Shown: positions 1 through 64,000 of the stretch, in pieces
Layout: each line of letters opens with the position of its first letter
Position numbering within the stretch: the first letter of the stretch is position 1
DNA from: Trueperaceae bacterium
GTDB lineage: Bacteria; Deinococcota; Deinococci; Deinococcales; Trueperaceae
Reading direction: 5' to 3'
DNA length: 64,000 nt
Assembly: GCA_034521815.1 (NCBI GenBank)
Contig: JAXHLW010000013.1
Span: forward strand, 768,001 to 832,000
Made by a program: the position numbers and the translations under genes
The notes under the pieces: model-generated
Databases searched by the model: none
What the model was told of the DNA's origin: nothing
What the model saw: only the letters and a program-made list of their open reading frames with translations

Positions 1-12
1 CACGACCGTAGC

Positions 13-46
13 ATCGTCGCGCGGCCCTCGAGGGCCCCGCGACGAT
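13..46. terminator. GC-rich stem-loop downstream of htrA (possible terminator)
   Basis: ATCGTCGCG(13-21)/CGCGACGAT(38-46) enclosing GGCCC-TCGA-GGGCC; no clear U tract. Confidence 0.35.
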
Positions 47-83
47 CGATCGTGGTTCTGCGTTCGACGTACCGCTGCGTCGC

Positions 84-1388
84 CTACTCGGTCTCGGCGT
101 CCTCTTCGGGCGCGACCGATTCGGGCACGACCGAGAGCGTCACCTCGACGGTGATCTCCTCGCCGCTGCGAAGAACGGTGAGGGAGACGGTATCTCCGGC
201 GTCCTTGGCGAAGACGACGCGCTGCAGGTCGCGGGCCGACGTCACCGGCTCGCCGTCGATCGCGGTGATCACGTCGTCGGGCACGGGCAGCGTCCGCCCG
301 CCCACGTCGAGCGCCATGCCGCTGGGTCGCAGGCCGGCCTCGTCCGCCGCGCTGCCGGGCGCCACCTCGATCACGGCCACGCCTTCGTCGGGCAGCGACA
401 GCCGGTCCCGCACCTGTCGCGGGTAGGCGGCGACGTCCTGCACCGTGATGCCCAGCCGCGGCCGGGTCTCGACGCTGACGAAGCCGCCCTCGCGGAGCTC
501 GTCCAGCGTCTGCGCCAGGACGGAGCTGGGCACGGCGAAGCCGATCCCCAGCGATCCGCGCTGGCCGGTCGCGCCGACGTTCGGGATGATCGCGGTGTTC
601 ACGCCGATGAGGCGGCCGCCCGAATCGAGCAGCGGGCCACCCGAGTTGCCGGGGTTGATCGCCGCGTCGGTCTGGACCAGCGACACCCCGACCTCGCCGA
701 CGCCTTGCAGGGTCCGGCCGATCGCCGAGACGATGCCGGTGGTGACGGTCGACTCGAACCCGAACGGATTGCCGATGGCGATCGCCTTCTGGCCGACGAG
801 CGGCAGCTCCTCGCCCAGCGGGATGGGGTTCAGTCCGCTGGGAAGCTCGTCCGGGTCCACCAGCTCCAGCAGCGCGAGGTCGTACAGCGCGTTCGCGCCG
901 ACGACGCGGACGGGGACCGTGGAGCCGTCCTGGAAGCTGACCGTCATGTCGGCCCCGTCCAGCAGCTCGGTCGAGCTCTCCTGAAGCGCTCGTTCCACGA
1001 CGTGGTAGTTCGTGACGATTCTGCCGTCGGCATCGACCACGAACCCGCTGCCCGAGCCGCGTTGCGGCGCCTGGCGCTGCTCGAACTGCGGCAGGAACTG
1101 GCGGAACATCGGCGGGATCTGGTCCTCGGGGATGCCTTCGAGCGGATTCGTCATCCGCCCCTCGACCGTGACGTTGACCGCGACGACGGCGGAGCCGTAG
1201 CGCTCGACGATCTCGACGGTGTTGCGCTCGTCCTCCAGCAGCGGCCCGTCGGCGACGGGATCGCTGGCGTTCTGGGCGTCGGCGCTCGCGAACGGCGTCA
1301 GCTGCCACGCGGCCAGCAGCGACGCTGCGGCCAGCAGCGAGGCGAGAATGATTCGGATGCGGGGCGTTCGGGTCATCGTTCGGGACAT
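84..1388 (-). CDS. htrA: HtrA/DegP-family serine protease (signal peptide, trypsin domain, PDZ)
   Basis: GSGSGF, TNYHVV, DLALL, QTDAAINPGNSGGPL motifs; C-terminal PDZ; GAGGAGG SD upstream. Confidence 0.93.
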   Translation of the reverse strand: MSRTMTRTPRIRIILASLLAAASLLAAWQLTPFASADAQNASDPVADGPLLEDERNTVEIVERYGSAVVAVNVTVEGRMTNPLEGIPEDQIPPMFRQFLPQFEQRQAPQRGSGSGFVVDADGRIVTNYHVVERALQESSTELLDGADMTVSFQDGSTVPVRVVGANALYDLALLELVDPDELPSGLNPIPLGEELPLVGQKAIAIGNPFGFESTVTTGIVSAIGRTLQGVGEVGVSLVQTDAAINPGNSGGPLLDSGGRLIGVNTAIIPNVGATGQRGSLGIGFAVPSSVLAQTLDELREGGFVSVETRPRLGITVQDVAAYPRQVRDRLSLPDEGVAVIEVAPGSAADEAGLRPSGMALDVGGRTLPVPDDVITAIDGEPVTSARDLQRVVFAKDAGDTVSLTVLRSGEEITVEVTLSVVPESVAPEEDAETE

Positions 1389-1512
1389 GGGTCGTCCTCC
1401 TCGTCGAAACGGCGCTCGATCGGGAGCACCTCGTGGGTTTACGTACCCAAAGGATAGACGCTGCGTCTGAGAGTCACGTTGTAGGGAGATGAACGGGTCG
1501 TGATAGCGCGGC

Positions 1513-2469
1513 TCAGGCCTTGTCGTCCGCGGCCGTCCCGGTGCCGGTCTCCGTCGCAGCCGCCTCGCCGGGCGAGCGGCCGACCGGCTCGCTGCTCGAC
1601 GCGCGCTCGATCGCCACGACGACGCCGATCGCGATCGCCACCAGCGCAGCCGCCACCGCCGCCTCCCACGCCCCGGGCGGAAGCTCGGCGACGCTCCGTG
1701 CCCCCTCCAGCCGTTGCCACGGCCACACCTTGCGAAGGGAGCCGGCCAGGAACCCGGCCAGAACCCCGAGCACCGACGCCGGCCAGCGAGCCAGCATGGT
1801 CGCCAGCAGGCGCGAGAACCCCAACAGCCCGATCACCATGCCGAGCCCCAGCGGAACGAGCACCGAGGTGTCGAAGCCCGACACGGCGGCGAGCACCTCC
1901 TCGTACTTGCCGAGAAGCACGAGGATGAACGCGCCCGACACGCCCGGCAGCAACAGAGCGCTGACGGCCAACGTCCCGGAGAGGACCAGCATCGCGGGCG
2001 TGTCGGGCGTGGCGGCCGGCACCAAGCCGACCAGGACGAACGCGAACACGGCGCCGACCACGGCGAACACCGTCGCGACACGGCGCCGTGAGCGAATCCG
2101 GCGCACGACGACCCCGACCGAGGCGGCGATCAGGCCGAAGAACACGGCGTAGACCGAGACCGGGTACGCCTGGAGCAGGCCGTGGAGCACGCGGGGGAGA
2201 GCCACGATCGCCACGGCGATGCCCGTGGCCAGGGCCGCAAGGAATCCACCGTCGACGCTCCGCCACGCCTCGCCCAGGCGGCCAGCGAGCAGAGCCCGCC
2301 AGGTGGGGCCCGCCGTGATCGCACCCAGCGCGGCGATCAGCCGCCGGTAGATGCCGAGCACCAACGCCATCGTCCCGCCCGAGACGCCCGGAACGAGGTC
2401 CGCAGCGCCCATGGCGATCCCCCGTAGCGCGATGGCCCATGGACGGTGACGACGATCCGGCTCCAGCAC
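1513..2469 (-). CDS. DUF368 membrane protein (undecaprenyl-phosphate translocase family)
   Basis: GxAMGAADLVPGVSGGT and LPGVSG repeats, WPW motif, multiple TM segments; start moved to GTG 2469, 7 nt after a TAGCGT -10 box. Confidence 0.88.
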   Translation of the reverse strand: MLEPDRRHRPWAIALRGIAMGAADLVPGVSGGTMALVLGIYRRLIAALGAITAGPTWRALLAGRLGEAWRSVDGGFLAALATGIAVAIVALPRVLHGLLQAYPVSVYAVFFGLIAASVGVVVRRIRSRRRVATVFAVVGAVFAFVLVGLVPAATPDTPAMLVLSGTLAVSALLLPGVSGAFILVLLGKYEEVLAAVSGFDTSVLVPLGLGMVIGLLGFSRLLATMLARWPASVLGVLAGFLAGSLRKVWPWQRLEGARSVAELPPGAWEAAVAAALVAIAIGVVVAIERASSSEPVGRSPGEAAATETGTGTAADDKA

Positions 2470-2568
2470 GGCCCGAACGCTAGCACGCAGGAACGCTGCG
2501 CAGGCGTGACCCGACACGTGCGACGACGACGCGACGTGGCCGGGTGCGGTACGCTCGGACCTGCCGAT

Positions 2569-2871
2569 ATGGACGACGACCGCAGCCACGACCCGACCGA
2601 CGATTCGCGCACCGACCCCCAGGGCACGCTCGACGACGTGCCCGAGGCAGGGGTCGACCCGGCGCTGTTGGACAGCCTGGCGGGCCAGCTGGTGTGGCGC
2701 ATCGGTCGTGCGGCCGAGGACGCGCCGGTCACGGTGCGCGTCGGGCTCGCCAGCGCCGCGTCGGCCTTCGCCGAGCTCCCGCGCCTGAGGAACGCCACCG
2801 ACGCGGAGCTTCGCGACGCGATCGACGCGGGCGAGGTCCGTGTCGAGTGGGTCGGGACGAAGGGGCGTTGA
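2569..2871 (+). CDS. DUF3248-like protein (Deinococcus-Thermus)
   Basis: LVWRIG..VRVGLASA...F..LPRL..EWV pattern; ATG at 2569. Confidence 0.75.
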   Translation: MDDDRSHDPTDDSRTDPQGTLDDVPEAGVDPALLDSLAGQLVWRIGRAAEDAPVTVRVGLASAASAFAELPRLRNATDAELRDAIDAGEVRVEWVGTKGR

Positions 2872-3377
2872 CGGTGCGCCTGGTCCGTCATGTGGAGTTC
2901 GACGTGTTCTCGACCCTGAGTCGTGCGAGCGCCGTCTCGTTCGTTCGCGACGTGCGCAGGAGCCTGTCCCACGCGGAGTTCCTGGAGCGGCTCGAGAGCG
3001 ACGCCGATGGCATCGTCACGGCGCAGCTTCCGGTGAACGCCGCGCTGTTCGGGCAGCAGAAGCTCCGCTTCCGGAGTCGGCTCGTACCGACCCCGACCGG
3101 CGGGATGCTCGAAGGCCTGGAGCTCGACGACGTGCCCGGCTGGGCGCGCGTGTCCGGCCAGGCGGTCGTCGCTGCCGAGCCGGGCGGAAGCCGCCTACAC
3201 TACCGCTTCGAGATCGAGATCCACCTCGCGCTGCCCGAAGCCGAGCGCTGGGGCGGCCGAGCGCTCGTGAAGATGATCGAGGTGACGGCGGACCAGGTGC
3301 TTCGGCGCGTCGGCGAGCGGTTTCCCGACGCGGTCGAATCGGCCGCCCGGGCGTACGAAGCGACCGTCGCCGTCTGA
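2868..3377 (+). CDS. DUF3809-like protein (SRPBCC/START-like fold)
   Basis: TTG start overlaps the upstream stop (TTGA); LFG..FRSRL and LPEAERWGGRAL motifs. Confidence 0.65.
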   Translation: MTVRLVRHVEFDVFSTLSRASAVSFVRDVRRSLSHAEFLERLESDADGIVTAQLPVNAALFGQQKLRFRSRLVPTPTGGMLEGLELDDVPGWARVSGQAVVAAEPGGSRLHYRFEIEIHLALPEAERWGGRALVKMIEVTADQVLRRVGERFPDAVESAARAYEATVAV

Positions 3378-3406
3378 GTCGCGTACGTCCGAGCCTCGCA
3401 CGCACG

Positions 3407-4762
3407 TCACTTTCCGACGCAGAAGTTCGCGAACACGTGCTCCAGCGTGGCCTCGGCGATGTCGCCCCGGCCGGTCAGCGACGCCAGCGTGTCCAGCGCG
3501 TCCACCAGGTCCAGCGCCATCAGGTCGTCGGGCGCATCGACCGCTCGCGCCAGCGCCGCCTCGGTGCGGGCCAACGCGTCGGCGTGGCGCTCGTGCGTGA
3601 TCCACAGCTCGCTGCCTGCGGCGTCGCCCAGCAGCCGTTCCGAGATCGCGTCGCGGAGCTTCGCCAGCCCATCGCCGCGCGTGGCGCTGACGGCGATCTG
3701 GGTCGGCGCCCCCGCTCCGGCGTCGCCCTCGCTCCACGCGGCGGGAAGGTCGGCCTTGCTGGCGACGATCAACGTCCTCTGGGCCGCGAGCCGCTCGATC
3801 AGATCGAGATCCGAGCGCTCCAGCGGTACCGAGCGATCCAGCAGGCACAGCACCAGATCGGCCTGATCGGCAAGCTCCAGCGCCCGCTGCACCCCCGACG
3901 CCTCGACGGCGTCCTCGGTCGCGCGCACCCCAGCGGTGTCCACCGCCGTCAGCGGAACCCCTCCGAGCTCCAACGGCGCCTCGAGGTAGTCGCGCGTGGT
4001 GCCCGGCACGTCGGACACGATCGAGCGCTCGTACCCCAGCAGCGCGTTCAGCAGGCTGGACTTGCCGGCGTTGGGCCGGCCCACGATCGCGAGCCTGGCG
4101 CCACGCTGCACCAGCGAGCCGGCGTCGGCGGTGGCCAGCAGCTCGGCGATCCGTCGCCGCACCGCCGTCAGGGCGGGTCGCACGTCACGTAGCTCGACGC
4201 CCTCTTCGGGGTAGTCCAGAACCGCCGTCAGATCGCCGTACGCCTGCGTCAGATCGTCCTGCAGGCGATCGAGCTCGCTGGAGAGCCGGTGGGTGAGTCC
4301 GTGCGCGGCGCTCCGTCGCGCACGCTCGCTGCGAGCCTGCACGATGCCGAGCACGCTCTCGGCCTGGACCAGGTCCATCTTCCCGGCCAGGTACGCCCGC
4401 AAGGTGAACTCGCCGGGACCCGCCGCGCGCGCGCCGTGCGCCAGGCACGCCGCCAGCACGCGACGAAGCACGGCCGGTCCGCCGTGCGTCTGGATCTCGA
4501 CGGCGTCCTGCCCGGTGTAGCTGCGTGGTGCCCGGAACACCAGCAGGAGTCCTTCGTCGACGACGCCGCCTCCGTCCTCGACCCGCCCGACGACCACCTG
4601 GTGGCTGGGCCGCCGCGAGGGAGAGGGCCCTCCCAGCGGGCGGAAGACCGCGTCGGCGACCTGCAGGGCGTCGGGTCCGGCGACGCGAACGACGCCGATC
4701 GCGCCCTCGCCGGGCGCGGTGGCGATCGCGGCGATGGTGTCTCCAGGCGGGGGGAGCGGCAC
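3407..4762 (-). CDS. mnmE: tRNA modification GTPase MnmE
   Basis: DTIAAIAT, SYTGQD, GRPNAGKSS, PGTTRD, DTAG, terminal FCVGK. Confidence 0.97.
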   Translation of the reverse strand: MPLPPPGDTIAAIATAPGEGAIGVVRVAGPDALQVADAVFRPLGGPSPSRRPSHQVVVGRVEDGGGVVDEGLLLVFRAPRSYTGQDAVEIQTHGGPAVLRRVLAACLAHGARAAGPGEFTLRAYLAGKMDLVQAESVLGIVQARSERARRSAAHGLTHRLSSELDRLQDDLTQAYGDLTAVLDYPEEGVELRDVRPALTAVRRRIAELLATADAGSLVQRGARLAIVGRPNAGKSSLLNALLGYERSIVSDVPGTTRDYLEAPLELGGVPLTAVDTAGVRATEDAVEASGVQRALELADQADLVLCLLDRSVPLERSDLDLIERLAAQRTLIVASKADLPAAWSEGDAGAGAPTQIAVSATRGDGLAKLRDAISERLLGDAAGSELWITHERHADALARTEAALARAVDAPDDLMALDLVDALDTLASLTGRGDIAEATLEHVFANFCVGK

Positions 4763-4763
4763 C

Positions 4764-6056
4764 TCAGGCGGCCGCCTCCACGAACGACTCGGCGGCGGCC
4801 TCGACGATGCGCTCGACCTGGGCCTCGCTCAGGGCGTAGGACAGGAACGCCGACTCGAACGCGCTGGGCGGCCAGTACACGCCGCGCTGGAGCATGCCGT
4901 GGAACCAGCGGCCGAAGGTGCGAGCGTCGGTCGTGCCCGCCGTGACGTCGTCGCGCACGGGAACGTCGGTGAAGAACGGGGTGAGCATCGATCCGACCCG
5001 GTTGACGATCAGGGGGACGCCGGCAGCGTGCGCGCCCGCCTCCAGACCGGCCTGGAGCTGCGCGCCTCTCGCTTCGAGCGTGGCGTACAGGTCGGGGAGC
5101 GCGTCCATCGCCCGGAACGTGGCCTGTCCGGCCGCCATCGCGAGCGGGTTTCCCGACAGGGTCCCCGCCTGGTACACGCGGCCGACCGGCGAGACGTGGT
5201 CCATGATCTCGGCCGGGCCGCCGTAGGCGCCGACCGGCAGGCCGCCGCCGATGATCTTGCCCCAGCACACCAGGTCGGGCTCGAGCTCCAGCAGCTCCGT
5301 CGCGCCGCCGCGCGCCAGGCGGAAGCCGGTCATCACCTCGTCGGCGATGAGCAGAGCGCCGTGCTCGCGTGTCAGCTCGCGCAAGGCGTCCAGGAACGCC
5401 GGCTCCGGCTCGACGACGCCCATGTTGCCGACGACAGGCTCGAAGATCACGGCGGCGATCTCGTCGCCCTCCTTCTCGAACAGCGCGCGCAGACCGTCCG
5501 GGTCGTTGTAGCGAGCGACCGAGGTGAGCCCGGCGATCGCGTCCGGCACGCCGGCGCTGGAGGGGATCCCCGTCGTCAGCGCGCCCGATCCGGCCGCGAC
5601 GAGCAGCCCGTCGGCGTGCCCGTGGTAGTTCCCCGCGAACTTCACGATCCGGTCGCGGCCGGTCGCGCCGCGGGCCACGCGCAGCGCGCTCATCGTGGCC
5701 TCGGTGCCGCTGTTCACGAAGCGGATCCGGTCGAGGGCGGGGTAGCGACCCAGAACGGTCTCGGCGAGGTCCACCTCGCGCCGCGTCGGCGCACCGAAGC
5801 TGGTGCCGTCGCGAGCCGCGTCGGTCACCGCCTCGACGACCTCTGGATGCGCGTGCCCCAGGATCATCGGCCCCCACGAGCCGACCGCGTCCAGGTAGGC
5901 GTTTCCGTCCTCGTCCCAGACGGTCGCCCCCTCGCCGCGGACCAGGAACGGGGGCGTGCCGCCGACGCTCCCGAAGGCGCGGGCGGGCGAGTTGACGCCC
6001 CCGGGGATGAGGCGCTGCGCACGGGCGAACAGGTCCTTCGATCGGCTCGTATCCAT
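4764..6056 (-). CDS. hemL: glutamate-1-semialdehyde 2,1-aminomutase
   Basis: IPGGVNSP, FVNSGTEA, DEVMTGFR, GKIIGGG, YQAGTLSGNP; start at 6056 or 6065. Confidence 0.97.
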   Translation of the reverse strand: MDTSRSKDLFARAQRLIPGGVNSPARAFGSVGGTPPFLVRGEGATVWDEDGNAYLDAVGSWGPMILGHAHPEVVEAVTDAARDGTSFGAPTRREVDLAETVLGRYPALDRIRFVNSGTEATMSALRVARGATGRDRIVKFAGNYHGHADGLLVAAGSGALTTGIPSSAGVPDAIAGLTSVARYNDPDGLRALFEKEGDEIAAVIFEPVVGNMGVVEPEPAFLDALRELTREHGALLIADEVMTGFRLARGGATELLELEPDLVCWGKIIGGGLPVGAYGGPAEIMDHVSPVGRVYQAGTLSGNPLAMAAGQATFRAMDALPDLYATLEARGAQLQAGLEAGAHAAGVPLIVNRVGSMLTPFFTDVPVRDDVTAGTTDARTFGRWFHGMLQRGVYWPPSAFESAFLSYALSEAQVERIVEAAAESFVEAAA

Positions 6057-6119
6057 GGGCCGCATGTTCGCACGCGTGCGCGCCCTGGCCCGTGTCCGCG
6101 CCTGCCCGTCCGCATGCTC

Positions 6120-6155
6120 GCGTGTCCTGCCTGCGTGTCCTGCCTGCGTGTCCTG
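6120..6155. repeat. tandem 13-mer GCGTGTCCTGCCT x2.8 in the hemL/PAP2 divergent spacer
   Basis: units at 6120, 6133, 6146. Confidence 0.8.
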
Positions 6156-6238
6156 TCCGGGCGGCTCGGGCCGGGCAGGCGCACGGCGAGTTGGTATCGT
6201 CCGCCGTGGCCCGCGCTGCGCGGCCCCCGGAGGTGCGC

Positions 6239-7100
6239 GTGGACATCATCGTCGCTCTGCAGGCCGTCGCGAACCCGACCTTCGACGCCTTCGCGTTGGC
6301 CTTGACCAACATCGGCTCGGAAGAGGCGTACGTCGCGCTGCTCGTGGTCGGCTACCTGGCGATCGATGCCCGCGCGACCCGGACCGTCGGACTGGGGCTC
6401 CTTGCCGGCTACTACCTCAACCAGCTGCTCAAGGAGGCGTTCGACACCGTCCGCCCGTACGTCGAGCATCCCGAGCTGCTGAGAGGCGAAGCGGCGCGCC
6501 GGACCGGGCCCGGTCCGGCCTTCCCCAGTGGACACGCGCAGAGCGCCGCGACGTTCTGGGGGCTGATCGCCGCCGTGGCGCGCCGCGCCTGGGTGACGTG
6601 GACGGCCGTCGCGCTGATCGTCGTGATCGGCGCGACCCGCGTGTACCTGGGGGTCCACTGGCCGATCGACGTGGCGGGCGGCTGGGTGGTGGGGGCGGCG
6701 ACGGTGGCGGCCGTCGTCCTGATCGCCGGCCGGCGACCCCGCCTGGGCACCGTCGCGACGGTGGCGGCGTTCGTGGTCGTGCCTGTCGCCGTGCACCTGT
6801 GGCTGACCACCCCCGAGAGCGGCCGGCTCGCGGGCGCGTTCGCGGGCTTCGGCACTGCGCCGCGGCTGTATCGCCATCAGGTCCGCGGCGGACCCGCCCA
6901 GCCGCACGGCCCTCGCCCTGCTCGGCTTGGCGCTGGTCTTCGCGTGGCTTCTCGGCACCAGCGTGCTGCTTTCCGACGCGGTGAAGGGGCACGCTTTGGT
7001 CGCGCCCGTGCGCTACCTGCTGCTGGCCTGGGCAGGCCTCGTGGTCGCCCCCTGGCTCGGAGCGCGGCTGGGCCTGGTTCCGCGCCCGGAGCGTGCGTGA
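6239..7100 (+). CDS. PAP2-family membrane phosphatase, interrupted by one extra base near 6893-6899
   Basis: K..F..RP, FPSGHA, RVYLGVHW motifs; after removing one C the frame continues as hydrophobic RTALALLGLALVFAW... to TGA 7100; GGAGG SD before GTG 6239. Confidence 0.8.
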
Positions 7101-7912
7101 GCGAAGGGAGCGTCCGACGGGTCGCGCTGACCGTCGAGTTCGACGGCACCGCGTTCAAGGGCTGGCAGTGGCAGCCGACCGGTGAGCGCACCGTCCAGGC
7201 CGCGCTCCAAGACGCGTTCGCGGCGCTTCCGGGACGCCACGGCGCGGTGCACGCGGCCGGCCGCACCGACGCGGGCGTTCACGCGCTGGCGATGGTCGCG
7301 CACTGCGACACCACCAGCCTCATCGCGGACGACAAGCTGCGGCTCGCCCTGAACGCGCACCTGCCGCGCGACGTGGCGGTCTTGGCGGTCGGCACGGTCG
7401 GGCCCGACTTCGAGGCGCAGTTCTCGTGCCGCTACCGGCGCTACCTGTACCGGATGCGGGTCGTTCGCGGCCGCCCCCGCGGGGTGGCGTTGGACCGCGG
7501 GCGCGTGCTGATGATCCACCGCGAGCTGGACGTGGACGCCATGCTCCTGGCCGCTCCACGCTTCGCGGGACGGCGGGACTTCTCCAGCCTCGCGACGCAG
7601 GAGACGCGCAGTCGGGTACGCACCGTGCACCTGTGCGAGCTGCGACCCGAGCTGGGCGAGCTGCGGCTCCACGTGGCGGCCGACGGGTTCCTGCGCGGCA
7701 TGGTCCGCGCCATCGCCGGCACGCTCGTTCGGATCGGCGAGCTCGGCTCGGACCCAGGGCTCGTGGACGAGATTCTGGCGGCCCGGGACCGACGACGAGC
7801 GGGAGCAGCGGCCCCTCCGCACGCGCTGTACTTCGCCGAGGCCGGCTACGAGCCGTGGAGCCTCGCCCGGAGCGACGTTCGGCTGGCCGAGCGGCTGGAC
7901 CTGCCGAGGTAG
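7097..7912 (+). CDS. truA: tRNA pseudouridine(38-40) synthase
   Basis: EFDGTAFKGWQ, AGRTDAGVHA, FLRGMVR; GTG overlaps the PAP2 stop (GTGA). Confidence 0.95.
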   Translation: MSEGSVRRVALTVEFDGTAFKGWQWQPTGERTVQAALQDAFAALPGRHGAVHAAGRTDAGVHALAMVAHCDTTSLIADDKLRLALNAHLPRDVAVLAVGTVGPDFEAQFSCRYRRYLYRMRVVRGRPRGVALDRGRVLMIHRELDVDAMLLAAPRFAGRRDFSSLATQETRSRVRTVHLCELRPELGELRLHVAADGFLRGMVRAIAGTLVRIGELGSDPGLVDEILAARDRRRAGAAAPPHALYFAEAGYEPWSLARSDVRLAERLDLPR

Positions 7913-7921
7913 GCTCGGGCC

Positions 7922-8380
7922 ATGGCGAGCACCCACTTCCGTGAAGGCCGTCCCCTCATGGTCGACGTCGGCGACAAGGCGCCCAGCACGCGCGAAGCGG
8001 TCGCCGAGGCGATCGTCGTCCTGCCGCCCGCCGCCGCTGCGGACCTGGACGGGGACGCGAAGAAGGGCGATCCGTTGCGCGTCGCCGAGCTGGCGGGGAT
8101 CATGGGGTCGAAGAAGACCGCGGAGCTCATTCCGCTCTGCCACCCGCTGGCCCTCGACGCGACCGAGGTCGAGGCGGTGCGCGAAGGCGACAAGGTCCGC
8201 ATCACCGCGCGATGCCGGACGCACGGCCGCACCGGGGTCGAGATGGAGGCCCTCACCGCGGCCAGCGTCGCGGCGCTGACCCTGTACGACATGCTCAAGG
8301 GGCGCAGCAAAGGGATCGTGATCGAGTCGGTTCGCCTACTCTCCAAGGAGGGCGGGGTGAGCGGCTCGTGGTCCGCGTGA
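7922..8380 (+). CDS. moaC: cyclic pyranopterin monophosphate synthase
   Basis: [28 protein letters not shown]. Confidence 0.96.
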
Positions 8381-8805
8381 GACCGCTGGACTCGACCGAC
8401 CTCGAGAACGTCCAGAGCGTCGACGCCGTGGCGGCCCGGACCGCCCGGCGTCCCCCGGTCGCGACGCGCGGGGCGATCTCGTTCTACGCACGCACCGGGC
8501 ACGCGTTCGTGGCCGAGGACGCCGGCGGCGTCCGTGGCTTCGCGTTGGCGCAGGCCGTCTGGGACGGGACCCGACCGACGGTGAGGCTCGGGACGCTGGC
8601 GGTCGCCCAGAGCTCGGACGCAGAAGCGCGGGCCGCGTTGCTCGAAGCGGTCACCAAGAGCGGCTACGACGCCGCCGTCTACGACCTGACCTGCGAGATC
8701 CCCGACGGCGACGACGACGCTCGCGCCCTGCTCGACGCCGCAGGCTGGACGCCTCAGCCGATCCGCGTGTACGGCCGGACCCTCGGATCGAGAGGTGCCA
8801 CGTGA
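8377..8805 (+). CDS. DUF1999-like GNAT-fold protein
   Basis: [33 protein letters not shown] overlaps the moaC stop. Confidence 0.7.
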
Positions 8806-9029
8806 CCCGTCCGGCGGGCGGGGTCCGCGTCCTGCTGGGCGTCCGCGGATTGGACGACGACGACGACCGCCGCCGCGTGCACGAAGCCCTCGCGGCCACG
8901 CCCGGGGTCCTCGACGTCGGCGCGGGCGACGCCGGTCAGGTCGAGGTGCGCTACGACGACACCGAGACGACCGTCATGGAGATGATCCGAACGCTTCGCC
9001 GGCTCGGCTACCTCGCCGGCATGGAGTGA
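8802..9029 (+). CDS. HMA/CopZ-fold small protein lacking CxxC
   Basis: V.GL....V..AL...PGV..V...V.YD...I....GY pattern; overlaps both neighbours by GTGA. Confidence 0.7.
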   Translation: MTRPAGGVRVLLGVRGLDDDDDRRRVHEALAATPGVLDVGAGDAGQVEVRYDDTETTVMEMIRTLRRLGYLAGME

Positions 9030-9334
9030 GCGCGTCGTCCAGCGGCGTCTGGGTAGGCGTGCTCACCTTCGTGGTGGCCACCCCGGGCGCACGCTCGTTG
9101 AAGGACAAGCGCGGCATGATCACGCCGATCGTCGAGCGGCTCAGGCAGCGTTTCCCCGTGTCCGTCGCCCGCCTGGCCGACCTGGACCGCTTGGACCGCG
9201 AGCGCCTGGGCGTGGTGATCGTCAGCGCCGATGCCGAGGTGTGCCGGCGCGTGCTCGAGCGAGCGCTCCGCTTCGCGGAGAGTTTCGGCCTGCGCCTCGA
9301 GGCGACGCGAATCGACGTGGACCGCTGGGACTGA
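9026..9334 (+). CDS. DUF503 (YlxP-like) protein
   Basis: SLKDKR..I...LRQRFPVSVA motif. Confidence 0.85.
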   Translation: MSASSSGVWVGVLTFVVATPGARSLKDKRGMITPIVERLRQRFPVSVARLADLDRLDRERLGVVIVSADAEVCRRVLERALRFAESFGLRLEATRIDVDRWD

Positions 9335-9350
9335 GCGCCGTCGCCGGCGC

Positions 9351-9431
9351 GCAGCTCGACACGTGCAGCTCGACACGTGCAGCTCGAGGCGTGCAGCGCG
9401 AGACCCGTGCCGCGCTGCCCGTGCAGCGCGG
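9351..9431. repeat. degenerating tandem 14-mer GCAGCTCGACACGT (about 5-6 units)
   Basis: exact copies at 9351 and 9365, diverged copies at 9379, 9393, 9409, 9423. Confidence 0.75.
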
Positions 9432-9555
9432 TGGGTTGGGCCGCAGGCGCGCCCACGGGTACACTGTCGCCAACGACGCGACGGTGCCGATCGCGCAGGC
9501 GGGATTCGACGCCCTCCTGGTCGCACGCGCAGGGCGCCTCGCCAGGAGGTCCGAG

Positions 9556-9978
9556 ATGACGCAGCACCCCTCGCCCGAGACGCCGGGCGACGAGAAGAAG
9601 GTCCAGGCGCGCGGAAAGCGTTCCGCTCAGAAGCCCGTCGGCGACGCCACGAACGTTGCCGACGGCGCGCTGTCCACGCTCATCGGCCTCGCCGCTCACG
9701 AGGTGCCCGGCGTCGTGGGCATGGCGCCGACCAGCCTGGGCGAGGGGATCCGTCGCATTCTGGGCGTGTCGCAAGCGGACGAGGGGGTCGAGATCGAGCG
9801 GTCGGACGAGGCGCCCGATCGACCCGACGTCGTGCTCCACGTCGTCGTCGCGTACGGGGTGAACATCCCCGTGGTCGCCGAGTCCGTCATGGAACGCGTC
9901 CGCTACGCGGCGCGGCATTACGGCGGCGTCGAGGTGCGCGAGGTGAAGGTGCACGTCGCCGGGGTGTCCCGTGGCTGA
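9556..9978 (+). CDS. Asp23/Gls24 family protein (YloU-like)
   Basis: AAHEVPGVVGM, VVVAYGVNIP, VKVHVAGV; AGGAGG SD. Confidence 0.9.
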   Translation: MTQHPSPETPGDEKKVQARGKRSAQKPVGDATNVADGALSTLIGLAAHEVPGVVGMAPTSLGEGIRRILGVSQADEGVEIERSDEAPDRPDVVLHVVVAYGVNIPVVAESVMERVRYAARHYGGVEVREVKVHVAGVSRG

Positions 9979-11578
9979 GGCCACCGACGGCTCTCCGAAC
10001 GTTCTGACCGCTCCCGACCTGGCCGACGCGTTCGCCTTCGCGACCGACTGGCTGGGCGTTCACATCGAAGAGGTCAACGCGCTGAACGTCTACCCGGTCC
10101 CGGACGGCGACACCGGCACGAACATGCACCTGACGATGCAGAGCGTCCGGCGTCAGATCGAGGGCGAAGCGCCGCGGACGATGGACCGTCTGGCGCACGC
10201 CCTCTCGTACGGCTCGCTGCTGGGCGCGCGCGGCAACTCGGGCGTGATCCTGAGCCAGATCCTCAAGGGATTCGCGGCAGCGATCCGCAAGCGTCGCAGC
10301 CTCGACGCGGACGGACTCCGAGACGCGCTGTCGAAGGCGACGGAGAGCGCCTACGCAGCGGTGATGAAGCCGGTCGAGGGGACGATCCTCACGGTCTGCC
10401 GAGCGATGAGCGAGCACGCGGCCAAGCGAGGCGGACCGGCGCGGCCGCTGGAGCTGCTGACCGCGACGGTGGCCGCGGGGCACGAGGCCCTCGCGAAGAC
10501 GCCGGAGCAGCTTCCGATGCTCAAGCAGGCCGGCGTGGTGGACGCGGGGGGCCTCGGCCTGCTGCGCATGCTGGACGGCGTGGTGGCGCACTACGAGGGT
10601 CGCGACCTGCCGCCGCCTCCGAAGGTCGAGCATCACGCCCAGGAACAGTTCGAGGAGGAGGCGTTCGGGTTCTGCACCGAGTTCCTGCTCTCGGACGTGA
10701 CCGTGTCGACGAAGGAGATCCAGGATCTGGTCGAGCCGTACGGCGACTCGCTGCTGGTCGTGGGCGCCGAAGGCTACGTCAAGGGGCACATCCATACCGA
10801 GGAGCCCGAGCGGCTCCTGGCCGAGGTCGGGCAGTACGGCCGGATGGTGCGCTCCAAGGTCGAGGACATGAGCGAGCAGCACAGCGAGATCCTCGCGAAC
10901 GTCGAGCTGGGAGAGGCCGAGGCGCCCACCGTGGCGCTCGTCGCGGTGAGCGACGGCTACGGCGTGACCAACGTGTTCCGCAGCCTGGGCGCGCGGGTCG
11001 TGGGCGGGGGACAGACCAACAACCCTTCGGTGCAGGACATCGCCGACGCGGTCCGTTCGGTCGGCGCCCAGACCGTGATCGTGATGCCCAACAACAAGAA
11101 CATCGTCATGGCCGCCGATCGCGTCATGGAGCTCGTCCCGGATCGCGACGTGCGGGTGCTGCCCACGAAGACGCTGGGGCAGGGGTTGGCCGCCGCGGTG
11201 CTGTTCCGCGACAACGCCGATCCCGACTCGCTGATGTCCGAGATGCAGGAGGCGGCCGAGGCGGCCGTCACGCTCGAGGTCACCACCGCCAGTCGCGACG
11301 CCACGATCGACGAGGTCAGCGTCGAGGAGGGCCAGTTCATCGGCCTCGCCGAGGGCAAGCTCCGGACCAGCGGCGACGAGCCCGAGCAGGTGCTCCGCAC
11401 CCTCGTCGACCAGGTCGGCGAGGACGCCGAGATCGGAACGCTGTTCTACTCCTCCGTCATCGATGCAGCCCGCGCCAAGAAGGTCGCCGAGGCGCTGATG
11501 GAGGAGCACGACGGCCTCGAGGTCGAGGTGCACGCCGGGGCTCCGGACCTGTACCCGTTCCTGATGGTGCTCGAATAG
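9971..11578 (+). CDS. fakA: DAK2-domain fatty acid kinase catalytic subunit (YloV/FakA)
   Basis: NALNVYPVPDGDTGTNM, GARGNSG, GVVDAGG, FCTEF, HIHT, GGQTNNPS. Confidence 0.92.
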   Translation: MAEATDGSPNVLTAPDLADAFAFATDWLGVHIEEVNALNVYPVPDGDTGTNMHLTMQSVRRQIEGEAPRTMDRLAHALSYGSLLGARGNSGVILSQILKGFAAAIRKRRSLDADGLRDALSKATESAYAAVMKPVEGTILTVCRAMSEHAAKRGGPARPLELLTATVAAGHEALAKTPEQLPMLKQAGVVDAGGLGLLRMLDGVVAHYEGRDLPPPPKVEHHAQEQFEEEAFGFCTEFLLSDVTVSTKEIQDLVEPYGDSLLVVGAEGYVKGHIHTEEPERLLAEVGQYGRMVRSKVEDMSEQHSEILANVELGEAEAPTVALVAVSDGYGVTNVFRSLGARVVGGGQTNNPSVQDIADAVRSVGAQTVIVMPNNKNIVMAADRVMELVPDRDVRVLPTKTLGQGLAAAVLFRDNADPDSLMSEMQEAAEAAVTLEVTTASRDATIDEVSVEEGQFIGLAEGKLRTSGDEPEQVLRTLVDQVGEDAEIGTLFYSSVIDAARAKKVAEALMEEHDGLEVEVHAGAPDLYPFLMVLE

Positions 11579-11641
11579 CCGCGCAGTCCGCTGCGCGTCG
11601 GGACGCGCGTCCGTGGACGAGGATGATGAACGCGCCGTGAA

Positions 11642-11669
11642 GACGGAGTGGCAGCTGCGTCACTCCGTC
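11642..11669. terminator. inverted repeat after fakA (terminator or operator)
   Basis: GACGGAGTG/CACTCCGTC arms; TATGCT -10 just downstream. Confidence 0.4.
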
Positions 11670-11706
11670 GCGACGTTTCCCGCTATGCTCGACGACAAGG
11701 AGGTTC

Positions 11707-12525
11707 ATGATGACGAGATTCTTCTACCTGCTTTCGGCCGCCGCCATCGCCGCGGTTCTGGGTGCCTGCACCGTGACCTTGTCCATCACCGACCAGGTGG
11801 ACAGGACCGTCGCGGCCGGCGCCTTCACGGGCGCTGACCTGGCCGCTGCAGCCCCCGCCGACGACGTCACACTGGGCGCCGGCGAGTCGATCATCTACCG
11901 TGTGAACGTGCCCAGCACGTCGGCCGACGCGCTGTACCTGTACCTGGACGCGGAACTGGACCTGTACGTGTACCGCGACTCGGGCAGCCTCTACGCGACC
12001 AGCGCCAGCGCCGATTTCTTCGCCGGTGGGAGTGCTGGGCTGGCCGTGTCGGCGACCGGAGCCACGCTCTCGCCGACGGACGTTTCGGCGAACCTCGCCT
12101 GCCCAGGTAGCTGCGTGATCCTCCCCAGCGGCACCAGCGATCCGGTCTACGTGCGCATCCGCAACACCTCTTCGTCCGATCGGAGCGTGTCGTTCTACGC
12201 TGCGCTGCGTGATTTCGAGGACACCTCGGAAGCGACCAGCGGCCTCGACGCCCTCGAGGTCGGTGTCACGACTGGTGCGCTCGAGACGCTTAGCGACGTC
12301 GACGCGTACGAAGTGCAGACGCCCGGCACGCTCTACTTCGACGGAACCCTCGATGCGGGAATCGTGTTCGAGGCCGAGATCACCGATCCGATCTACGGTA
12401 CGACACGCGTCCTGTCGAGCGGAGACTCCGCCGCGGTGTTGGATTTCGAGGAGGTCCGCGTCTACGCGGTGAACGACCGCGCCGCCGTGTCCGGCAAGAG
12501 CCTGTACTTCCTCGAGCTCCAGTAG
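11707..12525 (+). CDS. hypothetical lipoprotein, beta-rich
   Basis: lipobox VLGA-C, AAGGAGG SD, Ser/Thr/Tyr-rich mature region. Confidence 0.8.
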   Translation: MMTRFFYLLSAAAIAAVLGACTVTLSITDQVDRTVAAGAFTGADLAAAAPADDVTLGAGESIIYRVNVPSTSADALYLYLDAELDLYVYRDSGSLYATSASADFFAGGSAGLAVSATGATLSPTDVSANLACPGSCVILPSGTSDPVYVRIRNTSSSDRSVSFYAALRDFEDTSEATSGLDALEVGVTTGALETLSDVDAYEVQTPGTLYFDGTLDAGIVFEAEITDPIYGTTRVLSSGDSAAVLDFEEVRVYAVNDRAAVSGKSLYFLELQ

Positions 12526-12556
12526 TCGATCCGAGCGCTGTGCGGCTCGCGATCAT

Positions 12557-12586
12557 CGGCGCCACCGTTCCCATGCGGTGGCGCCG
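12557..12586. terminator. 11-bp hairpin after the lipoprotein gene
   Basis: CGGCGCCACCG/CGGTGGCGCCG; no U tract. Confidence 0.45.
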
Positions 12587-12608
12587 CGCTCGATGCGTGG
12601 TCGTCAGG

Positions 12609-13421
12609 ATGAAGACGTGCATCGTTGCGTGTCTCGTAGCACTGTCTTCGTCCGGCGCTGCGGCGTCGGCGTGCGCGTTCGCAACCGAGCCGAGCGTGCG
12701 GGACGCGTTGGCCAGCATCGAAGGCCCGTTGCCGGCGCTTCCTGAGCTGGCCGCGTCGGACCCGGCGCGAACGCTGCTGCAGGACCCGTCGCGTCGAAGC
12801 GAAGGCGACGCCGTCGATCCCGAGATCGCGGCGGGCCAGGTGTACGGCGTGCCGTGGCCCGCGGTCGCCGAAGATCACGCGCCGACGGCGCAGGCGGTCG
12901 CCGCCTGGGCGCAGGCCGCCTCGCGCTCGGTCAGCGCCTACGGCGTGTTCGTGCACGATCGCTCGCTGGGCGCGATCGTCGCGGCCGGCACCTACTGGAC
13001 CAGCCCGCTTGTCGATCGCCTCGAGGTCACCCGGCTGGCCGCGCCCTGGCCCGGCGCGATGCCGAACGCACGGCTGCTGGCCACGTCGGGATCGTGTCGG
13101 GTCACCGTGCGCACCTGGCTGGAGCTGCCGGTCGAGCTGGTGGAGGAGATGACGGCGCTGGACGACGAGACCGACGCGAGCGCCAGCGTCTACCTCGTGG
13201 CGAACGTGCCGGGCGGCGACCCCGCACGAAGCTGGATCGACCTGGACGAGCTGTTGGACGCCGTCACGTTCGACCACCCCGCCACGCGCGACGCCACGTC
13301 GTTCTACCTCTGGTTCGTGGGCCCGAGCGCGAACCCGGTCACGCTGGCCCGTGCGCTCCCGCGGGTCCGCAGCAATTTGGGGCCCCGCGCCCTGTGGGGC
13401 CTGGTGCAGGACCTGCGCTAG
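12609..13421 (+). CDS. hypothetical secreted protein
   Basis: MKTCIVACLVALSSSGAAASA signal-like N terminus; normal codon pattern; no recognised family. Confidence 0.6.
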   Translation: MKTCIVACLVALSSSGAAASACAFATEPSVRDALASIEGPLPALPELAASDPARTLLQDPSRRSEGDAVDPEIAAGQVYGVPWPAVAEDHAPTAQAVAAWAQAASRSVSAYGVFVHDRSLGAIVAAGTYWTSPLVDRLEVTRLAAPWPGAMPNARLLATSGSCRVTVRTWLELPVELVEEMTALDDETDASASVYLVANVPGGDPARSWIDLDELLDAVTFDHPATRDATSFYLWFVGPSANPVTLARALPRVRSNLGPRALWGLVQDLR

Positions 13422-14410
13422 CCGCTCGCGATCGCCGCTCGGATGGCGTCCCGCATCGCTCGCGTCGCGGCGGCCGCCTCGCGCGGCGGATCGTCGCCGT
13501 CACGGTAGGTGAGGCTCCGGCTGGCCGACACGACCGCTCCGAGCCCGTCGGCGTCGAACGCGGCGCGCACGCCTTCGGCGCTGGCGCCCTGCGCGCCGTA
13601 GCCGGGGACCAGCAGAATCGAGTGGGGAAGACGGCGACGCAGCGACGCCAGGCGCTCCGGCACGGTGCCGCCCACGACCGCGCCCAGCGGGCCGTAGCCA
13701 TGGGCGTCCACGCCCGCCTCGCGCGCCCGCTCGGTCAGCAGGTCGGCCAGCCGGTCGGCGACCGTCACCGCGCCCGTGCCGGTGTCGGCCAGCGCCAGCT
13801 CCTGCAGGTCGGCGCCGCCGGGGTTGCTGGTCCGAACCAGCACGAACACGCCGCGGTGCTCCCGCTGGGCGGCCAAGACGAACGGCTCGATCGCGTCCAT
13901 GCCCAGGTACGGCTGCACCGTCAGCGCGTCGGCGGCGAACACCCCGCCTCCGAGGTAGGCGTCGGCGTACGCCTCGGCGGTCGAGCCGACGTCGCCCCGC
14001 TTGGCGTCCAGGATCACGGGGATGTCGCGCTCGCGAGCGTCGGCCAGCAGCTGCGCCATGCCGATCAGGCCGGGCACGCCCATCCGCTCGAAGAACGCGC
14101 TCTGGAGCTTGACGCAGGCGAGGTCGTCGGCCGCCGCGTCGATGAGGTCGCGGAAGTACACGACCACGGCCTTGGCCACCTTGGCGGGGTCGCCGGCGTG
14201 GCTTGCGGGGTGCGTCGAGGGGTGCAGGTCCGGGCGAGGATCGATGCCCATGCAGACGTGCGTGCCCAGCGCCTCCATGCGGGCATGGAGGCGCTGGGCG
14301 AACGGCGCGGTCGGAGCAGACCCGGAGCCGCCGCCCGGCAGGTCGTCCTGGCCGTCCCCGTCCCGATCGCGGGCGAGGTGCGCGGCCGTGTGGCCCGCGG
14401 CGTGGTCCAC
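13418..14410 (-). CDS. pyrF: orotidine-5'-phosphate decarboxylase
   Basis: CMGIDP, KLQSAFFE, ILDAKRGDVGST, RTSNPG, LVPGYGAQG; start uncertain (14410 or later). Confidence 0.93.
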   Translation of the reverse strand: MDHAAGHTAAHLARDRDGDGQDDLPGGGSGSAPTAPFAQRLHARMEALGTHVCMGIDPRPDLHPSTHPASHAGDPAKVAKAVVVYFRDLIDAAADDLACVKLQSAFFERMGVPGLIGMAQLLADARERDIPVILDAKRGDVGSTAEAYADAYLGGGVFAADALTVQPYLGMDAIEPFVLAAQREHRGVFVLVRTSNPGGADLQELALADTGTGAVTVADRLADLLTERAREAGVDAHGYGPLGAVVGGTVPERLASLRRRLPHSILLVPGYGAQGASAEGVRAAFDADGLGAVVSASRSLTYRDGDDPPREAAAATRAMRDAIRAAIASG

Positions 14411-14411
14411 C

Positions 14412-17227
<2,816 letters not shown>

Positions 17228-17356
17228 GGTTCGGGTGAGTCTCCCTCCGCGGTTCGGCGGCCGCCGGGGTCGCCGGGCGTCGCCGGGGGCCGCATCGGCC
17301 GGTGCGGCCGCGTCGTCGCAATAGTCCGAGTCTAGCACCGGCATGGCGACGTTCCG

Positions 17357-17926
17357 TCAGCCACAGGACCGCGCCAGCACGGCGATCCTGGTCAGGGCGT
17401 TGGAGCCGTACCGACGCACCGACGGCGCGTCGTGCACCCCGCCCGGGTCCAGCACGGCGGCCAACGCAGGCGCCAGGTCCAGGCCGCTGGGGTGCTGGAA
17501 CACGTACACGCCGCCGGGCCGGGCAGGACCGTGGCGAACGATCTCCGCGAAGATCGCGCCGAGGTCCAGGGGGTAGGGCGGCGCAGCGAAGACCACCTCG
17601 TACCGTCCGGGTCGCGTGCGCGCGACCTTCAGCGCGTCGCCCTGGACGATCTCGGCCCGCACGCCCAGTCGCCCGGCGTTGCGGCGGAGAACCCCCGCCG
17701 CGGCGGCGTCCAGCTCGACCAACGTGGCGGGGAAGCCGCGACTGGCCGCCTCGAGCCCCACGGCACCCGAGCCGGCGTACAGATCGAGGAACGGCCCGCG
17801 CTCCCGGAACTGCAGCGCGTCGAACAGCGCCTCGCGCAGCCGCGACGGGCTGGGGCGCGTCCCGCGGGCGGGCGTGTCCAACGTCATGCCCTTCGCGCTG
17901 CCTGCGAGGATGCGCGGCTTCGACAT
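17357..17926 (-). CDS. rsmD: 16S rRNA m2G966 methyltransferase RsmD family
   Basis: RILAG..KG, TRPSPSRLREALF, LDLYAGSGAVGLEAASRG, APPY. Confidence 0.9.
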   Translation of the reverse strand: MSKPRILAGSAKGMTLDTPARGTRPSPSRLREALFDALQFRERGPFLDLYAGSGAVGLEAASRGFPATLVELDAAAAGVLRRNAGRLGVRAEIVQGDALKVARTRPGRYEVVFAAPPYPLDLGAIFAEIVRHGPARPGGVYVFQHPSGLDLAPALAAVLDPGGVHDAPSVRRYGSNALTRIAVLARSCG

Positions 17927-18002
17927 GGCGGCATGGTCGCACGAAGACGGCGCGCACGCGCACGAACCCGAGGCGGCCGAGTCCCGCGGTAGAGTGCCGC
18001 TC

Positions 18003-18891
18003 GTGATTCGCGCCCTGGCCCCCGACGAGCTCGTGTGGTTTCTGGCGCGGGCGTTGGCCTTCCAGGGCCACGGAGACCCGATGGGGCTGGCGCAACGCCT
18101 CGCGCCCAGCTTGAAGAACGCCCGGCGCGACGGCCAGCGCACGTTCGTGTGGCTGGGCGCCGACGGGCCTCCCCGCGCCGGCGCCCATTTCCGCGCACCC
18201 GACCCGGACGACGACGCCCGCACCGCCCGGCTGGGCCCGCTGTGGCACGACGGCGACGAAACCGAGGCGCGGGCGTTCATCCACGGGGCTGCTGGGCACG
18301 ACGCCCCACGACGCCGTCGAGGTGCGCCTGGACGGCGTGCCGGCCGCGGCGCGCGACCGGCTCGCCAGCTGGCTCGGACCGCTGGGCTTCGAGCCGACCG
18401 AGCGAATCCGGATGCGCTTCCTGCTCGCGGACACGCCGCCGCTGGGTCGACCGCTGTCGCTGGACGCCTGGACGGCCGAGACGGACGCCGCGTTCCGCGA
18501 GCTCTACCTGGCCGCCGAGGGCGAGGCCGGGGGCGGACCGCGCTGGTCGTGGCTCAAGCGCCAGGGCGGCCGTTTCCGTCCCGACCTCTGGTTCCTCGCC
18601 CGGCCCGCGCCGGACCAGGAGCCGATCGGCTACGCGTTCTGTCACGGCGACGATGCGCTCGACGCACGCTACCGGCTGGTCGCCGTGGGCGTGCTGCCGG
18701 AGCATCGCGGCTCGACGGAGATGGTCCGTCGCCTGGTGCTGACGACGCTTCTCGAGCTCGCGGCACGGAGCCCGTTCGGCTCGGTCGACGTGCAGGCGGA
18801 CGTGCACGACCCGAAGCTGGTCCGGATCCTGCAGTCGCTGGGGTTCGACGACCTGGGGCACGAGCCCCGCTTGGAGCGTCGCCCCGACTGA
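18003..18891 (+). CDS. hypothetical tandem GNAT-like protein, interrupted by an extra G at ~18285-18288
   Basis: MIRAL.. N terminus; removing one G of GGGG joins ORF 17616 to ORF 18322; IGYAF and VGVLPEHRG motifs. Confidence 0.6.
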
Positions 18892-18922
18892 GCCACGACG
18901 TCGGCCACGACGCCGGCCACGA
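18892..18922. repeat. tandem 12-mer GCCACGACGYCG x2.6
   Basis: units at 18892, 18904, 18916. Confidence 0.7.
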
Positions 18923-18982
18923 TCCTGCCGGCTCCGTCGTTCGTCGGAGGACGACGGCACGCCGGCTTGCTACGCTCGCGTC

Positions 18983-19345
18983 ATGAACCTACTCATTCGC
19001 TGGGCGCTGAACGCGCTGGCCCTCTGGCTCACCGTGCAGCTCGACATCGGCGTCTCCATGGCGACGTCGGGCCTCGGACCGCTGCTGATCTCGGCCCTGG
19101 TGCTGGGGCTCGTGAACGCGATCATTCGACCGATCATGGTGCTGCTGACGCTGCCGCTCACCGTGCTGACGCTGGGCCTGTTCCTGCTGGTCGTGAACGC
19201 GTTGGCCCTGGGGGTCGTGGCCGCGCTGACGCCCGTCCAGCTGTCCGGCTTCGGCGGCGCGGTTCTCGGGGCGCTGGTCCTGACGATCATCAGCACCCTG
19301 CTGTCGCGGCTGTTCCGCGACGAGAAGGGAATCGTGCGGCGCTGA
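18983..19345 (+). CDS. YvlD-like 4-TM membrane protein (phage holin family 4_2)
   Basis: LGLVNAIIRP..LLTLPLT.LTLGLF..VVNA. Confidence 0.9.
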   Translation: MNLLIRWALNALALWLTVQLDIGVSMATSGLGPLLISALVLGLVNAIIRPIMVLLTLPLTVLTLGLFLLVVNALALGVVAALTPVQLSGFGGAVLGALVLTIISTLLSRLFRDEKGIVRR

Positions 19346-19370
19346 CCGTCTCGCCCCGGCAGGTACGTTC

Positions 19371-19401
19371 GAGCGCGCGCCGCCTGGGCGCGCGCTCTTT
19401 T
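19371..19401 (+). terminator. intrinsic terminator between the convergent yvlD-like gene and lon
   Basis: GAGCGCGCGCC-gcctg-GGCGCGCGCTC followed by TTTT. Confidence 0.7.
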
Positions 19402-19462
19402 GGCATGCATCGCTCGCTCGATCGCGCTGCGCGCCGGCGCGCACCGCGTCGGCGGACGTCGC

Positions 19463-21844
<2,382 letters not shown>

Positions 21845-21963
21845 GCCCGAGTAGACACCGCGCGCCCCCGGCGATCGGTAAGCCGGCTGACGTCGCCTGG
21901 GAGACGCAGTACCGTCGGAGACGGACGTTTCGAACGTGAGCCCGTCGACGAGCGACGACGTCC

Positions 21964-22815
21964 TCAGCCGGCGCGGAGCCGCTCGAGCGACGCCGCGTCG
22001 GCGCGCAGACCCATCGCGCGGGCCGTCCCCAGCAGCTCGCCAAGCGTCGTCCCTGTCGGCGACCGCGCCTCGTGCGCAGGCGACAGCTGCAGCGCGCGAA
22101 CCCGCGCACGAAGCGCCAGTGGGCGATGAGGCGCGGCATCGGCGGCCTTCGCGGCCTCTACCAGTCGAGCCGCGTCACGCTCGGCCAGGCCCAGGGCCAG
22201 AAGCGCGCGGGCGATCCCGGCCGGGTCGCGGACGCGCTGGGCGCGGCCGAGGGCACGCGAGGCCAGGGGCGCCGCCTTGGCCGGCGCGCGCCAGCCCAGG
22301 TGCGCGAGGGCGAGGCCCGCGAGGGGAACGACCGAGACCGCCTCCGACGTCGAGAACTCGCTGACGCCGAGCGCCTCGCCGAACGCCTCGACCGCGTCTC
22401 GCGGCCGTCCGAGGGCCAGCGCCGCCTCGCCCCGCACGCACGACGCCCCGATCTGGAGCGGTCCGTCCCGGTGGCGCCGCGCGAGCGCCGAGGCGTGCCC
22501 CGCCCGCCGCTCGCCCTCCGCCAGCGCCTCCGCGTCGCCTCGCCACACCAGCGCCGCCGCCAGCTGCAGCTCCAGGTAGCCGTCCTCCCAGCTGCCCAGG
22601 GCCTCATACAACACGCCCACGGCGTCGTCGATCCGGCCCAGGAAGATCCGCAGCTGCCCCAAGCGAGCGTGCAGGCGCGCGCGCTCGGCAGGGTCGAACC
22701 GCGATGCCTCTTCGAGCGCGCCGGCCAGGCGCGCCTCGGCGGCAGCCGGATCGGTGCCCCAGGTCCGGGCGACCTCGTCCAAAAGAAGCTTGGCACGCGC
22801 ATCGCTCGTCGCCAT
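21964..22815 (-). CDS. hypothetical TPR-like helical protein
   Basis: Ala/Leu/Arg helical repeats; ATG 7 nt after a TATCGT -10. Confidence 0.7.
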   Translation of the reverse strand: MATSDARAKLLLDEVARTWGTDPAAAEARLAGALEEASRFDPAERARLHARLGQLRIFLGRIDDAVGVLYEALGSWEDGYLELQLAAALVWRGDAEALAEGERRAGHASALARRHRDGPLQIGASCVRGEAALALGRPRDAVEAFGEALGVSEFSTSEAVSVVPLAGLALAHLGWRAPAKAAPLASRALGRAQRVRDPAGIARALLALGLAERDAARLVEAAKAADAAPHRPLALRARVRALQLSPAHEARSPTGTTLGELLGTARAMGLRADAASLERLRAG

Positions 22816-22861
22816 CGGGGCCACGATAGCGGGCTCCGCGCCGAAGCGGTAGCGTGGATGC

Positions 22862-24007
22862 GTGCGACGCATCGTTCATCTCGACGCCGACGCCTTCTAT
22901 GCGGCGGTCGAGCAGCGCGACCGACCCGAGCTGCGGGGACGGCCGATCGCGGTGGGCAGCGGCGCACGCCGCGGGGTGGTGATGACGGCCAGCTACGAGG
23001 CTCGGCGCTTCGGGGTGCGGAGCGCGATGCCCTCGGCGCAGGCGCTCCGGCTCTGCCCGGAGCTGCAGTTCGTGCCGGCACGCATGGACGCCTACGCCCA
23101 GGCGGGCCGCGCGCTGCTGGACCTGTACCGCTCCTACACCGACCTGGTGGAGCCGCTGGCGCTGGACGAGGCCTACCTCGACGTCAGCGATCCCAAGCGC
23201 GGCCCGGCCAGCGGAACGCGGATCGCCCAGGCGATCCGCCACGAGGCCGTCGTCGCGACCGGCCTGATCGTCTCGGCCGGCGTGTCGTACTGCAAGCTGC
23301 TGGCCAAGCTGGCCAGCGACGACGCGAAACCCGATGGGCTCCGCGTCGTTCCGCCAAACGAAGCAGGCGCGTTCCTGACGAGTCTCCCGGTTCGCAGGAT
23401 CCACGGCGTCGGCCCACGCACGGCGGAGCGACTGGCCCAGCTGGGGACCTACACGGCCGGTCAGCTAGGCGAGCAGGACCCCGCCGAGCTGGAGGCACGC
23501 TTCGGCAAGCTCGGCAGACACCTGTGGCTCATGGCGCGCGGCGAGGACGACCGACCGGTACGCCCCGACCGCGAGCGCAAGTCGGTGTCGTCCGAGACGA
23601 CGTTCGATCGCGACCGCGTCGGCGTCGCGGCGCTGCTCGAGGATCTCCCTGCCGTGTGCGCGTCCACCGCGCGGCGCGCCGGCCGGGCACGGGTCGCGGG
23701 GCGCGTCGTCGTCGTCAAGATCAAGGACGCCGATCACCGGATCGTCACGAGGCAGCGCCGCACGGCGCGCCCGGTCGCGAGCGCGGCCGAGCTGCGGACC
23801 GTCGCGGCCCAGCTGCTGCGCGAGCGGGTCCCCGTGGACCGACCGGTCCGTCTGCTGGGCGTCGGGCTCGCCGACCTGGTGCCCGAAGGAGCGCCCGAGA
23901 TCCAGCCGGCGCTGTTCCCGGGCCTCGTCGAGGTGGACGCCTCCTTCGACGTGTCGCACGCAGGCGCCACGCGCGCCTACCCTTCGGACGAGTCCGCCGC
24001 GAGCTAG
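22862..24007 (+). CDS. dinB: Y-family DNA polymerase IV
   Basis: HLDADAFYAAVE, ASYEARRFGV, LDEAYLD, KLLAKLASD..KPDG, RKSVSSETTF. Confidence 0.95.
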   Translation: MRRIVHLDADAFYAAVEQRDRPELRGRPIAVGSGARRGVVMTASYEARRFGVRSAMPSAQALRLCPELQFVPARMDAYAQAGRALLDLYRSYTDLVEPLALDEAYLDVSDPKRGPASGTRIAQAIRHEAVVATGLIVSAGVSYCKLLAKLASDDAKPDGLRVVPPNEAGAFLTSLPVRRIHGVGPRTAERLAQLGTYTAGQLGEQDPAELEARFGKLGRHLWLMARGEDDRPVRPDRERKSVSSETTFDRDRVGVAALLEDLPAVCASTARRAGRARVAGRVVVVKIKDADHRIVTRQRRTARPVASAAELRTVAAQLLRERVPVDRPVRLLGVGLADLVPEGAPEIQPALFPGLVEVDASFDVSHAGATRAYPSDESAAS

Positions 24008-24014
24008 CGCCGGG

Positions 24015-25433
24015 TCAGCGCTCGATCCGGAGCTCGCTGGCCACGCCGTCCTTCGCCACCTCCGCCGACCAGCCCCGTTGGCGCAGGTGATCGCGGAACG
24101 AGGCGAGCACGTCCGGCTCGCCGTGGACGAGGTGGACCGAGGCGTCGCCCGAGTCCGCCAGCCACGCCGTCAGGTCGTCGCGGTCCGCGTGGGCGGAGAG
24201 GCCGCCGATGGTGTGGATGCGGCCGCGCACCGCGATCTCGTCACCGACCAGCCGGACCCGTTGCGCCCCGTCGACCAGCGCCCGCCCCAGCGTCCCCGAC
24301 GCCTGGTAGCCGACGACGATCAGGTGGGTCTCGGGCTTCCAGATGTGGTGCTTCAGGTGGTGCACGATGCGGCCGCCCGTCATCATCCCCGAGCCGGCCA
24401 ACACGATCGCGGGCTCGTCCAGATCGTTCAGGGCGCGGCTCTCGTCGCTGGACACCGTGGTTTCGAAGCGTGGCGGCGCGAACGGATCGATCCCGGCGTC
24501 CACCAGCTCGCGCACCTCGGGCCGGAACCGGCCCACGTGCTCCTGGTAGACCGCCGTCATCCTCGTCGCCATCGGCGAGTCCAGGAACACCGGCAGCTCT
24601 GGGATCTCTCCCGAACGCTGCAGGCGCGCGATCTCGTAGAGCACCGTCTGCGTCCGCTCCAGCGCGAACGTCGGGATCAGCACCCGGCCGCCGGCCTCGG
24701 CCGCTTCGGCCAGAACCTCGCGCAGCTCGGCGCGCGTCGCCTCGCGTGAGCGGTGCGTCCGGTCGGCGTAGGTGGCTTCGCACAGCACGGCACGTGCGCG
24801 CTTCGGACCGTCGGGTGGAGGGTGGAGGATGCTCTCGCGGTTGCCCAGGTCGCCCGAGGCGATGATCGTTCCCTCCCCGTCGTCGATCTCGAGCCAGGCG
24901 CTGCCGATGACGTGGCCGGCGGGATGGAAGCGGACCTTCAGCCCGACCACGTCCACGGTGTCGCCGAACGACACGGTGCGCATCGCGTCGAGCGCCCGGT
25001 CGACGTCCTGCTCCTCGTACGGAAGCGGCTCGACGTCGCCCTCGCGTCCGGCGCGGCGGGCCTTGCGAAGCGCTCGGGCACGATCCTCGCGCGCGATCTT
25101 GGCCGCGTCTCGCAGGATGATCTCGGCGATGGTCCGCGTCCCCGGCGCCGCCAGCACGGGCCCTTCGAACCCGTCGGCGATCAGCTTGGGGAGCCGGCCG
25201 ACGTGATCGAGGTGCGCGTGCGTGAGAAGGACGGCGTGGACCTCGGCCGGACCGAAGGGGAACGGCTCGCGGTTGCGGCGCTCCAGCTGGGGCGGCCCCT
25301 GGAACATGCCGCAGTCGACCAGGATTCGCGCGTCGCCGATGCGTAGCAGGTGGCACGAGCCGGTCACGGTCTCCGCCGCGCCCGCGCTCAGCAGGACGGC
25401 CGCTGCGGCGTCTTGGGGACTCGGGGTCGTCAT
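24015..25433 (-). CDS. MBL-fold beta-CASP ribonuclease
   Basis: VTGSCH, DCGMFQG, THAHLDHVG, AGHVIGSA, SAHAD, VHGE. Confidence 0.92.
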   Translation of the reverse strand: MTTPSPQDAAAAVLLSAGAAETVTGSCHLLRIGDARILVDCGMFQGPPQLERRNREPFPFGPAEVHAVLLTHAHLDHVGRLPKLIADGFEGPVLAAPGTRTIAEIILRDAAKIAREDRARALRKARRAGREGDVEPLPYEEQDVDRALDAMRTVSFGDTVDVVGLKVRFHPAGHVIGSAWLEIDDGEGTIIASGDLGNRESILHPPPDGPKRARAVLCEATYADRTHRSREATRAELREVLAEAAEAGGRVLIPTFALERTQTVLYEIARLQRSGEIPELPVFLDSPMATRMTAVYQEHVGRFRPEVRELVDAGIDPFAPPRFETTVSSDESRALNDLDEPAIVLAGSGMMTGGRIVHHLKHHIWKPETHLIVVGYQASGTLGRALVDGAQRVRLVGDEIAVRGRIHTIGGLSAHADRDDLTAWLADSGDASVHLVHGEPDVLASFRDHLRQRGWSAEVAKDGVASELRIER

Positions 25434-25467
25434 GCGGACCTCCTGATTCAGGACCGAGCGCTCGACC

Positions 25468-26790
25468 TCACGATACGACCTCGCGCCGCCGGAGCCGGGC
25501 GACGAAGAAGCCGTCGAGCCCGTCCAGCGGAAGGATGAACGTCCCCGCTCCGGCCGGCCGCGCCTGGACCGGTGGATCGACCGCCTCCGGATCGAACGCC
25601 GGGTGACGCGACAGGAAGGCGTCGATGCGCCCTGGTCCTTCCTCCGGCGTCAGCGCGCACACGGCGTAGACCAGCACCCCGCCCGAGTCGGTCAGCGCGG
25701 CCGCGGTGTCCAGCAGCCGGTCCTGCGAGGCCGCCAGGGCGTCCACGTCGCCAGGACCCAGGCGCAAGGGGATCTCGGGATGGCCGCGCAGCGTCCCCGT
25801 CCCGCTGCACGGCGCGTCCAGCAGAACGTACGGAGCGGGCTGGACCCCGGCCGGCGGCTCGCGCAGGTCGGCGACCCGGTGATCCACCTCGAGTCCCAGC
25901 CGCGCCAGGTTGCGGCGCGCCTGGTCCACCTTCGACGCGGACAGCTCGATCGCCTCGACCGCCGCGCCGCGCGCGGCCAGACCCGCGGCCTTGACGCCGC
26001 GCCCGCTGCACAGGTCCAGGACGCGGTCGCCACGGCCGGCGCCGAGCATCTCCGCGACGATGTGCGAGGCAGGATTCTGCGGCTGCACCAGCCCTTCACG
26101 GAACGCCTCCAGATCGCCCAGGCGGCGCGAGGGACGAACCCGCAGCGTTCCCTCGACCGGGCCGGAAGCGACCTCGCAGCCATCGTCTTCGAGCGAGGCG
26201 CGCGCTTCGGCGGCGAACGCGACGAGCCACAGCGGGGAAGGGGTACGCATCGCGTCGGCCGCGCGCTCGGCGTCGTCGCCCAGAGCCGATGCGAGTCGCT
26301 CCCACAGCCAGGTCGGAAGCGACGCACGGGTCGCGGGAGACGGATCGACGGGGGGCTCGACGCGCCTGAGCACCGCGTTGGCCAGCCCCGCGAGGCGGGG
26401 GTGCCGCCTGCCTACGATGCCGACCCAGGCGTCGACCGCGGCGTGCGGTGGGGTGCCGCGGATCAGCTTCTCAAAGCTGCCCAGGCGGAGCGCGTCGACG
26501 ACGTCGCCCGGCAGCCCGTCCGGGTTCCTGAGCCGGGGCGCCAGGGCGGCGTCCAGCCAGATGCGCCAGCGCACGGCGCCGTAGACGAGGTCGGTGATCA
26601 ACGAGCGGTCGCGGGGCGACACGTGCGACCGGTCCAGCGCCCTCCCGAGCTCACGCGAGAGCAACGCTCCGCTGCTGGCGCGGAGCGTCGTCTGGAGCGC
26701 GATCTCTCGGGCCGTCCGAAGGCGCCGTCGCCGCCCGGGAGCGTCGGCCGTCACGGACCGTCCCGTGCCGGTCGCCGGCGACCGCGTCAT
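25468..26790 (-). CDS. rsmB: RsmB/NOP m5C RNA methyltransferase with an N-terminal NusB-like domain
   Basis: LVYGAVRW, LANAVLR, LDLCSGRG.K, LLDAPCSGTG, VYAVCAL, DGFFVA. Confidence 0.85.
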   Translation of the reverse strand: MTRSPATGTGRSVTADAPGRRRRLRTAREIALQTTLRASSGALLSRELGRALDRSHVSPRDRSLITDLVYGAVRWRIWLDAALAPRLRNPDGLPGDVVDALRLGSFEKLIRGTPPHAAVDAWVGIVGRRHPRLAGLANAVLRRVEPPVDPSPATRASLPTWLWERLASALGDDAERAADAMRTPSPLWLVAFAAEARASLEDDGCEVASGPVEGTLRVRPSRRLGDLEAFREGLVQPQNPASHIVAEMLGAGRGDRVLDLCSGRGVKAAGLAARGAAVEAIELSASKVDQARRNLARLGLEVDHRVADLREPPAGVQPAPYVLLDAPCSGTGTLRGHPEIPLRLGPGDVDALAASQDRLLDTAAALTDSGGVLVYAVCALTPEEGPGRIDAFLSRHPAFDPEAVDPPVQARPAGAGTFILPLDGLDGFFVARLRRREVVS

Positions 26791-26795
26791 CGTGG

Positions 26796-27455
26796 CTACT
26801 CGCGCGCGACCATCAGGAAGTACACCAGGTACATCACGCTGCCCGCCGCCGCTGCGACGTAGGTCAGCGCCGCGGCGTTGAGCACGCTGCGCGCGCCGCC
26901 CGCGTCGTTCTGGGTGACGATGCCCATCTCGCGCAGCTCGACGTGGGCGCGCCGGGACGCGTCGAACTCGATCGGCAGCGTGACCAGCTGGAACAGCACC
27001 GCCGCGCCGAAGAGCACGATGCCGACCTGCGCCAGGCCGGTCATGCCCAGCATCAGGCCGAAGATCGCCAGGTACGGCCCGAAGCGCCCGCCGATGTTGG
27101 CGACCGGCACCAGAGCGCTTCGCCATTGGAGCGGCGCGTACGCCTTGGCGTGCTGCAGGGCGTGCCCGACCTCGTGCGCCGCCACGGCCATGCCGGCGAC
27201 GCTGGCGGAGCCGTAGATCGGCTCGGACAGCCGAACCGTCTTCTTGGTGGGGTCGTAGTGATCGCTGAGCTGACCGCGGACGGACTCGACCTGGACGGTC
27301 CCGTCGAGGCCGTGCTTCCGCAGGATCGCCGTAGCGACCTCGCGACCGGTGAGGCCCGAGGTGTTGGGGCGCTGACTCCAGGTGCCGAAGGTGGACCGGA
27401 GGTACCACTGGGCGCCCAGCGTCATCACCATCATCAGAATGAAGATCGCGAACAT
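26796..27455 (-). CDS. YugP-like neutral zinc metallopeptidase (membrane)
   Basis: LSDHYDP, AAHEVGHALQ, TLPIEFDAS, AALTYVA. Confidence 0.92.
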   Translation of the reverse strand: MFAIFILMMVMTLGAQWYLRSTFGTWSQRPNTSGLTGREVATAILRKHGLDGTVQVESVRGQLSDHYDPTKKTVRLSEPIYGSASVAGMAVAAHEVGHALQHAKAYAPLQWRSALVPVANIGGRFGPYLAIFGLMLGMTGLAQVGIVLFGAAVLFQLVTLPIEFDASRRAHVELREMGIVTQNDAGGARSVLNAAALTYVAAAAGSVMYLVYFLMVARE

Positions 27456-27523
27456 GATGTTTTCGTCGTCCTCCTCGTGCGCGGGCCCGCAGACGTGGGT
27501 GCCCGGGGGTCGTCGTTCGGCCA

Positions 27524-27564
27524 GGGTGTCGCCGGGGTGTCGCCGGCGTGTCGCCGGGGTGTCG
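27524..27564. repeat. tandem 11-mer GGGTGTCGCCG x3.7 in the peptidase 5' leader
   Basis: units at 27524, 27535, 27546, 27557. Confidence 0.8.
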
Positions 27565-27618
27565 TTCGCCTCGGATCGTTAGCGTACCTGTCGGTGACGG
27601 TCGGTGACCGTGTTCAGG

Positions 27619-27921
27619 CTACCCGGGTGCGGCCCGGTCGGCCGGCGGCTCGTCGTCCAGGGGAATCGCGGTCGCGTGGAAGCGGAGCGCGGTGCGCTCC
27701 TGATCGTGCAGCTCCAACGTCACGAACGACGGGACGGTCGACAGGTCCAGGCGGTCGTCACGGATGTAGCCGCGCGCGATGGCCAGCGCCTTGACCGCCT
27801 GATTGACGGCTTGCGGCCCGATCGCTTGCAGCTCGACCGTGCCTTCGCTTCTGAGGAGGGCGGCGATCGCACCCGCGACGGCGTTGGGGCGCGAGGTGCC
27901 GGAGACGCGAAGCACTTCGAT
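27619..27921 (-). CDS. spoVS: SpoVS family protein (probable ATC start at 27921; nearest ATG at 27936)
   Basis: EVLRVS..SRPNAVAGAIA, QAIGPQAVNQAVKALAIARG. Confidence 0.9.
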   Translation of the reverse strand: MEVLRVSGTSRPNAVAGAIAALLRSEGTVELQAIGPQAVNQAVKALAIARGYIRDDRLDLSTVPSFVTLELHDQERTALRFHATAIPLDDEPPADRAAPG

Positions 27922-27970
27922 GGCGACCACCTCCATCGGATGGCGATGCGGCAGGCGCGAGCGCCATTCG

Positions 27971-27999
27971 TTGACAGTCACCCTAGCACCCCGTATACT
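27971..27999 (+). promoter_or_regulatory. sigma70-type promoter of the ilv-leu operon
   Basis: TTGACA-17 nt-TATACT. Confidence 0.85.
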
Positions 28000-28007
28000 C
28001 CGGCCCA

Positions 28008-28169
28008 GTGAGCGACGTGGCAACCATCCCTGCAATCGCACTCGGCAACGAACGGACTCGCGGCTTCGGTCGGAACGATCGCGCCAGCCATCGATCCCGA
28101 TCGTCGATCGATCGGATCGTCGGCCTCGGTCGGTACGTAGTCCTACGGTCGAGGGGTGGCGCCGCGTAG
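28008..28169 (+). CDS. putative leaderless ilv attenuator leader peptide (53 aa, ends IDRIVGLGRYVVLRSRGGAA)
   Basis: GTG 8 nt after the -10 box; 3' Ile/Val/Leu cluster with rare GTA and CTA codons; stop lies just before a terminator. Confidence 0.6.
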   Translation: MSDVATIPAIALGNERTRGFGRNDRASHRSRSSIDRIVGLGRYVVLRSRGGAA

Positions 28170-28193
28170 TCGTTTCACGACGCTAGAGTGGCC

Positions 28194-28234
28194 CGCACCC
28201 CGCCGAAGTCCCATTCGGCGGGGTGCGTTGTTTT
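28194..28234 (+). terminator. attenuator terminator upstream of ilvB
   Basis: 14-bp stem CGCACCCCGCCGAA/TTCGGCGGGGTGCG plus TTGTTTT, ending 25 nt before the ilvB ATG. Confidence 0.88.
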
Positions 28235-28259
28235 GACTCAGGGGTCCACGGAGGAAGCC

Positions 28260-29957
28260 ATGAATGGTGCGGAAGTCCTGATTCGTGCGCTCGAACGCCA
28301 AGGGGTCGAGGTCATCTTCGGCCACCCCGGCGGAGCGATCATGCCCGTCTACGACGCTCTCTACGATGCCGATGTACGGCACGTCCTGGTGCGTCACGAG
28401 CAGGCGGGGGCGCACGCTGCGGACGCGTACTACCGTGCGTCCGGCCGCCCCGGCGTGGTGTTCGCCACCAGCGGACCCGGCGCCACGAACCTGGTCACCG
28501 GCCTGGCGACGGCGATGATGGACTCGAGCGCCGTCGTCGCGATCACCGGCAACGTCCCCACCTCGCTGATCGGTACCGACGCCTTTCAGGAGGCCGACGT
28601 CTACGGCATCACCGGCCCCGTCACGAAGCACAACTACCTGGTCAAGAACGTCCAGGACCTCCCGCGCGTCGTCGCCGAGGCGTTCCACATCGCGACCACG
28701 GGCCGTCCCGGCCCGGTCCTGATCGACATCCCCAAGGACGTGCAGCAGGCCGCGTTCGACGGGGGCGACGAGGCGTTCGACGTCGAGATCGACCTGCCCG
28801 GCTACCGGCCCACGGTCGTCGGTCACGCCGGTCAGATCCGCAAGGCCGTCGAGGCCATCAAGGCGGCGAAGCGCCCCGTGATGATGGTCGGCGGCGGCGG
28901 GCAGATCGCGGCGGAGGAGGTCATGGCGTTCGCCCAGCGGACCGGCATCCCCGTGATCACGACGCTGATGGGTATCGGCGCGTATCCGGCCGGCGCGCCC
29001 CAGGCGCTGGGCATGCCCGGCATGCACGGGACCGTCACCTCGAACCGGGCGATCACGCACTGCGACCTGATCATCGGGGCCGGCGTGCGGTTCGACGACC
29101 GGGTGACGGGCAAGATCAGCCGTTTCGCCCCGAACGCCACGGTCGTGCACATCGACATCGACCCGGCCGAGATCAGCAAGCTGGTCCACGCCCACGTGCC
29201 CGTCGTCGGCGACCTCCGCGACGTCCTGCCCCGACTGGGCGAGGCGCTGGAGACGCTGGACCTGAGCGACTGGTGGGCGCAGCTGAACGACTGGAAGGGC
29301 CGCTACCCCGAGCGGTACAAGACGGAGAAGCCGCTCGTCAGTCAAGAGGTGATCGAGCTGCTGCGCGAGCACACCGACGGGAAGTGCGTCGTCACGACCG
29401 AGGTGGGGCAGCATCAGATGTTCGCCGCCCGGCTGTTTCCGACCAGCGAGCCACGTACCTGGATCACCTCGGGCGGGCTCGGAACCATGGGGTTCGGCCT
29501 GCCCGCCGCGATCGGCGCCGCGTTCGCCCGACCGGGCGAGCGGATCGTGTGCGTCGCCGGCGACGGCAGCATCCAGATGAACATCCAGGAGCTCGCCACG
29601 ATCGCCAAGCACCGCCTCCCGATCCTGATCGCGATCGCCAACAACGGCGTGCTCGGGATGGTCCGGCAGTGGCAGGAGCTGTTCCACGCCGAGCGCTACA
29701 GCGAGATCTACCTGGCCGACTCGAACCCCGACTTCGCCAAGCTCGCCGAGGCGTACGGCATCGAGGGTCACAACGTGTTCGACCGCGATACCGCGCGGCG
29801 CCTCGTGCCCGAGGTGCTGAGCCGAGGAGGACCCGCCCTGATCAACTTCGTGGTGTACGAGTCCGAGAAGGTGTACCCGATGGTTCCCTCGGGCGCCGGC
29901 GTCGACGAGATGCTGATCGGCGACCAGGAGCCCGACGTCGAGGAGGCCCCGGCGTGA
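28260..29957 (+). CDS. ilvB: acetolactate synthase large subunit
   Basis: MNGAE, RHEQ, TSGPGATN, GMPGMHG, GDGSIQMN; GGAGG SD. Confidence 0.97.
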   Translation: MNGAEVLIRALERQGVEVIFGHPGGAIMPVYDALYDADVRHVLVRHEQAGAHAADAYYRASGRPGVVFATSGPGATNLVTGLATAMMDSSAVVAITGNVPTSLIGTDAFQEADVYGITGPVTKHNYLVKNVQDLPRVVAEAFHIATTGRPGPVLIDIPKDVQQAAFDGGDEAFDVEIDLPGYRPTVVGHAGQIRKAVEAIKAAKRPVMMVGGGGQIAAEEVMAFAQRTGIPVITTLMGIGAYPAGAPQALGMPGMHGTVTSNRAITHCDLIIGAGVRFDDRVTGKISRFAPNATVVHIDIDPAEISKLVHAHVPVVGDLRDVLPRLGEALETLDLSDWWAQLNDWKGRYPERYKTEKPLVSQEVIELLREHTDGKCVVTTEVGQHQMFAARLFPTSEPRTWITSGGLGTMGFGLPAAIGAAFARPGERIVCVAGDGSIQMNIQELATIAKHRLPILIAIANNGVLGMVRQWQELFHAERYSEIYLADSNPDFAKLAEAYGIEGHNVFDRDTARRLVPEVLSRGGPALINFVVYESEKVYPMVPSGAGVDEMLIGDQEPDVEEAPA

Positions 29958-30481
29958 ACGACCGTCGACGCGTCATCTCCGTCACCGTCCGCGACGAGCC
30001 GGGCGTGCTGGTCCGGATCGCCGGCCTTTTCGCGCGCCGCGGGTTCAACATCGCCTCGCTCTCGGTCGCGCAGTCCGAGACCCCCGGCTTCAGCCGGACG
30101 ACGTTCGTCGTCGACGGCGACCCGGCCACCATCGAGCAGGTCCAGAAGCAGCTTCAGAAGCTGATCGACGTGATCAAGGTCGTCGACCACACCGAGACCG
30201 CGTTCGTCGATCGCGAGCTGATGCTGATCAAGGTCGCCGTGCGCCAGCCGGAGGACCGCGTCGAGATGCGTCAGGTCGCGCAGGACTTTCGCGCCCGCAT
30301 CGTCGACGTGGGCCGCAGAGCGCTCGTGTTCGAGGTGACCGGCGACGAGGGCAAGATGGACGCGTTCATCGAGCAGATGCGCGAGTTCGGCATCGTCGAG
30401 CTGATCCGTACCGGTCGCGTGGCCCTTCCGCGCAGCGCCCAGTCCCAACCTTCCCAGCCCGCTCGCGCCAAGGTGGCGTGA
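29954..30481 (+). CDS. ilvN: acetolactate synthase small subunit
   Basis: DEPGVLVRIAGLFARRGFNI, KLIDVIKV, RELMLIKV, RTGRVAL. Confidence 0.96.
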   Translation: MNDRRRVISVTVRDEPGVLVRIAGLFARRGFNIASLSVAQSETPGFSRTTFVVDGDPATIEQVQKQLQKLIDVIKVVDHTETAFVDRELMLIKVAVRQPEDRVEMRQVAQDFRARIVDVGRRALVFEVTGDEGKMDAFIEQMREFGIVELIRTGRVALPRSAQSQPSQPARAKVA

Positions 30482-30505
30482 CGCGCCCCATCTAGGAGAT
30501 TCCCC

Positions 30506-31498
30506 ATGGCCAACATCTACTACGACGACGACGCCAACCTGCAGCTTCTCTCCGGCAAGAAGATCGCCATCCTGGGCTACGGCAGCCAAGGCCACGCGCA
30601 TGCGCTGAACGCCAAGGAGTCCGGCCTGGACGTGGTCGTCGGACTGCGCAAGGGATCCTCGTCCTGGACCGAGGCCGAGCAGGCGGGCCTGCGCGTCGTC
30701 ACCGTCGCCGAGGCGGCCGCCGAGGGCGACGTGGTGATGGTGCTGCTCCCCGACGAGGTGCAGGGCAAGATCTACCGCGAAGAGATCGCGCCGGGCCTCG
30801 AGGCCGGCGACACGCTGGCGTTCGCGCACGGGTTCAACGTGCAGTTCCACCAGATCGTCCCGCCGGACGGCGTCGACGTGATCATGGTCGCTCCGAAGGG
30901 GCCCGGGCACCTGGTGCGCCGGGTCTACGCCGAGGGGGCCGGCGTTCCGTGCCTGATCGCGGTCCACGTCGACGCCACCGGCGAGGCGAAGGCTCGCGCC
31001 CTGGCGTACGCCAAGGCGATCGGCGGCACGCGCGGCGGTGCGCTCGAGACGACGTTCCAGGAGGAGACCGAGACGGACCTGTTCGGCGAGCAGGCGGTGC
31101 TGTGCGGCGGCGTGACCGAGCTGATGCAGGCCGGGTTCGACACGCTGGTCGAGGCGGGCTATCAGCCCGAGATCGCCTACTTCGAGTGCGTGCACGAGAT
31201 GAAGCTGATCGTCGACCTGATCTACGAAGGCGGCTTCGAGAAGATGCGGCACTCGGTCAGCAACACCGCCGAGTACGGCGACTACCGCACCGGCAAGCGG
31301 ATGGTGACGGAGGAGACCCGCGCGGAGATGCGCCAGGTCCTGCGCGAGATCCAGACCGGTCGGTTCGCCCACGAGTTCCTGCTCGAGAACCAGGTCGGCC
31401 AGCCGCGCCTGAAGACCGAGCGGGCGGCCAGCGACCGCAGCCAGGTCGCCGAGGTAGGCCGGCGCCTGCGCAAGATGATGTCGTTCATCGAGAAATGA
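30506..31498 (+). CDS. ilvC: ketol-acid reductoisomerase
   Basis: [29 protein letters not shown]. Confidence 0.98.
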
Positions 31499-31593
31499 CC
31501 CCAGCGCCGGCGTCCCTCCTTCTTCACGGCCGCACCGCCCCGGTCGCCGCGGCCGCGGCGCACCCGCGACTATCGCGATTCGCGAGCAGCTAG
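31495..31593 (+). CDS. putative Leu-sensing leader peptide [32 protein letters not shown]
   Basis: ATG overlaps the ilvC stop (ATGA); tandem CTC-CTT-CTT codons at 31516-31524. Confidence 0.6.
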
Positions 31594-31653
31594 TCGCGCG
31601 ACCGCGTCGCGACCCGTACCCGCGACGTCGTTTCCGTCCAGACGAAGAAGGAG
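31516..31653 (+). promoter_or_regulatory. SD-sequestering RNA structure upstream of leuA (LEU-element-like)
   Basis: CTCCTTCTTC (31516-31525) is the exact reverse complement of GAAGAAGGAG (31644-31653); three internal hairpins. Confidence 0.7.
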
Positions 31654-31660
31654 CATAGAC

Positions 31661-33226
31661 GTGGCCCGAATCAAGATCTTCGACACCACCCTCCGCGACG
31701 GCGAGCAATCGCCCGGCGTCGCCCTGAACACGCGCGAGAAGCGCGAGATCGCACGGCAGCTCGCCCGCCTGGGCGTGGACGTGATCGAGGCCGGCTTCCC
31801 GGTCGCTTCCGAAGGCGACTTCAGAAGCGTCCAGGAGATCGCCGAAGCCACCGGGGAGGAGGATCCGCGCGTGATCGTCGCCGGGCTCGCCCGCGCTCAC
31901 CGGGGCGACATCGAGCGCGCCGCCGCGGCCATCGAGAAGGCGTCCGCCCCGCGCATCCACACCTTCATCGCGACCAGCTCGATCCACATGGAGAAGAAGC
32001 TGGGGCTCACGCCCGAGCAGGTCGTCGAGCGGGCGGTGGACTCGGTCCGCTTCGCGAAGTCGTTCGTGGACGACGTCGAGTTCAGCGCCGAGGACGCCGG
32101 CCGCAGCGATCCCGCCTTCCTGGCCCAGATCTTCGCGGCCGCGATCGATGCAGGAGCGACGACGGTGAACGTGCCGGACACGGTGGGGTACATGACGCCG
32201 TGGGAGTACGGCGAGCTGATCCGGGGCCTGTTCGAGGCGGTCCCCGGGCTGCACGACGTGGACGTATCGACCCACTGTCACGACGACCTCGGGATGGCGG
32301 TCGCGAACTCGCTGGCCGGCGTGCTGAACGGCGCGACGCAGGTCGAGTGCACGATCAACGGCATCGGCGAGCGTGCCGGCAACGCCTCGCTCGAAGAGAT
32401 CGTGATGGCGCTCGAGACGCGCAAGGACGTCTGGGGCCACGAGACCGGCATCGACACCCGTGAGCTGTACCGCTCGTCGCGGATGGTGTCGATGATGACC
32501 GGCATGGTCGTTCCGCCCAACAAGGCCGTGGTGGGCGACAACGCCTTCGCGCACGAGTCCGGCATCCACCAGGACGGCGTGATCAAGGCGGTCGAGACGT
32601 ACGAGATCATGTCGGCCGAGACCGTCGGCCGCGACGCCGGCGTGCTGGTGATGGGCAAGCACTCCGGGCGCCGGGCGTTCAGGAAGACGCTCGAGGAGCT
32701 CGGCTACGAGGAGCTTCCCAAGGACGAGGTGGACGCGCTGTTCCACCAGTTCAAGGACCTGTGCGACCGGAAGACGTCGGTCACCTCCGAAGACATCCGC
32801 GCGCTGGTCGATGCCGAGACCACGCGGGTCCCGGAGACGTACCGCCTGGTCAGCGTGCAGTTCCAGTCCGGGACGAAGGTGACGCCGGTCGCCACCGTCC
32901 GCATCGCGACGGACACCGGCGTCCACGAAGAAGCGGCGCTGGGGGACGGACCGGTCGATGCGATCTACCATGCGATCGAGCGCATCACGCAGGTGCCGTT
33001 GCGGCTCGAGTCGTACGAGATTCGCTCGGTGGGTCACGGCAAGGACGCCCTGGGCGAGGTGACCGTCCGCGTGCGCAGCGAGGACCGCGTCCTCCACGCC
33101 AGGGGCCTCTCCACCGACGTCGTCGAGGCCTCGGCCAAGGCGTACGTCGAGGTGCTCAACAAGCTCGCCGCAGGCTTGGGCCGGTCCAGCGCAGGTCCGC
33201 GGCCCGGCGCGGTCCGCACCCCCTGA
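31661..33226 (+). CDS. leuA: 2-isopropylmalate synthase
   Basis: [34 protein letters not shown]-terminal regulatory domain. Confidence 0.96.
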
Positions 33227-33230
33227 TCCG

Positions 33231-34817
33231 ATGGCGCGCATCGAGATCTACGACACCACCCTCCGTGACGGCACCCAGGGGCAGGGATTCACCCTCACCA
33301 GCGCCGACAAGATCGCGATCGCCAAACGGCTGGACGCGTTCGGCATCGATCTGATCGAGGGCGGCTGGCCCGGCTCCAACCCGAAGGACGTCGAGTTCTT
33401 CGCGCGGATGCGGGACGTGCCCCTGGAGCGCGCGCGACTCGCGGCGTTCGGGAGCACGCGGCACCGGGGCAAGACGGCCGAGGACGACCCCAACCTAGCA
33501 GCGCTCCTGGCGGCCGACACGCCGGTCGTGACGCTGTTCGGCAAGTCGTGGACGCTGCACGTCACCGAGGCGCTGGGCGCGACGCTGGAGCAGAACCTCG
33601 AGATGATTCGCGACTCGGTCGCCTGGATGGTCGCCCAAGGACGCGAGGTCGTGTACGACGCCGAGCACTTCTACGACGGCTGGCGCGCCGACCCAGGCTA
33701 CGCCTTCGCGACCTTGGCCGCGGCCGCCGAAGGGGGCGCGTCGCGGCTGGTGCTGTGCGACACGAACGGCGGCACCCTGCCCGGCCGGATCGCGCAGGGG
33801 GTCGTAGCGGCGCGCGAGGCGTTCGACCTGCCGATCGGCATCCACGCCCACAACGACGCCGAGCTGGGCGTCGCGAACTCGCTGGCCGCCGTCGAGGCGG
33901 GCGCCGTCCACGTGCAGGGCACGATCAACGGCTACGGCGAGCGGTGCGGCAACGCCAACCTGGTCTCGATCCTGCCCAACCTGGCGCTGAAGCTGGGGTT
34001 CGACCAGCCGCAGCGCCTGGACCATCTCCGCGAGCTGGCTCGCTACGTCGACGAGCGCGCGAACCTGCAGCCGAACCTGCGGGCGCCGTACGTCGGGGAC
34101 GCCGCGTTCGCCCACAAAGGCGGCGTGCACGTCTCGGCCGTCGCCAAGCGTCCCGACACCTACGAGCACGTCACGCCGGACACGGTCGGCAACGAGCGCC
34201 GCATCCTGATCTCGGACCTGTCCGGCCGCGCGAACGTGCAGGCCATGGGCGACGGCAGCGTCGCGTCCGGCGACGGCGGGCGCGACGTGGTGACGCGGCT
34301 GAAGGAGCTCGAGCACCGCGGCTACGCGTTCGAAGGGGCCGAAGCGTCGTTCCGCCTGATGGCCGCCAAGGTCCGCGGCGAGCACCGCCCGTACTTCACG
34401 CTCCACGGCTTCACGGTGGTGATCGACAAGCGCGAGGAGGACCGGCAGCCACACGCCGAGGCGTCGATCAAGGTCGAGGTCGGCGGCGTGATGGAGCACA
34501 CGGCGGCGGACGGCGACGGTCCGGTGAACGCCCTCGATCGGGCGCTGGGCAAGGCGCTGACGCGGTTCTACCCCGAGGTTCGCGAGCTGGAGCTGGTGGA
34601 CTACAAGGTGCGCGTGCTGAGCGGCGACGAGTCGGGCACGGCCAGCGTGATCCGGGTCCAGATCGAGTACAGCGACGGTCGCGAGACCTGGGGCACCGTG
34701 GGCGCCAGCACCGACATCATCCACGCCTCGTACGAGGCGCTCATCGACGCGATCGAGTACAAGCTCGTCAAGGACCGGGTCGTCCCGAAGGGCGACGACA
34801 CGGTCGCGTCCGCCTGA
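33231..34817 (+). CDS. cimA: citramalate synthase
   Basis: YDTTLRDGTQG, GGWPGSNPKD, YDAEHFYDG, AFAHKGGVH, DYKVRVL, WGTVG. Confidence 0.9.
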   Translation: MARIEIYDTTLRDGTQGQGFTLTSADKIAIAKRLDAFGIDLIEGGWPGSNPKDVEFFARMRDVPLERARLAAFGSTRHRGKTAEDDPNLAALLAADTPVVTLFGKSWTLHVTEALGATLEQNLEMIRDSVAWMVAQGREVVYDAEHFYDGWRADPGYAFATLAAAAEGGASRLVLCDTNGGTLPGRIAQGVVAAREAFDLPIGIHAHNDAELGVANSLAAVEAGAVHVQGTINGYGERCGNANLVSILPNLALKLGFDQPQRLDHLRELARYVDERANLQPNLRAPYVGDAAFAHKGGVHVSAVAKRPDTYEHVTPDTVGNERRILISDLSGRANVQAMGDGSVASGDGGRDVVTRLKELEHRGYAFEGAEASFRLMAAKVRGEHRPYFTLHGFTVVIDKREEDRQPHAEASIKVEVGGVMEHTAADGDGPVNALDRALGKALTRFYPEVRELELVDYKVRVLSGDESGTASVIRVQIEYSDGRETWGTVGASTDIIHASYEALIDAIEYKLVKDRVVPKGDDTVASA

Positions 34818-35014
34818 GGTCGTCGGCGCTCACGGCCGCGCGGTCGGCGGCGTCGCCTCCTGCGGCCGTCGACGCCACGGCGCGGATCCGATCGCGCCGC
34901 CCGGACGGCCCGGTCATCGTGGCGACCGTGCTTCGAACCTGAACTCGCGTATCCGATTCGCCTTCGGATCGGTTGGAACCACGTCACGCACGAGGTTCGC
35001 AGGCGTACGTTCGA

Positions 35015-35044
35015 TTGACACCCCACCTCCGCGAGCGATACCAT
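35015..35044 (+). promoter_or_regulatory. sigma70-type promoter of gltB
   Basis: TTGACA-18 nt-TACCAT, about 135 nt upstream of the start. Confidence 0.65.
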
Positions 35045-35183
35045 TCCCGTCACGTCCGCGTCTCGCGGTCCGGCCCCTGCTCCAACGCGCGCAGCGCCGC
35101 CAGCCCCCGCCAGCCTCCCGCCCGAGCGCGTGGGACGCCGGGGCGACCCCCTCGATTCACGACACCGGAGGCATCCCTTGCCC

Positions 35184-39746
<4,563 letters not shown>

Positions 39747-39788
39747 CCGGCGTGCGCTAGCGGAGGCGCCCGGCGACGGGGCGCTCGC

Positions 39789-41642
<1,854 letters not shown>

Positions 41643-41645
41643 CGC

Positions 41646-41864
41646 TCAGCGTTCTTGTTCTTCGTCGAGGCCGTTCAGCAGGCGGGGGTCGAGCTTGCCG
41701 TCTTCGACCGCCTTGTTGAGCATCTCGATGCCCAGCCGGACCACCTCGGATTTCGAGACCAGGCGCTCGGGGTTGGACAGCTGGTAGGCCGTCTTGGTGA
41801 GGAGCGAGTCCTGCTCCTCGCTGATGACGACCTGGAGTCGCTTGCTCTTTTCGCGTTTGGGCAC
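41646..41864 (-). CDS. small ribbon-helix-helix-like regulator
   Basis: KRLQVVISEEQ..LL....SKSEVVRLGI pattern; GAGGAGG SD before GTG 41864. Confidence 0.75.
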   Translation of the reverse strand: MPKREKSKRLQVVISEEQDSLLTKTAYQLSNPERLVSKSEVVRLGIEMLNKAVEDGKLDPRLLNGLDEEQER

Positions 41865-41894
41865 GGCGCCTCCTCGGTACGAACGATGAAGAGG

Positions 41895-41946
41895 ATCGTA
41901 CCATCCGTCACATCTGATTGACAATACTACTAGCCCTCGTTATGCT
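41895..41946. promoter_or_regulatory. overlapping divergent promoters (murA on +, RHH-kinase on -)
   Basis: + strand TTGACA(41918)-17-TATGCT(41941); - strand TTGTCA(41924-41919)-18-TACGAT(41900-41895) with an extended TG. Confidence 0.75.
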
Positions 41947-41958
41947 TCTTGTGCGTAT

Positions 41959-41977
41959 CGTGTGTATATCACACACG
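41959..41977. promoter_or_regulatory. palindromic operator candidate
   Basis: CGTGTGT-atatc-ACACACG, perfect 7-5-7. Confidence 0.55.
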
Positions 41978-42074
41978 TCAGCACGATCGCGATTCGATCG
42001 TCGCGACCGTGCGATCCACGACCGAGCGATCCCGATGATCGCGCTTCGACCCGCGTCCACGAGGTGGCCCACGC

Positions 42075-43373
42075 ATGAACGTACCCGACGACGCCCTCCG
42101 GATCGATGGCGGCCGCCCGCTGGACGGCCACGCGCGCGTCCAGAGCGCGAAGAACTCGGCCCTCTATCTCATCCTCGCGTCGCTACTGACCGAAGAGGAG
42201 CTGGTTCTCCGCAACGTGCCACGCCTCAGCGACGTGCTCGTGGGCCTCGAGATCCTGGCTCACGTCGGCGTCGAGGTGCGTTGGGACGGCCCCGACCTGC
42301 GGCTTCACGCCGCACGGGTCGACCGCTCCGACGCGCCGTTCCGACTGGTCCGCAAGATGCGCGCCAGCTTCGTGGCGATGGGCGCGCTGCTGGCACGCAC
42401 CGGAACCGCGCGCATCGGCGTTCCGGGCGGCTGCGCGTTCGGTCCCCGTCCGGTGGACCGGCATATCGCAGCGTTCGAGGCGCTCGGCGTCACCGTCGGC
42501 GACGTCGACGGCGATTTCGTCGCCGAGCGGCACGGCCCGCTCGAGGGGCACGTGGTGTTCGAGGCGCCCACCGTCGGCGGCACGCAGAACGTGCTTCTGG
42601 CGACCGCGCTCGGGAGTCGACGCGTCGTGATCGAGAACGCGGCCCTGGAGCCCGAAGTGGCCGACCTGATCGACTTGCTGAACGCCATGGGCGCACGCAT
42701 CCGCGGCGCGGGAACGGGCGTGCTCAGCATCGAAGGCGTCGAGCGGCTCCACGGCACCACCTTCACGCCGATCCCCGATCGGATCGAAGCGGGCACGCTG
42801 CTGCTGGCCGCCGCCGCCACACGCGGCGCCGTTCGCCTGGACAACGTACGCACGTCGCACCTCGCCGCCGTCGCAGGCGCGCTTCGCGCGACCGGCGTCT
42901 GGATCGAGGAGGAGGACGACACGATCTCCCTCGACGCTGCCGGGCCCCTCCGCGCGATCGACGTCGTCGCGACCCCGTACCCGGGACTCCCGACCGACCT
43001 TCAGGCGCCGTTCGGCGCGTACCTCGCGACCCTGCCCGGACGGGCCACGGTGCGCGACGAGGTGTACCCCGACCGGTTCACGCACGTCGACGAGCTTCGC
43101 AAGATGGGCGCGCGCCTGACCCTCGACGATCGTGCGCTGCAGATCGAGGGCGGAGAGCTTCACGGCGCCGAGATCCACGCCGCCGACATCCGTGCCGGCG
43201 GAGCGCTCGTCGTCGCCGCCCTCGCGGCCCGCGGCAGCTCGCTGCTGACCGGCGTCGAGTTCCTCGACCGCGGCTACCAGAATCTGTCGCCGCGTCTCCG
43301 CGCCCTCGGGGCGCGTGTCGAGCGGACCGGCGCCGTGCCGACGCCCGATCCGATGTTCGTTTCGGTCGGCTGA
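42075..43373 (+). CDS. murA: UDP-N-acetylglucosamine 1-carboxyvinyltransferase
   Basis: AKNS, KMRAS, PGGCAFGPRPVDRH (active-site Cys present), DRIEAGT, DRGY. Confidence 0.96.
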   Translation: MNVPDDALRIDGGRPLDGHARVQSAKNSALYLILASLLTEEELVLRNVPRLSDVLVGLEILAHVGVEVRWDGPDLRLHAARVDRSDAPFRLVRKMRASFVAMGALLARTGTARIGVPGGCAFGPRPVDRHIAAFEALGVTVGDVDGDFVAERHGPLEGHVVFEAPTVGGTQNVLLATALGSRRVVIENAALEPEVADLIDLLNAMGARIRGAGTGVLSIEGVERLHGTTFTPIPDRIEAGTLLLAAAATRGAVRLDNVRTSHLAAVAGALRATGVWIEEEDDTISLDAAGPLRAIDVVATPYPGLPTDLQAPFGAYLATLPGRATVRDEVYPDRFTHVDELRKMGARLTLDDRALQIEGGELHGAEIHAADIRAGGALVVAALAARGSSLLTGVEFLDRGYQNLSPRLRALGARVERTGAVPTPDPMFVSVG

Positions 43374-43461
43374 GCCTCGGTCTGCTCGGTCCATTCGACG
43401 CCTTTCGAGGTTGCGTAGCGACGCGGCTGACTATGCGACGCCGTCGCCTCGCTCGTCGACC

Positions 43462-45018
43462 TCAGCCCGAGACGCGCACCGTCGCGCGATCGTGCCCATC
43501 GGCACCGTCGGGAAGCGGTCGCGTCGGCTCCGCCGTCTGCACGACGCCCTCCCCGTCGGTCGCCCGTACCCGCACGTCGAACCGTGTGGCGTCGGTCTCG
43601 AGCACGGCGGCCCAGCGAACCCATGACAGATCGTTCGGGGCCGGCTCGACCTCGGCCGCGAGCCAGCGATCGCCGCCGTCCAACGACACCTCGACCGAGC
43701 GGATCCCGCGCAGCCCGGCGAACGCCACGCCACCGACCGCCACGCGGCCGTCGTCGAGCTGCACCGCGACGTCGGTGTCGATCCGGCTCATCGTCTTGAC
43801 GATCGCTTCGTCGCTCCAACCCCGCGTCTGCCAGTACCCCAGGTAATCGTCGGCGACCAGCTCGATCTCCTCGACCCACTTGACGTTCTTCATCCCGTAG
43901 ATCCCCGGCACCAGCACCCGCGCGGGGAACCCGTGCGCCGAGGTGAGGGGCTCGCCGTTCTGAAGGTAGGCGACGATCGTGCCCTCCCGCATCGCCGCGT
44001 CCAGGGGGAACGAGTCGGTGTAGTTGTCGGCCGCGGCGAGGACCAGCTCGCGCGCGCCGGATCGCGGACCGGCCAGGTCCAGCAGATCGGCCAGCCGCAC
44101 GCCGGTCCACTCGCTGGTCCCGATCAGGTCGCCGCCCACCGGATTCGAGACGCAGATGAGCGTACTGGGCCGGGTCACCGACGGTAGCGCCCGGAGGTCG
44201 TCCAACGTCAGCTCCAGCGGCCGGTCCACCTCGCCCGCGATCCGGAGCGACCAGTCCCTCTGCTGGACGTTCGGATCGAACAGGTTCTTCGAGACGACGT
44301 AGTGGTCGCCTGCGGGCGTGATGCGGGGTGGCAGGCCGATCAGCCTGCTGAACAGGTCGCCGATCTCCTGAGCTCGCGCCAGGAGCCAGCGACCGCCCGC
44401 CGCCGACCCGGCGACGAGCACGAGCCCCGTGCGCGCGATCAGCGCGCTCGCACCGCGACGCGCCTCGTTCACGGCGGCCAGTGGGCCGCCCGTCGCGCCG
44501 ATCGCAGCGAAGACAGCGCTGGACGCCGCAGCCGCAAGATGGAGCAGGAGCGGGTCCCACGCCCGATTGGCGGGGGAGAGACCGAACCAGCCGAGTCCCT
44601 GCAATGGCAGCAGCACCAGTCCAGGCAACGCGACGCCGACCGTCGTGACGAGAGCCACGACGGGCAGAACACCCAGGCGCGACGCCCACGGCCGCAGTCG
44701 CCGCGCGATCAGCCAGGCCACCGCCGCCCAGCCCAGCACGACGACGCCGAACAGCCCCGGCTTGGCCAGCCGGTCGAGTCCGAACGGGAGCGCGTGCACG
44801 AGATTGAACACCACCGGGATGCCCAACAGGCGAGCGATCCCCTCGAAGGCGACCTCGGGCACCGAAACGACCGAGAAGCCGACCCGCGCGACGGCCATCA
44901 CCAGCACCGAGGCCGCCAAGGCCACCGCGGCGCGCGGCCACGGCGTGAGCCCTGATCGTCCGGGTCGGTGCTGCGGTACAGGCTCTTGCGGCGATGTGAT
45001 CGAGTCGTTCGAGCGCAT
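43462..45018 (-). CDS. membrane-anchored sulfite-oxidase-family molybdopterin oxidoreductase
   Basis: N-terminal TM helices; TLICVSN.VGG.LIG, HGFPARVLVPG.YG.KNVKW, GYWQ.RGW; GGAGG SD. Confidence 0.9.
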   Translation of the reverse strand: MRSNDSITSPQEPVPQHRPGRSGLTPWPRAAVALAASVLVMAVARVGFSVVSVPEVAFEGIARLLGIPVVFNLVHALPFGLDRLAKPGLFGVVVLGWAAVAWLIARRLRPWASRLGVLPVVALVTTVGVALPGLVLLPLQGLGWFGLSPANRAWDPLLLHLAAAASSAVFAAIGATGGPLAAVNEARRGASALIARTGLVLVAGSAAGGRWLLARAQEIGDLFSRLIGLPPRITPAGDHYVVSKNLFDPNVQQRDWSLRIAGEVDRPLELTLDDLRALPSVTRPSTLICVSNPVGGDLIGTSEWTGVRLADLLDLAGPRSGARELVLAAADNYTDSFPLDAAMREGTIVAYLQNGEPLTSAHGFPARVLVPGIYGMKNVKWVEEIELVADDYLGYWQTRGWSDEAIVKTMSRIDTDVAVQLDDGRVAVGGVAFAGLRGIRSVEVSLDGGDRWLAAEVEPAPNDLSWVRWAAVLETDATRFDVRVRATDGEGVVQTAEPTRPLPDGADGHDRATVRVSG

Positions 45019-45081
45019 GGCGACCTCCGAAGGCGAGTATGCGGACTGAACGTTCACGGGCGCATCACGCCCGCGCACGCC

Positions 45082-46359
45082 TCACGATGCCCCGTCGCCC
45101 CGACCCGTGCTGGATCGAGGATCACCGTCGCGATCCACGTCGTCCGCGCCCACCTCGCCGGCGTCGTCTGGAGCGTCGTCCGTAACGTCGCCTGGAGCGT
45201 CGTGTGGAGCGTCGCCCTCGTCGGTGTCGATCAGGTCGTCGGTGCCGATCGGCGCGTCGGCGGCGCCCGTGTCGATCGAGCCGGCATCGTCGTCCCCGCT
45301 CGGGCGTTCTTCCTCGGACGGGTCGGCGGCACCCTCGGAGTCGGTCTCCGACCACCAGCCGTCGCTCGCCGCCCAGATCGTCGGCAGCACCAGCTCGGCG
45401 CCGGCACGGCCAGAGGCTGAAGACGGCGGCTGCGCCGAGGGCGCGTCGCCTCGCGAGTCGCTGCTACCCGCGTCTGCGGGCGTGTCTGCGGGCGTGTCTG
45501 CGCTCATGTCGGCGTCCGTGTCTGCGCCCGTCTCGGGACCGGCGACAGCCTCGGCCGAGTCGTCGGGAACGGGGCTCGGCCGCATGGCGTCGCCCTCGGA
45601 CGTCGCCGGCGTTTGGACGGGCGGCGGCACCCGACGTCGCAGCCATAGACCCGCGATCGCCACCGCCAACCCGGCCGCCATCGCGATCAGCCAGCCGATC
45701 GCGGTGTCGCCTCGTGACGAGCTCGGCAGCGTGAAGGCCTGCAACGCGGCGCGCTGGGTCTCGTCGTCCTCGGCCAACAGGTCCACGACCGGCGGAACGA
45801 CGGACTCGCTCGCGAACGCCCACGGTGACGCGCTGTCCGCGAGCGGTCTCCAGCCGTCGATCGAGAACGGATCGTACACGCCGGTGAGGGCGTGGATCTC
45901 GACCAGCTCGGCGGGCGCCGGGACAGGGACCTCGATACGCAGCACGTCGTCGGCCCGGACCACCGTCACGGGGCGTGGAGCGCCGTCCGGATCGTCGGCC
46001 AGCACCGCGTAGGCGTCGTCGCCGTGGACGCGAATCGCGATCTCCCAGCCGCGGCCGGGCGGCATGCGCATGTCGGGGCCGGGGAGGAGCTCCTCCCTGC
46101 CTCCCTCGCCGGTATCGAGGTACACGTCGACGATCGGTAGCGTCAGGCCGTTGGGCAAGCCCCCAGGGTCGGGAATCTCGCCCAAGCGCACCCGCAGCAC
46201 GAGCAGGGGCTCGTCGACGACCTCGACGGCGACCAGGTCGAACGGGCCGAGGGACGAGTAGACCTGGGCGGTCGGTGGAATCAGGTCGCCCGCACCGTGC
46301 GCGTCGCCGCTCGGATCGAGCCTGAGCAGCGACGCCAGGACCAGCAGCTCCGCGATCAC
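45082..46359 (-). CDS. glucodextranase DOMON-like domain protein with a TM anchor and an acidic low-complexity tail
   Basis: DP.GD..G.G....PT, FDL, PNG.TLPIVDVYLD motifs; TM IGWLIAMAAGLAVAIAGLWLRRR; GTG overlaps the yvcK stop. Confidence 0.65.
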   Translation of the reverse strand: MIAELLVLASLLRLDPSGDAHGAGDLIPPTAQVYSSLGPFDLVAVEVVDEPLLVLRVRLGEIPDPGGLPNGLTLPIVDVYLDTGEGGREELLPGPDMRMPPGRGWEIAIRVHGDDAYAVLADDPDGAPRPVTVVRADDVLRIEVPVPAPAELVEIHALTGVYDPFSIDGWRPLADSASPWAFASESVVPPVVDLLAEDDETQRAALQAFTLPSSSRGDTAIGWLIAMAAGLAVAIAGLWLRRRVPPPVQTPATSEGDAMRPSPVPDDSAEAVAGPETGADTDADMSADTPADTPADAGSSDSRGDAPSAQPPSSASGRAGAELVLPTIWAASDGWWSETDSEGAADPSEEERPSGDDDAGSIDTGAADAPIGTDDLIDTDEGDAPHDAPGDVTDDAPDDAGEVGADDVDRDGDPRSSTGRGDGAS

Positions 46360-47711
46360 GCCAACGCCTTGCCGGCCTTGGCGGCCATGGCCAGGCTGGT
46401 CAGCTCCTCGGCAAGACGGACCGGGTCGTGCTGGGCGTACGGACCGTCGACGAGGAGGGGCGCCGCACGCAGCGCGACACCCTGATCCGCGAAGTCCGAA
46501 GCGACCACGGCGACCTCTTCGGCGCCCTCCTCGCGGTACGAGGCCCGTCGCGCCTCGTCGATCGGCCGATCGTTCACGAGCACGAGGTCGGGCCAACGCC
46601 CGAGGTGGTCGTGGACGGCGCGGGCGTGCCCCATGGCGTCCAGTCCGTCGGTCTCGCCCACCTCGGTCATGATGTTGCACACGTACACCAGCGGTGCGGC
46701 GCTCCGCGCGATGGCCTGCCGGACATCGGGTACGAGCAGCGGAGCGATCACCGAGGTGAACAGGCTGCCGGGCCCGAGCACCACCAGATCGGCGCTGCGC
46801 ACGGCGAGCACGACCTCGGGAAGCGCCACCGCGTCGCTCGGCTCGAGCTCCAGGCGACGAACGGCGCCCGGCGTCTCCCGCAGCCGGCTCTCGCCCGAGA
46901 CGCGCACACCGTCCTGCTTCGTGGCGATCAGCGACACGGGCTCCGCGGTGACGGGCCACACGGCACCCGACAGGTTCAGCAGCCGGTTCAACACCCGCGT
47001 GGCCCGGCCGATGTCGCCCTCCACCTCGCTCAGGGTCGTGATCAGCAGGTTTCCGAAGGTGTGGCCCTCGAGCTCCTCGCCTCGCACGAAGCGGTACCCC
47101 ATCAGCCGGCCGACCTCGACCTCGTGATCCGACAGCGCCGCCAGGCAGTCCGACAGGTCGCCGGGGGAGGGCATGCCGAACGCGCGACGGAGTCGGCCCG
47201 ACGATCCGCCGTCGTCGGCGACCGTCACCACCGCGGTCAGGTTGCTGCTCGCCTGACGGAGGCCGCGCAGCAGGGTCGACAGGCCCGTGCCGCCACCGAA
47301 CCCCACGATCTTCGGTCCCCTCGAGAGCGACAGTCTGCGGTGCAGCAGCATCGCCGCGTCCAACGGCCGCGGCATCCAGTTCGACAGCAGCGACCGGTTC
47401 AGGCGCGCGATCGCGTCGACGGACAGCCACACGCCCGCAGCGAACGCCAGCAGCGAGACCCAGCCTCCCAGCGCTCGCCACGGTCCGCTGACCAGCAGCT
47501 CCTCGACCGGAGCGGACAACGCCGCCCGCGTGTCCGCGAGGAGCCACAGCGCCCCCGCGCCCGCTCCGATGATCGCGATCAATCCACCGAGCACCGCGAG
47601 CGAGACGTGCCGCTTGACGCCCATCCCGGGTGCGAGCCAGAGCCTGAGCCGCGCCAGAGGCCCACCGTGGTGAAGCACGTCCTCCGGGGTCGGCCGGTCG
47701 CCCCGAATCAC
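46356..47711 (-). CDS. YvcK/GlmR (CofD-related) protein with N-terminal TM helices
   Basis: GGGTGL, VTVADDGGSSG, GHTFGNL, GPGSLFTS, HDP. Confidence 0.92.
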   Translation of the reverse strand: MIRGDRPTPEDVLHHGGPLARLRLWLAPGMGVKRHVSLAVLGGLIAIIGAGAGALWLLADTRAALSAPVEELLVSGPWRALGGWVSLLAFAAGVWLSVDAIARLNRSLLSNWMPRPLDAAMLLHRRLSLSRGPKIVGFGGGTGLSTLLRGLRQASSNLTAVVTVADDGGSSGRLRRAFGMPSPGDLSDCLAALSDHEVEVGRLMGYRFVRGEELEGHTFGNLLITTLSEVEGDIGRATRVLNRLLNLSGAVWPVTAEPVSLIATKQDGVRVSGESRLRETPGAVRRLELEPSDAVALPEVVLAVRSADLVVLGPGSLFTSVIAPLLVPDVRQAIARSAAPLVYVCNIMTEVGETDGLDAMGHARAVHDHLGRWPDLVLVNDRPIDEARRASYREEGAEEVAVVASDFADQGVALRAAPLLVDGPYAQHDPVRLAEELTSLAMAAKAGKALA

Positions 47712-48595
47712 GGGCGCTCGCTCGGCCCGTCGGCGTCGGCCTCCGCATCCTTTCGGTGCTCCGCGAGGGCGTCGGCCAGATCCCGGTGGCTCGCCTCGAC
47801 CGCGAACGCGTCGGCCAGGTCGTGCGCGAGCCTCTCGACGACGGCGACCGAGCGATGCTGGCCGCCGGTGCAGCCGATCGCGACGGCGTACCCGCCCCGT
47901 CCCGACCGTCGCCCCGCTTCGGCGAGATCGCGCGTCATGGCGCGGAGGGGCGCGTACGCCTCGTGCCCTCCGTGGGCGAACACGTGCGATTGCACGCGCG
48001 GGTCGGTGCCCGGCAGCGGACGAAGCACGTCGTCGTAGAACGGGTTCCGCATGCCGCGCACGTCCAGCACGGCGTCCACGTCGGTCGGCACGCCGCGCTT
48101 GTAGCCGAACGACACCAGCCTCAGCTGGAACCGGTCGTCGCCCGACAGCCGCTGCATGCGCGTCCGCAAGTCCCGCTCGGTCAGCGTCGTCGTGTCGACC
48201 ACCACGTCGGCGTGCGACCTGAGCAGCTCAAGCGAGTCGCGCTCGGCGGCGAGGTCCTCGCCCAGCGCTCCGCGCTGAAGCGGGTGCGTCCGTCGCGTGA
48301 ACGAGAACCGTCGGACCAGCGTCTCGTCGCGAGCGTCCAGGAACACGACCTGTGGCGTGAAGCCGGCGCGATGAAGATCCTCGAGCGCCGCGGGCGCGGC
48401 ACCCAGGAACGCCGCGCCCCGCACGTCGATCCCGATCGCGAGGGCTTCGTGGCCGGCCTCGTGAACGGTCGTCGCGAGGGTCGGCCAGAGACGCGGGGGG
48501 AGGTTGTCCACCGCCAAGAAGCCGGCGTCCTCGAGCGCGTGCAGCGCAGTGGTCTTGCCGGCCCCGCTCATCCCCGTCAGGATCACGACCCTCAT
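47708..48595 (-). CDS. rapZ: RapZ/YvcJ P-loop protein
   Basis: TGMSGAGKT, DNLP, TRRTHPL, SFGYK.G, NPFY, GCTGGQHRSV. Confidence 0.94.
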   Translation of the reverse strand: MRVVILTGMSGAGKTTALHALEDAGFLAVDNLPPRLWPTLATTVHEAGHEALAIGIDVRGAAFLGAAPAALEDLHRAGFTPQVVFLDARDETLVRRFSFTRRTHPLQRGALGEDLAAERDSLELLRSHADVVVDTTTLTERDLRTRMQRLSGDDRFQLRLVSFGYKRGVPTDVDAVLDVRGMRNPFYDDVLRPLPGTDPRVQSHVFAHGGHEAYAPLRAMTRDLAEAGRRSGRGGYAVAIGCTGGQHRSVAVVERLAHDLADAFAVEASHRDLADALAEHRKDAEADADGPSERP

Positions 48596-49272
48596 GACGC
48601 GTCGTCCGGACCCGCCGGCGTCAGTCGACACGACGCGACGACCCCGTCGTGCTCGACGATCGCCGCGCCGTCGACCTCGGCGAGCAGGGTGCCGTGACAG
48701 AGCAGCAGGTCGGCGCCCGCCGTGCCGCGCAGCGCGACGAACGGCCACGGGGTGCCGCGCGCCTGCACGACGGCGCTGCCGTCGTCGCGTCGCGTGGTGA
48801 CCGCGTCGGTGGCGGGCGCCTGGAGAAGCTGCCAGCGACCGCTCTGGTAGCGGACGACGCCAGGAACACCGGCGACCTCGACATCGAACGAGGCGACGCC
48901 TGGACCGCGCTGCCGCCATTCGCCGGGTGCGACGAAGCCGATCTCCCGCTCCAGGCACCCCTCGGTCGGCGCTCCCGGCGTCCGCTCGACCGCCACCGCC
49001 TCACGCACGGCCCAGCCTGCGAGCAGGGTCGCGAACACCTCGGCGTCGGCGCGTTCGTGGAAGCAGCCGACGCGGACGCGCACGTACTGCAAGCCGCGCG
49101 ACATCGTGTACTCCGTGTAGGCGTCGAACCCGAGGCGACCGAGGTCCGCGGCGACCGACCGGGCCGCGCGAAGGTCGCGGATCGCGAGGGTCTGGACCGT
49201 CCAGCTCTCGGCCGCCGCCCATCCGGCCAGCACGACCAGCATGATCGAGAGCCGTTGCGCGACGAAGGTCAC
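48592..49272 (-). CDS. hypothetical exported protein with a SPOR-like domain
   Basis: signal-like N terminus; WTVQ...A.....L...GF.AY......RVRVG.F....A pattern. Confidence 0.6.
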   Translation of the reverse strand: MTFVAQRLSIMLVVLAGWAAAESWTVQTLAIRDLRAARSVAADLGRLGFDAYTEYTMSRGLQYVRVRVGCFHERADAEVFATLLAGWAVREAVAVERTPGAPTEGCLEREIGFVAPGEWRQRGPGVASFDVEVAGVPGVVRYQSGRWQLLQAPATDAVTTRRDDGSAVVQARGTPWPFVALRGTAGADLLLCHGTLLAEVDGAAIVEHDGVVASCRLTPAGPDDAS

Positions 49273-49904
49273 GACGCCACGCCCAGCGCCGCGCGCGCCG
49301 CGTCGCCGAACGCCCGCAGGATCCGCAGGCCGGCGCGTTGGCTCTTCTCGGGGTGGAACTGCGTGGCGTGCACCGAGCCACGACTCACGGCGGAGAGGAA
49401 CTCGACGTCGCCGTAGCGCGTTCGTCCGCCGACCAGGCCCGGCTCGTCGAAGTCGACCCAGTACGAGTTCGCGAAGTAGGCGTGGAACCCATCGGGAACG
49501 CCAGAGAGCAGGGCCGGATCGCCGACCTTCCACACCCGGTTCCATCCCATCTGGGGCACGCTCGGACCGTCCTGCGGAAACCGCCGGACCCGGCCGGACA
49601 AGACGCCCAGCCCCGGCACGTCGGGCGCCTCCTCGGAGCCTTCCATCAACAGCTGCAGACCCACGCAGATGCCCAGGAACGGCCGATCGGCCGCGACGTG
49701 GGCGCGCACCAGCGGCTCGAACCCGCTCGCGGCGAACGACGCCATCACCTGGCCGAAGTGTCCCTGCCCCGGCAGCACCAGCACGTCGGCACCATCGGCC
49801 TGGGCGGGGTCGGATACCGTCTCGGCCGCCAGGCCCGCCACGCCGAGCGCCTTGTCGACGCTGTGCAGGTTGCCGGCCCCGTAATCGATCAGGACCGTAC
49901 GCAC
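49269..49904 (-). CDS. hisH: imidazole glycerol phosphate synthase glutaminase subunit
   Basis: DYGAGNL.SV, LPGQG, GICVGLQ, QFHPEKS. Confidence 0.96.
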   Translation of the reverse strand: MRTVLIDYGAGNLHSVDKALGVAGLAAETVSDPAQADGADVLVLPGQGHFGQVMASFAASGFEPLVRAHVAADRPFLGICVGLQLLMEGSEEAPDVPGLGVLSGRVRRFPQDGPSVPQMGWNRVWKVGDPALLSGVPDGFHAYFANSYWVDFDEPGLVGGRTRYGDVEFLSAVSRGSVHATQFHPEKSQRAGLRILRAFGDAARAALGVAS

Positions 49905-49905
49905 C

Positions 49906-50487
49906 TCAGAGGACCCCCTTGGTGCTCGGAAGCTCGTCGCCTCGCACGCGTACCGCGTCACGGAGCGCACGGGCGAACGCCTTCGTGATCGCCTCGCAGA
50001 CGTGGTGCGTCTCGACCCCGGCCAGCACGCGCACGTGAACCGTGGCGCCGGCGTGGTTCGCGAAGCCGCGGAGCAGCTCTCGCAGATGATGCGCGTGGAA
50101 GCCGTGCGCGTCGCCTTCGTACCCGGCCGGATCGAACGCGAGGAACGGTCGGCCGCTCAGGTCGAGCACGACCTGGGCCAGCGTCTCGTCCATCGGGACC
50201 CAGGCGTGGCCGTACCGCTCGATGCCACGCGACTCGCCCAGGGCGCGACGGAGCGCCTGACCCAGAACGATGCCGACGTCCTCGGCCAGGTGGTGCACGT
50301 CGACGGTGTCGGCGTCGCCGTGCGCGCGGACCTCGAGCCCCACGCTTCCGTGCCGGCCCACCTGGTCCAGCAGGTGCGACAGGAAGCCGTGCCCGACGTC
50401 CAGCACGACGTCGCCGCCATCGAGGTCGAGCGACGTGCGGACGTCGGTCTCTCGCGTCACGCGGTGGACCTCGGCGCGCCTAGCCAC
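49906..50487 (-). CDS. hisB: imidazoleglycerol-phosphate dehydratase
   Basis: R.TRET, DVHHLAED, PMDE, HHVCEA, PSTKGVL. Confidence 0.96.
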   Translation of the reverse strand: MARRAEVHRVTRETDVRTSLDLDGGDVVLDVGHGFLSHLLDQVGRHGSVGLEVRAHGDADTVDVHHLAEDVGIVLGQALRRALGESRGIERYGHAWVPMDETLAQVVLDLSGRPFLAFDPAGYEGDAHGFHAHHLRELLRGFANHAGATVHVRVLAGVETHHVCEAITKAFARALRDAVRVRGDELPSTKGVL

Positions 50488-51610
50488 GGGCGGCCTCGGA
50501 TGGGGCGGCCTCGGATGGGGCCTCGGATGGATCGGATCGGCGACGGGCCGTCAGAGCCCGCTCGGCGGCCGCGAGGAACGCGTCGTCGTCCGCCTCGCTG
50601 CCCACCGTCACCCGCAGACATCCGCCCAAGCCCGGCAGGTGATCCTGGCGTCGGACGAGGACCCCTTCGTCCAGGAACGCCCGGTGAGCGGCCTCGGCGT
50701 CGGGCACGCGAAACAGCAGGAAGTTCGTGACGGACGGGTACACGGTCACCTCCGGATGGGCCGCGAGCGCCTCCCGGACACGTTCGCGCTCGCGGCGCGC
50801 CGTCGCGATGCGGCGCTCGCGGGCGGCGGCAGCCTCGTCGTCGGCCAGCACCACCTCGGCCACGGCGGCCTGGAGCGCGGACACGTCGAACGGAAGAAGC
50901 ACCTTTCCGACCTGCTTGGCGGTGTCCGGATGCGCGAGGGCGTAGCCCAAGCGCACCCCTCCAAGGGCGTCCGCCTTGCTGAACGTCCGGAGGGCCACGC
51001 GGTCCGGACGGCCGCGGATCTCGTCCAGGCGGTGAACACCGGCGTACGGCCAGTACGCCTCGTCGATCACGACGGTCCAGTCGTGCCGGGACGCGGCCTC
51101 CAGCACCGCCGCGACGGCGTCGTCGTCCAGCCGGTTTCCGGTGGGCGCGGCCGGATCTGCGAGGAACACGACGCCCGGGCCGCGGCGCAGCTCCCGCGTG
51201 AGCGCCGGCGCGTCCAGGGCGAACCCGTCTGGACTCAGCGGCACCTCGGACAGCTCGACGCCCAGCAGGCGCGCTTGCGAGGCGTACACCGCGAAGGTGG
51301 GCGAGACGGTGAGCACGCGCCGACCGAGGCCAGCGGCGATCACGAGCGCTTGGATCAGCACGTTCGAGCCCGGAGCGACCACCACGCCGTCCGGGTCCCA
51401 GCCATCGCGCTCGGCGATCGCGGCTGCGACGGTGTGGGCGCGGAGCTCGGGGTAGCGATGCCAGTCGACCTCGCGCAGCCGGTCCAGCACGCGCTCGCGC
51501 AGCGGCTCGGCGAGATCCGCGGGCGCTTCGTTCTGGTCCAGCTTGACCCGGTGGGGCCAGGCCCGGAACACGTACGCCGGGGCGTCCCGAACCTCGTCAC
51601 GGATGCTCAT
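50480..51610 (-). CDS. hisC: histidinol-phosphate aminotransferase
   Basis: KLDQNE, RYP, DEAY, RTFSKA..LGGVRLGY, LRVTVG; ATG 51610 follows a TAGCAT -10. Confidence 0.93.
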   Translation of the reverse strand: MSIRDEVRDAPAYVFRAWPHRVKLDQNEAPADLAEPLRERVLDRLREVDWHRYPELRAHTVAAAIAERDGWDPDGVVVAPGSNVLIQALVIAAGLGRRVLTVSPTFAVYASQARLLGVELSEVPLSPDGFALDAPALTRELRRGPGVVFLADPAAPTGNRLDDDAVAAVLEAASRHDWTVVIDEAYWPYAGVHRLDEIRGRPDRVALRTFSKADALGGVRLGYALAHPDTAKQVGKVLLPFDVSALQAAVAEVVLADDEAAAARERRIATARRERERVREALAAHPEVTVYPSVTNFLLFRVPDAEAAHRAFLDEGVLVRRQDHLPGLGGCLRVTVGSEADDDAFLAAAERALTARRRSDPSEAPSEAAPSEAARG

Positions 51611-51686
51611 GGCGACCATGCTAGCAGGCGCCCGACCGGGCGGCGTGCCGTCCCTGGCTCACCTTCCGGGTCGAGGCGGTCGCTCC

Positions 51687-53888
51687 TCACGGTGCCGAGT
51701 CCGGGACCTGCCGCTCCGCCCGCTCGCGCGTGTCGGCGATCGCGGCGTCCAGCGACGGATCGAGGCTCACCGCGCGCTCCCAGGCGTCCAACGCGTCCTG
51801 GTACCGCGTCAGGCCGTAGAACGTCAGGCCGAGGTTCAGGTGAGCGCGGGCGTTGTCGGGAGCGACGCGGACGGCGTCGCGAAGCGTCGGCAGCGCACGG
51901 TCGTACCGTCCGGTCTGGAGCCAGGCGAATCCGAGGTTGTTCAGGATCGTGCCGTTCTCGGGAAGCGCCTCGCGGGCGATCTCGTACAGCTCGATCGCGT
52001 CGCCTGGGCGGCCGTCTCGTTGCAAGGCGTTCGCCAGGTAGAACGCGATCAGCGGCGCGTCGCCGGACGTCGCGTCGTACGCCGTTCGCAGCTCGGTCAC
52101 CGCCTCGGCGTTGCGGCCTTGCTCCAGGTGCGTCAGTCCGCGATCGAACGCCGCACGCGCCTCGCGCGGAAGCGCGTCGTTCTCGGCCCCGACGTCGTCG
52201 GCGTCGCCCGCGATCCGGGCACGCTCGTCCAGCCGCCTGACGGTGCGCAGCGCCAGCGGCTGCTCCTCGTCCAGCGTCAGCGCGCGCTCGAGGGCGTCCC
52301 GCGCCTCGTCGAACCGTCCAGCTCCGGCCAACGCCGTTCCGTACACCGCCCACACGTCGGCATCGTCCTGAGCCTCGGTCGCGTCGGGGGCTAGCTCCTC
52401 GGCCGCTGCACGGGGCAGGCCGGCCTCGAGCAACGCCTGCGCGAGGTTGAAGCGCACCGTCGCGCTCGCGTCCGCGGCGCCGTCCAGCACCGAGCGCGCC
52501 TCGTCGGTGCGCTCTTGGGCCACCAGGGCCAGCGCGAGCGCGTTCGCGACTCGCGGGTCGTCGGGCGCGTCGTCGTAGAACGGTCGCAGACGGGCCTCCG
52601 CCGCTGGCGCGTCCCCACCTTCGCGCAGGAGGCGCGCCTCGGCGATCGCCAGGCCGGCGTCGTCCGGGAACGCCTCGGCGCCCTCGCGAAGGAAGGCCAG
52701 CGCCTCGGCCTCGCGGTCGGCCGGCAGCTCCGCGGCCAGGGCGTACAGACCGGGCCTACGCGCCAGCGGCTCGGCGCTCGTGTCGCGCAGGTACGCGAGC
52801 GCACCCGCCGCGTCGCCCGCCTCGAGCGCCGCCTCGACCACGGCCGCGTGCAGCTCCACCGAGTCGGGCAGCGCTTCGGCCGCGCTCCGCAGCGTCTGCA
52901 GGCCGCGGGCGCCGCCGAGCGCCTGGGCGATGGCGACGTGCGCTTCGAGCAGCCGCGGGTAGGCGTCGAGCGCTCGGCGGTACTCCCGCAGCGCGTCGTC
53001 GCCGCCGAGCAGCCCCGCGAGACCGGCCCGCGCGACCGCATGGGCCGGGTTCCGCTCGAGGGCCGCACGGTACGCCGCTTCCGCCGCCTGCCGGTCGCCG
53101 GCCCGGAACGCCGCGACGCCGAGCACCGTCCACGCTTCGACGTCGTCCGGCTCGGCGTCGGTCGCCGCCCGCGCCCGCTCGAGCGCGAGCTCGTGATCAC
53201 CGACCAGCGACGCGGCCCGTGCCTGCTCGGCCATCAGCCAGCTCGAGTCGGGAGCCAGCTCCGCTGCGGCCCGCAAGGCGGCCGCGTCGGGCACCGCCAG
53301 ACGCGACGCCGCGAGCGACGCGGCTTGCAGGCCCTCGACGCTGGGGGCGTTCGCGGCGACGCGCCGTGCAGCGTCCTGGTCCGCAGCCGAGACGTCGAGG
53401 CCGAGCACCTCGATCGCGGCCGTCACCACGCGTGGCATCGCCTCGGACGGAACGCTGGGGACGGTCACCGTGCTCGACGCCTCGATGCCCGCCGGACCGT
53501 AGCGCTCCACCGTGACGTCCAGACCGGACGGGGCGGAGGCGACCCGTCCGCCGAGCAGGGCGTCGGCTCCGAATCGATCACGCAGCACCGTGGCCGGATC
53601 GAGGCCGGCCCGTGCGGCCTGATCGGCCAGCACGACCGGATCGCCGATCGGGGGCACGAACACGCCACCGAGGCGGTTCAGCGAGCGCTGCAATCCGGCG
53701 GCCAGGCCGATCTGCCACGAGGCGAGCTCGGCCGGTCCTTGGAACGGCACCACCACCACGCGGGTCACGCCGTCTGAAGCCGTGTCCCGAGCGGTGTCCT
53801 GAGCGAAGGCCGTGGCGAGGACGAGCGCCAGGAGCGTCGCCAGCACGGCAGGAAGGCGGAAGGTTCGGTGAAGCATGGGCGTCGTCAT
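51687..53888 (-). CDS. exported multi-TPR protein
   Basis: signal peptide ending ATAFA-Q; N-terminal alpha/beta domain (VVVVPF..); many TPR motifs. Confidence 0.85.
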   Translation of the reverse strand: MTTPMLHRTFRLPAVLATLLALVLATAFAQDTARDTASDGVTRVVVVPFQGPAELASWQIGLAAGLQRSLNRLGGVFVPPIGDPVVLADQAARAGLDPATVLRDRFGADALLGGRVASAPSGLDVTVERYGPAGIEASSTVTVPSVPSEAMPRVVTAAIEVLGLDVSAADQDAARRVAANAPSVEGLQAASLAASRLAVPDAAALRAAAELAPDSSWLMAEQARAASLVGDHELALERARAATDAEPDDVEAWTVLGVAAFRAGDRQAAEAAYRAALERNPAHAVARAGLAGLLGGDDALREYRRALDAYPRLLEAHVAIAQALGGARGLQTLRSAAEALPDSVELHAAVVEAALEAGDAAGALAYLRDTSAEPLARRPGLYALAAELPADREAEALAFLREGAEAFPDDAGLAIAEARLLREGGDAPAAEARLRPFYDDAPDDPRVANALALALVAQERTDEARSVLDGAADASATVRFNLAQALLEAGLPRAAAEELAPDATEAQDDADVWAVYGTALAGAGRFDEARDALERALTLDEEQPLALRTVRRLDERARIAGDADDVGAENDALPREARAAFDRGLTHLEQGRNAEAVTELRTAYDATSGDAPLIAFYLANALQRDGRPGDAIELYEIAREALPENGTILNNLGFAWLQTGRYDRALPTLRDAVRVAPDNARAHLNLGLTFYGLTRYQDALDAWERAVSLDPSLDAAIADTRERAERQVPDSAP

Positions 53889-53928
53889 CGCGGCGCAGTC
53901 TAGCCCGCGCGCAGGTGAGGACCCTGAA

Positions 53929-54369
53929 TCAGGGCGACCCGCCGTCGCCGGGCCGCTCGTCGGGCTTGGGCAGCTCGAACGCGTCCGGGAGAAGCTCGCG
54001 GACGCTGGTGGCGCGCCAGACGCCCGCCTCGTTCACCAGCCACACGCGGGCGTCGGCGCCGAACTCGAACAGGACCTGCCGACAGGCGCCGCACGGAGAG
54101 GCGGGGACGTCGGCGCTGCTCACCACCACGATCTCCTCGATCGTGCGTCCCCCGGCGCTGGCCATCGCCTGCACGGCCGACTGTTCGGCACAGCGGCCGA
54201 GCCCGTACGAGGCGTTCTCGATGTTCGCGCCGGCGAAGACCTCGCCCCGGTCGGTCCGGAGCGCGGCACCGACCGGAAAGCCCGAGTACGGCACGTACGC
54301 GTTGCCGTGCGAGCGCCAGGCGGCCTCGGCGAGGTCGGTCGGCGGCGGAGAGGACCGATCGGTGGTCAT
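53929..54369 (-). CDS. cdd: cytidine deaminase
   Basis: PYSGFPVGAA, GANIENASYG..CAE, PCGACRQ. Confidence 0.95.
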   Translation of the reverse strand: MTTDRSSPPPTDLAEAAWRSHGNAYVPYSGFPVGAALRTDRGEVFAGANIENASYGLGRCAEQSAVQAMASAGGRTIEEIVVVSSADVPASPCGACRQVLFEFGADARVWLVNEAGVWRATSVRELLPDAFELPKPDERPGDGGSP

Positions 54370-54746
54370 GGCGTTCCCTTCGACAGGCGGTCGGCCAGCG
54401 GCGGACCGAGGTGGACGAGACCGACGGCCACGGCGGTGGCCGCGGCGACGAGCACGGCGCCGGCCGAGACGTCCTTGGCGCGCGCCGCGAGCGGGTGGTG
54501 GTCGGGGGAGACGAGGTCGACGATCGCCTCGAGCACCGTATTCATCAGCTCCGTGACGAGGACCAGACCGCAGACCAGAAGGACGGGGACCAGCGACACG
54601 TTCAGCCAGATCGTCGCGGCGATGGCGGCCACGCCGATCGCCGACTCGATCCGAAGATTCGCCTGGTCGCGCCACGCCACCGCGAGGCCGCGGAGCGCGA
54701 AGCGCAGGCCGATCGGATCGCCGTGGCCCTTTCGCGGTCTCGTCAT
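54366..54746 (-). CDS. dgkA: prokaryotic diacylglycerol/undecaprenol kinase
   Basis: ELMNTVLEAIVD, AKDVSAGAV. Confidence 0.9.
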   Translation of the reverse strand: MTRPRKGHGDPIGLRFALRGLAVAWRDQANLRIESAIGVAAIAATIWLNVSLVPVLLVCGLVLVTELMNTVLEAIVDLVSPDHHPLAARAKDVSAGAVLVAAATAVAVGLVHLGPPLADRLSKGTP

Positions 54747-54797
54747 CGGTCCCTCATCGTCGATCCCTCAATCGATCGCTCACGCATCCTCGCTCGC

Positions 54798-55229
54798 TCA
54801 TCGGCCCGGCCATTCGAGGATTCGCCGTTGCGCATCGAGGAACGGCGTCCACGACGCTTCGTCGGGATGATCGAAGCCCCGCAGGTGCGTCAGGCCGTGG
54901 GCGGCGAGGACCAGCACCTCCTCGACCGTTCCATGACCGTGGCCGGGCGCCTGCCGCGCTGCGGCGTCGAGGTCGATCAGCACGTCGCCCAGGTGGGCGA
55001 CCTCGGGAACGCCGACGTCGTCCGGCTCCGAGCTGGGGTAGGACAGCACGTCGGTGGGTCCCGGCACGCCGAGGTCGGCCTCGTTGCGTTCGGCCATCGC
55101 CTCGTCCCCCAGAAGCACCACCGTCACCTCGCGCTCGCTCAGCCCTTCCGCCTCGAGGAGCGCCTGCAACGCTCCCTCGAGACGATCAAGTGCCGGGAAG
55201 CGCTGCGTCTCGCCTAGGATCTCCACCAC
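54798..55229 (-). CDS. ybeY: rRNA maturation endoribonuclease
   Basis: PTDVLSY, LGDVLI, HGLTHLRGFDH. Confidence 0.93.
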   Translation of the reverse strand: MVEILGETQRFPALDRLEGALQALLEAEGLSEREVTVVLLGDEAMAERNEADLGVPGPTDVLSYPSSEPDDVGVPEVAHLGDVLIDLDAAARQAPGHGHGTVEEVLVLAAHGLTHLRGFDHPDEASWTPFLDAQRRILEWPGR

Positions 55230-57150
55230 GTTTGAGCCCCTTGATCTCCTCGGCGCTGGGGTATCGCACGCGCCGGTGCAGCGACGCCGACATGACCCGC
55301 TCGAAGGTGTTGGCGATCGCGTCGAGGTCACGGAAGTTCAGCGGACTGTCGGACAGCTGGCCGTCCTGGAGTCGCTGCTCGATCAGGCGATCGATCATGG
55401 CGCGGATCGACCCTGGGTTCGGATCGGGCAAGGTGCGCGACGCCGACTCGACCGCGTCGGCCAGCATCAGCACGGCGGTCTCCTTGGTACGAGGCTTGGG
55501 CCCCGCGTAGCGGAAGTTGAGCTCGTCCAAGCGCTCGGTGTCTTCGAGCGCGCGCTTGTAGAAGTAGGCCAGCACGGTGGTGCCGTGGTGCTCGGCGGCG
55601 AACGGCTCCAGCGCCGGCGGCAGGCCGTGCTCGCGCAGCATCTCGACGCCGTCACGAACGTGGCTGGTGATGATCAGGTAGCTCAGGTGCGGACTGAGCC
55701 GGTCGTGCGGGTTCTCGCCGCTCGCCTGGTTCTCGGCGAAGAACTGCGGCCTCCTGAGCTTGCCGACGTCGTGGTAGAGGGCGCCGACGCGAGCCAGCAG
55801 GGCGTTGCCGCCGATCTGCTGGACCGCCTGCTCGGTCAGGCTCGCGATGATCTGGCTGTGCTGATAGGTGCCGGGCGCCTCGAGCACGAGCTTCTGCAGC
55901 AGCGGGCTGTGGGGCGAGGACAGCTCGATCAACCGGAAGTCGGTGAGGAACTCGAACATGCCCTCCGCGAGGGGGACCAGGCCCAGCGCCACGATGCCGG
56001 CCAGCACGCCGCCCGCCAGGTAGGAGGCGATGTCGGTCGCGGCGGGCAGCGGCGCCGTGCCGCCGTTCATCAGCTGGAGGAACACCAGCGTCGCGCCGCT
56101 GACCAGGCCGCCGGCGGAGCCGGCGATCAGCAGCGCCATCCGGTTGCGAACCACGCCTGCCAGCAACGTCGCGGCCAGGCCGCCCACCAGAACCGCCGCG
56201 GCGGACTGCAGCGGCGCGCCGGGAACCAGCAGGCCGACGGCGATCGCGAGCCAGCCGGCCCACAGCAGGGCGGCCACCTCGCCGAGCAGCGTGGCGACCA
56301 GCAGGGGAGCCAGCAGCACGAACACGAAGTCGCTGGACAGGTCCAGCGCGGCGCGCTGCACCACCAGCGTCGCCAGCGTCAGCCCGACCAGGAACGCGAA
56401 CTGGCGGCGACTCACGCGCCTGCGCAGCCCACGCGCCGCGTACGCCACGGGAAGCGCCAGCAGCGCGCCGACGAGCAGCGAGCCCAGAACGACGACGGCG
56501 GTCTGCCGAAGCTGTCGCGTGCGCGGATCGTACAGGCCGACCGCCTGGAGCGCCCTGAGCTGCTCCTCGCCGACCGCCTGGCCGGCCTGCACGATGACGT
56601 CGCCTTCGGCGAGCCGTCGCAGCACCGGCGAGACGGCCCCGGCGGCCGCGTCGCGGGCGGCGCGCGTCAGCGTCTCGTCGACGAACGCGGTCGGCATGAG
56701 TCGCTGATCGAGGATCAGCCTCGTGTCGCGCTGCCGATCGGTCGGCGCCGCCGCGACGGCCTCGTCGATGACGTCGTCGAGCTCCTCTTCGCGCACGCCG
56801 GAGGGATCCTGGTAGCGCCCGATCAGGGTGGTCGTCGTCTCGGGCGGCAGGGAGGCGGCGGTGACGGCCGAAAGGACCAGCTCCTGCACCTGGCCGTCGA
56901 CGCTGAAGATGGCGGGCACCTGGCTCCTGGCCGCCTGCCTGCGGCGCGCCGTGGCCAGCGGGTCGGCGACCTGCAGGTCCGACGGGGCGATGAACGTCTC
57001 GGGGCTGGGCTGGCCCACCTCGAGCGGGATCGCCTGCCTCTGGCCGTAGACGCTGTAGAGAAGCGCGGACAGGACCAGGACCGCGACCGCGTACGGCCAC
57101 GCCTGGGTAGGCGCGGGCCGTTCACGTCGCCGGCTGCGCGGCCTAGCCAT
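55186..57150 (-). CDS. 7TM-HD phosphohydrolase (PgpH-like c-di-AMP phosphodiesterase)
   Basis: extracellular domain, 7 TM helices, APGTYQHS, YHDVGK, FFAENQ, HHGT, MLADAVE. Confidence 0.9.
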   Translation of the reverse strand: MARPRSRRRERPAPTQAWPYAVAVLVLSALLYSVYGQRQAIPLEVGQPSPETFIAPSDLQVADPLATARRRQAARSQVPAIFSVDGQVQELVLSAVTAASLPPETTTTLIGRYQDPSGVREEELDDVIDEAVAAAPTDRQRDTRLILDQRLMPTAFVDETLTRAARDAAAGAVSPVLRRLAEGDVIVQAGQAVGEEQLRALQAVGLYDPRTRQLRQTAVVVLGSLLVGALLALPVAYAARGLRRRVSRRQFAFLVGLTLATLVVQRAALDLSSDFVFVLLAPLLVATLLGEVAALLWAGWLAIAVGLLVPGAPLQSAAAVLVGGLAATLLAGVVRNRMALLIAGSAGGLVSGATLVFLQLMNGGTAPLPAATDIASYLAGGVLAGIVALGLVPLAEGMFEFLTDFRLIELSSPHSPLLQKLVLEAPGTYQHSQIIASLTEQAVQQIGGNALLARVGALYHDVGKLRRPQFFAENQASGENPHDRLSPHLSYLIITSHVRDGVEMLREHGLPPALEPFAAEHHGTTVLAYFYKRALEDTERLDELNFRYAGPKPRTKETAVLMLADAVESASRTLPDPNPGSIRAMIDRLIEQRLQDGQLSDSPLNFRDLDAIANTFERVMSASLHRRVRYPSAEEIKGLKRGGDPRRDAALPGT

Positions 57151-57152
57151 CC

Positions 57153-58097
57153 TCAGTCCGCCAGCTCGTAGGCACGCACGATACGCGCGACGAGGGGGTG
57201 TCGGACGACGTCGCCCTTGTCGAACGCGACGAAGCCGATGCCGTCGATGTCCGCAAGGATGCGACGGGCCACGCGCAAGCCGCTGTCGACCGTGCCGGGC
57301 AGGTCGGTCTGCGTCACGTCGCCGGTGACGACGACGGTGCTCCCGAATCCCATGCGCGTCAGGAACATCTTCATCTGCTCCCCGGTCGTGTTCTGAGCCT
57401 CGTCGAGAATGATGAACGCATCGTTCAGGGTCCGCCCGCGCATGAACGCCAGCGGCGCGACCTCGACCACGCCCGACTCGAGGTACTGCTCGGCCCGCTC
57501 GGCCGGCAACATGTCGTACAGCGCGTCGTACAGCGGGCGAAGGTACGGATCGATCTTGGCCTGCAGATCGCCGGGCAGGAAGCCGAGCTTCTCGCCGGCC
57601 TCGACCGCCGGACGCGTCAGGATGATGCGCTTGACCTTCTTCGCCAGCAGCGCCTGGACCGCCATGGCGACCGCCAGGTAGGTCTTGCCGGTACCGGCCG
57701 GACCGATGCCGAACGTGATCGGATTCTTGGCGATCTCGGCCACGTAGCGGCGTTGGCCGGCGGTCTTGGGCTTGTGCCGACCGGGGAGCCGCGCGGCGGC
57801 CGACTCGGCCGCGGGAGAAATCTCCTCCGCAACGCCATCGAGCGCGGCCAGATCACCGTGCTCGAGCTCGGTGAGGCTCACGTCCCCTCCGCTGCGGATC
57901 GTGCCGAGGAGGGAACGGAACGTCCGCTCGGCCTCCTCGACCGCGGTGGCCTCCCCGCTCAGCCGGAGCTCGTCGCCGCGGGCGACGACCTTCGCGCCCA
58001 GGCGCCTGCGAAGCAGCTTGAGGTTCTCGTCGTTGTGGCCGAACAGGCTCATGGCCTCGGCTGGACTACGAAGTTTCAGCGTGACCGACGTGGCGAT
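57153..58097 (-). CDS. phoH: PhoH-family ATPase (probable ATC start at 58097; first ATG at 58052)
   Basis: GPAGTGKT, RPAVEAGEKLGFLPG, MRGRTL, DEAQN, VVRHPLV. Confidence 0.95.
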   Translation of the reverse strand: MATSVTLKLRSPAEAMSLFGHNDENLKLLRRRLGAKVVARGDELRLSGEATAVEEAERTFRSLLGTIRSGGDVSLTELEHGDLAALDGVAEEISPAAESAAARLPGRHKPKTAGQRRYVAEIAKNPITFGIGPAGTGKTYLAVAMAVQALLAKKVKRIILTRPAVEAGEKLGFLPGDLQAKIDPYLRPLYDALYDMLPAERAEQYLESGVVEVAPLAFMRGRTLNDAFIILDEAQNTTGEQMKMFLTRMGFGSTVVVTGDVTQTDLPGTVDSGLRVARRILADIDGIGFVAFDKGDVVRHPLVARIVRAYELAD

Positions 58098-58837
58098 ACC
58101 TTCCTCCTCCGCAGGCGGGCGCTGGCGGGCCTACCGAGCACCACGCTCCACACCAGCCCGCGCACGACGTCGTCGGGTCCGATCCCGACGAGTCCGAGCG
58201 CGTCGGGCAGTGTAGCGGACCCGGACCTGCCCGTGCGTTGGCCGACGTCGCTTCGCGGAGGGCGTTTCATGACGCGGGCCGCCGGCGTGCCTTCACGTCC
58301 CAAGAACCCTGCCGGCGGAGCTTTCGCAGGCGAAGCGACATGGGGCGTTCCCTCGCGTCCCAGGAACCCGGGCGTGGGCGCAGGACCACCGGTTCGACCG
58401 GTCGCCGCTTGGCCCGCGCCGGTCTGACCCGCGCCGGTCTGACCCGCACGGGGCTGACCGGCACGGGGCTGACCCGTCCCCGTCCGACCAGCACCTTGCT
58501 GGCTGGTGGTGCCTTGCTGGCTGGTGGTGCCCTGCTGGCTGGTGGTGCCCTGCTGGCTGGTGCCCTGCTGACCTGTGCCGCTGGCCTGTTGGACACGGCG
58601 GCGAGCTTCCTCGAGACGCCCGGCCAGATCGTCCGCCTGCCGGGGCGACGAAGCGGTGGAGGAGCTGGATGCCGAGGTGGACGCCGAGGTGGACGCCGAG
58701 GTGTCGGTCGCCTCCGGCGAGCCGGTTTTCGTGGGCGGCGTTCCGCGACCCCGCTTGGACGATCGTCGGCCCCGGAGGACGGCGTTCACCACGAACGCCG
58801 CCACGAGAAGGAGGGGCAGCAGATCGTCGAGGCTCAC
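58076..58837 (-). CDS. YqfB-like membrane-anchored low-complexity protein
   Basis: N-terminal TM; C-terminal [15 protein letters not shown] motif; lies between floA and phoH. Confidence 0.65.
58424..58570 (-). repeat. in-frame tandem repeats: 18-mer (QQGTTS)n and 15-mer ([10 protein letters not shown])n
   Basis: direct inspection of the DNA and its translation. Confidence 0.85.
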
Positions 58838-59826
58838 TGAATCTCTTCGTCCTCGGCGGCGCCGCGGCTGGCGTTCGCGATGCCCTGGCGCATATCGGTG
58901 TCCGACTCGACGTTGCGGAGCTGGTAGTAGTCCATGACGCCCATGTGTCCCTTGCGGAACGCTTCGGCCATCGCCAGGGGCACCTCGGCCTCGGCCTCGA
59001 CGACCTTGGCGCGCATCTCTTCGACCCGGGCACGGTTCTCCTGCTCGGCGGCGACCGCCATCGCGCGCCGCTCCTCGGCTTTCGCTTGCGCGACACGCTT
59101 GTCGGCCTCGGCCTGATCGGTCTGGAGCTGCGCGCCGATGTTGCGTCCGACGTTCACGTCGGCGATGTCGATCGACAGGATCTCGAACGCGGTGCCCGAG
59201 TCGAGCCCCTTCTGAAGAACGGTCTTGCTGATGCTGTCGGGGTTCTCGAGCACGCGCTTGTGCGAGTCGCTGGAGCCGATGGAGGACACGATGCCCTCGC
59301 CGACGCGCGCGATGATGGTCTCCTCGCCGGCACCGCCCACGAGCCGCTCGAGGTTGGCACGGACCGTGACGCGCGCGGTGCTGATGAGCTCGATGCCGTC
59401 CTTCGCCACGGCGCTGACGTTCGGCGTCTGGATCACGCGTGGGTTGACGGACACCTTGACGGCGTCCAGGACGTCACGGCCAGCGAGATCGATGGCGGCC
59501 GCCCGGTCGAACGGCAGCGCGATGCGGGCCTTGTCGGCGGCGATCAGCGCGTCGACGACGCGGTCCACGTTGCCGCCCGCCAGGAAGTGGGCTTCGAGCT
59601 GATTCTGTTCGACGTCCAACCCTGCCTTCTCGGCCTTGATGAGCGGATTGATGATGCGGGCGGGCGGAACGCGCCGCAGCCGCATGGCCACCAGGCTGAT
59701 CAGGCTGACCCGCACACCTGCCGAGATCGCCGCGATCCACAGCCCCACCGGAATGAACGTGAACAGAATCAGGAAGAACAGGACGACGACGCCAGCGATG
59801 ATCAGGAAGGACAGATCGATACTCAT
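58834..59826 (-). CDS. floA: flotillin-like protein FloA (YqfA)
   Basis: [45 protein letters not shown]. Confidence 0.95.
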
Positions 59827-59845
59827 GGAACCTCCAGGGGTGGGG

Positions 59846-61285
59846 TCAGCCGTCCTCGGACGGCGACGGGTCGTGCATGATGGTGGACTCGTCCTCGCGG
59901 GGGCGGACGACGACGCGGTTGCCTTCGACGCGCAGCACGTCCAAGCGGCTGCCGGCAGCGACGTAGTCGCCGTCGCTGACGACGTCCACCCGCTCGCTTC
60001 CGAAGCGTGCCACGCCGGCGGGTCTGAGGTCGGACATGGCGATGCCCGTCTTTCCGATCAGCTCGGAGCGATCGCCGACGAGCTTGGCACGCGCAGGGTC
60101 CACCGCGCCTCGAGCCTCGACGCTTCCACCACCGCCAGAACCCGCCCCGATCGATGAAGGTCCGAGACCGCCCCCGATGCGTTCGGAGAGCGTGAGCTGC
60201 TTCCCCAAGCCGGTGTTGGGCAGGAGCCACAGCAGCAGGCCGAGCACCACGCCGCCGCCGATGGCGGTGGTCGCGAGTACCGTGACGGCGTCGTCCTGGA
60301 AGATCCGGATCACGGCCGCCACGATGGCGGCGAGGCCCAGGACGCCCGCCACCCCGAAGCCCGGGATCACGAACGCCTCGACCGCGAGCAGGAGCACGCC
60401 CCCGAGGATCAGGAGCACGTCCACGATGCCGGCAGGGGTCGCGACGAAGGCGCTGGTCGCGAACAGGGCGAGCGCGACCACGCCGATGGCGCCAGGAATC
60501 CCGAAGCCCGGGCTGAAGAACTCGATCACCAGGCCGCCCAGGCCCAGGATGAGCAGGATCCCGGCGATGATCGGACCGGAGAGCCACGTGCCGATCCGCT
60601 CGGTCAGGTTGCGCTCGAGCGTGACGGTAGCGACGCCGCCGTAGCCGAACGTCCGAAGCGCATCGGACAGATCGGCTGCGACGAAATCGGCGATGTTCTG
60701 CTCGACGGCCTCGTCCGCGCTGAGCGTGACCAGCTCGCCCCGGGCCGACAGGCCGGGAATCTCGCGTGCCGGATCGACCATCGCCTCGGCCACCGCCGGA
60801 TCCCGTCCGCGCGCCTCGGCGACGCTGCGGAACTGCCCCCGCACGGCGGAGGTGAACTTCTCGTCGACCGGATTGGCGCCCCCCACGCCGATGGTGATCG
60901 GCAGCGCGGCACCGATCGAGGCGCCGGGAAGCATGGCGAGCTGCTCGGCGGCCATCGCGATCAGCGCGCCGGCGCTGAAGGCGTTCTCGACCACGGCCAG
61001 GACCGGCACGCGCGCATCGTTCATCACCGCGTCCACGATCCGCTGCATCGAGTCCACGCGCCCGCCGGGCGTGTCGATCCGAAGGAGCACCGCCAGCGGC
61101 CGCACCTCGTTGGCACGCTCGATCCGCGAGGCGACGAACTGCGCCGTCGCCGGCGTGATCTCGGTATCGACCGGAAGGATCCATACCGCGTCGGCGTCCT
61201 GCGCGAGCCCCTGGACGAGGGCGACGAGCAGGACGACGATGGCTGCGGATCGGAGCGCCAGGCTCCGCGAGAACGCGTTGGTCAC
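59846..61285 (-). CDS. NfeD-family membrane serine protease (YqeZ)
   Basis: [26 protein letters not shown] repeats, C-terminal OB domain LRPAG. Confidence 0.92.
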
Positions 61286-61487
61286 GCGCCGATGCTAGCA
61301 CGGAGCGCCAGGGTCGCTAGGAGTCGGCGGCACGGTTACGAGGCACGGTTGCGAGGAGGGGCTCGGTCGGCCGCTCGCGAGACGTCGGAGCGTGAGCGGT
61401 GTGACGCCTCCGCTCCGCCCCGCCTCCGGCGTGGCTAGGCTGAGCGCCCGCCTTGGTCGCACCCGTGCCGCGGTCGCACGCGTACGT

Positions 61488-61520
61488 AAGGACAATTGCG
61501 AAGGACATTGCGAAGGACAA
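61488..61520 (+). repeat. tandem AAGGACA(A)TTGCG x3 ending in the SD of the YihY gene
   Basis: units at 61488, 61501, 61513. Confidence 0.75.
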
Positions 61521-61524
61521 ACGG

Positions 61525-62388
61525 ATGATGCAGCTCGTGAAACAGACGTTCGGCGAGTGGCAGAGCGACAACGTCGGCGTGCTCGCGTCATCGCTCGCGT
61601 ACTACGCGATCTTTTCGCTGGCCCCGATGCTGATCATCGTCATCGCCGTGCTGACCTTCTTCGGCAGGGGCGACGCGCAAGTAGCGATCCTGGAGCAGGT
61701 TCGGGGCGTGGCGGGTCAGGACGCGGCGCAGCTGGTTCGTACCATGATCGAAAACCGCCGAGCCACCGGCGGCAACGTCCTGGCGACCGTCGTCGGCCTG
61801 GGACTCGTGCTGGTCGGTGCGACCGGTGTCGTGTCGCAGCTCCAGAACGCCCTCAACGTCATATGGAACGTGAAGCTGGATCCGGACCGGTCCGGCCTGC
61901 GCCACATGCTCCGGGTGCGGGCGGTGTCGCTGCTGCTGATCCTCGGCGTGGGCCTGCTGCTGTTCGCGGCGCTGGTCGGCATCGCCATCCTGCGCTCCGT
62001 GACGGCGGTGGCGCGAGAACAGGTGCCCCGGATCGGCCTTCTGTGGACGGTGCTCGACCCGTTGATCGTGATCATCGTGTCCGGTCTCGTGTTCGCCTTG
62101 GTGTTCAAGTTCCTGCCCGACGTGCGCATCCCGTGGCGGACGGTCGCGGTCGGTGGCTTGGTCACGTCCGTCCTGTTCGTGATCGGGAACTGGCTGTTGA
62201 GCCTGTACCTGTCACGGGGCGCCGTGGCTGGCGCGTACGGGGCGGCGGGCACCCTGGTCGTGATCCTGCTGTGGGTGTTCGTATCGTCGCAGATCGTGTT
62301 GATCGGCGCGGAGTTCACCAAGGTCTTCGCGCGACGCAACGGCGACAGGGTCGTTCCGGACGCGCACGCAGTTCCTCGTCATCCCTGA
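61525..62388 (+). CDS. YihY/BrkB family membrane protein
   Basis: ASSLAYYAIFSLAP, LQNALN.IW, YGAAGTL...LLW..IGAE. Confidence 0.92.
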   Translation: MMQLVKQTFGEWQSDNVGVLASSLAYYAIFSLAPMLIIVIAVLTFFGRGDAQVAILEQVRGVAGQDAAQLVRTMIENRRATGGNVLATVVGLGLVLVGATGVVSQLQNALNVIWNVKLDPDRSGLRHMLRVRAVSLLLILGVGLLLFAALVGIAILRSVTAVAREQVPRIGLLWTVLDPLIVIIVSGLVFALVFKFLPDVRIPWRTVAVGGLVTSVLFVIGNWLLSLYLSRGAVAGAYGAAGTLVVILLWVFVSSQIVLIGAEFTKVFARRNGDRVVPDAHAVPRHP

Positions 62389-62450
62389 GACGCGGCTGGC
62401 CCCGGCGGGACGGGCGCAAGCGCTATGGACACACGTGCATGGGAAGCGGC

Positions 62451-62485
62451 ACGCGAACGGCCCCGTCGAGGGGCCGGATTCGCGT
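62451..62485. terminator. hairpin between the convergent YihY gene and tRNA
   Basis: ACGCGAA-CGGCCCC-gtcga-GGGGCCG-ga-TTCGCGT. Confidence 0.55.
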
Positions 62486-62493
62486 ATCCATCG

Positions 62494-62569
<76 letters not shown>

Positions 62570-62582
62570 AAGGGCGGAGCGG

Positions 62583-62612
62583 ATCATACCAGACCGCCGC
62601 CGGACGTGCCAA
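62583..62612 (-). promoter_or_regulatory. tRNA promoter
   Basis: TTGGCA-18-TATGAT with an extended TG. Confidence 0.65.
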
Positions 62613-62696
62613 GGCGCGGGGTGCGTCGTCCGCCAGCGAGTCCGACCGAACAGGTCTGGTATCGTCGACGTCGACGCTACGGCGGAAGGAGACACC

Positions 62697-63125
62697 ATGG
62701 ACGCGACGCAGACGAACCGTGCAGATCGCACCGGCGCAGATCCGACGAACGAGGTCCAGATGACCGTCACCGACTCGGCAGCGGCCAAGGCGGTCGCGCT
62801 TCTGAAGGAGAAGGACGACCAGGCAGCGATCCGGGTGTTCGTGAAATCCGGTGGCTGCAGCGGCTACATGTACGGCATGGCCGTCGACGACCGGCGCCTC
62901 GAAGGCGACCGCGAGTTCGAGCACAAGGGCGTCCGGCTGGTCGTGGACAAGATGAGCTGGCCGCTCCTTGCCGGCAGCGAGGTCGACTACGTCGAGAACA
63001 TGATGGGTGGCGGGTTCTCGGTGCACAACCCGAACGCCAGCAGCAGCTGCGGCTGCGGGAGCAGCTTCCGGACCGACGGAAGCGACGCGCCCGACAGCGA
63101 GGGAAGCGTCGGCTGCTCGACCTGA
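62697..63125 (+). CDS. A-type Fe-S carrier (HesB/IscA/ErpA family)
   Basis: GGCSG..Y, VDY, NPNA..CGCGSSF. Confidence 0.94.
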
Positions 63126-63174
63126 GCGCCGTCGGCGCGGCGGTAGGGAAGGGCCGAGAGCTGCACGACCGAAC

Positions 63175-63210
63175 GAGCGCGCCCGGATGCGACGGCATCC
63201 GGGCGCGCTC
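63175..63210. terminator. 16-bp perfect hairpin between the convergent IscA-like gene and gcvPB
   Basis: GAGCGCGCCCGGATGC-gacg-GCATCCGGGCGCGCTC. Confidence 0.65.
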
Positions 63211-63291
63211 TTCGTAGGTCGGAACGTCAGGAGGGGAGGGCCGACGCATCGGTCGGTCGCCGCGCGACGCGTCCGGTCGGGTCGACGCCGC

Positions 63292-64000
63292 TCAGTCGGC
63301 GGCGTCGCTCGCGGGCTCGTCTCGCGGCGTCCAGCGCAGGATCGGGTGACGGGCCGCCGTCAGCTCGTCCAGGCGGCGCACCGGCGTGGTGCGGGGCGCC
63401 TCGGCCAGCCAGGCAGGGTCGTCCTGCGCCCTCCGCAGAATCGCGCCGAGGGTCTCGGCGTAGGCGTCGAGCGACTCGAGCGACTCGGTCTCGGTCGGCT
63501 CGACCATCATCGCCTCCTTGACGTTCAGCGGGAAGTACACCGTCATCGGGTGCATCCCTTCGTCCAGGAGCGCCTTCGCGATGTCGAGCGTGCGGATGCC
63601 CGCGGGCGGCTGCGCGACGAACTCGTGCATGCAGGTGCGGTCGTACGCGCTCGCGAAGCCTTGCTGCGCCAAGCGTACGCGCAGGTAGTTCGCGTTGAGC
63701 ACCGCCATCTCGGCGACGTCCGCGAGGCCCGCCGCACCCAGCGAGCGCAGGTAGGCGTACGCCCGCACCAGGTTGCCCACGTTGCCGAAGTAGCTCCGCA
63801 TCCTGCCGATCGACTCGGGACGGTCGTCGTCGATGGTGAAGCGATCTCCGTCGCGACCGATCACCGGGCGCGGCAGGTACGGCGCGAGGTGCGCCTTCAC
63901 GCCGACCGGGCCGGTCCCCGGCCCCCCGCCGCCGTGGGGCGTGGTGAACGTCTTGTGCAGGTTGAGATGCACGACGTCGAACCCCATGTCGCCCGGCCGG
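63292..64000 (-). CDS. gcvPB: glycine dehydrogenase subunit 2, 3' part (truncated by the window edge)
   Basis: [34 protein letters not shown]. Confidence 0.95.

What the first reader, a model, noticed from the sequence alone, without database searches (positions are those of the whole stretch)
31495..31663. Operon-internal leucine sensor: Leu codons of an ilvC-coupled peptide are the anti-SD of leuA
Seen: an ATG overlapping the ilvC stop (ATGA) opens a 32-aa ORF with CTC-CTT-CTT. Those codons plus one base (CTCCTTCTTC, 31516-31525) are the perfect reverse complement of the leuA SD region GAAGAAGGAG (31644-31653). The helix can extend through ACGG/CCGT (31526-29/31634-37). Three internal hairpins (31545-31560; 31565-72/31591-98; 31605-11/31621-27) bring the two ends together, and there is no terminator. 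Inference: ribosomes reinitiating after ilvC stall on the Leu codons when leucine is scarce and unmask the leuA SD. That gives Leu-specific translational control of leuA (and perhaps cimA) nested under the upstream Ile/Val/Leu attenuator. Known: this resembles the LEU element described upstream of actinobacterial leuA. I do not know of a stop-coupled, mid-operon version in Deinococcota, but cannot confirm novelty.
Basis: partly seen in the sequence, partly recalled or inferred. Interest (0 to 1): 0.82.

Follow-up and report, generated by a model that had tools for sequence, protein, structure and literature searches.

The report
Leucine-sensing leader peptide before leuA
The gap between ilvC and leuA encodes a small translated leader peptide whose RNA hides the leuA ribosome-binding site, a likely leucine sensor that is shared, with one invariant rare Arg-Leu codon pair, by many members of the family Trueperaceae.

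Summary
ATGA at 31495-98 opens a 32-codon ORF. CTCCTTCTTC (31516-25) is the perfect complement of the leuA SD region (31644-53). None of 1000 shuffles reached 10 nt, the helix has pairing probability 0.93-1.0, and there is no terminator.

In all 7 same-genus long spacers the first ~15 uORF codons can pair with the leuA RBS, with different, compensating flanks. A simulated ribosome on the Leu run raises SD accessibility from 0.00 to 0.40-0.44. But the Leu run is not conserved: CUC-CUU occurs in 5 of 7 loci, and the third CUU only here.

It is present in 38 of 118 family leuA upstream regions (17 of 34 genera; reverse-complement control 1 of 118). In most it ends a peptide motif RRL(G/T)NNxRL that varies only at synonymous sites. 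CUA is 1.08% of Leu codons in this genome but 16 of 23 Leu codons in six ilvB attenuator leaders of the family.

Best reading: a mid-operon, ilvC-coupled translational attenuator of leuA. It resembles the actinobacterial LEU element in architecture, and it defines a leader-peptide family I found in no paper. How a stall at CUA unmasks the SD in this genus is inferred, not shown.

The parts
30506..31498 (+). ilvC (ketol-acid reductoisomerase). Its TGA stop (31496-98) overlaps the leader start.
   Evidence: NCBIfam NF004017, 547.7 bits, cut-off 336; sequence
31495..31593 (+). Leader ORF (uORF), 32 codons, [32 protein letters not shown]. Its ATG lies in ATGA with the ilvC stop, and its stop is TAG at 31591-93.
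   Evidence: The same overlap start and an open frame through CGA-CUA are seen in 14 of 14 GC-rich family loci.
31506..31514 (+). Outer 5' arm (GCCG, CGUC). It pairs with 31658-31665, which includes the leuA GTG start.
   Evidence: MFE helices 31506-09/31662-65 and 31511-14/31658-61
31516..31525 (+). Anti-SD CTCCTTCTTC, which is Leu codons CTC CTT CTT (uORF codons 8-10) plus C.
   Evidence: Perfect complement of 31644-53. 0 of 1000 shuffles reach 10 nt. Pair probability 0.93-1.0.
31528..31554 (+). Internal hairpin A
   Evidence: MFE helices 31528-33/31549-54 and 31534-37/31541-44
31555..31605 (+). Internal hairpin B. It contains the CGA-CUA pair, and GCGACUA (31566-72) pairs with UAGUCGC (31591-97), which includes the uORF stop codon.
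31567..31572 (+). CGA-CUA (Arg-Leu, uORF codons 25-26). This is the invariant rare codon pair of the family's leader peptides and the candidate leucine control codon.
   Evidence: CUA is 1.08% of Leu codons in this genome, and CGACTA is expected 0.019 times per spacer.
31606..31626 (+). Internal hairpin C
   Evidence: MFE helix 31606-11/31621-26
31644..31653 (+). leuA Shine-Dalgarno region GAAGAAGGAG. It is fully paired in the predicted ensemble.
   Evidence: Mean paired probability 0.997; unpaired probability 0.00
31661..33226 (+). leuA (2-isopropylmalate synthase), GTG start
   Evidence: NF002086 760.9 bits, cut-off 532; TIGR00973 704.4 bits, cut-off 598.7
33231..34817 (+). cimA (citramalate synthase), 4 nt after the leuA stop
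   Evidence: TIGR00977 680.5 bits, cut-off 450
27971..28227 (+). Operon-proximal classical attenuator. It has a promoter-like site at 27971-27999, a leader ORF at 28008-28169 (ends ..IDRIVGLGRYVVLRSRGGAA*), and a terminator hairpin at 28194-28227 followed by a T run.

Best explanation
The 162-nt ilvC-leuA spacer is a ribosome-mediated translational attenuator of leuA that sits inside the operon.

Proposed mechanism:
1. Ribosomes that finish ilvC restart at the overlapping ATG (ATGA) and translate a 32-codon leader.
2. In the free RNA, leader nucleotides ~12-31 (31506-25, including the Leu codons CUC-CUU-CUU) pair with the leuA Shine-Dalgarno sequence and GTG start and shut them.
3. Each ribosome passing this stretch opens the site. 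The longer ribosomes dwell or queue on the leader, the more often leuA can initiate.
4. Leucine supply is read at Leu codons. In this lineage those are the CUC-CUU-CUU run inside the anti-SD. Across the family it is the invariant rare pair CGA-CUA at 31567-72, where a shortage of charged tRNA-Leu(UAG) should hold the lead ribosome. Ribosomes arriving from ilvC would then stack back over the anti-SD.
5. With ample leucine the leader is cleared, the stem re-forms and leuA (and probably the tightly following cimA) is translated little.

Shown here: the ORF, the overlap start, the helix and its statistical support, conservation of reading frame, the codon pair and the peptide motif, compensatory changes in the stem, absence of a terminator, and the family's use of CUA as Leu codon in ilvB attenuators.

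Inferred: that the leader is translated, that stalling occurs, that it responds to leucine, and how a stall at CUA reaches the anti-SD (queueing).
For: (1) Helix. The complement is 10 nt and perfect, and 0 of 1000 shuffles reach that length. Pair probability is 0.93-1.0 and SD paired probability 0.997. MFE z = -2.77.

(2) Translation frame. In 14 of 14 GC-rich family loci (4 genera), the ilvC stop is overlapped by ATGA or GTGA. The frame stays open to an in-frame CGACTA at offsets 72, 72, 72, 72, 81, 84, 78, 75, 75, 57, 75, 72, 51 and 27, all multiples of 3.

(3) Family survey. 38 of 118 Trueperaceae leuA upstream regions carry a start-to-stop ORF with in-frame CGA-CUN, against 1 of 118 on the reverse complement. 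All 38 are among the 58 loci with a spacer of 100 nt or more, or with no ilvC found upstream; 0 of 60 shorter spacers have one. The 38 fall in 17 of 34 genera.

(4) Codon-wise conservation in 19 loci with the GNN motif. The RRL(G/T)NN block varies at third positions and uses both CGN and AGR for Arg: mean entropy is about 0.91, 0.58 and 1.36 for codon positions 1, 2 and 3 (my averages of the per-position entropies that one search printed). CGA is 19 of 19 and CUA 18 of 19. Over 40 loci, CGA is 40 of 40 and CUA 38 of 40.

(5) CUA as the control codon. It is 1.08% of Leu codons in 1355 long ORFs of this genome, which has one tRNA-Leu(UAG) gene. Yet it is 16 of 23 Leu codons in six ilvB attenuator leaders of the family. 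Precedent: CUA control codons in the Salmonella leu attenuator, where CUA-to-CUG swaps lowered sensitivity (PMC1183508, passages read).

(6) All 7 long-spacer loci of the genus can form a uORF-5':leuA-RBS duplex (-20 to -37 kcal/mol) with different flanks: UUC/GAA, GC/GC, CCC/GGG, GGUCGUCG/CGACGACC, GGUGGUC/GACCGCC.

(7) Footprint simulation. In L001-L006 the SD opens (to 0.34-0.83) only when a 30-nt footprint covers the anti-SD. In L070 and L064, where the anti-SD overlaps CUA, a ribosome at CUA opens it (0.00 to 0.97, and 0.20 to 0.27-0.66).

(8) There is no terminator in the spacer, no Rfam family, and the spacer is not repeated in the genome.
Against: - Nothing here shows translation, stalling or a response to leucine.
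- In the equilibrium model, a single ribosome at CUA does not open the SD in this genus (0.00 stays 0.00). The queue of about three ribosomes is my inference.
- A long perfect anti-SD is significant in only 7 of 38 family loci, and many loci have a half-open SD at baseline. SD sequestration is therefore a lineage feature, not the family's common denominator.
- The uORF lacks a gene-like composition: GC1/2/3 is 0.81/0.75/0.81, against 0.70/0.41/0.96 for ilvC.
- The peptide motif is weak in this window (only ..HPRL..).
- Three same-genus genomes have 28-34 nt spacers without the element, so it is dispensable.
- For the analogous actinobacterial LEU element, Seliverstov et al. report that mutating the Leu codons did not change regulation in Streptomyces. 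They cite Craster 1999, which I did not read.
Confidence: 0.6

Rival explanations
1. Constitutive coupling device. The leader only relays ribosomes from ilvC and melts the SD stem, so that leuA translation tracks ilvC translation. There is no leucine sensing.
For: - The overlap start is conserved.
- The SD opens only while the leader's first ~15 codons are occupied.
- The Leu run is not conserved.
- The operon already has a classical attenuator at 27971-28227.
Against: - It does not explain invariant CGA-CUA at all three codon positions across 17 genera.
- It does not explain the family's use of CUA as Leu codon in attenuators.
- Simple coupling needs no 100-nt structured leader. Relatives manage with 28-34 nt or overlapping genes.
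Confidence: 0.13
2. The RNA is bound by a trans factor. CGACUA, shown in or beside a small hairpin loop, is a binding site for a protein (as Seliverstov et al. proposed for LEU) or for the tRNA-Leu(UAG) anticodon (T-box-like), and the ORF is incidental.
For: - CGACUA is invariant at the nucleotide level.
- A stem of 4 bp or more with an ACUA loop occurs in 12 of 40 loci, against 5.5 expected with permuted flanks (P = 0.001, not corrected for relatedness).
- The LEU authors favoured a protein.
Against: - 23 of 40 loci have fewer than 3 bp in that register.
- There is no T-box or other Rfam match at E up to 10.
- Conservation upstream has three-base periodicity, with both Arg codon families used.
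- The frame is kept to a start codon in 38 loci, against 1 in the control, and across 8 different offsets.
Confidence: 0.1
3. Rho-dependent transcriptional polarity. Ribosome occupancy of the leader governs Rho access to the C-rich RNA downstream of the leader stop, and so governs leuA transcription rather than translation.
For: - There is no intrinsic terminator.
- By eye, there are C-rich, G-poor tracts after the leader stop in several GC-rich loci (L004, L044, L053, L055; sequences). This was not quantified.
Against: - The window's downstream part is G-rich and fully structured.
- A ribosome held at CUA would leave downstream RNA exposed, which gives the wrong sign of regulation.
- The low-GC family members show no C-rich tract.
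Confidence: 0.08
4. There is no function. It is a chance open frame in GC-rich DNA plus chance complementarity.
For: Long open frames are common at 71% GC. The uORF composition is not gene-like.
Against: CGACTA is expected 0.019 times per spacer.
Confidence: 0.02

Closest known systems
Actinobacterial LEU element upstream of leuA (Seliverstov, Putzer, Gelfand, Lyubetsky 2005, PMC1262725; abstract and passages read)
   Same: It lies upstream of leuA. It has a candidate leader ORF with a run of Leu codons and a compact fold closed by a base stem between the Leu-codon run and the leuA SD. It has no terminator.
   Different: - LEU is a 5' leader in Actinobacteria. This element is intercistronic, starts on the ilvC stop codon, and is in Deinococcota (Trueperaceae).
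- LEU is defined by a conserved pseudoknot, which I did not test.
- The paper's alignments are figures that are not held, so I could not compare sequences or check whether LEU leaders carry CGA-CUA or the RRLGNNxRL motif.
- The LEU authors doubted leader-peptide attenuation and proposed a protein.
Enterobacterial leu operon leader (leuL) attenuator
   Same: A leader peptide reads leucine supply at rare CUA codons (PMC1183508, passages read).
   Different: It acts on transcription through a terminator/antiterminator at the 5' end of the operon, and has several consecutive Leu codons. Here there is a single conserved CUA preceded by CGA, no terminator, SD sequestration, and a mid-operon position.
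Translational attenuation of ermC/cat-type leaders (my own knowledge; no paper read here)
   Same: A ribosome held on a short leader ORF melts a helix that hides the SD of the next gene.
   Different: Those sense antibiotics through the nascent peptide, and the stall site is next to the helix. Here the presumed signal is tRNA-Leu charging, and in this genus the conserved stall codon is 45-54 nt from the anti-SD.
Classical leuA attenuator in the sister family (loci L015, L016, L020, L023 of family f2; seen here)
   Same: It has the same target gene, and its leader has a run of rare Leu codons (CTT CTT CTT; peptides such as MTAFSLLLNRPPVE*).
   Different: It has a GC hairpin plus T run (a transcription terminator), and leuA is not behind ilvC. 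There is no CGA-CUA and no RRLGNN motif.
Metabolite- or amino-acid-sensing arrest peptides (TnaC, SpeFL; my own knowledge)
   Same: A short leader whose amino-acid sequence near the stall site is conserved.
   Different: Those stall at or next to the stop codon on binding a free ligand. Here the distance from CUA to the stop varies from 1 to more than 15 codons, and arrest is unproven.

Membership tests
LEU element (Seliverstov et al. 2005) | Located directly upstream of leuA | tested here: met
   The spacer ends at the leuA GTG, 31661.
LEU element (Seliverstov et al. 2005) | [quoted passage not shown] | tested here: met
   A 32-codon ORF with CTC CTT CTT. The run is conserved only as CUC-CUU, in 5 of 7 loci of the genus.
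LEU element (Seliverstov et al. 2005) | Base stem formed by the Leu-codon run and the leuA SD | tested here: met
   31516-25/31644-53, probability 0.93-1.0; 0 of 1000 shuffles
LEU element (Seliverstov et al. 2005) | Conserved pseudoknot inside the base stem | not tested
   ViennaRNA folds exclude pseudoknots, and I ran no pseudoknot search. The interior folds as three nested hairpins.
LEU element (Seliverstov et al. 2005) | Sequence relationship to the actinobacterial elements, at the 5' end of the leuA operon | not testable with these tools
   The alignments exist only in figures that are not held, and no actinobacterial locus was available. The position here is intercistronic, not a 5' leader.
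Classical leader-peptide transcription attenuator | Intrinsic terminator (GC hairpin plus U run) alternative to an antiterminator | tested here: not met
   No terminator-like site lies in 31499-31660. The scan did find the one at 28194-28227.
Classical leader-peptide transcription attenuator | Leader ORF with control codons for the pathway's amino acid | tested here: met
   CUC, CUU, CUU and CUA in the leader. CUA is the family's Leu codon in ilvB attenuators, 16 of 23.
T-box riboswitch | Match to the T-box covariance model (Stem I specifier loop, T-box sequence) | tested here: not met
   The Rfam scan of 26000-36000 at E up to 10 gave no T-box hit. The only match in the spacer is ASdes, 17.8 bits against gathering score 40, E 4.8, on the minus strand.
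Ribosome arrest peptide | Amino-acid motif conserved next to the stall codon | tested here: inconclusive
   RRL(G/T)NNxR-L is conserved with synonymous variation in 19 loci of low-GC genera. The window has only ..AAAAHPR-L.
Ribosome arrest peptide | Demonstrated elongation arrest | not testable with these tools
   It needs toeprinting or ribosome profiling.

The most novel reading that the evidence does not exclude
RRL(G/T)NNxR-L is a new nascent-peptide arrest module. With ..NNxR (CGA) in the P site, the peptide makes decoding of one CUA codon so slow, or so dependent on charged tRNA-Leu(UAG), that a single codon suffices as a leucine sensor. Trueperaceae have wired this module, in different genera, to at least three different RNA outputs: anti-SD at the stall codon, upstream of the leader's own RBS, or in the leader's first codons fed by ilvC ribosomes.
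Probability: 0.25. Interest if true: 0.8.

Novelty: new variant of a known kind. Interest (0 to 1): 0.62.

Why it matters
Leader-peptide attenuation is textbook for 5' leaders of Proteobacteria and Firmicutes. Here the same logic appears inside an operon. The leader is fed by ribosomes leaving the upstream gene, so one branch (leuA-cimA) gets its own leucine-specific valve beneath the shared Ile/Val/Leu attenuator.

The comparative data add three things:
- a leader-peptide family (RRLGNNxRL, with fixed CGA-CUA) that four full-text searches did not find in print;
- a natural series in which one sensor is coupled to different RNA outputs;
- indirect support for the long-doubted leader-peptide reading of the actinobacterial LEU element.

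The fixed synonymous choice CGA-CUA gives a sharp, cheap test: synonymous swaps.

Tried and rejected
- Rfam at E up to 10 over 26000-36000 gave nothing credible.
- MAFFT alignments A1 and A2 misaligned the SD and CGACTA in the divergent loci, so I did not use RNAalifold or the count of structure pairs. I anchored on motifs in scripts instead.
- Repeat or mobile element: the spacer has no second copy in the genome.
- Duplex energy against shuffles is uninformative at 71% GC: 143 of 1000 shuffles do as well.
- Cognate versus non-cognate SD/upstream duplexes: -21.3 against -16.7 kcal/mol, but confounded by GC content.
- A single stalled ribosome at CUA as the opener in this genus is rejected by the simulation.
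- Coding-type GC3 signature: absent.
- The small ACUA-loop hairpin is inconclusive.
- The pattern scan of 185,579 species genomes with CGNMGNCTNGGNAAYAAYNNNCGACTA gave 7 hits. Five are named Trueperaceae MAGs. One is an 'uncultured bacterium' contig of the same length (10,963) as the contig of the family locus L091; I did not compare the sequences. One is a Planctomycetia hit that lies antisense inside a 363-aa ORF and is a chance match. This strict pattern cannot find the GC-rich variants.
- Homology to actinobacterial LEU: no sequences were at hand.
- Sequencing runs: one contig from an RNA library (X16, 190 nt, 13 differences, none listed at 31567-72) spans 31492-31681. Contigs in an RNA library do not prove transcription. 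Other RNA and DNA contigs of relatives skip 135 or 251 nt of the spacer. I draw no habitat or expression claim from them.
- Folds used a generic short leuA start in place of each locus's own first codons.
- Supplements of papers were not consulted, and none seemed to bear on the claims.
Full report
**1. Observation**

The sequence is as described. ATGA at 31495-98 joins the ilvC stop to an ATG that opens [32 protein letters not shown], with stop TAG at 31591-93. CTCCTTCTTC (31516-25) is the exact complement of GAAGAAGGAG (31644-53), 7 nt before the leuA GTG (31661).

The flanking genes are ilvB, ilvN, ilvC, leuA and cimA by NCBIfam equivalog models, all above cut-off except ilvN, which I did not identify.

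A 10-nt perfect complement to the 25-nt SD window was reached by 0 of 1000 dinucleotide shuffles of the upstream spacer (mean 5.2, max 9).

The MFE fold is -79.7 kcal/mol with z = -2.77. It contains this helix with pair probabilities 0.93-1.0, plus two outer 4-bp helices that bury the GTG start. SD paired probability is 0.997.

No terminator-like site lies in the spacer. No Rfam family matches. The spacer is single-copy in the genome.

**2. Relatives in the same genus**

Of 11 same-genus genomes:
- 7 have a long ilvC-leuA spacer (141-162 nt).
- 3 have 28-34 nt.
- 1 has 81 nt.

All 7 long spacers share three things:
- an ATGA or GTGA overlap start;
- an open frame;
- an invariant CGACTA in frame 0, at offsets 72, 72, 72, 72, 81, 84 and 78.

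All 7 can pair leader nucleotides ~7-44 with the leuA RBS (-20 to -37 kcal/mol). The SD core is fixed, but the flanking pairs differ and compensate: UUC/GAA, GC/GC, CCC/GGG, GGUCGUCG/CGACGACC and GGUGGUC/GACCGCC.

The Leu run itself is less stable. CUC-CUU is in frame in L001-L005, there is a single CUU in L006 and none in L007, and the third CUU is only in this window.

**3. The family**

A leuA N-terminal query matched 119 of 128 genomes of the family. I examined the upstream region in 118. The exception was an unpublished genome, which I did not fetch.

A rule-based count looked for a start...stop ORF in the spacer with at least 6 codons before an in-frame CGA-CUN. It found 38 of 118, against 1 of 118 on the reverse complement. 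All 38 were among the 58 loci with a spacer of 100 nt or more, or with no ilvC found upstream. None of the 60 shorter spacers had one. The 38 fall in 17 of 34 genera.

Outside the rule:
- 2 loci have a leader that runs past the leuA start (L108, L110).
- 6 have CG[C/G/U]-CUA instead.
- 1 (L072) has the motif behind an in-frame TGA.

In the lower-GC genera the pair ends a peptide motif, for example MRLERPQKHLNLNRRLGNNQRLR* or VRVEGTFLIGNNLRLP*. In 19 such loci the RRL(G/T)NN block varies mainly at third codon positions and uses both CGN and AGR for Arg. CGA (19 of 19) and CUA (18 of 19) are fixed at all three positions. Over 40 loci, CGA is 40 of 40 and CUA 38 of 40.

In 14 of 14 GC-rich loci of four genera the leader starts on the ilvC stop, and CGACTA is in frame at eight different offsets.

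A strict DNA pattern for the motif, scanned over one genome per prokaryote species, hit only Trueperaceae apart from one chance antisense match. This names the family.

**4. Why CUA**

- In 1355 long ORFs of this genome (71% GC), CUA is 1.08% of Leu codons and CGA 9.7% of Arg codons.
- There is one tRNA-Leu(UAG) gene.
- CGACTA is expected 0.019 times per spacer.
- The operon's own 5' attenuator (promoter 27971-99, leader 28008-28169, terminator 28194-28227) and the ilvB attenuators of five other family genomes use CUA for 16 of their 23 Leu codons.
- Rare CUA control codons are the classical feature of the enterobacterial leu leader, and replacing them with CUG lowered sensitivity (PMC1183508, passages).

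I therefore read the invariant CUA as the leucine control codon.

Three things remain unexplained:
- why the preceding Arg is always CGA;
- why RRLGNN is kept at the amino-acid level;
- why the leader stop is so often UAG, which in this window pairs with CUA (31566-72/31591-97).

**5. Mechanism**

I forced a 30-nt footprint unpaired at successive A-site positions in 30 loci.

- In L001-L006 the SD is closed at baseline (0.00-0.17 unpaired). It opens (0.34-0.83) only while the footprint covers the anti-SD, 33-72 nt upstream of CUA. In the window, the A site on CUC/CUU/CUU gives 0.40-0.44. A ribosome at CUA changes nothing.
- In L070 and L064 the anti-SD overlaps CUA, and a ribosome there opens the SD (0.00 to 0.97, and 0.20 to 0.27-0.66).
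- In L026, L071, L075, L080 and L089 the anti-SD sits just upstream of the leader's own RBS, so one long stem hides both SDs.

A long perfect anti-SD is significant in only 7 of 38 loci.

So the conserved sensor is wired differently in different genera. For this window the supported part is this: leader translation, fed by ilvC, is what opens leuA, and Leu codons inside the anti-SD would prolong the opening under starvation. The link between a stall at CGA-CUA and the anti-SD 45-54 nt upstream is my inference. A queue of about three ribosomes arriving from ilvC would span it.

**6. Comparison with what is known**

The architecture is that of the actinobacterial LEU element: a leader ORF with a Leu run, a base stem between the Leu run and the SD, and no terminator (PMC1262725).

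Membership cannot be settled. The defining pseudoknot was not tested, and no actinobacterial sequences were available. The position (intercistronic, stop-coupled) and the phylum differ.

The sister family f2 has a plain transcription attenuator before leuA.

Four full-text searches found no paper on such a leader in Deinococcota. That agrees with the flanking repeats I saw in L075, L026 and L071.

**7. Verdict**

This is a real, conserved, mid-operon leader-peptide element controlling leuA. It is a new variant of a known kind.

Confidence in the leucine-responsive translational attenuator is 0.6. Interest is 0.62.

Noticed in passing
window 27971-28227: Classical transcription attenuator ahead of ilvB. 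It has TTGACA-17-TATACT, a 53-codon leader ORF ending ..IDRIVGLGRYVVLRSRGGAA*, and a 14-bp GC hairpin plus T run. The true ilvB start is probably near 28255, after the terminator, not at 28188.
   Followed up: partly
L140-L144 (ilvB upstream regions of five family genomes): ilvB leader peptides rich in Ile/Val/Leu, each followed by a terminator. Together with the window's leader, 16 of the 23 Leu codons are CUA (6 in L144 alone).
   Followed up: yes
L015, L016, L020, L023 (family f2), about 130-170 nt upstream of leuA: Classical leuA attenuator. The leaders are MTAFSLLLNRPPVE*, MNAFGLLLLTRPPVE*, MSARGLLLLSLPPVE* and MFTFGLLLGVPPVE*, with CTT runs, each followed by a GC hairpin and T run. There leuA is not preceded by ilvC.
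   Followed up: no
L135 (G112): leuA without ilvC upstream but with its own promoter-like site, the leader MIPQCANVSLVLALTIRGSAG* (two CTA codons) and a terminator hairpin plus T run.
   Followed up: no
L008, L009, L010 (same genus): The ilvC-leuA spacer is only 28-34 nt, ilvC ends in TAG and there is no leader. The element has been lost, or was never gained, in close relatives.
   Followed up: partly
L072 (G138, complete 3.26-Mb genome): The motif ..PNNLRL.. is present, but with CGA-CUC and an in-frame TGA just upstream. Compared with L069 there is one extra base. It looks like a decayed leader.
   Followed up: no
L108, L110: The leader MLMLVRRLGNNQRLS.. does not stop in the spacer. It reads on across the leuA SD and start in another frame, which would be a coupling variant.
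   Followed up: no
L060 (G130): The leader holds two in-frame CGA-CUA pairs (..TSQRLAWLRLGERL..). No ilvC lies within 500 nt upstream.
   Followed up: no
L075, L026, L071, L080, L082, L089 spacers: Runs of 7-nt repeats (for example CAGCTAT/CAGCCGT, or TGATTAG/TGGTGAG) flank the leader on one or both sides and can pair with each other.
   Followed up: no
window 28039-28059: The ilvB leader holds CTC GGC AAC GAA CGG ACT C (..LGNERT..), which resembles the CTC GGC AAC AAC NNN CGA CTA of the leuA leaders. This could be chance or common descent.
   Followed up: no
window 31591-31593 and family leaders: The leader stop codon is UAG in many loci (often CUA-NNN-UAG), although UAG is usually rare in GC-rich genomes. 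In L001 and L002 the UAG pairs with the CUA codon.
   Followed up: no
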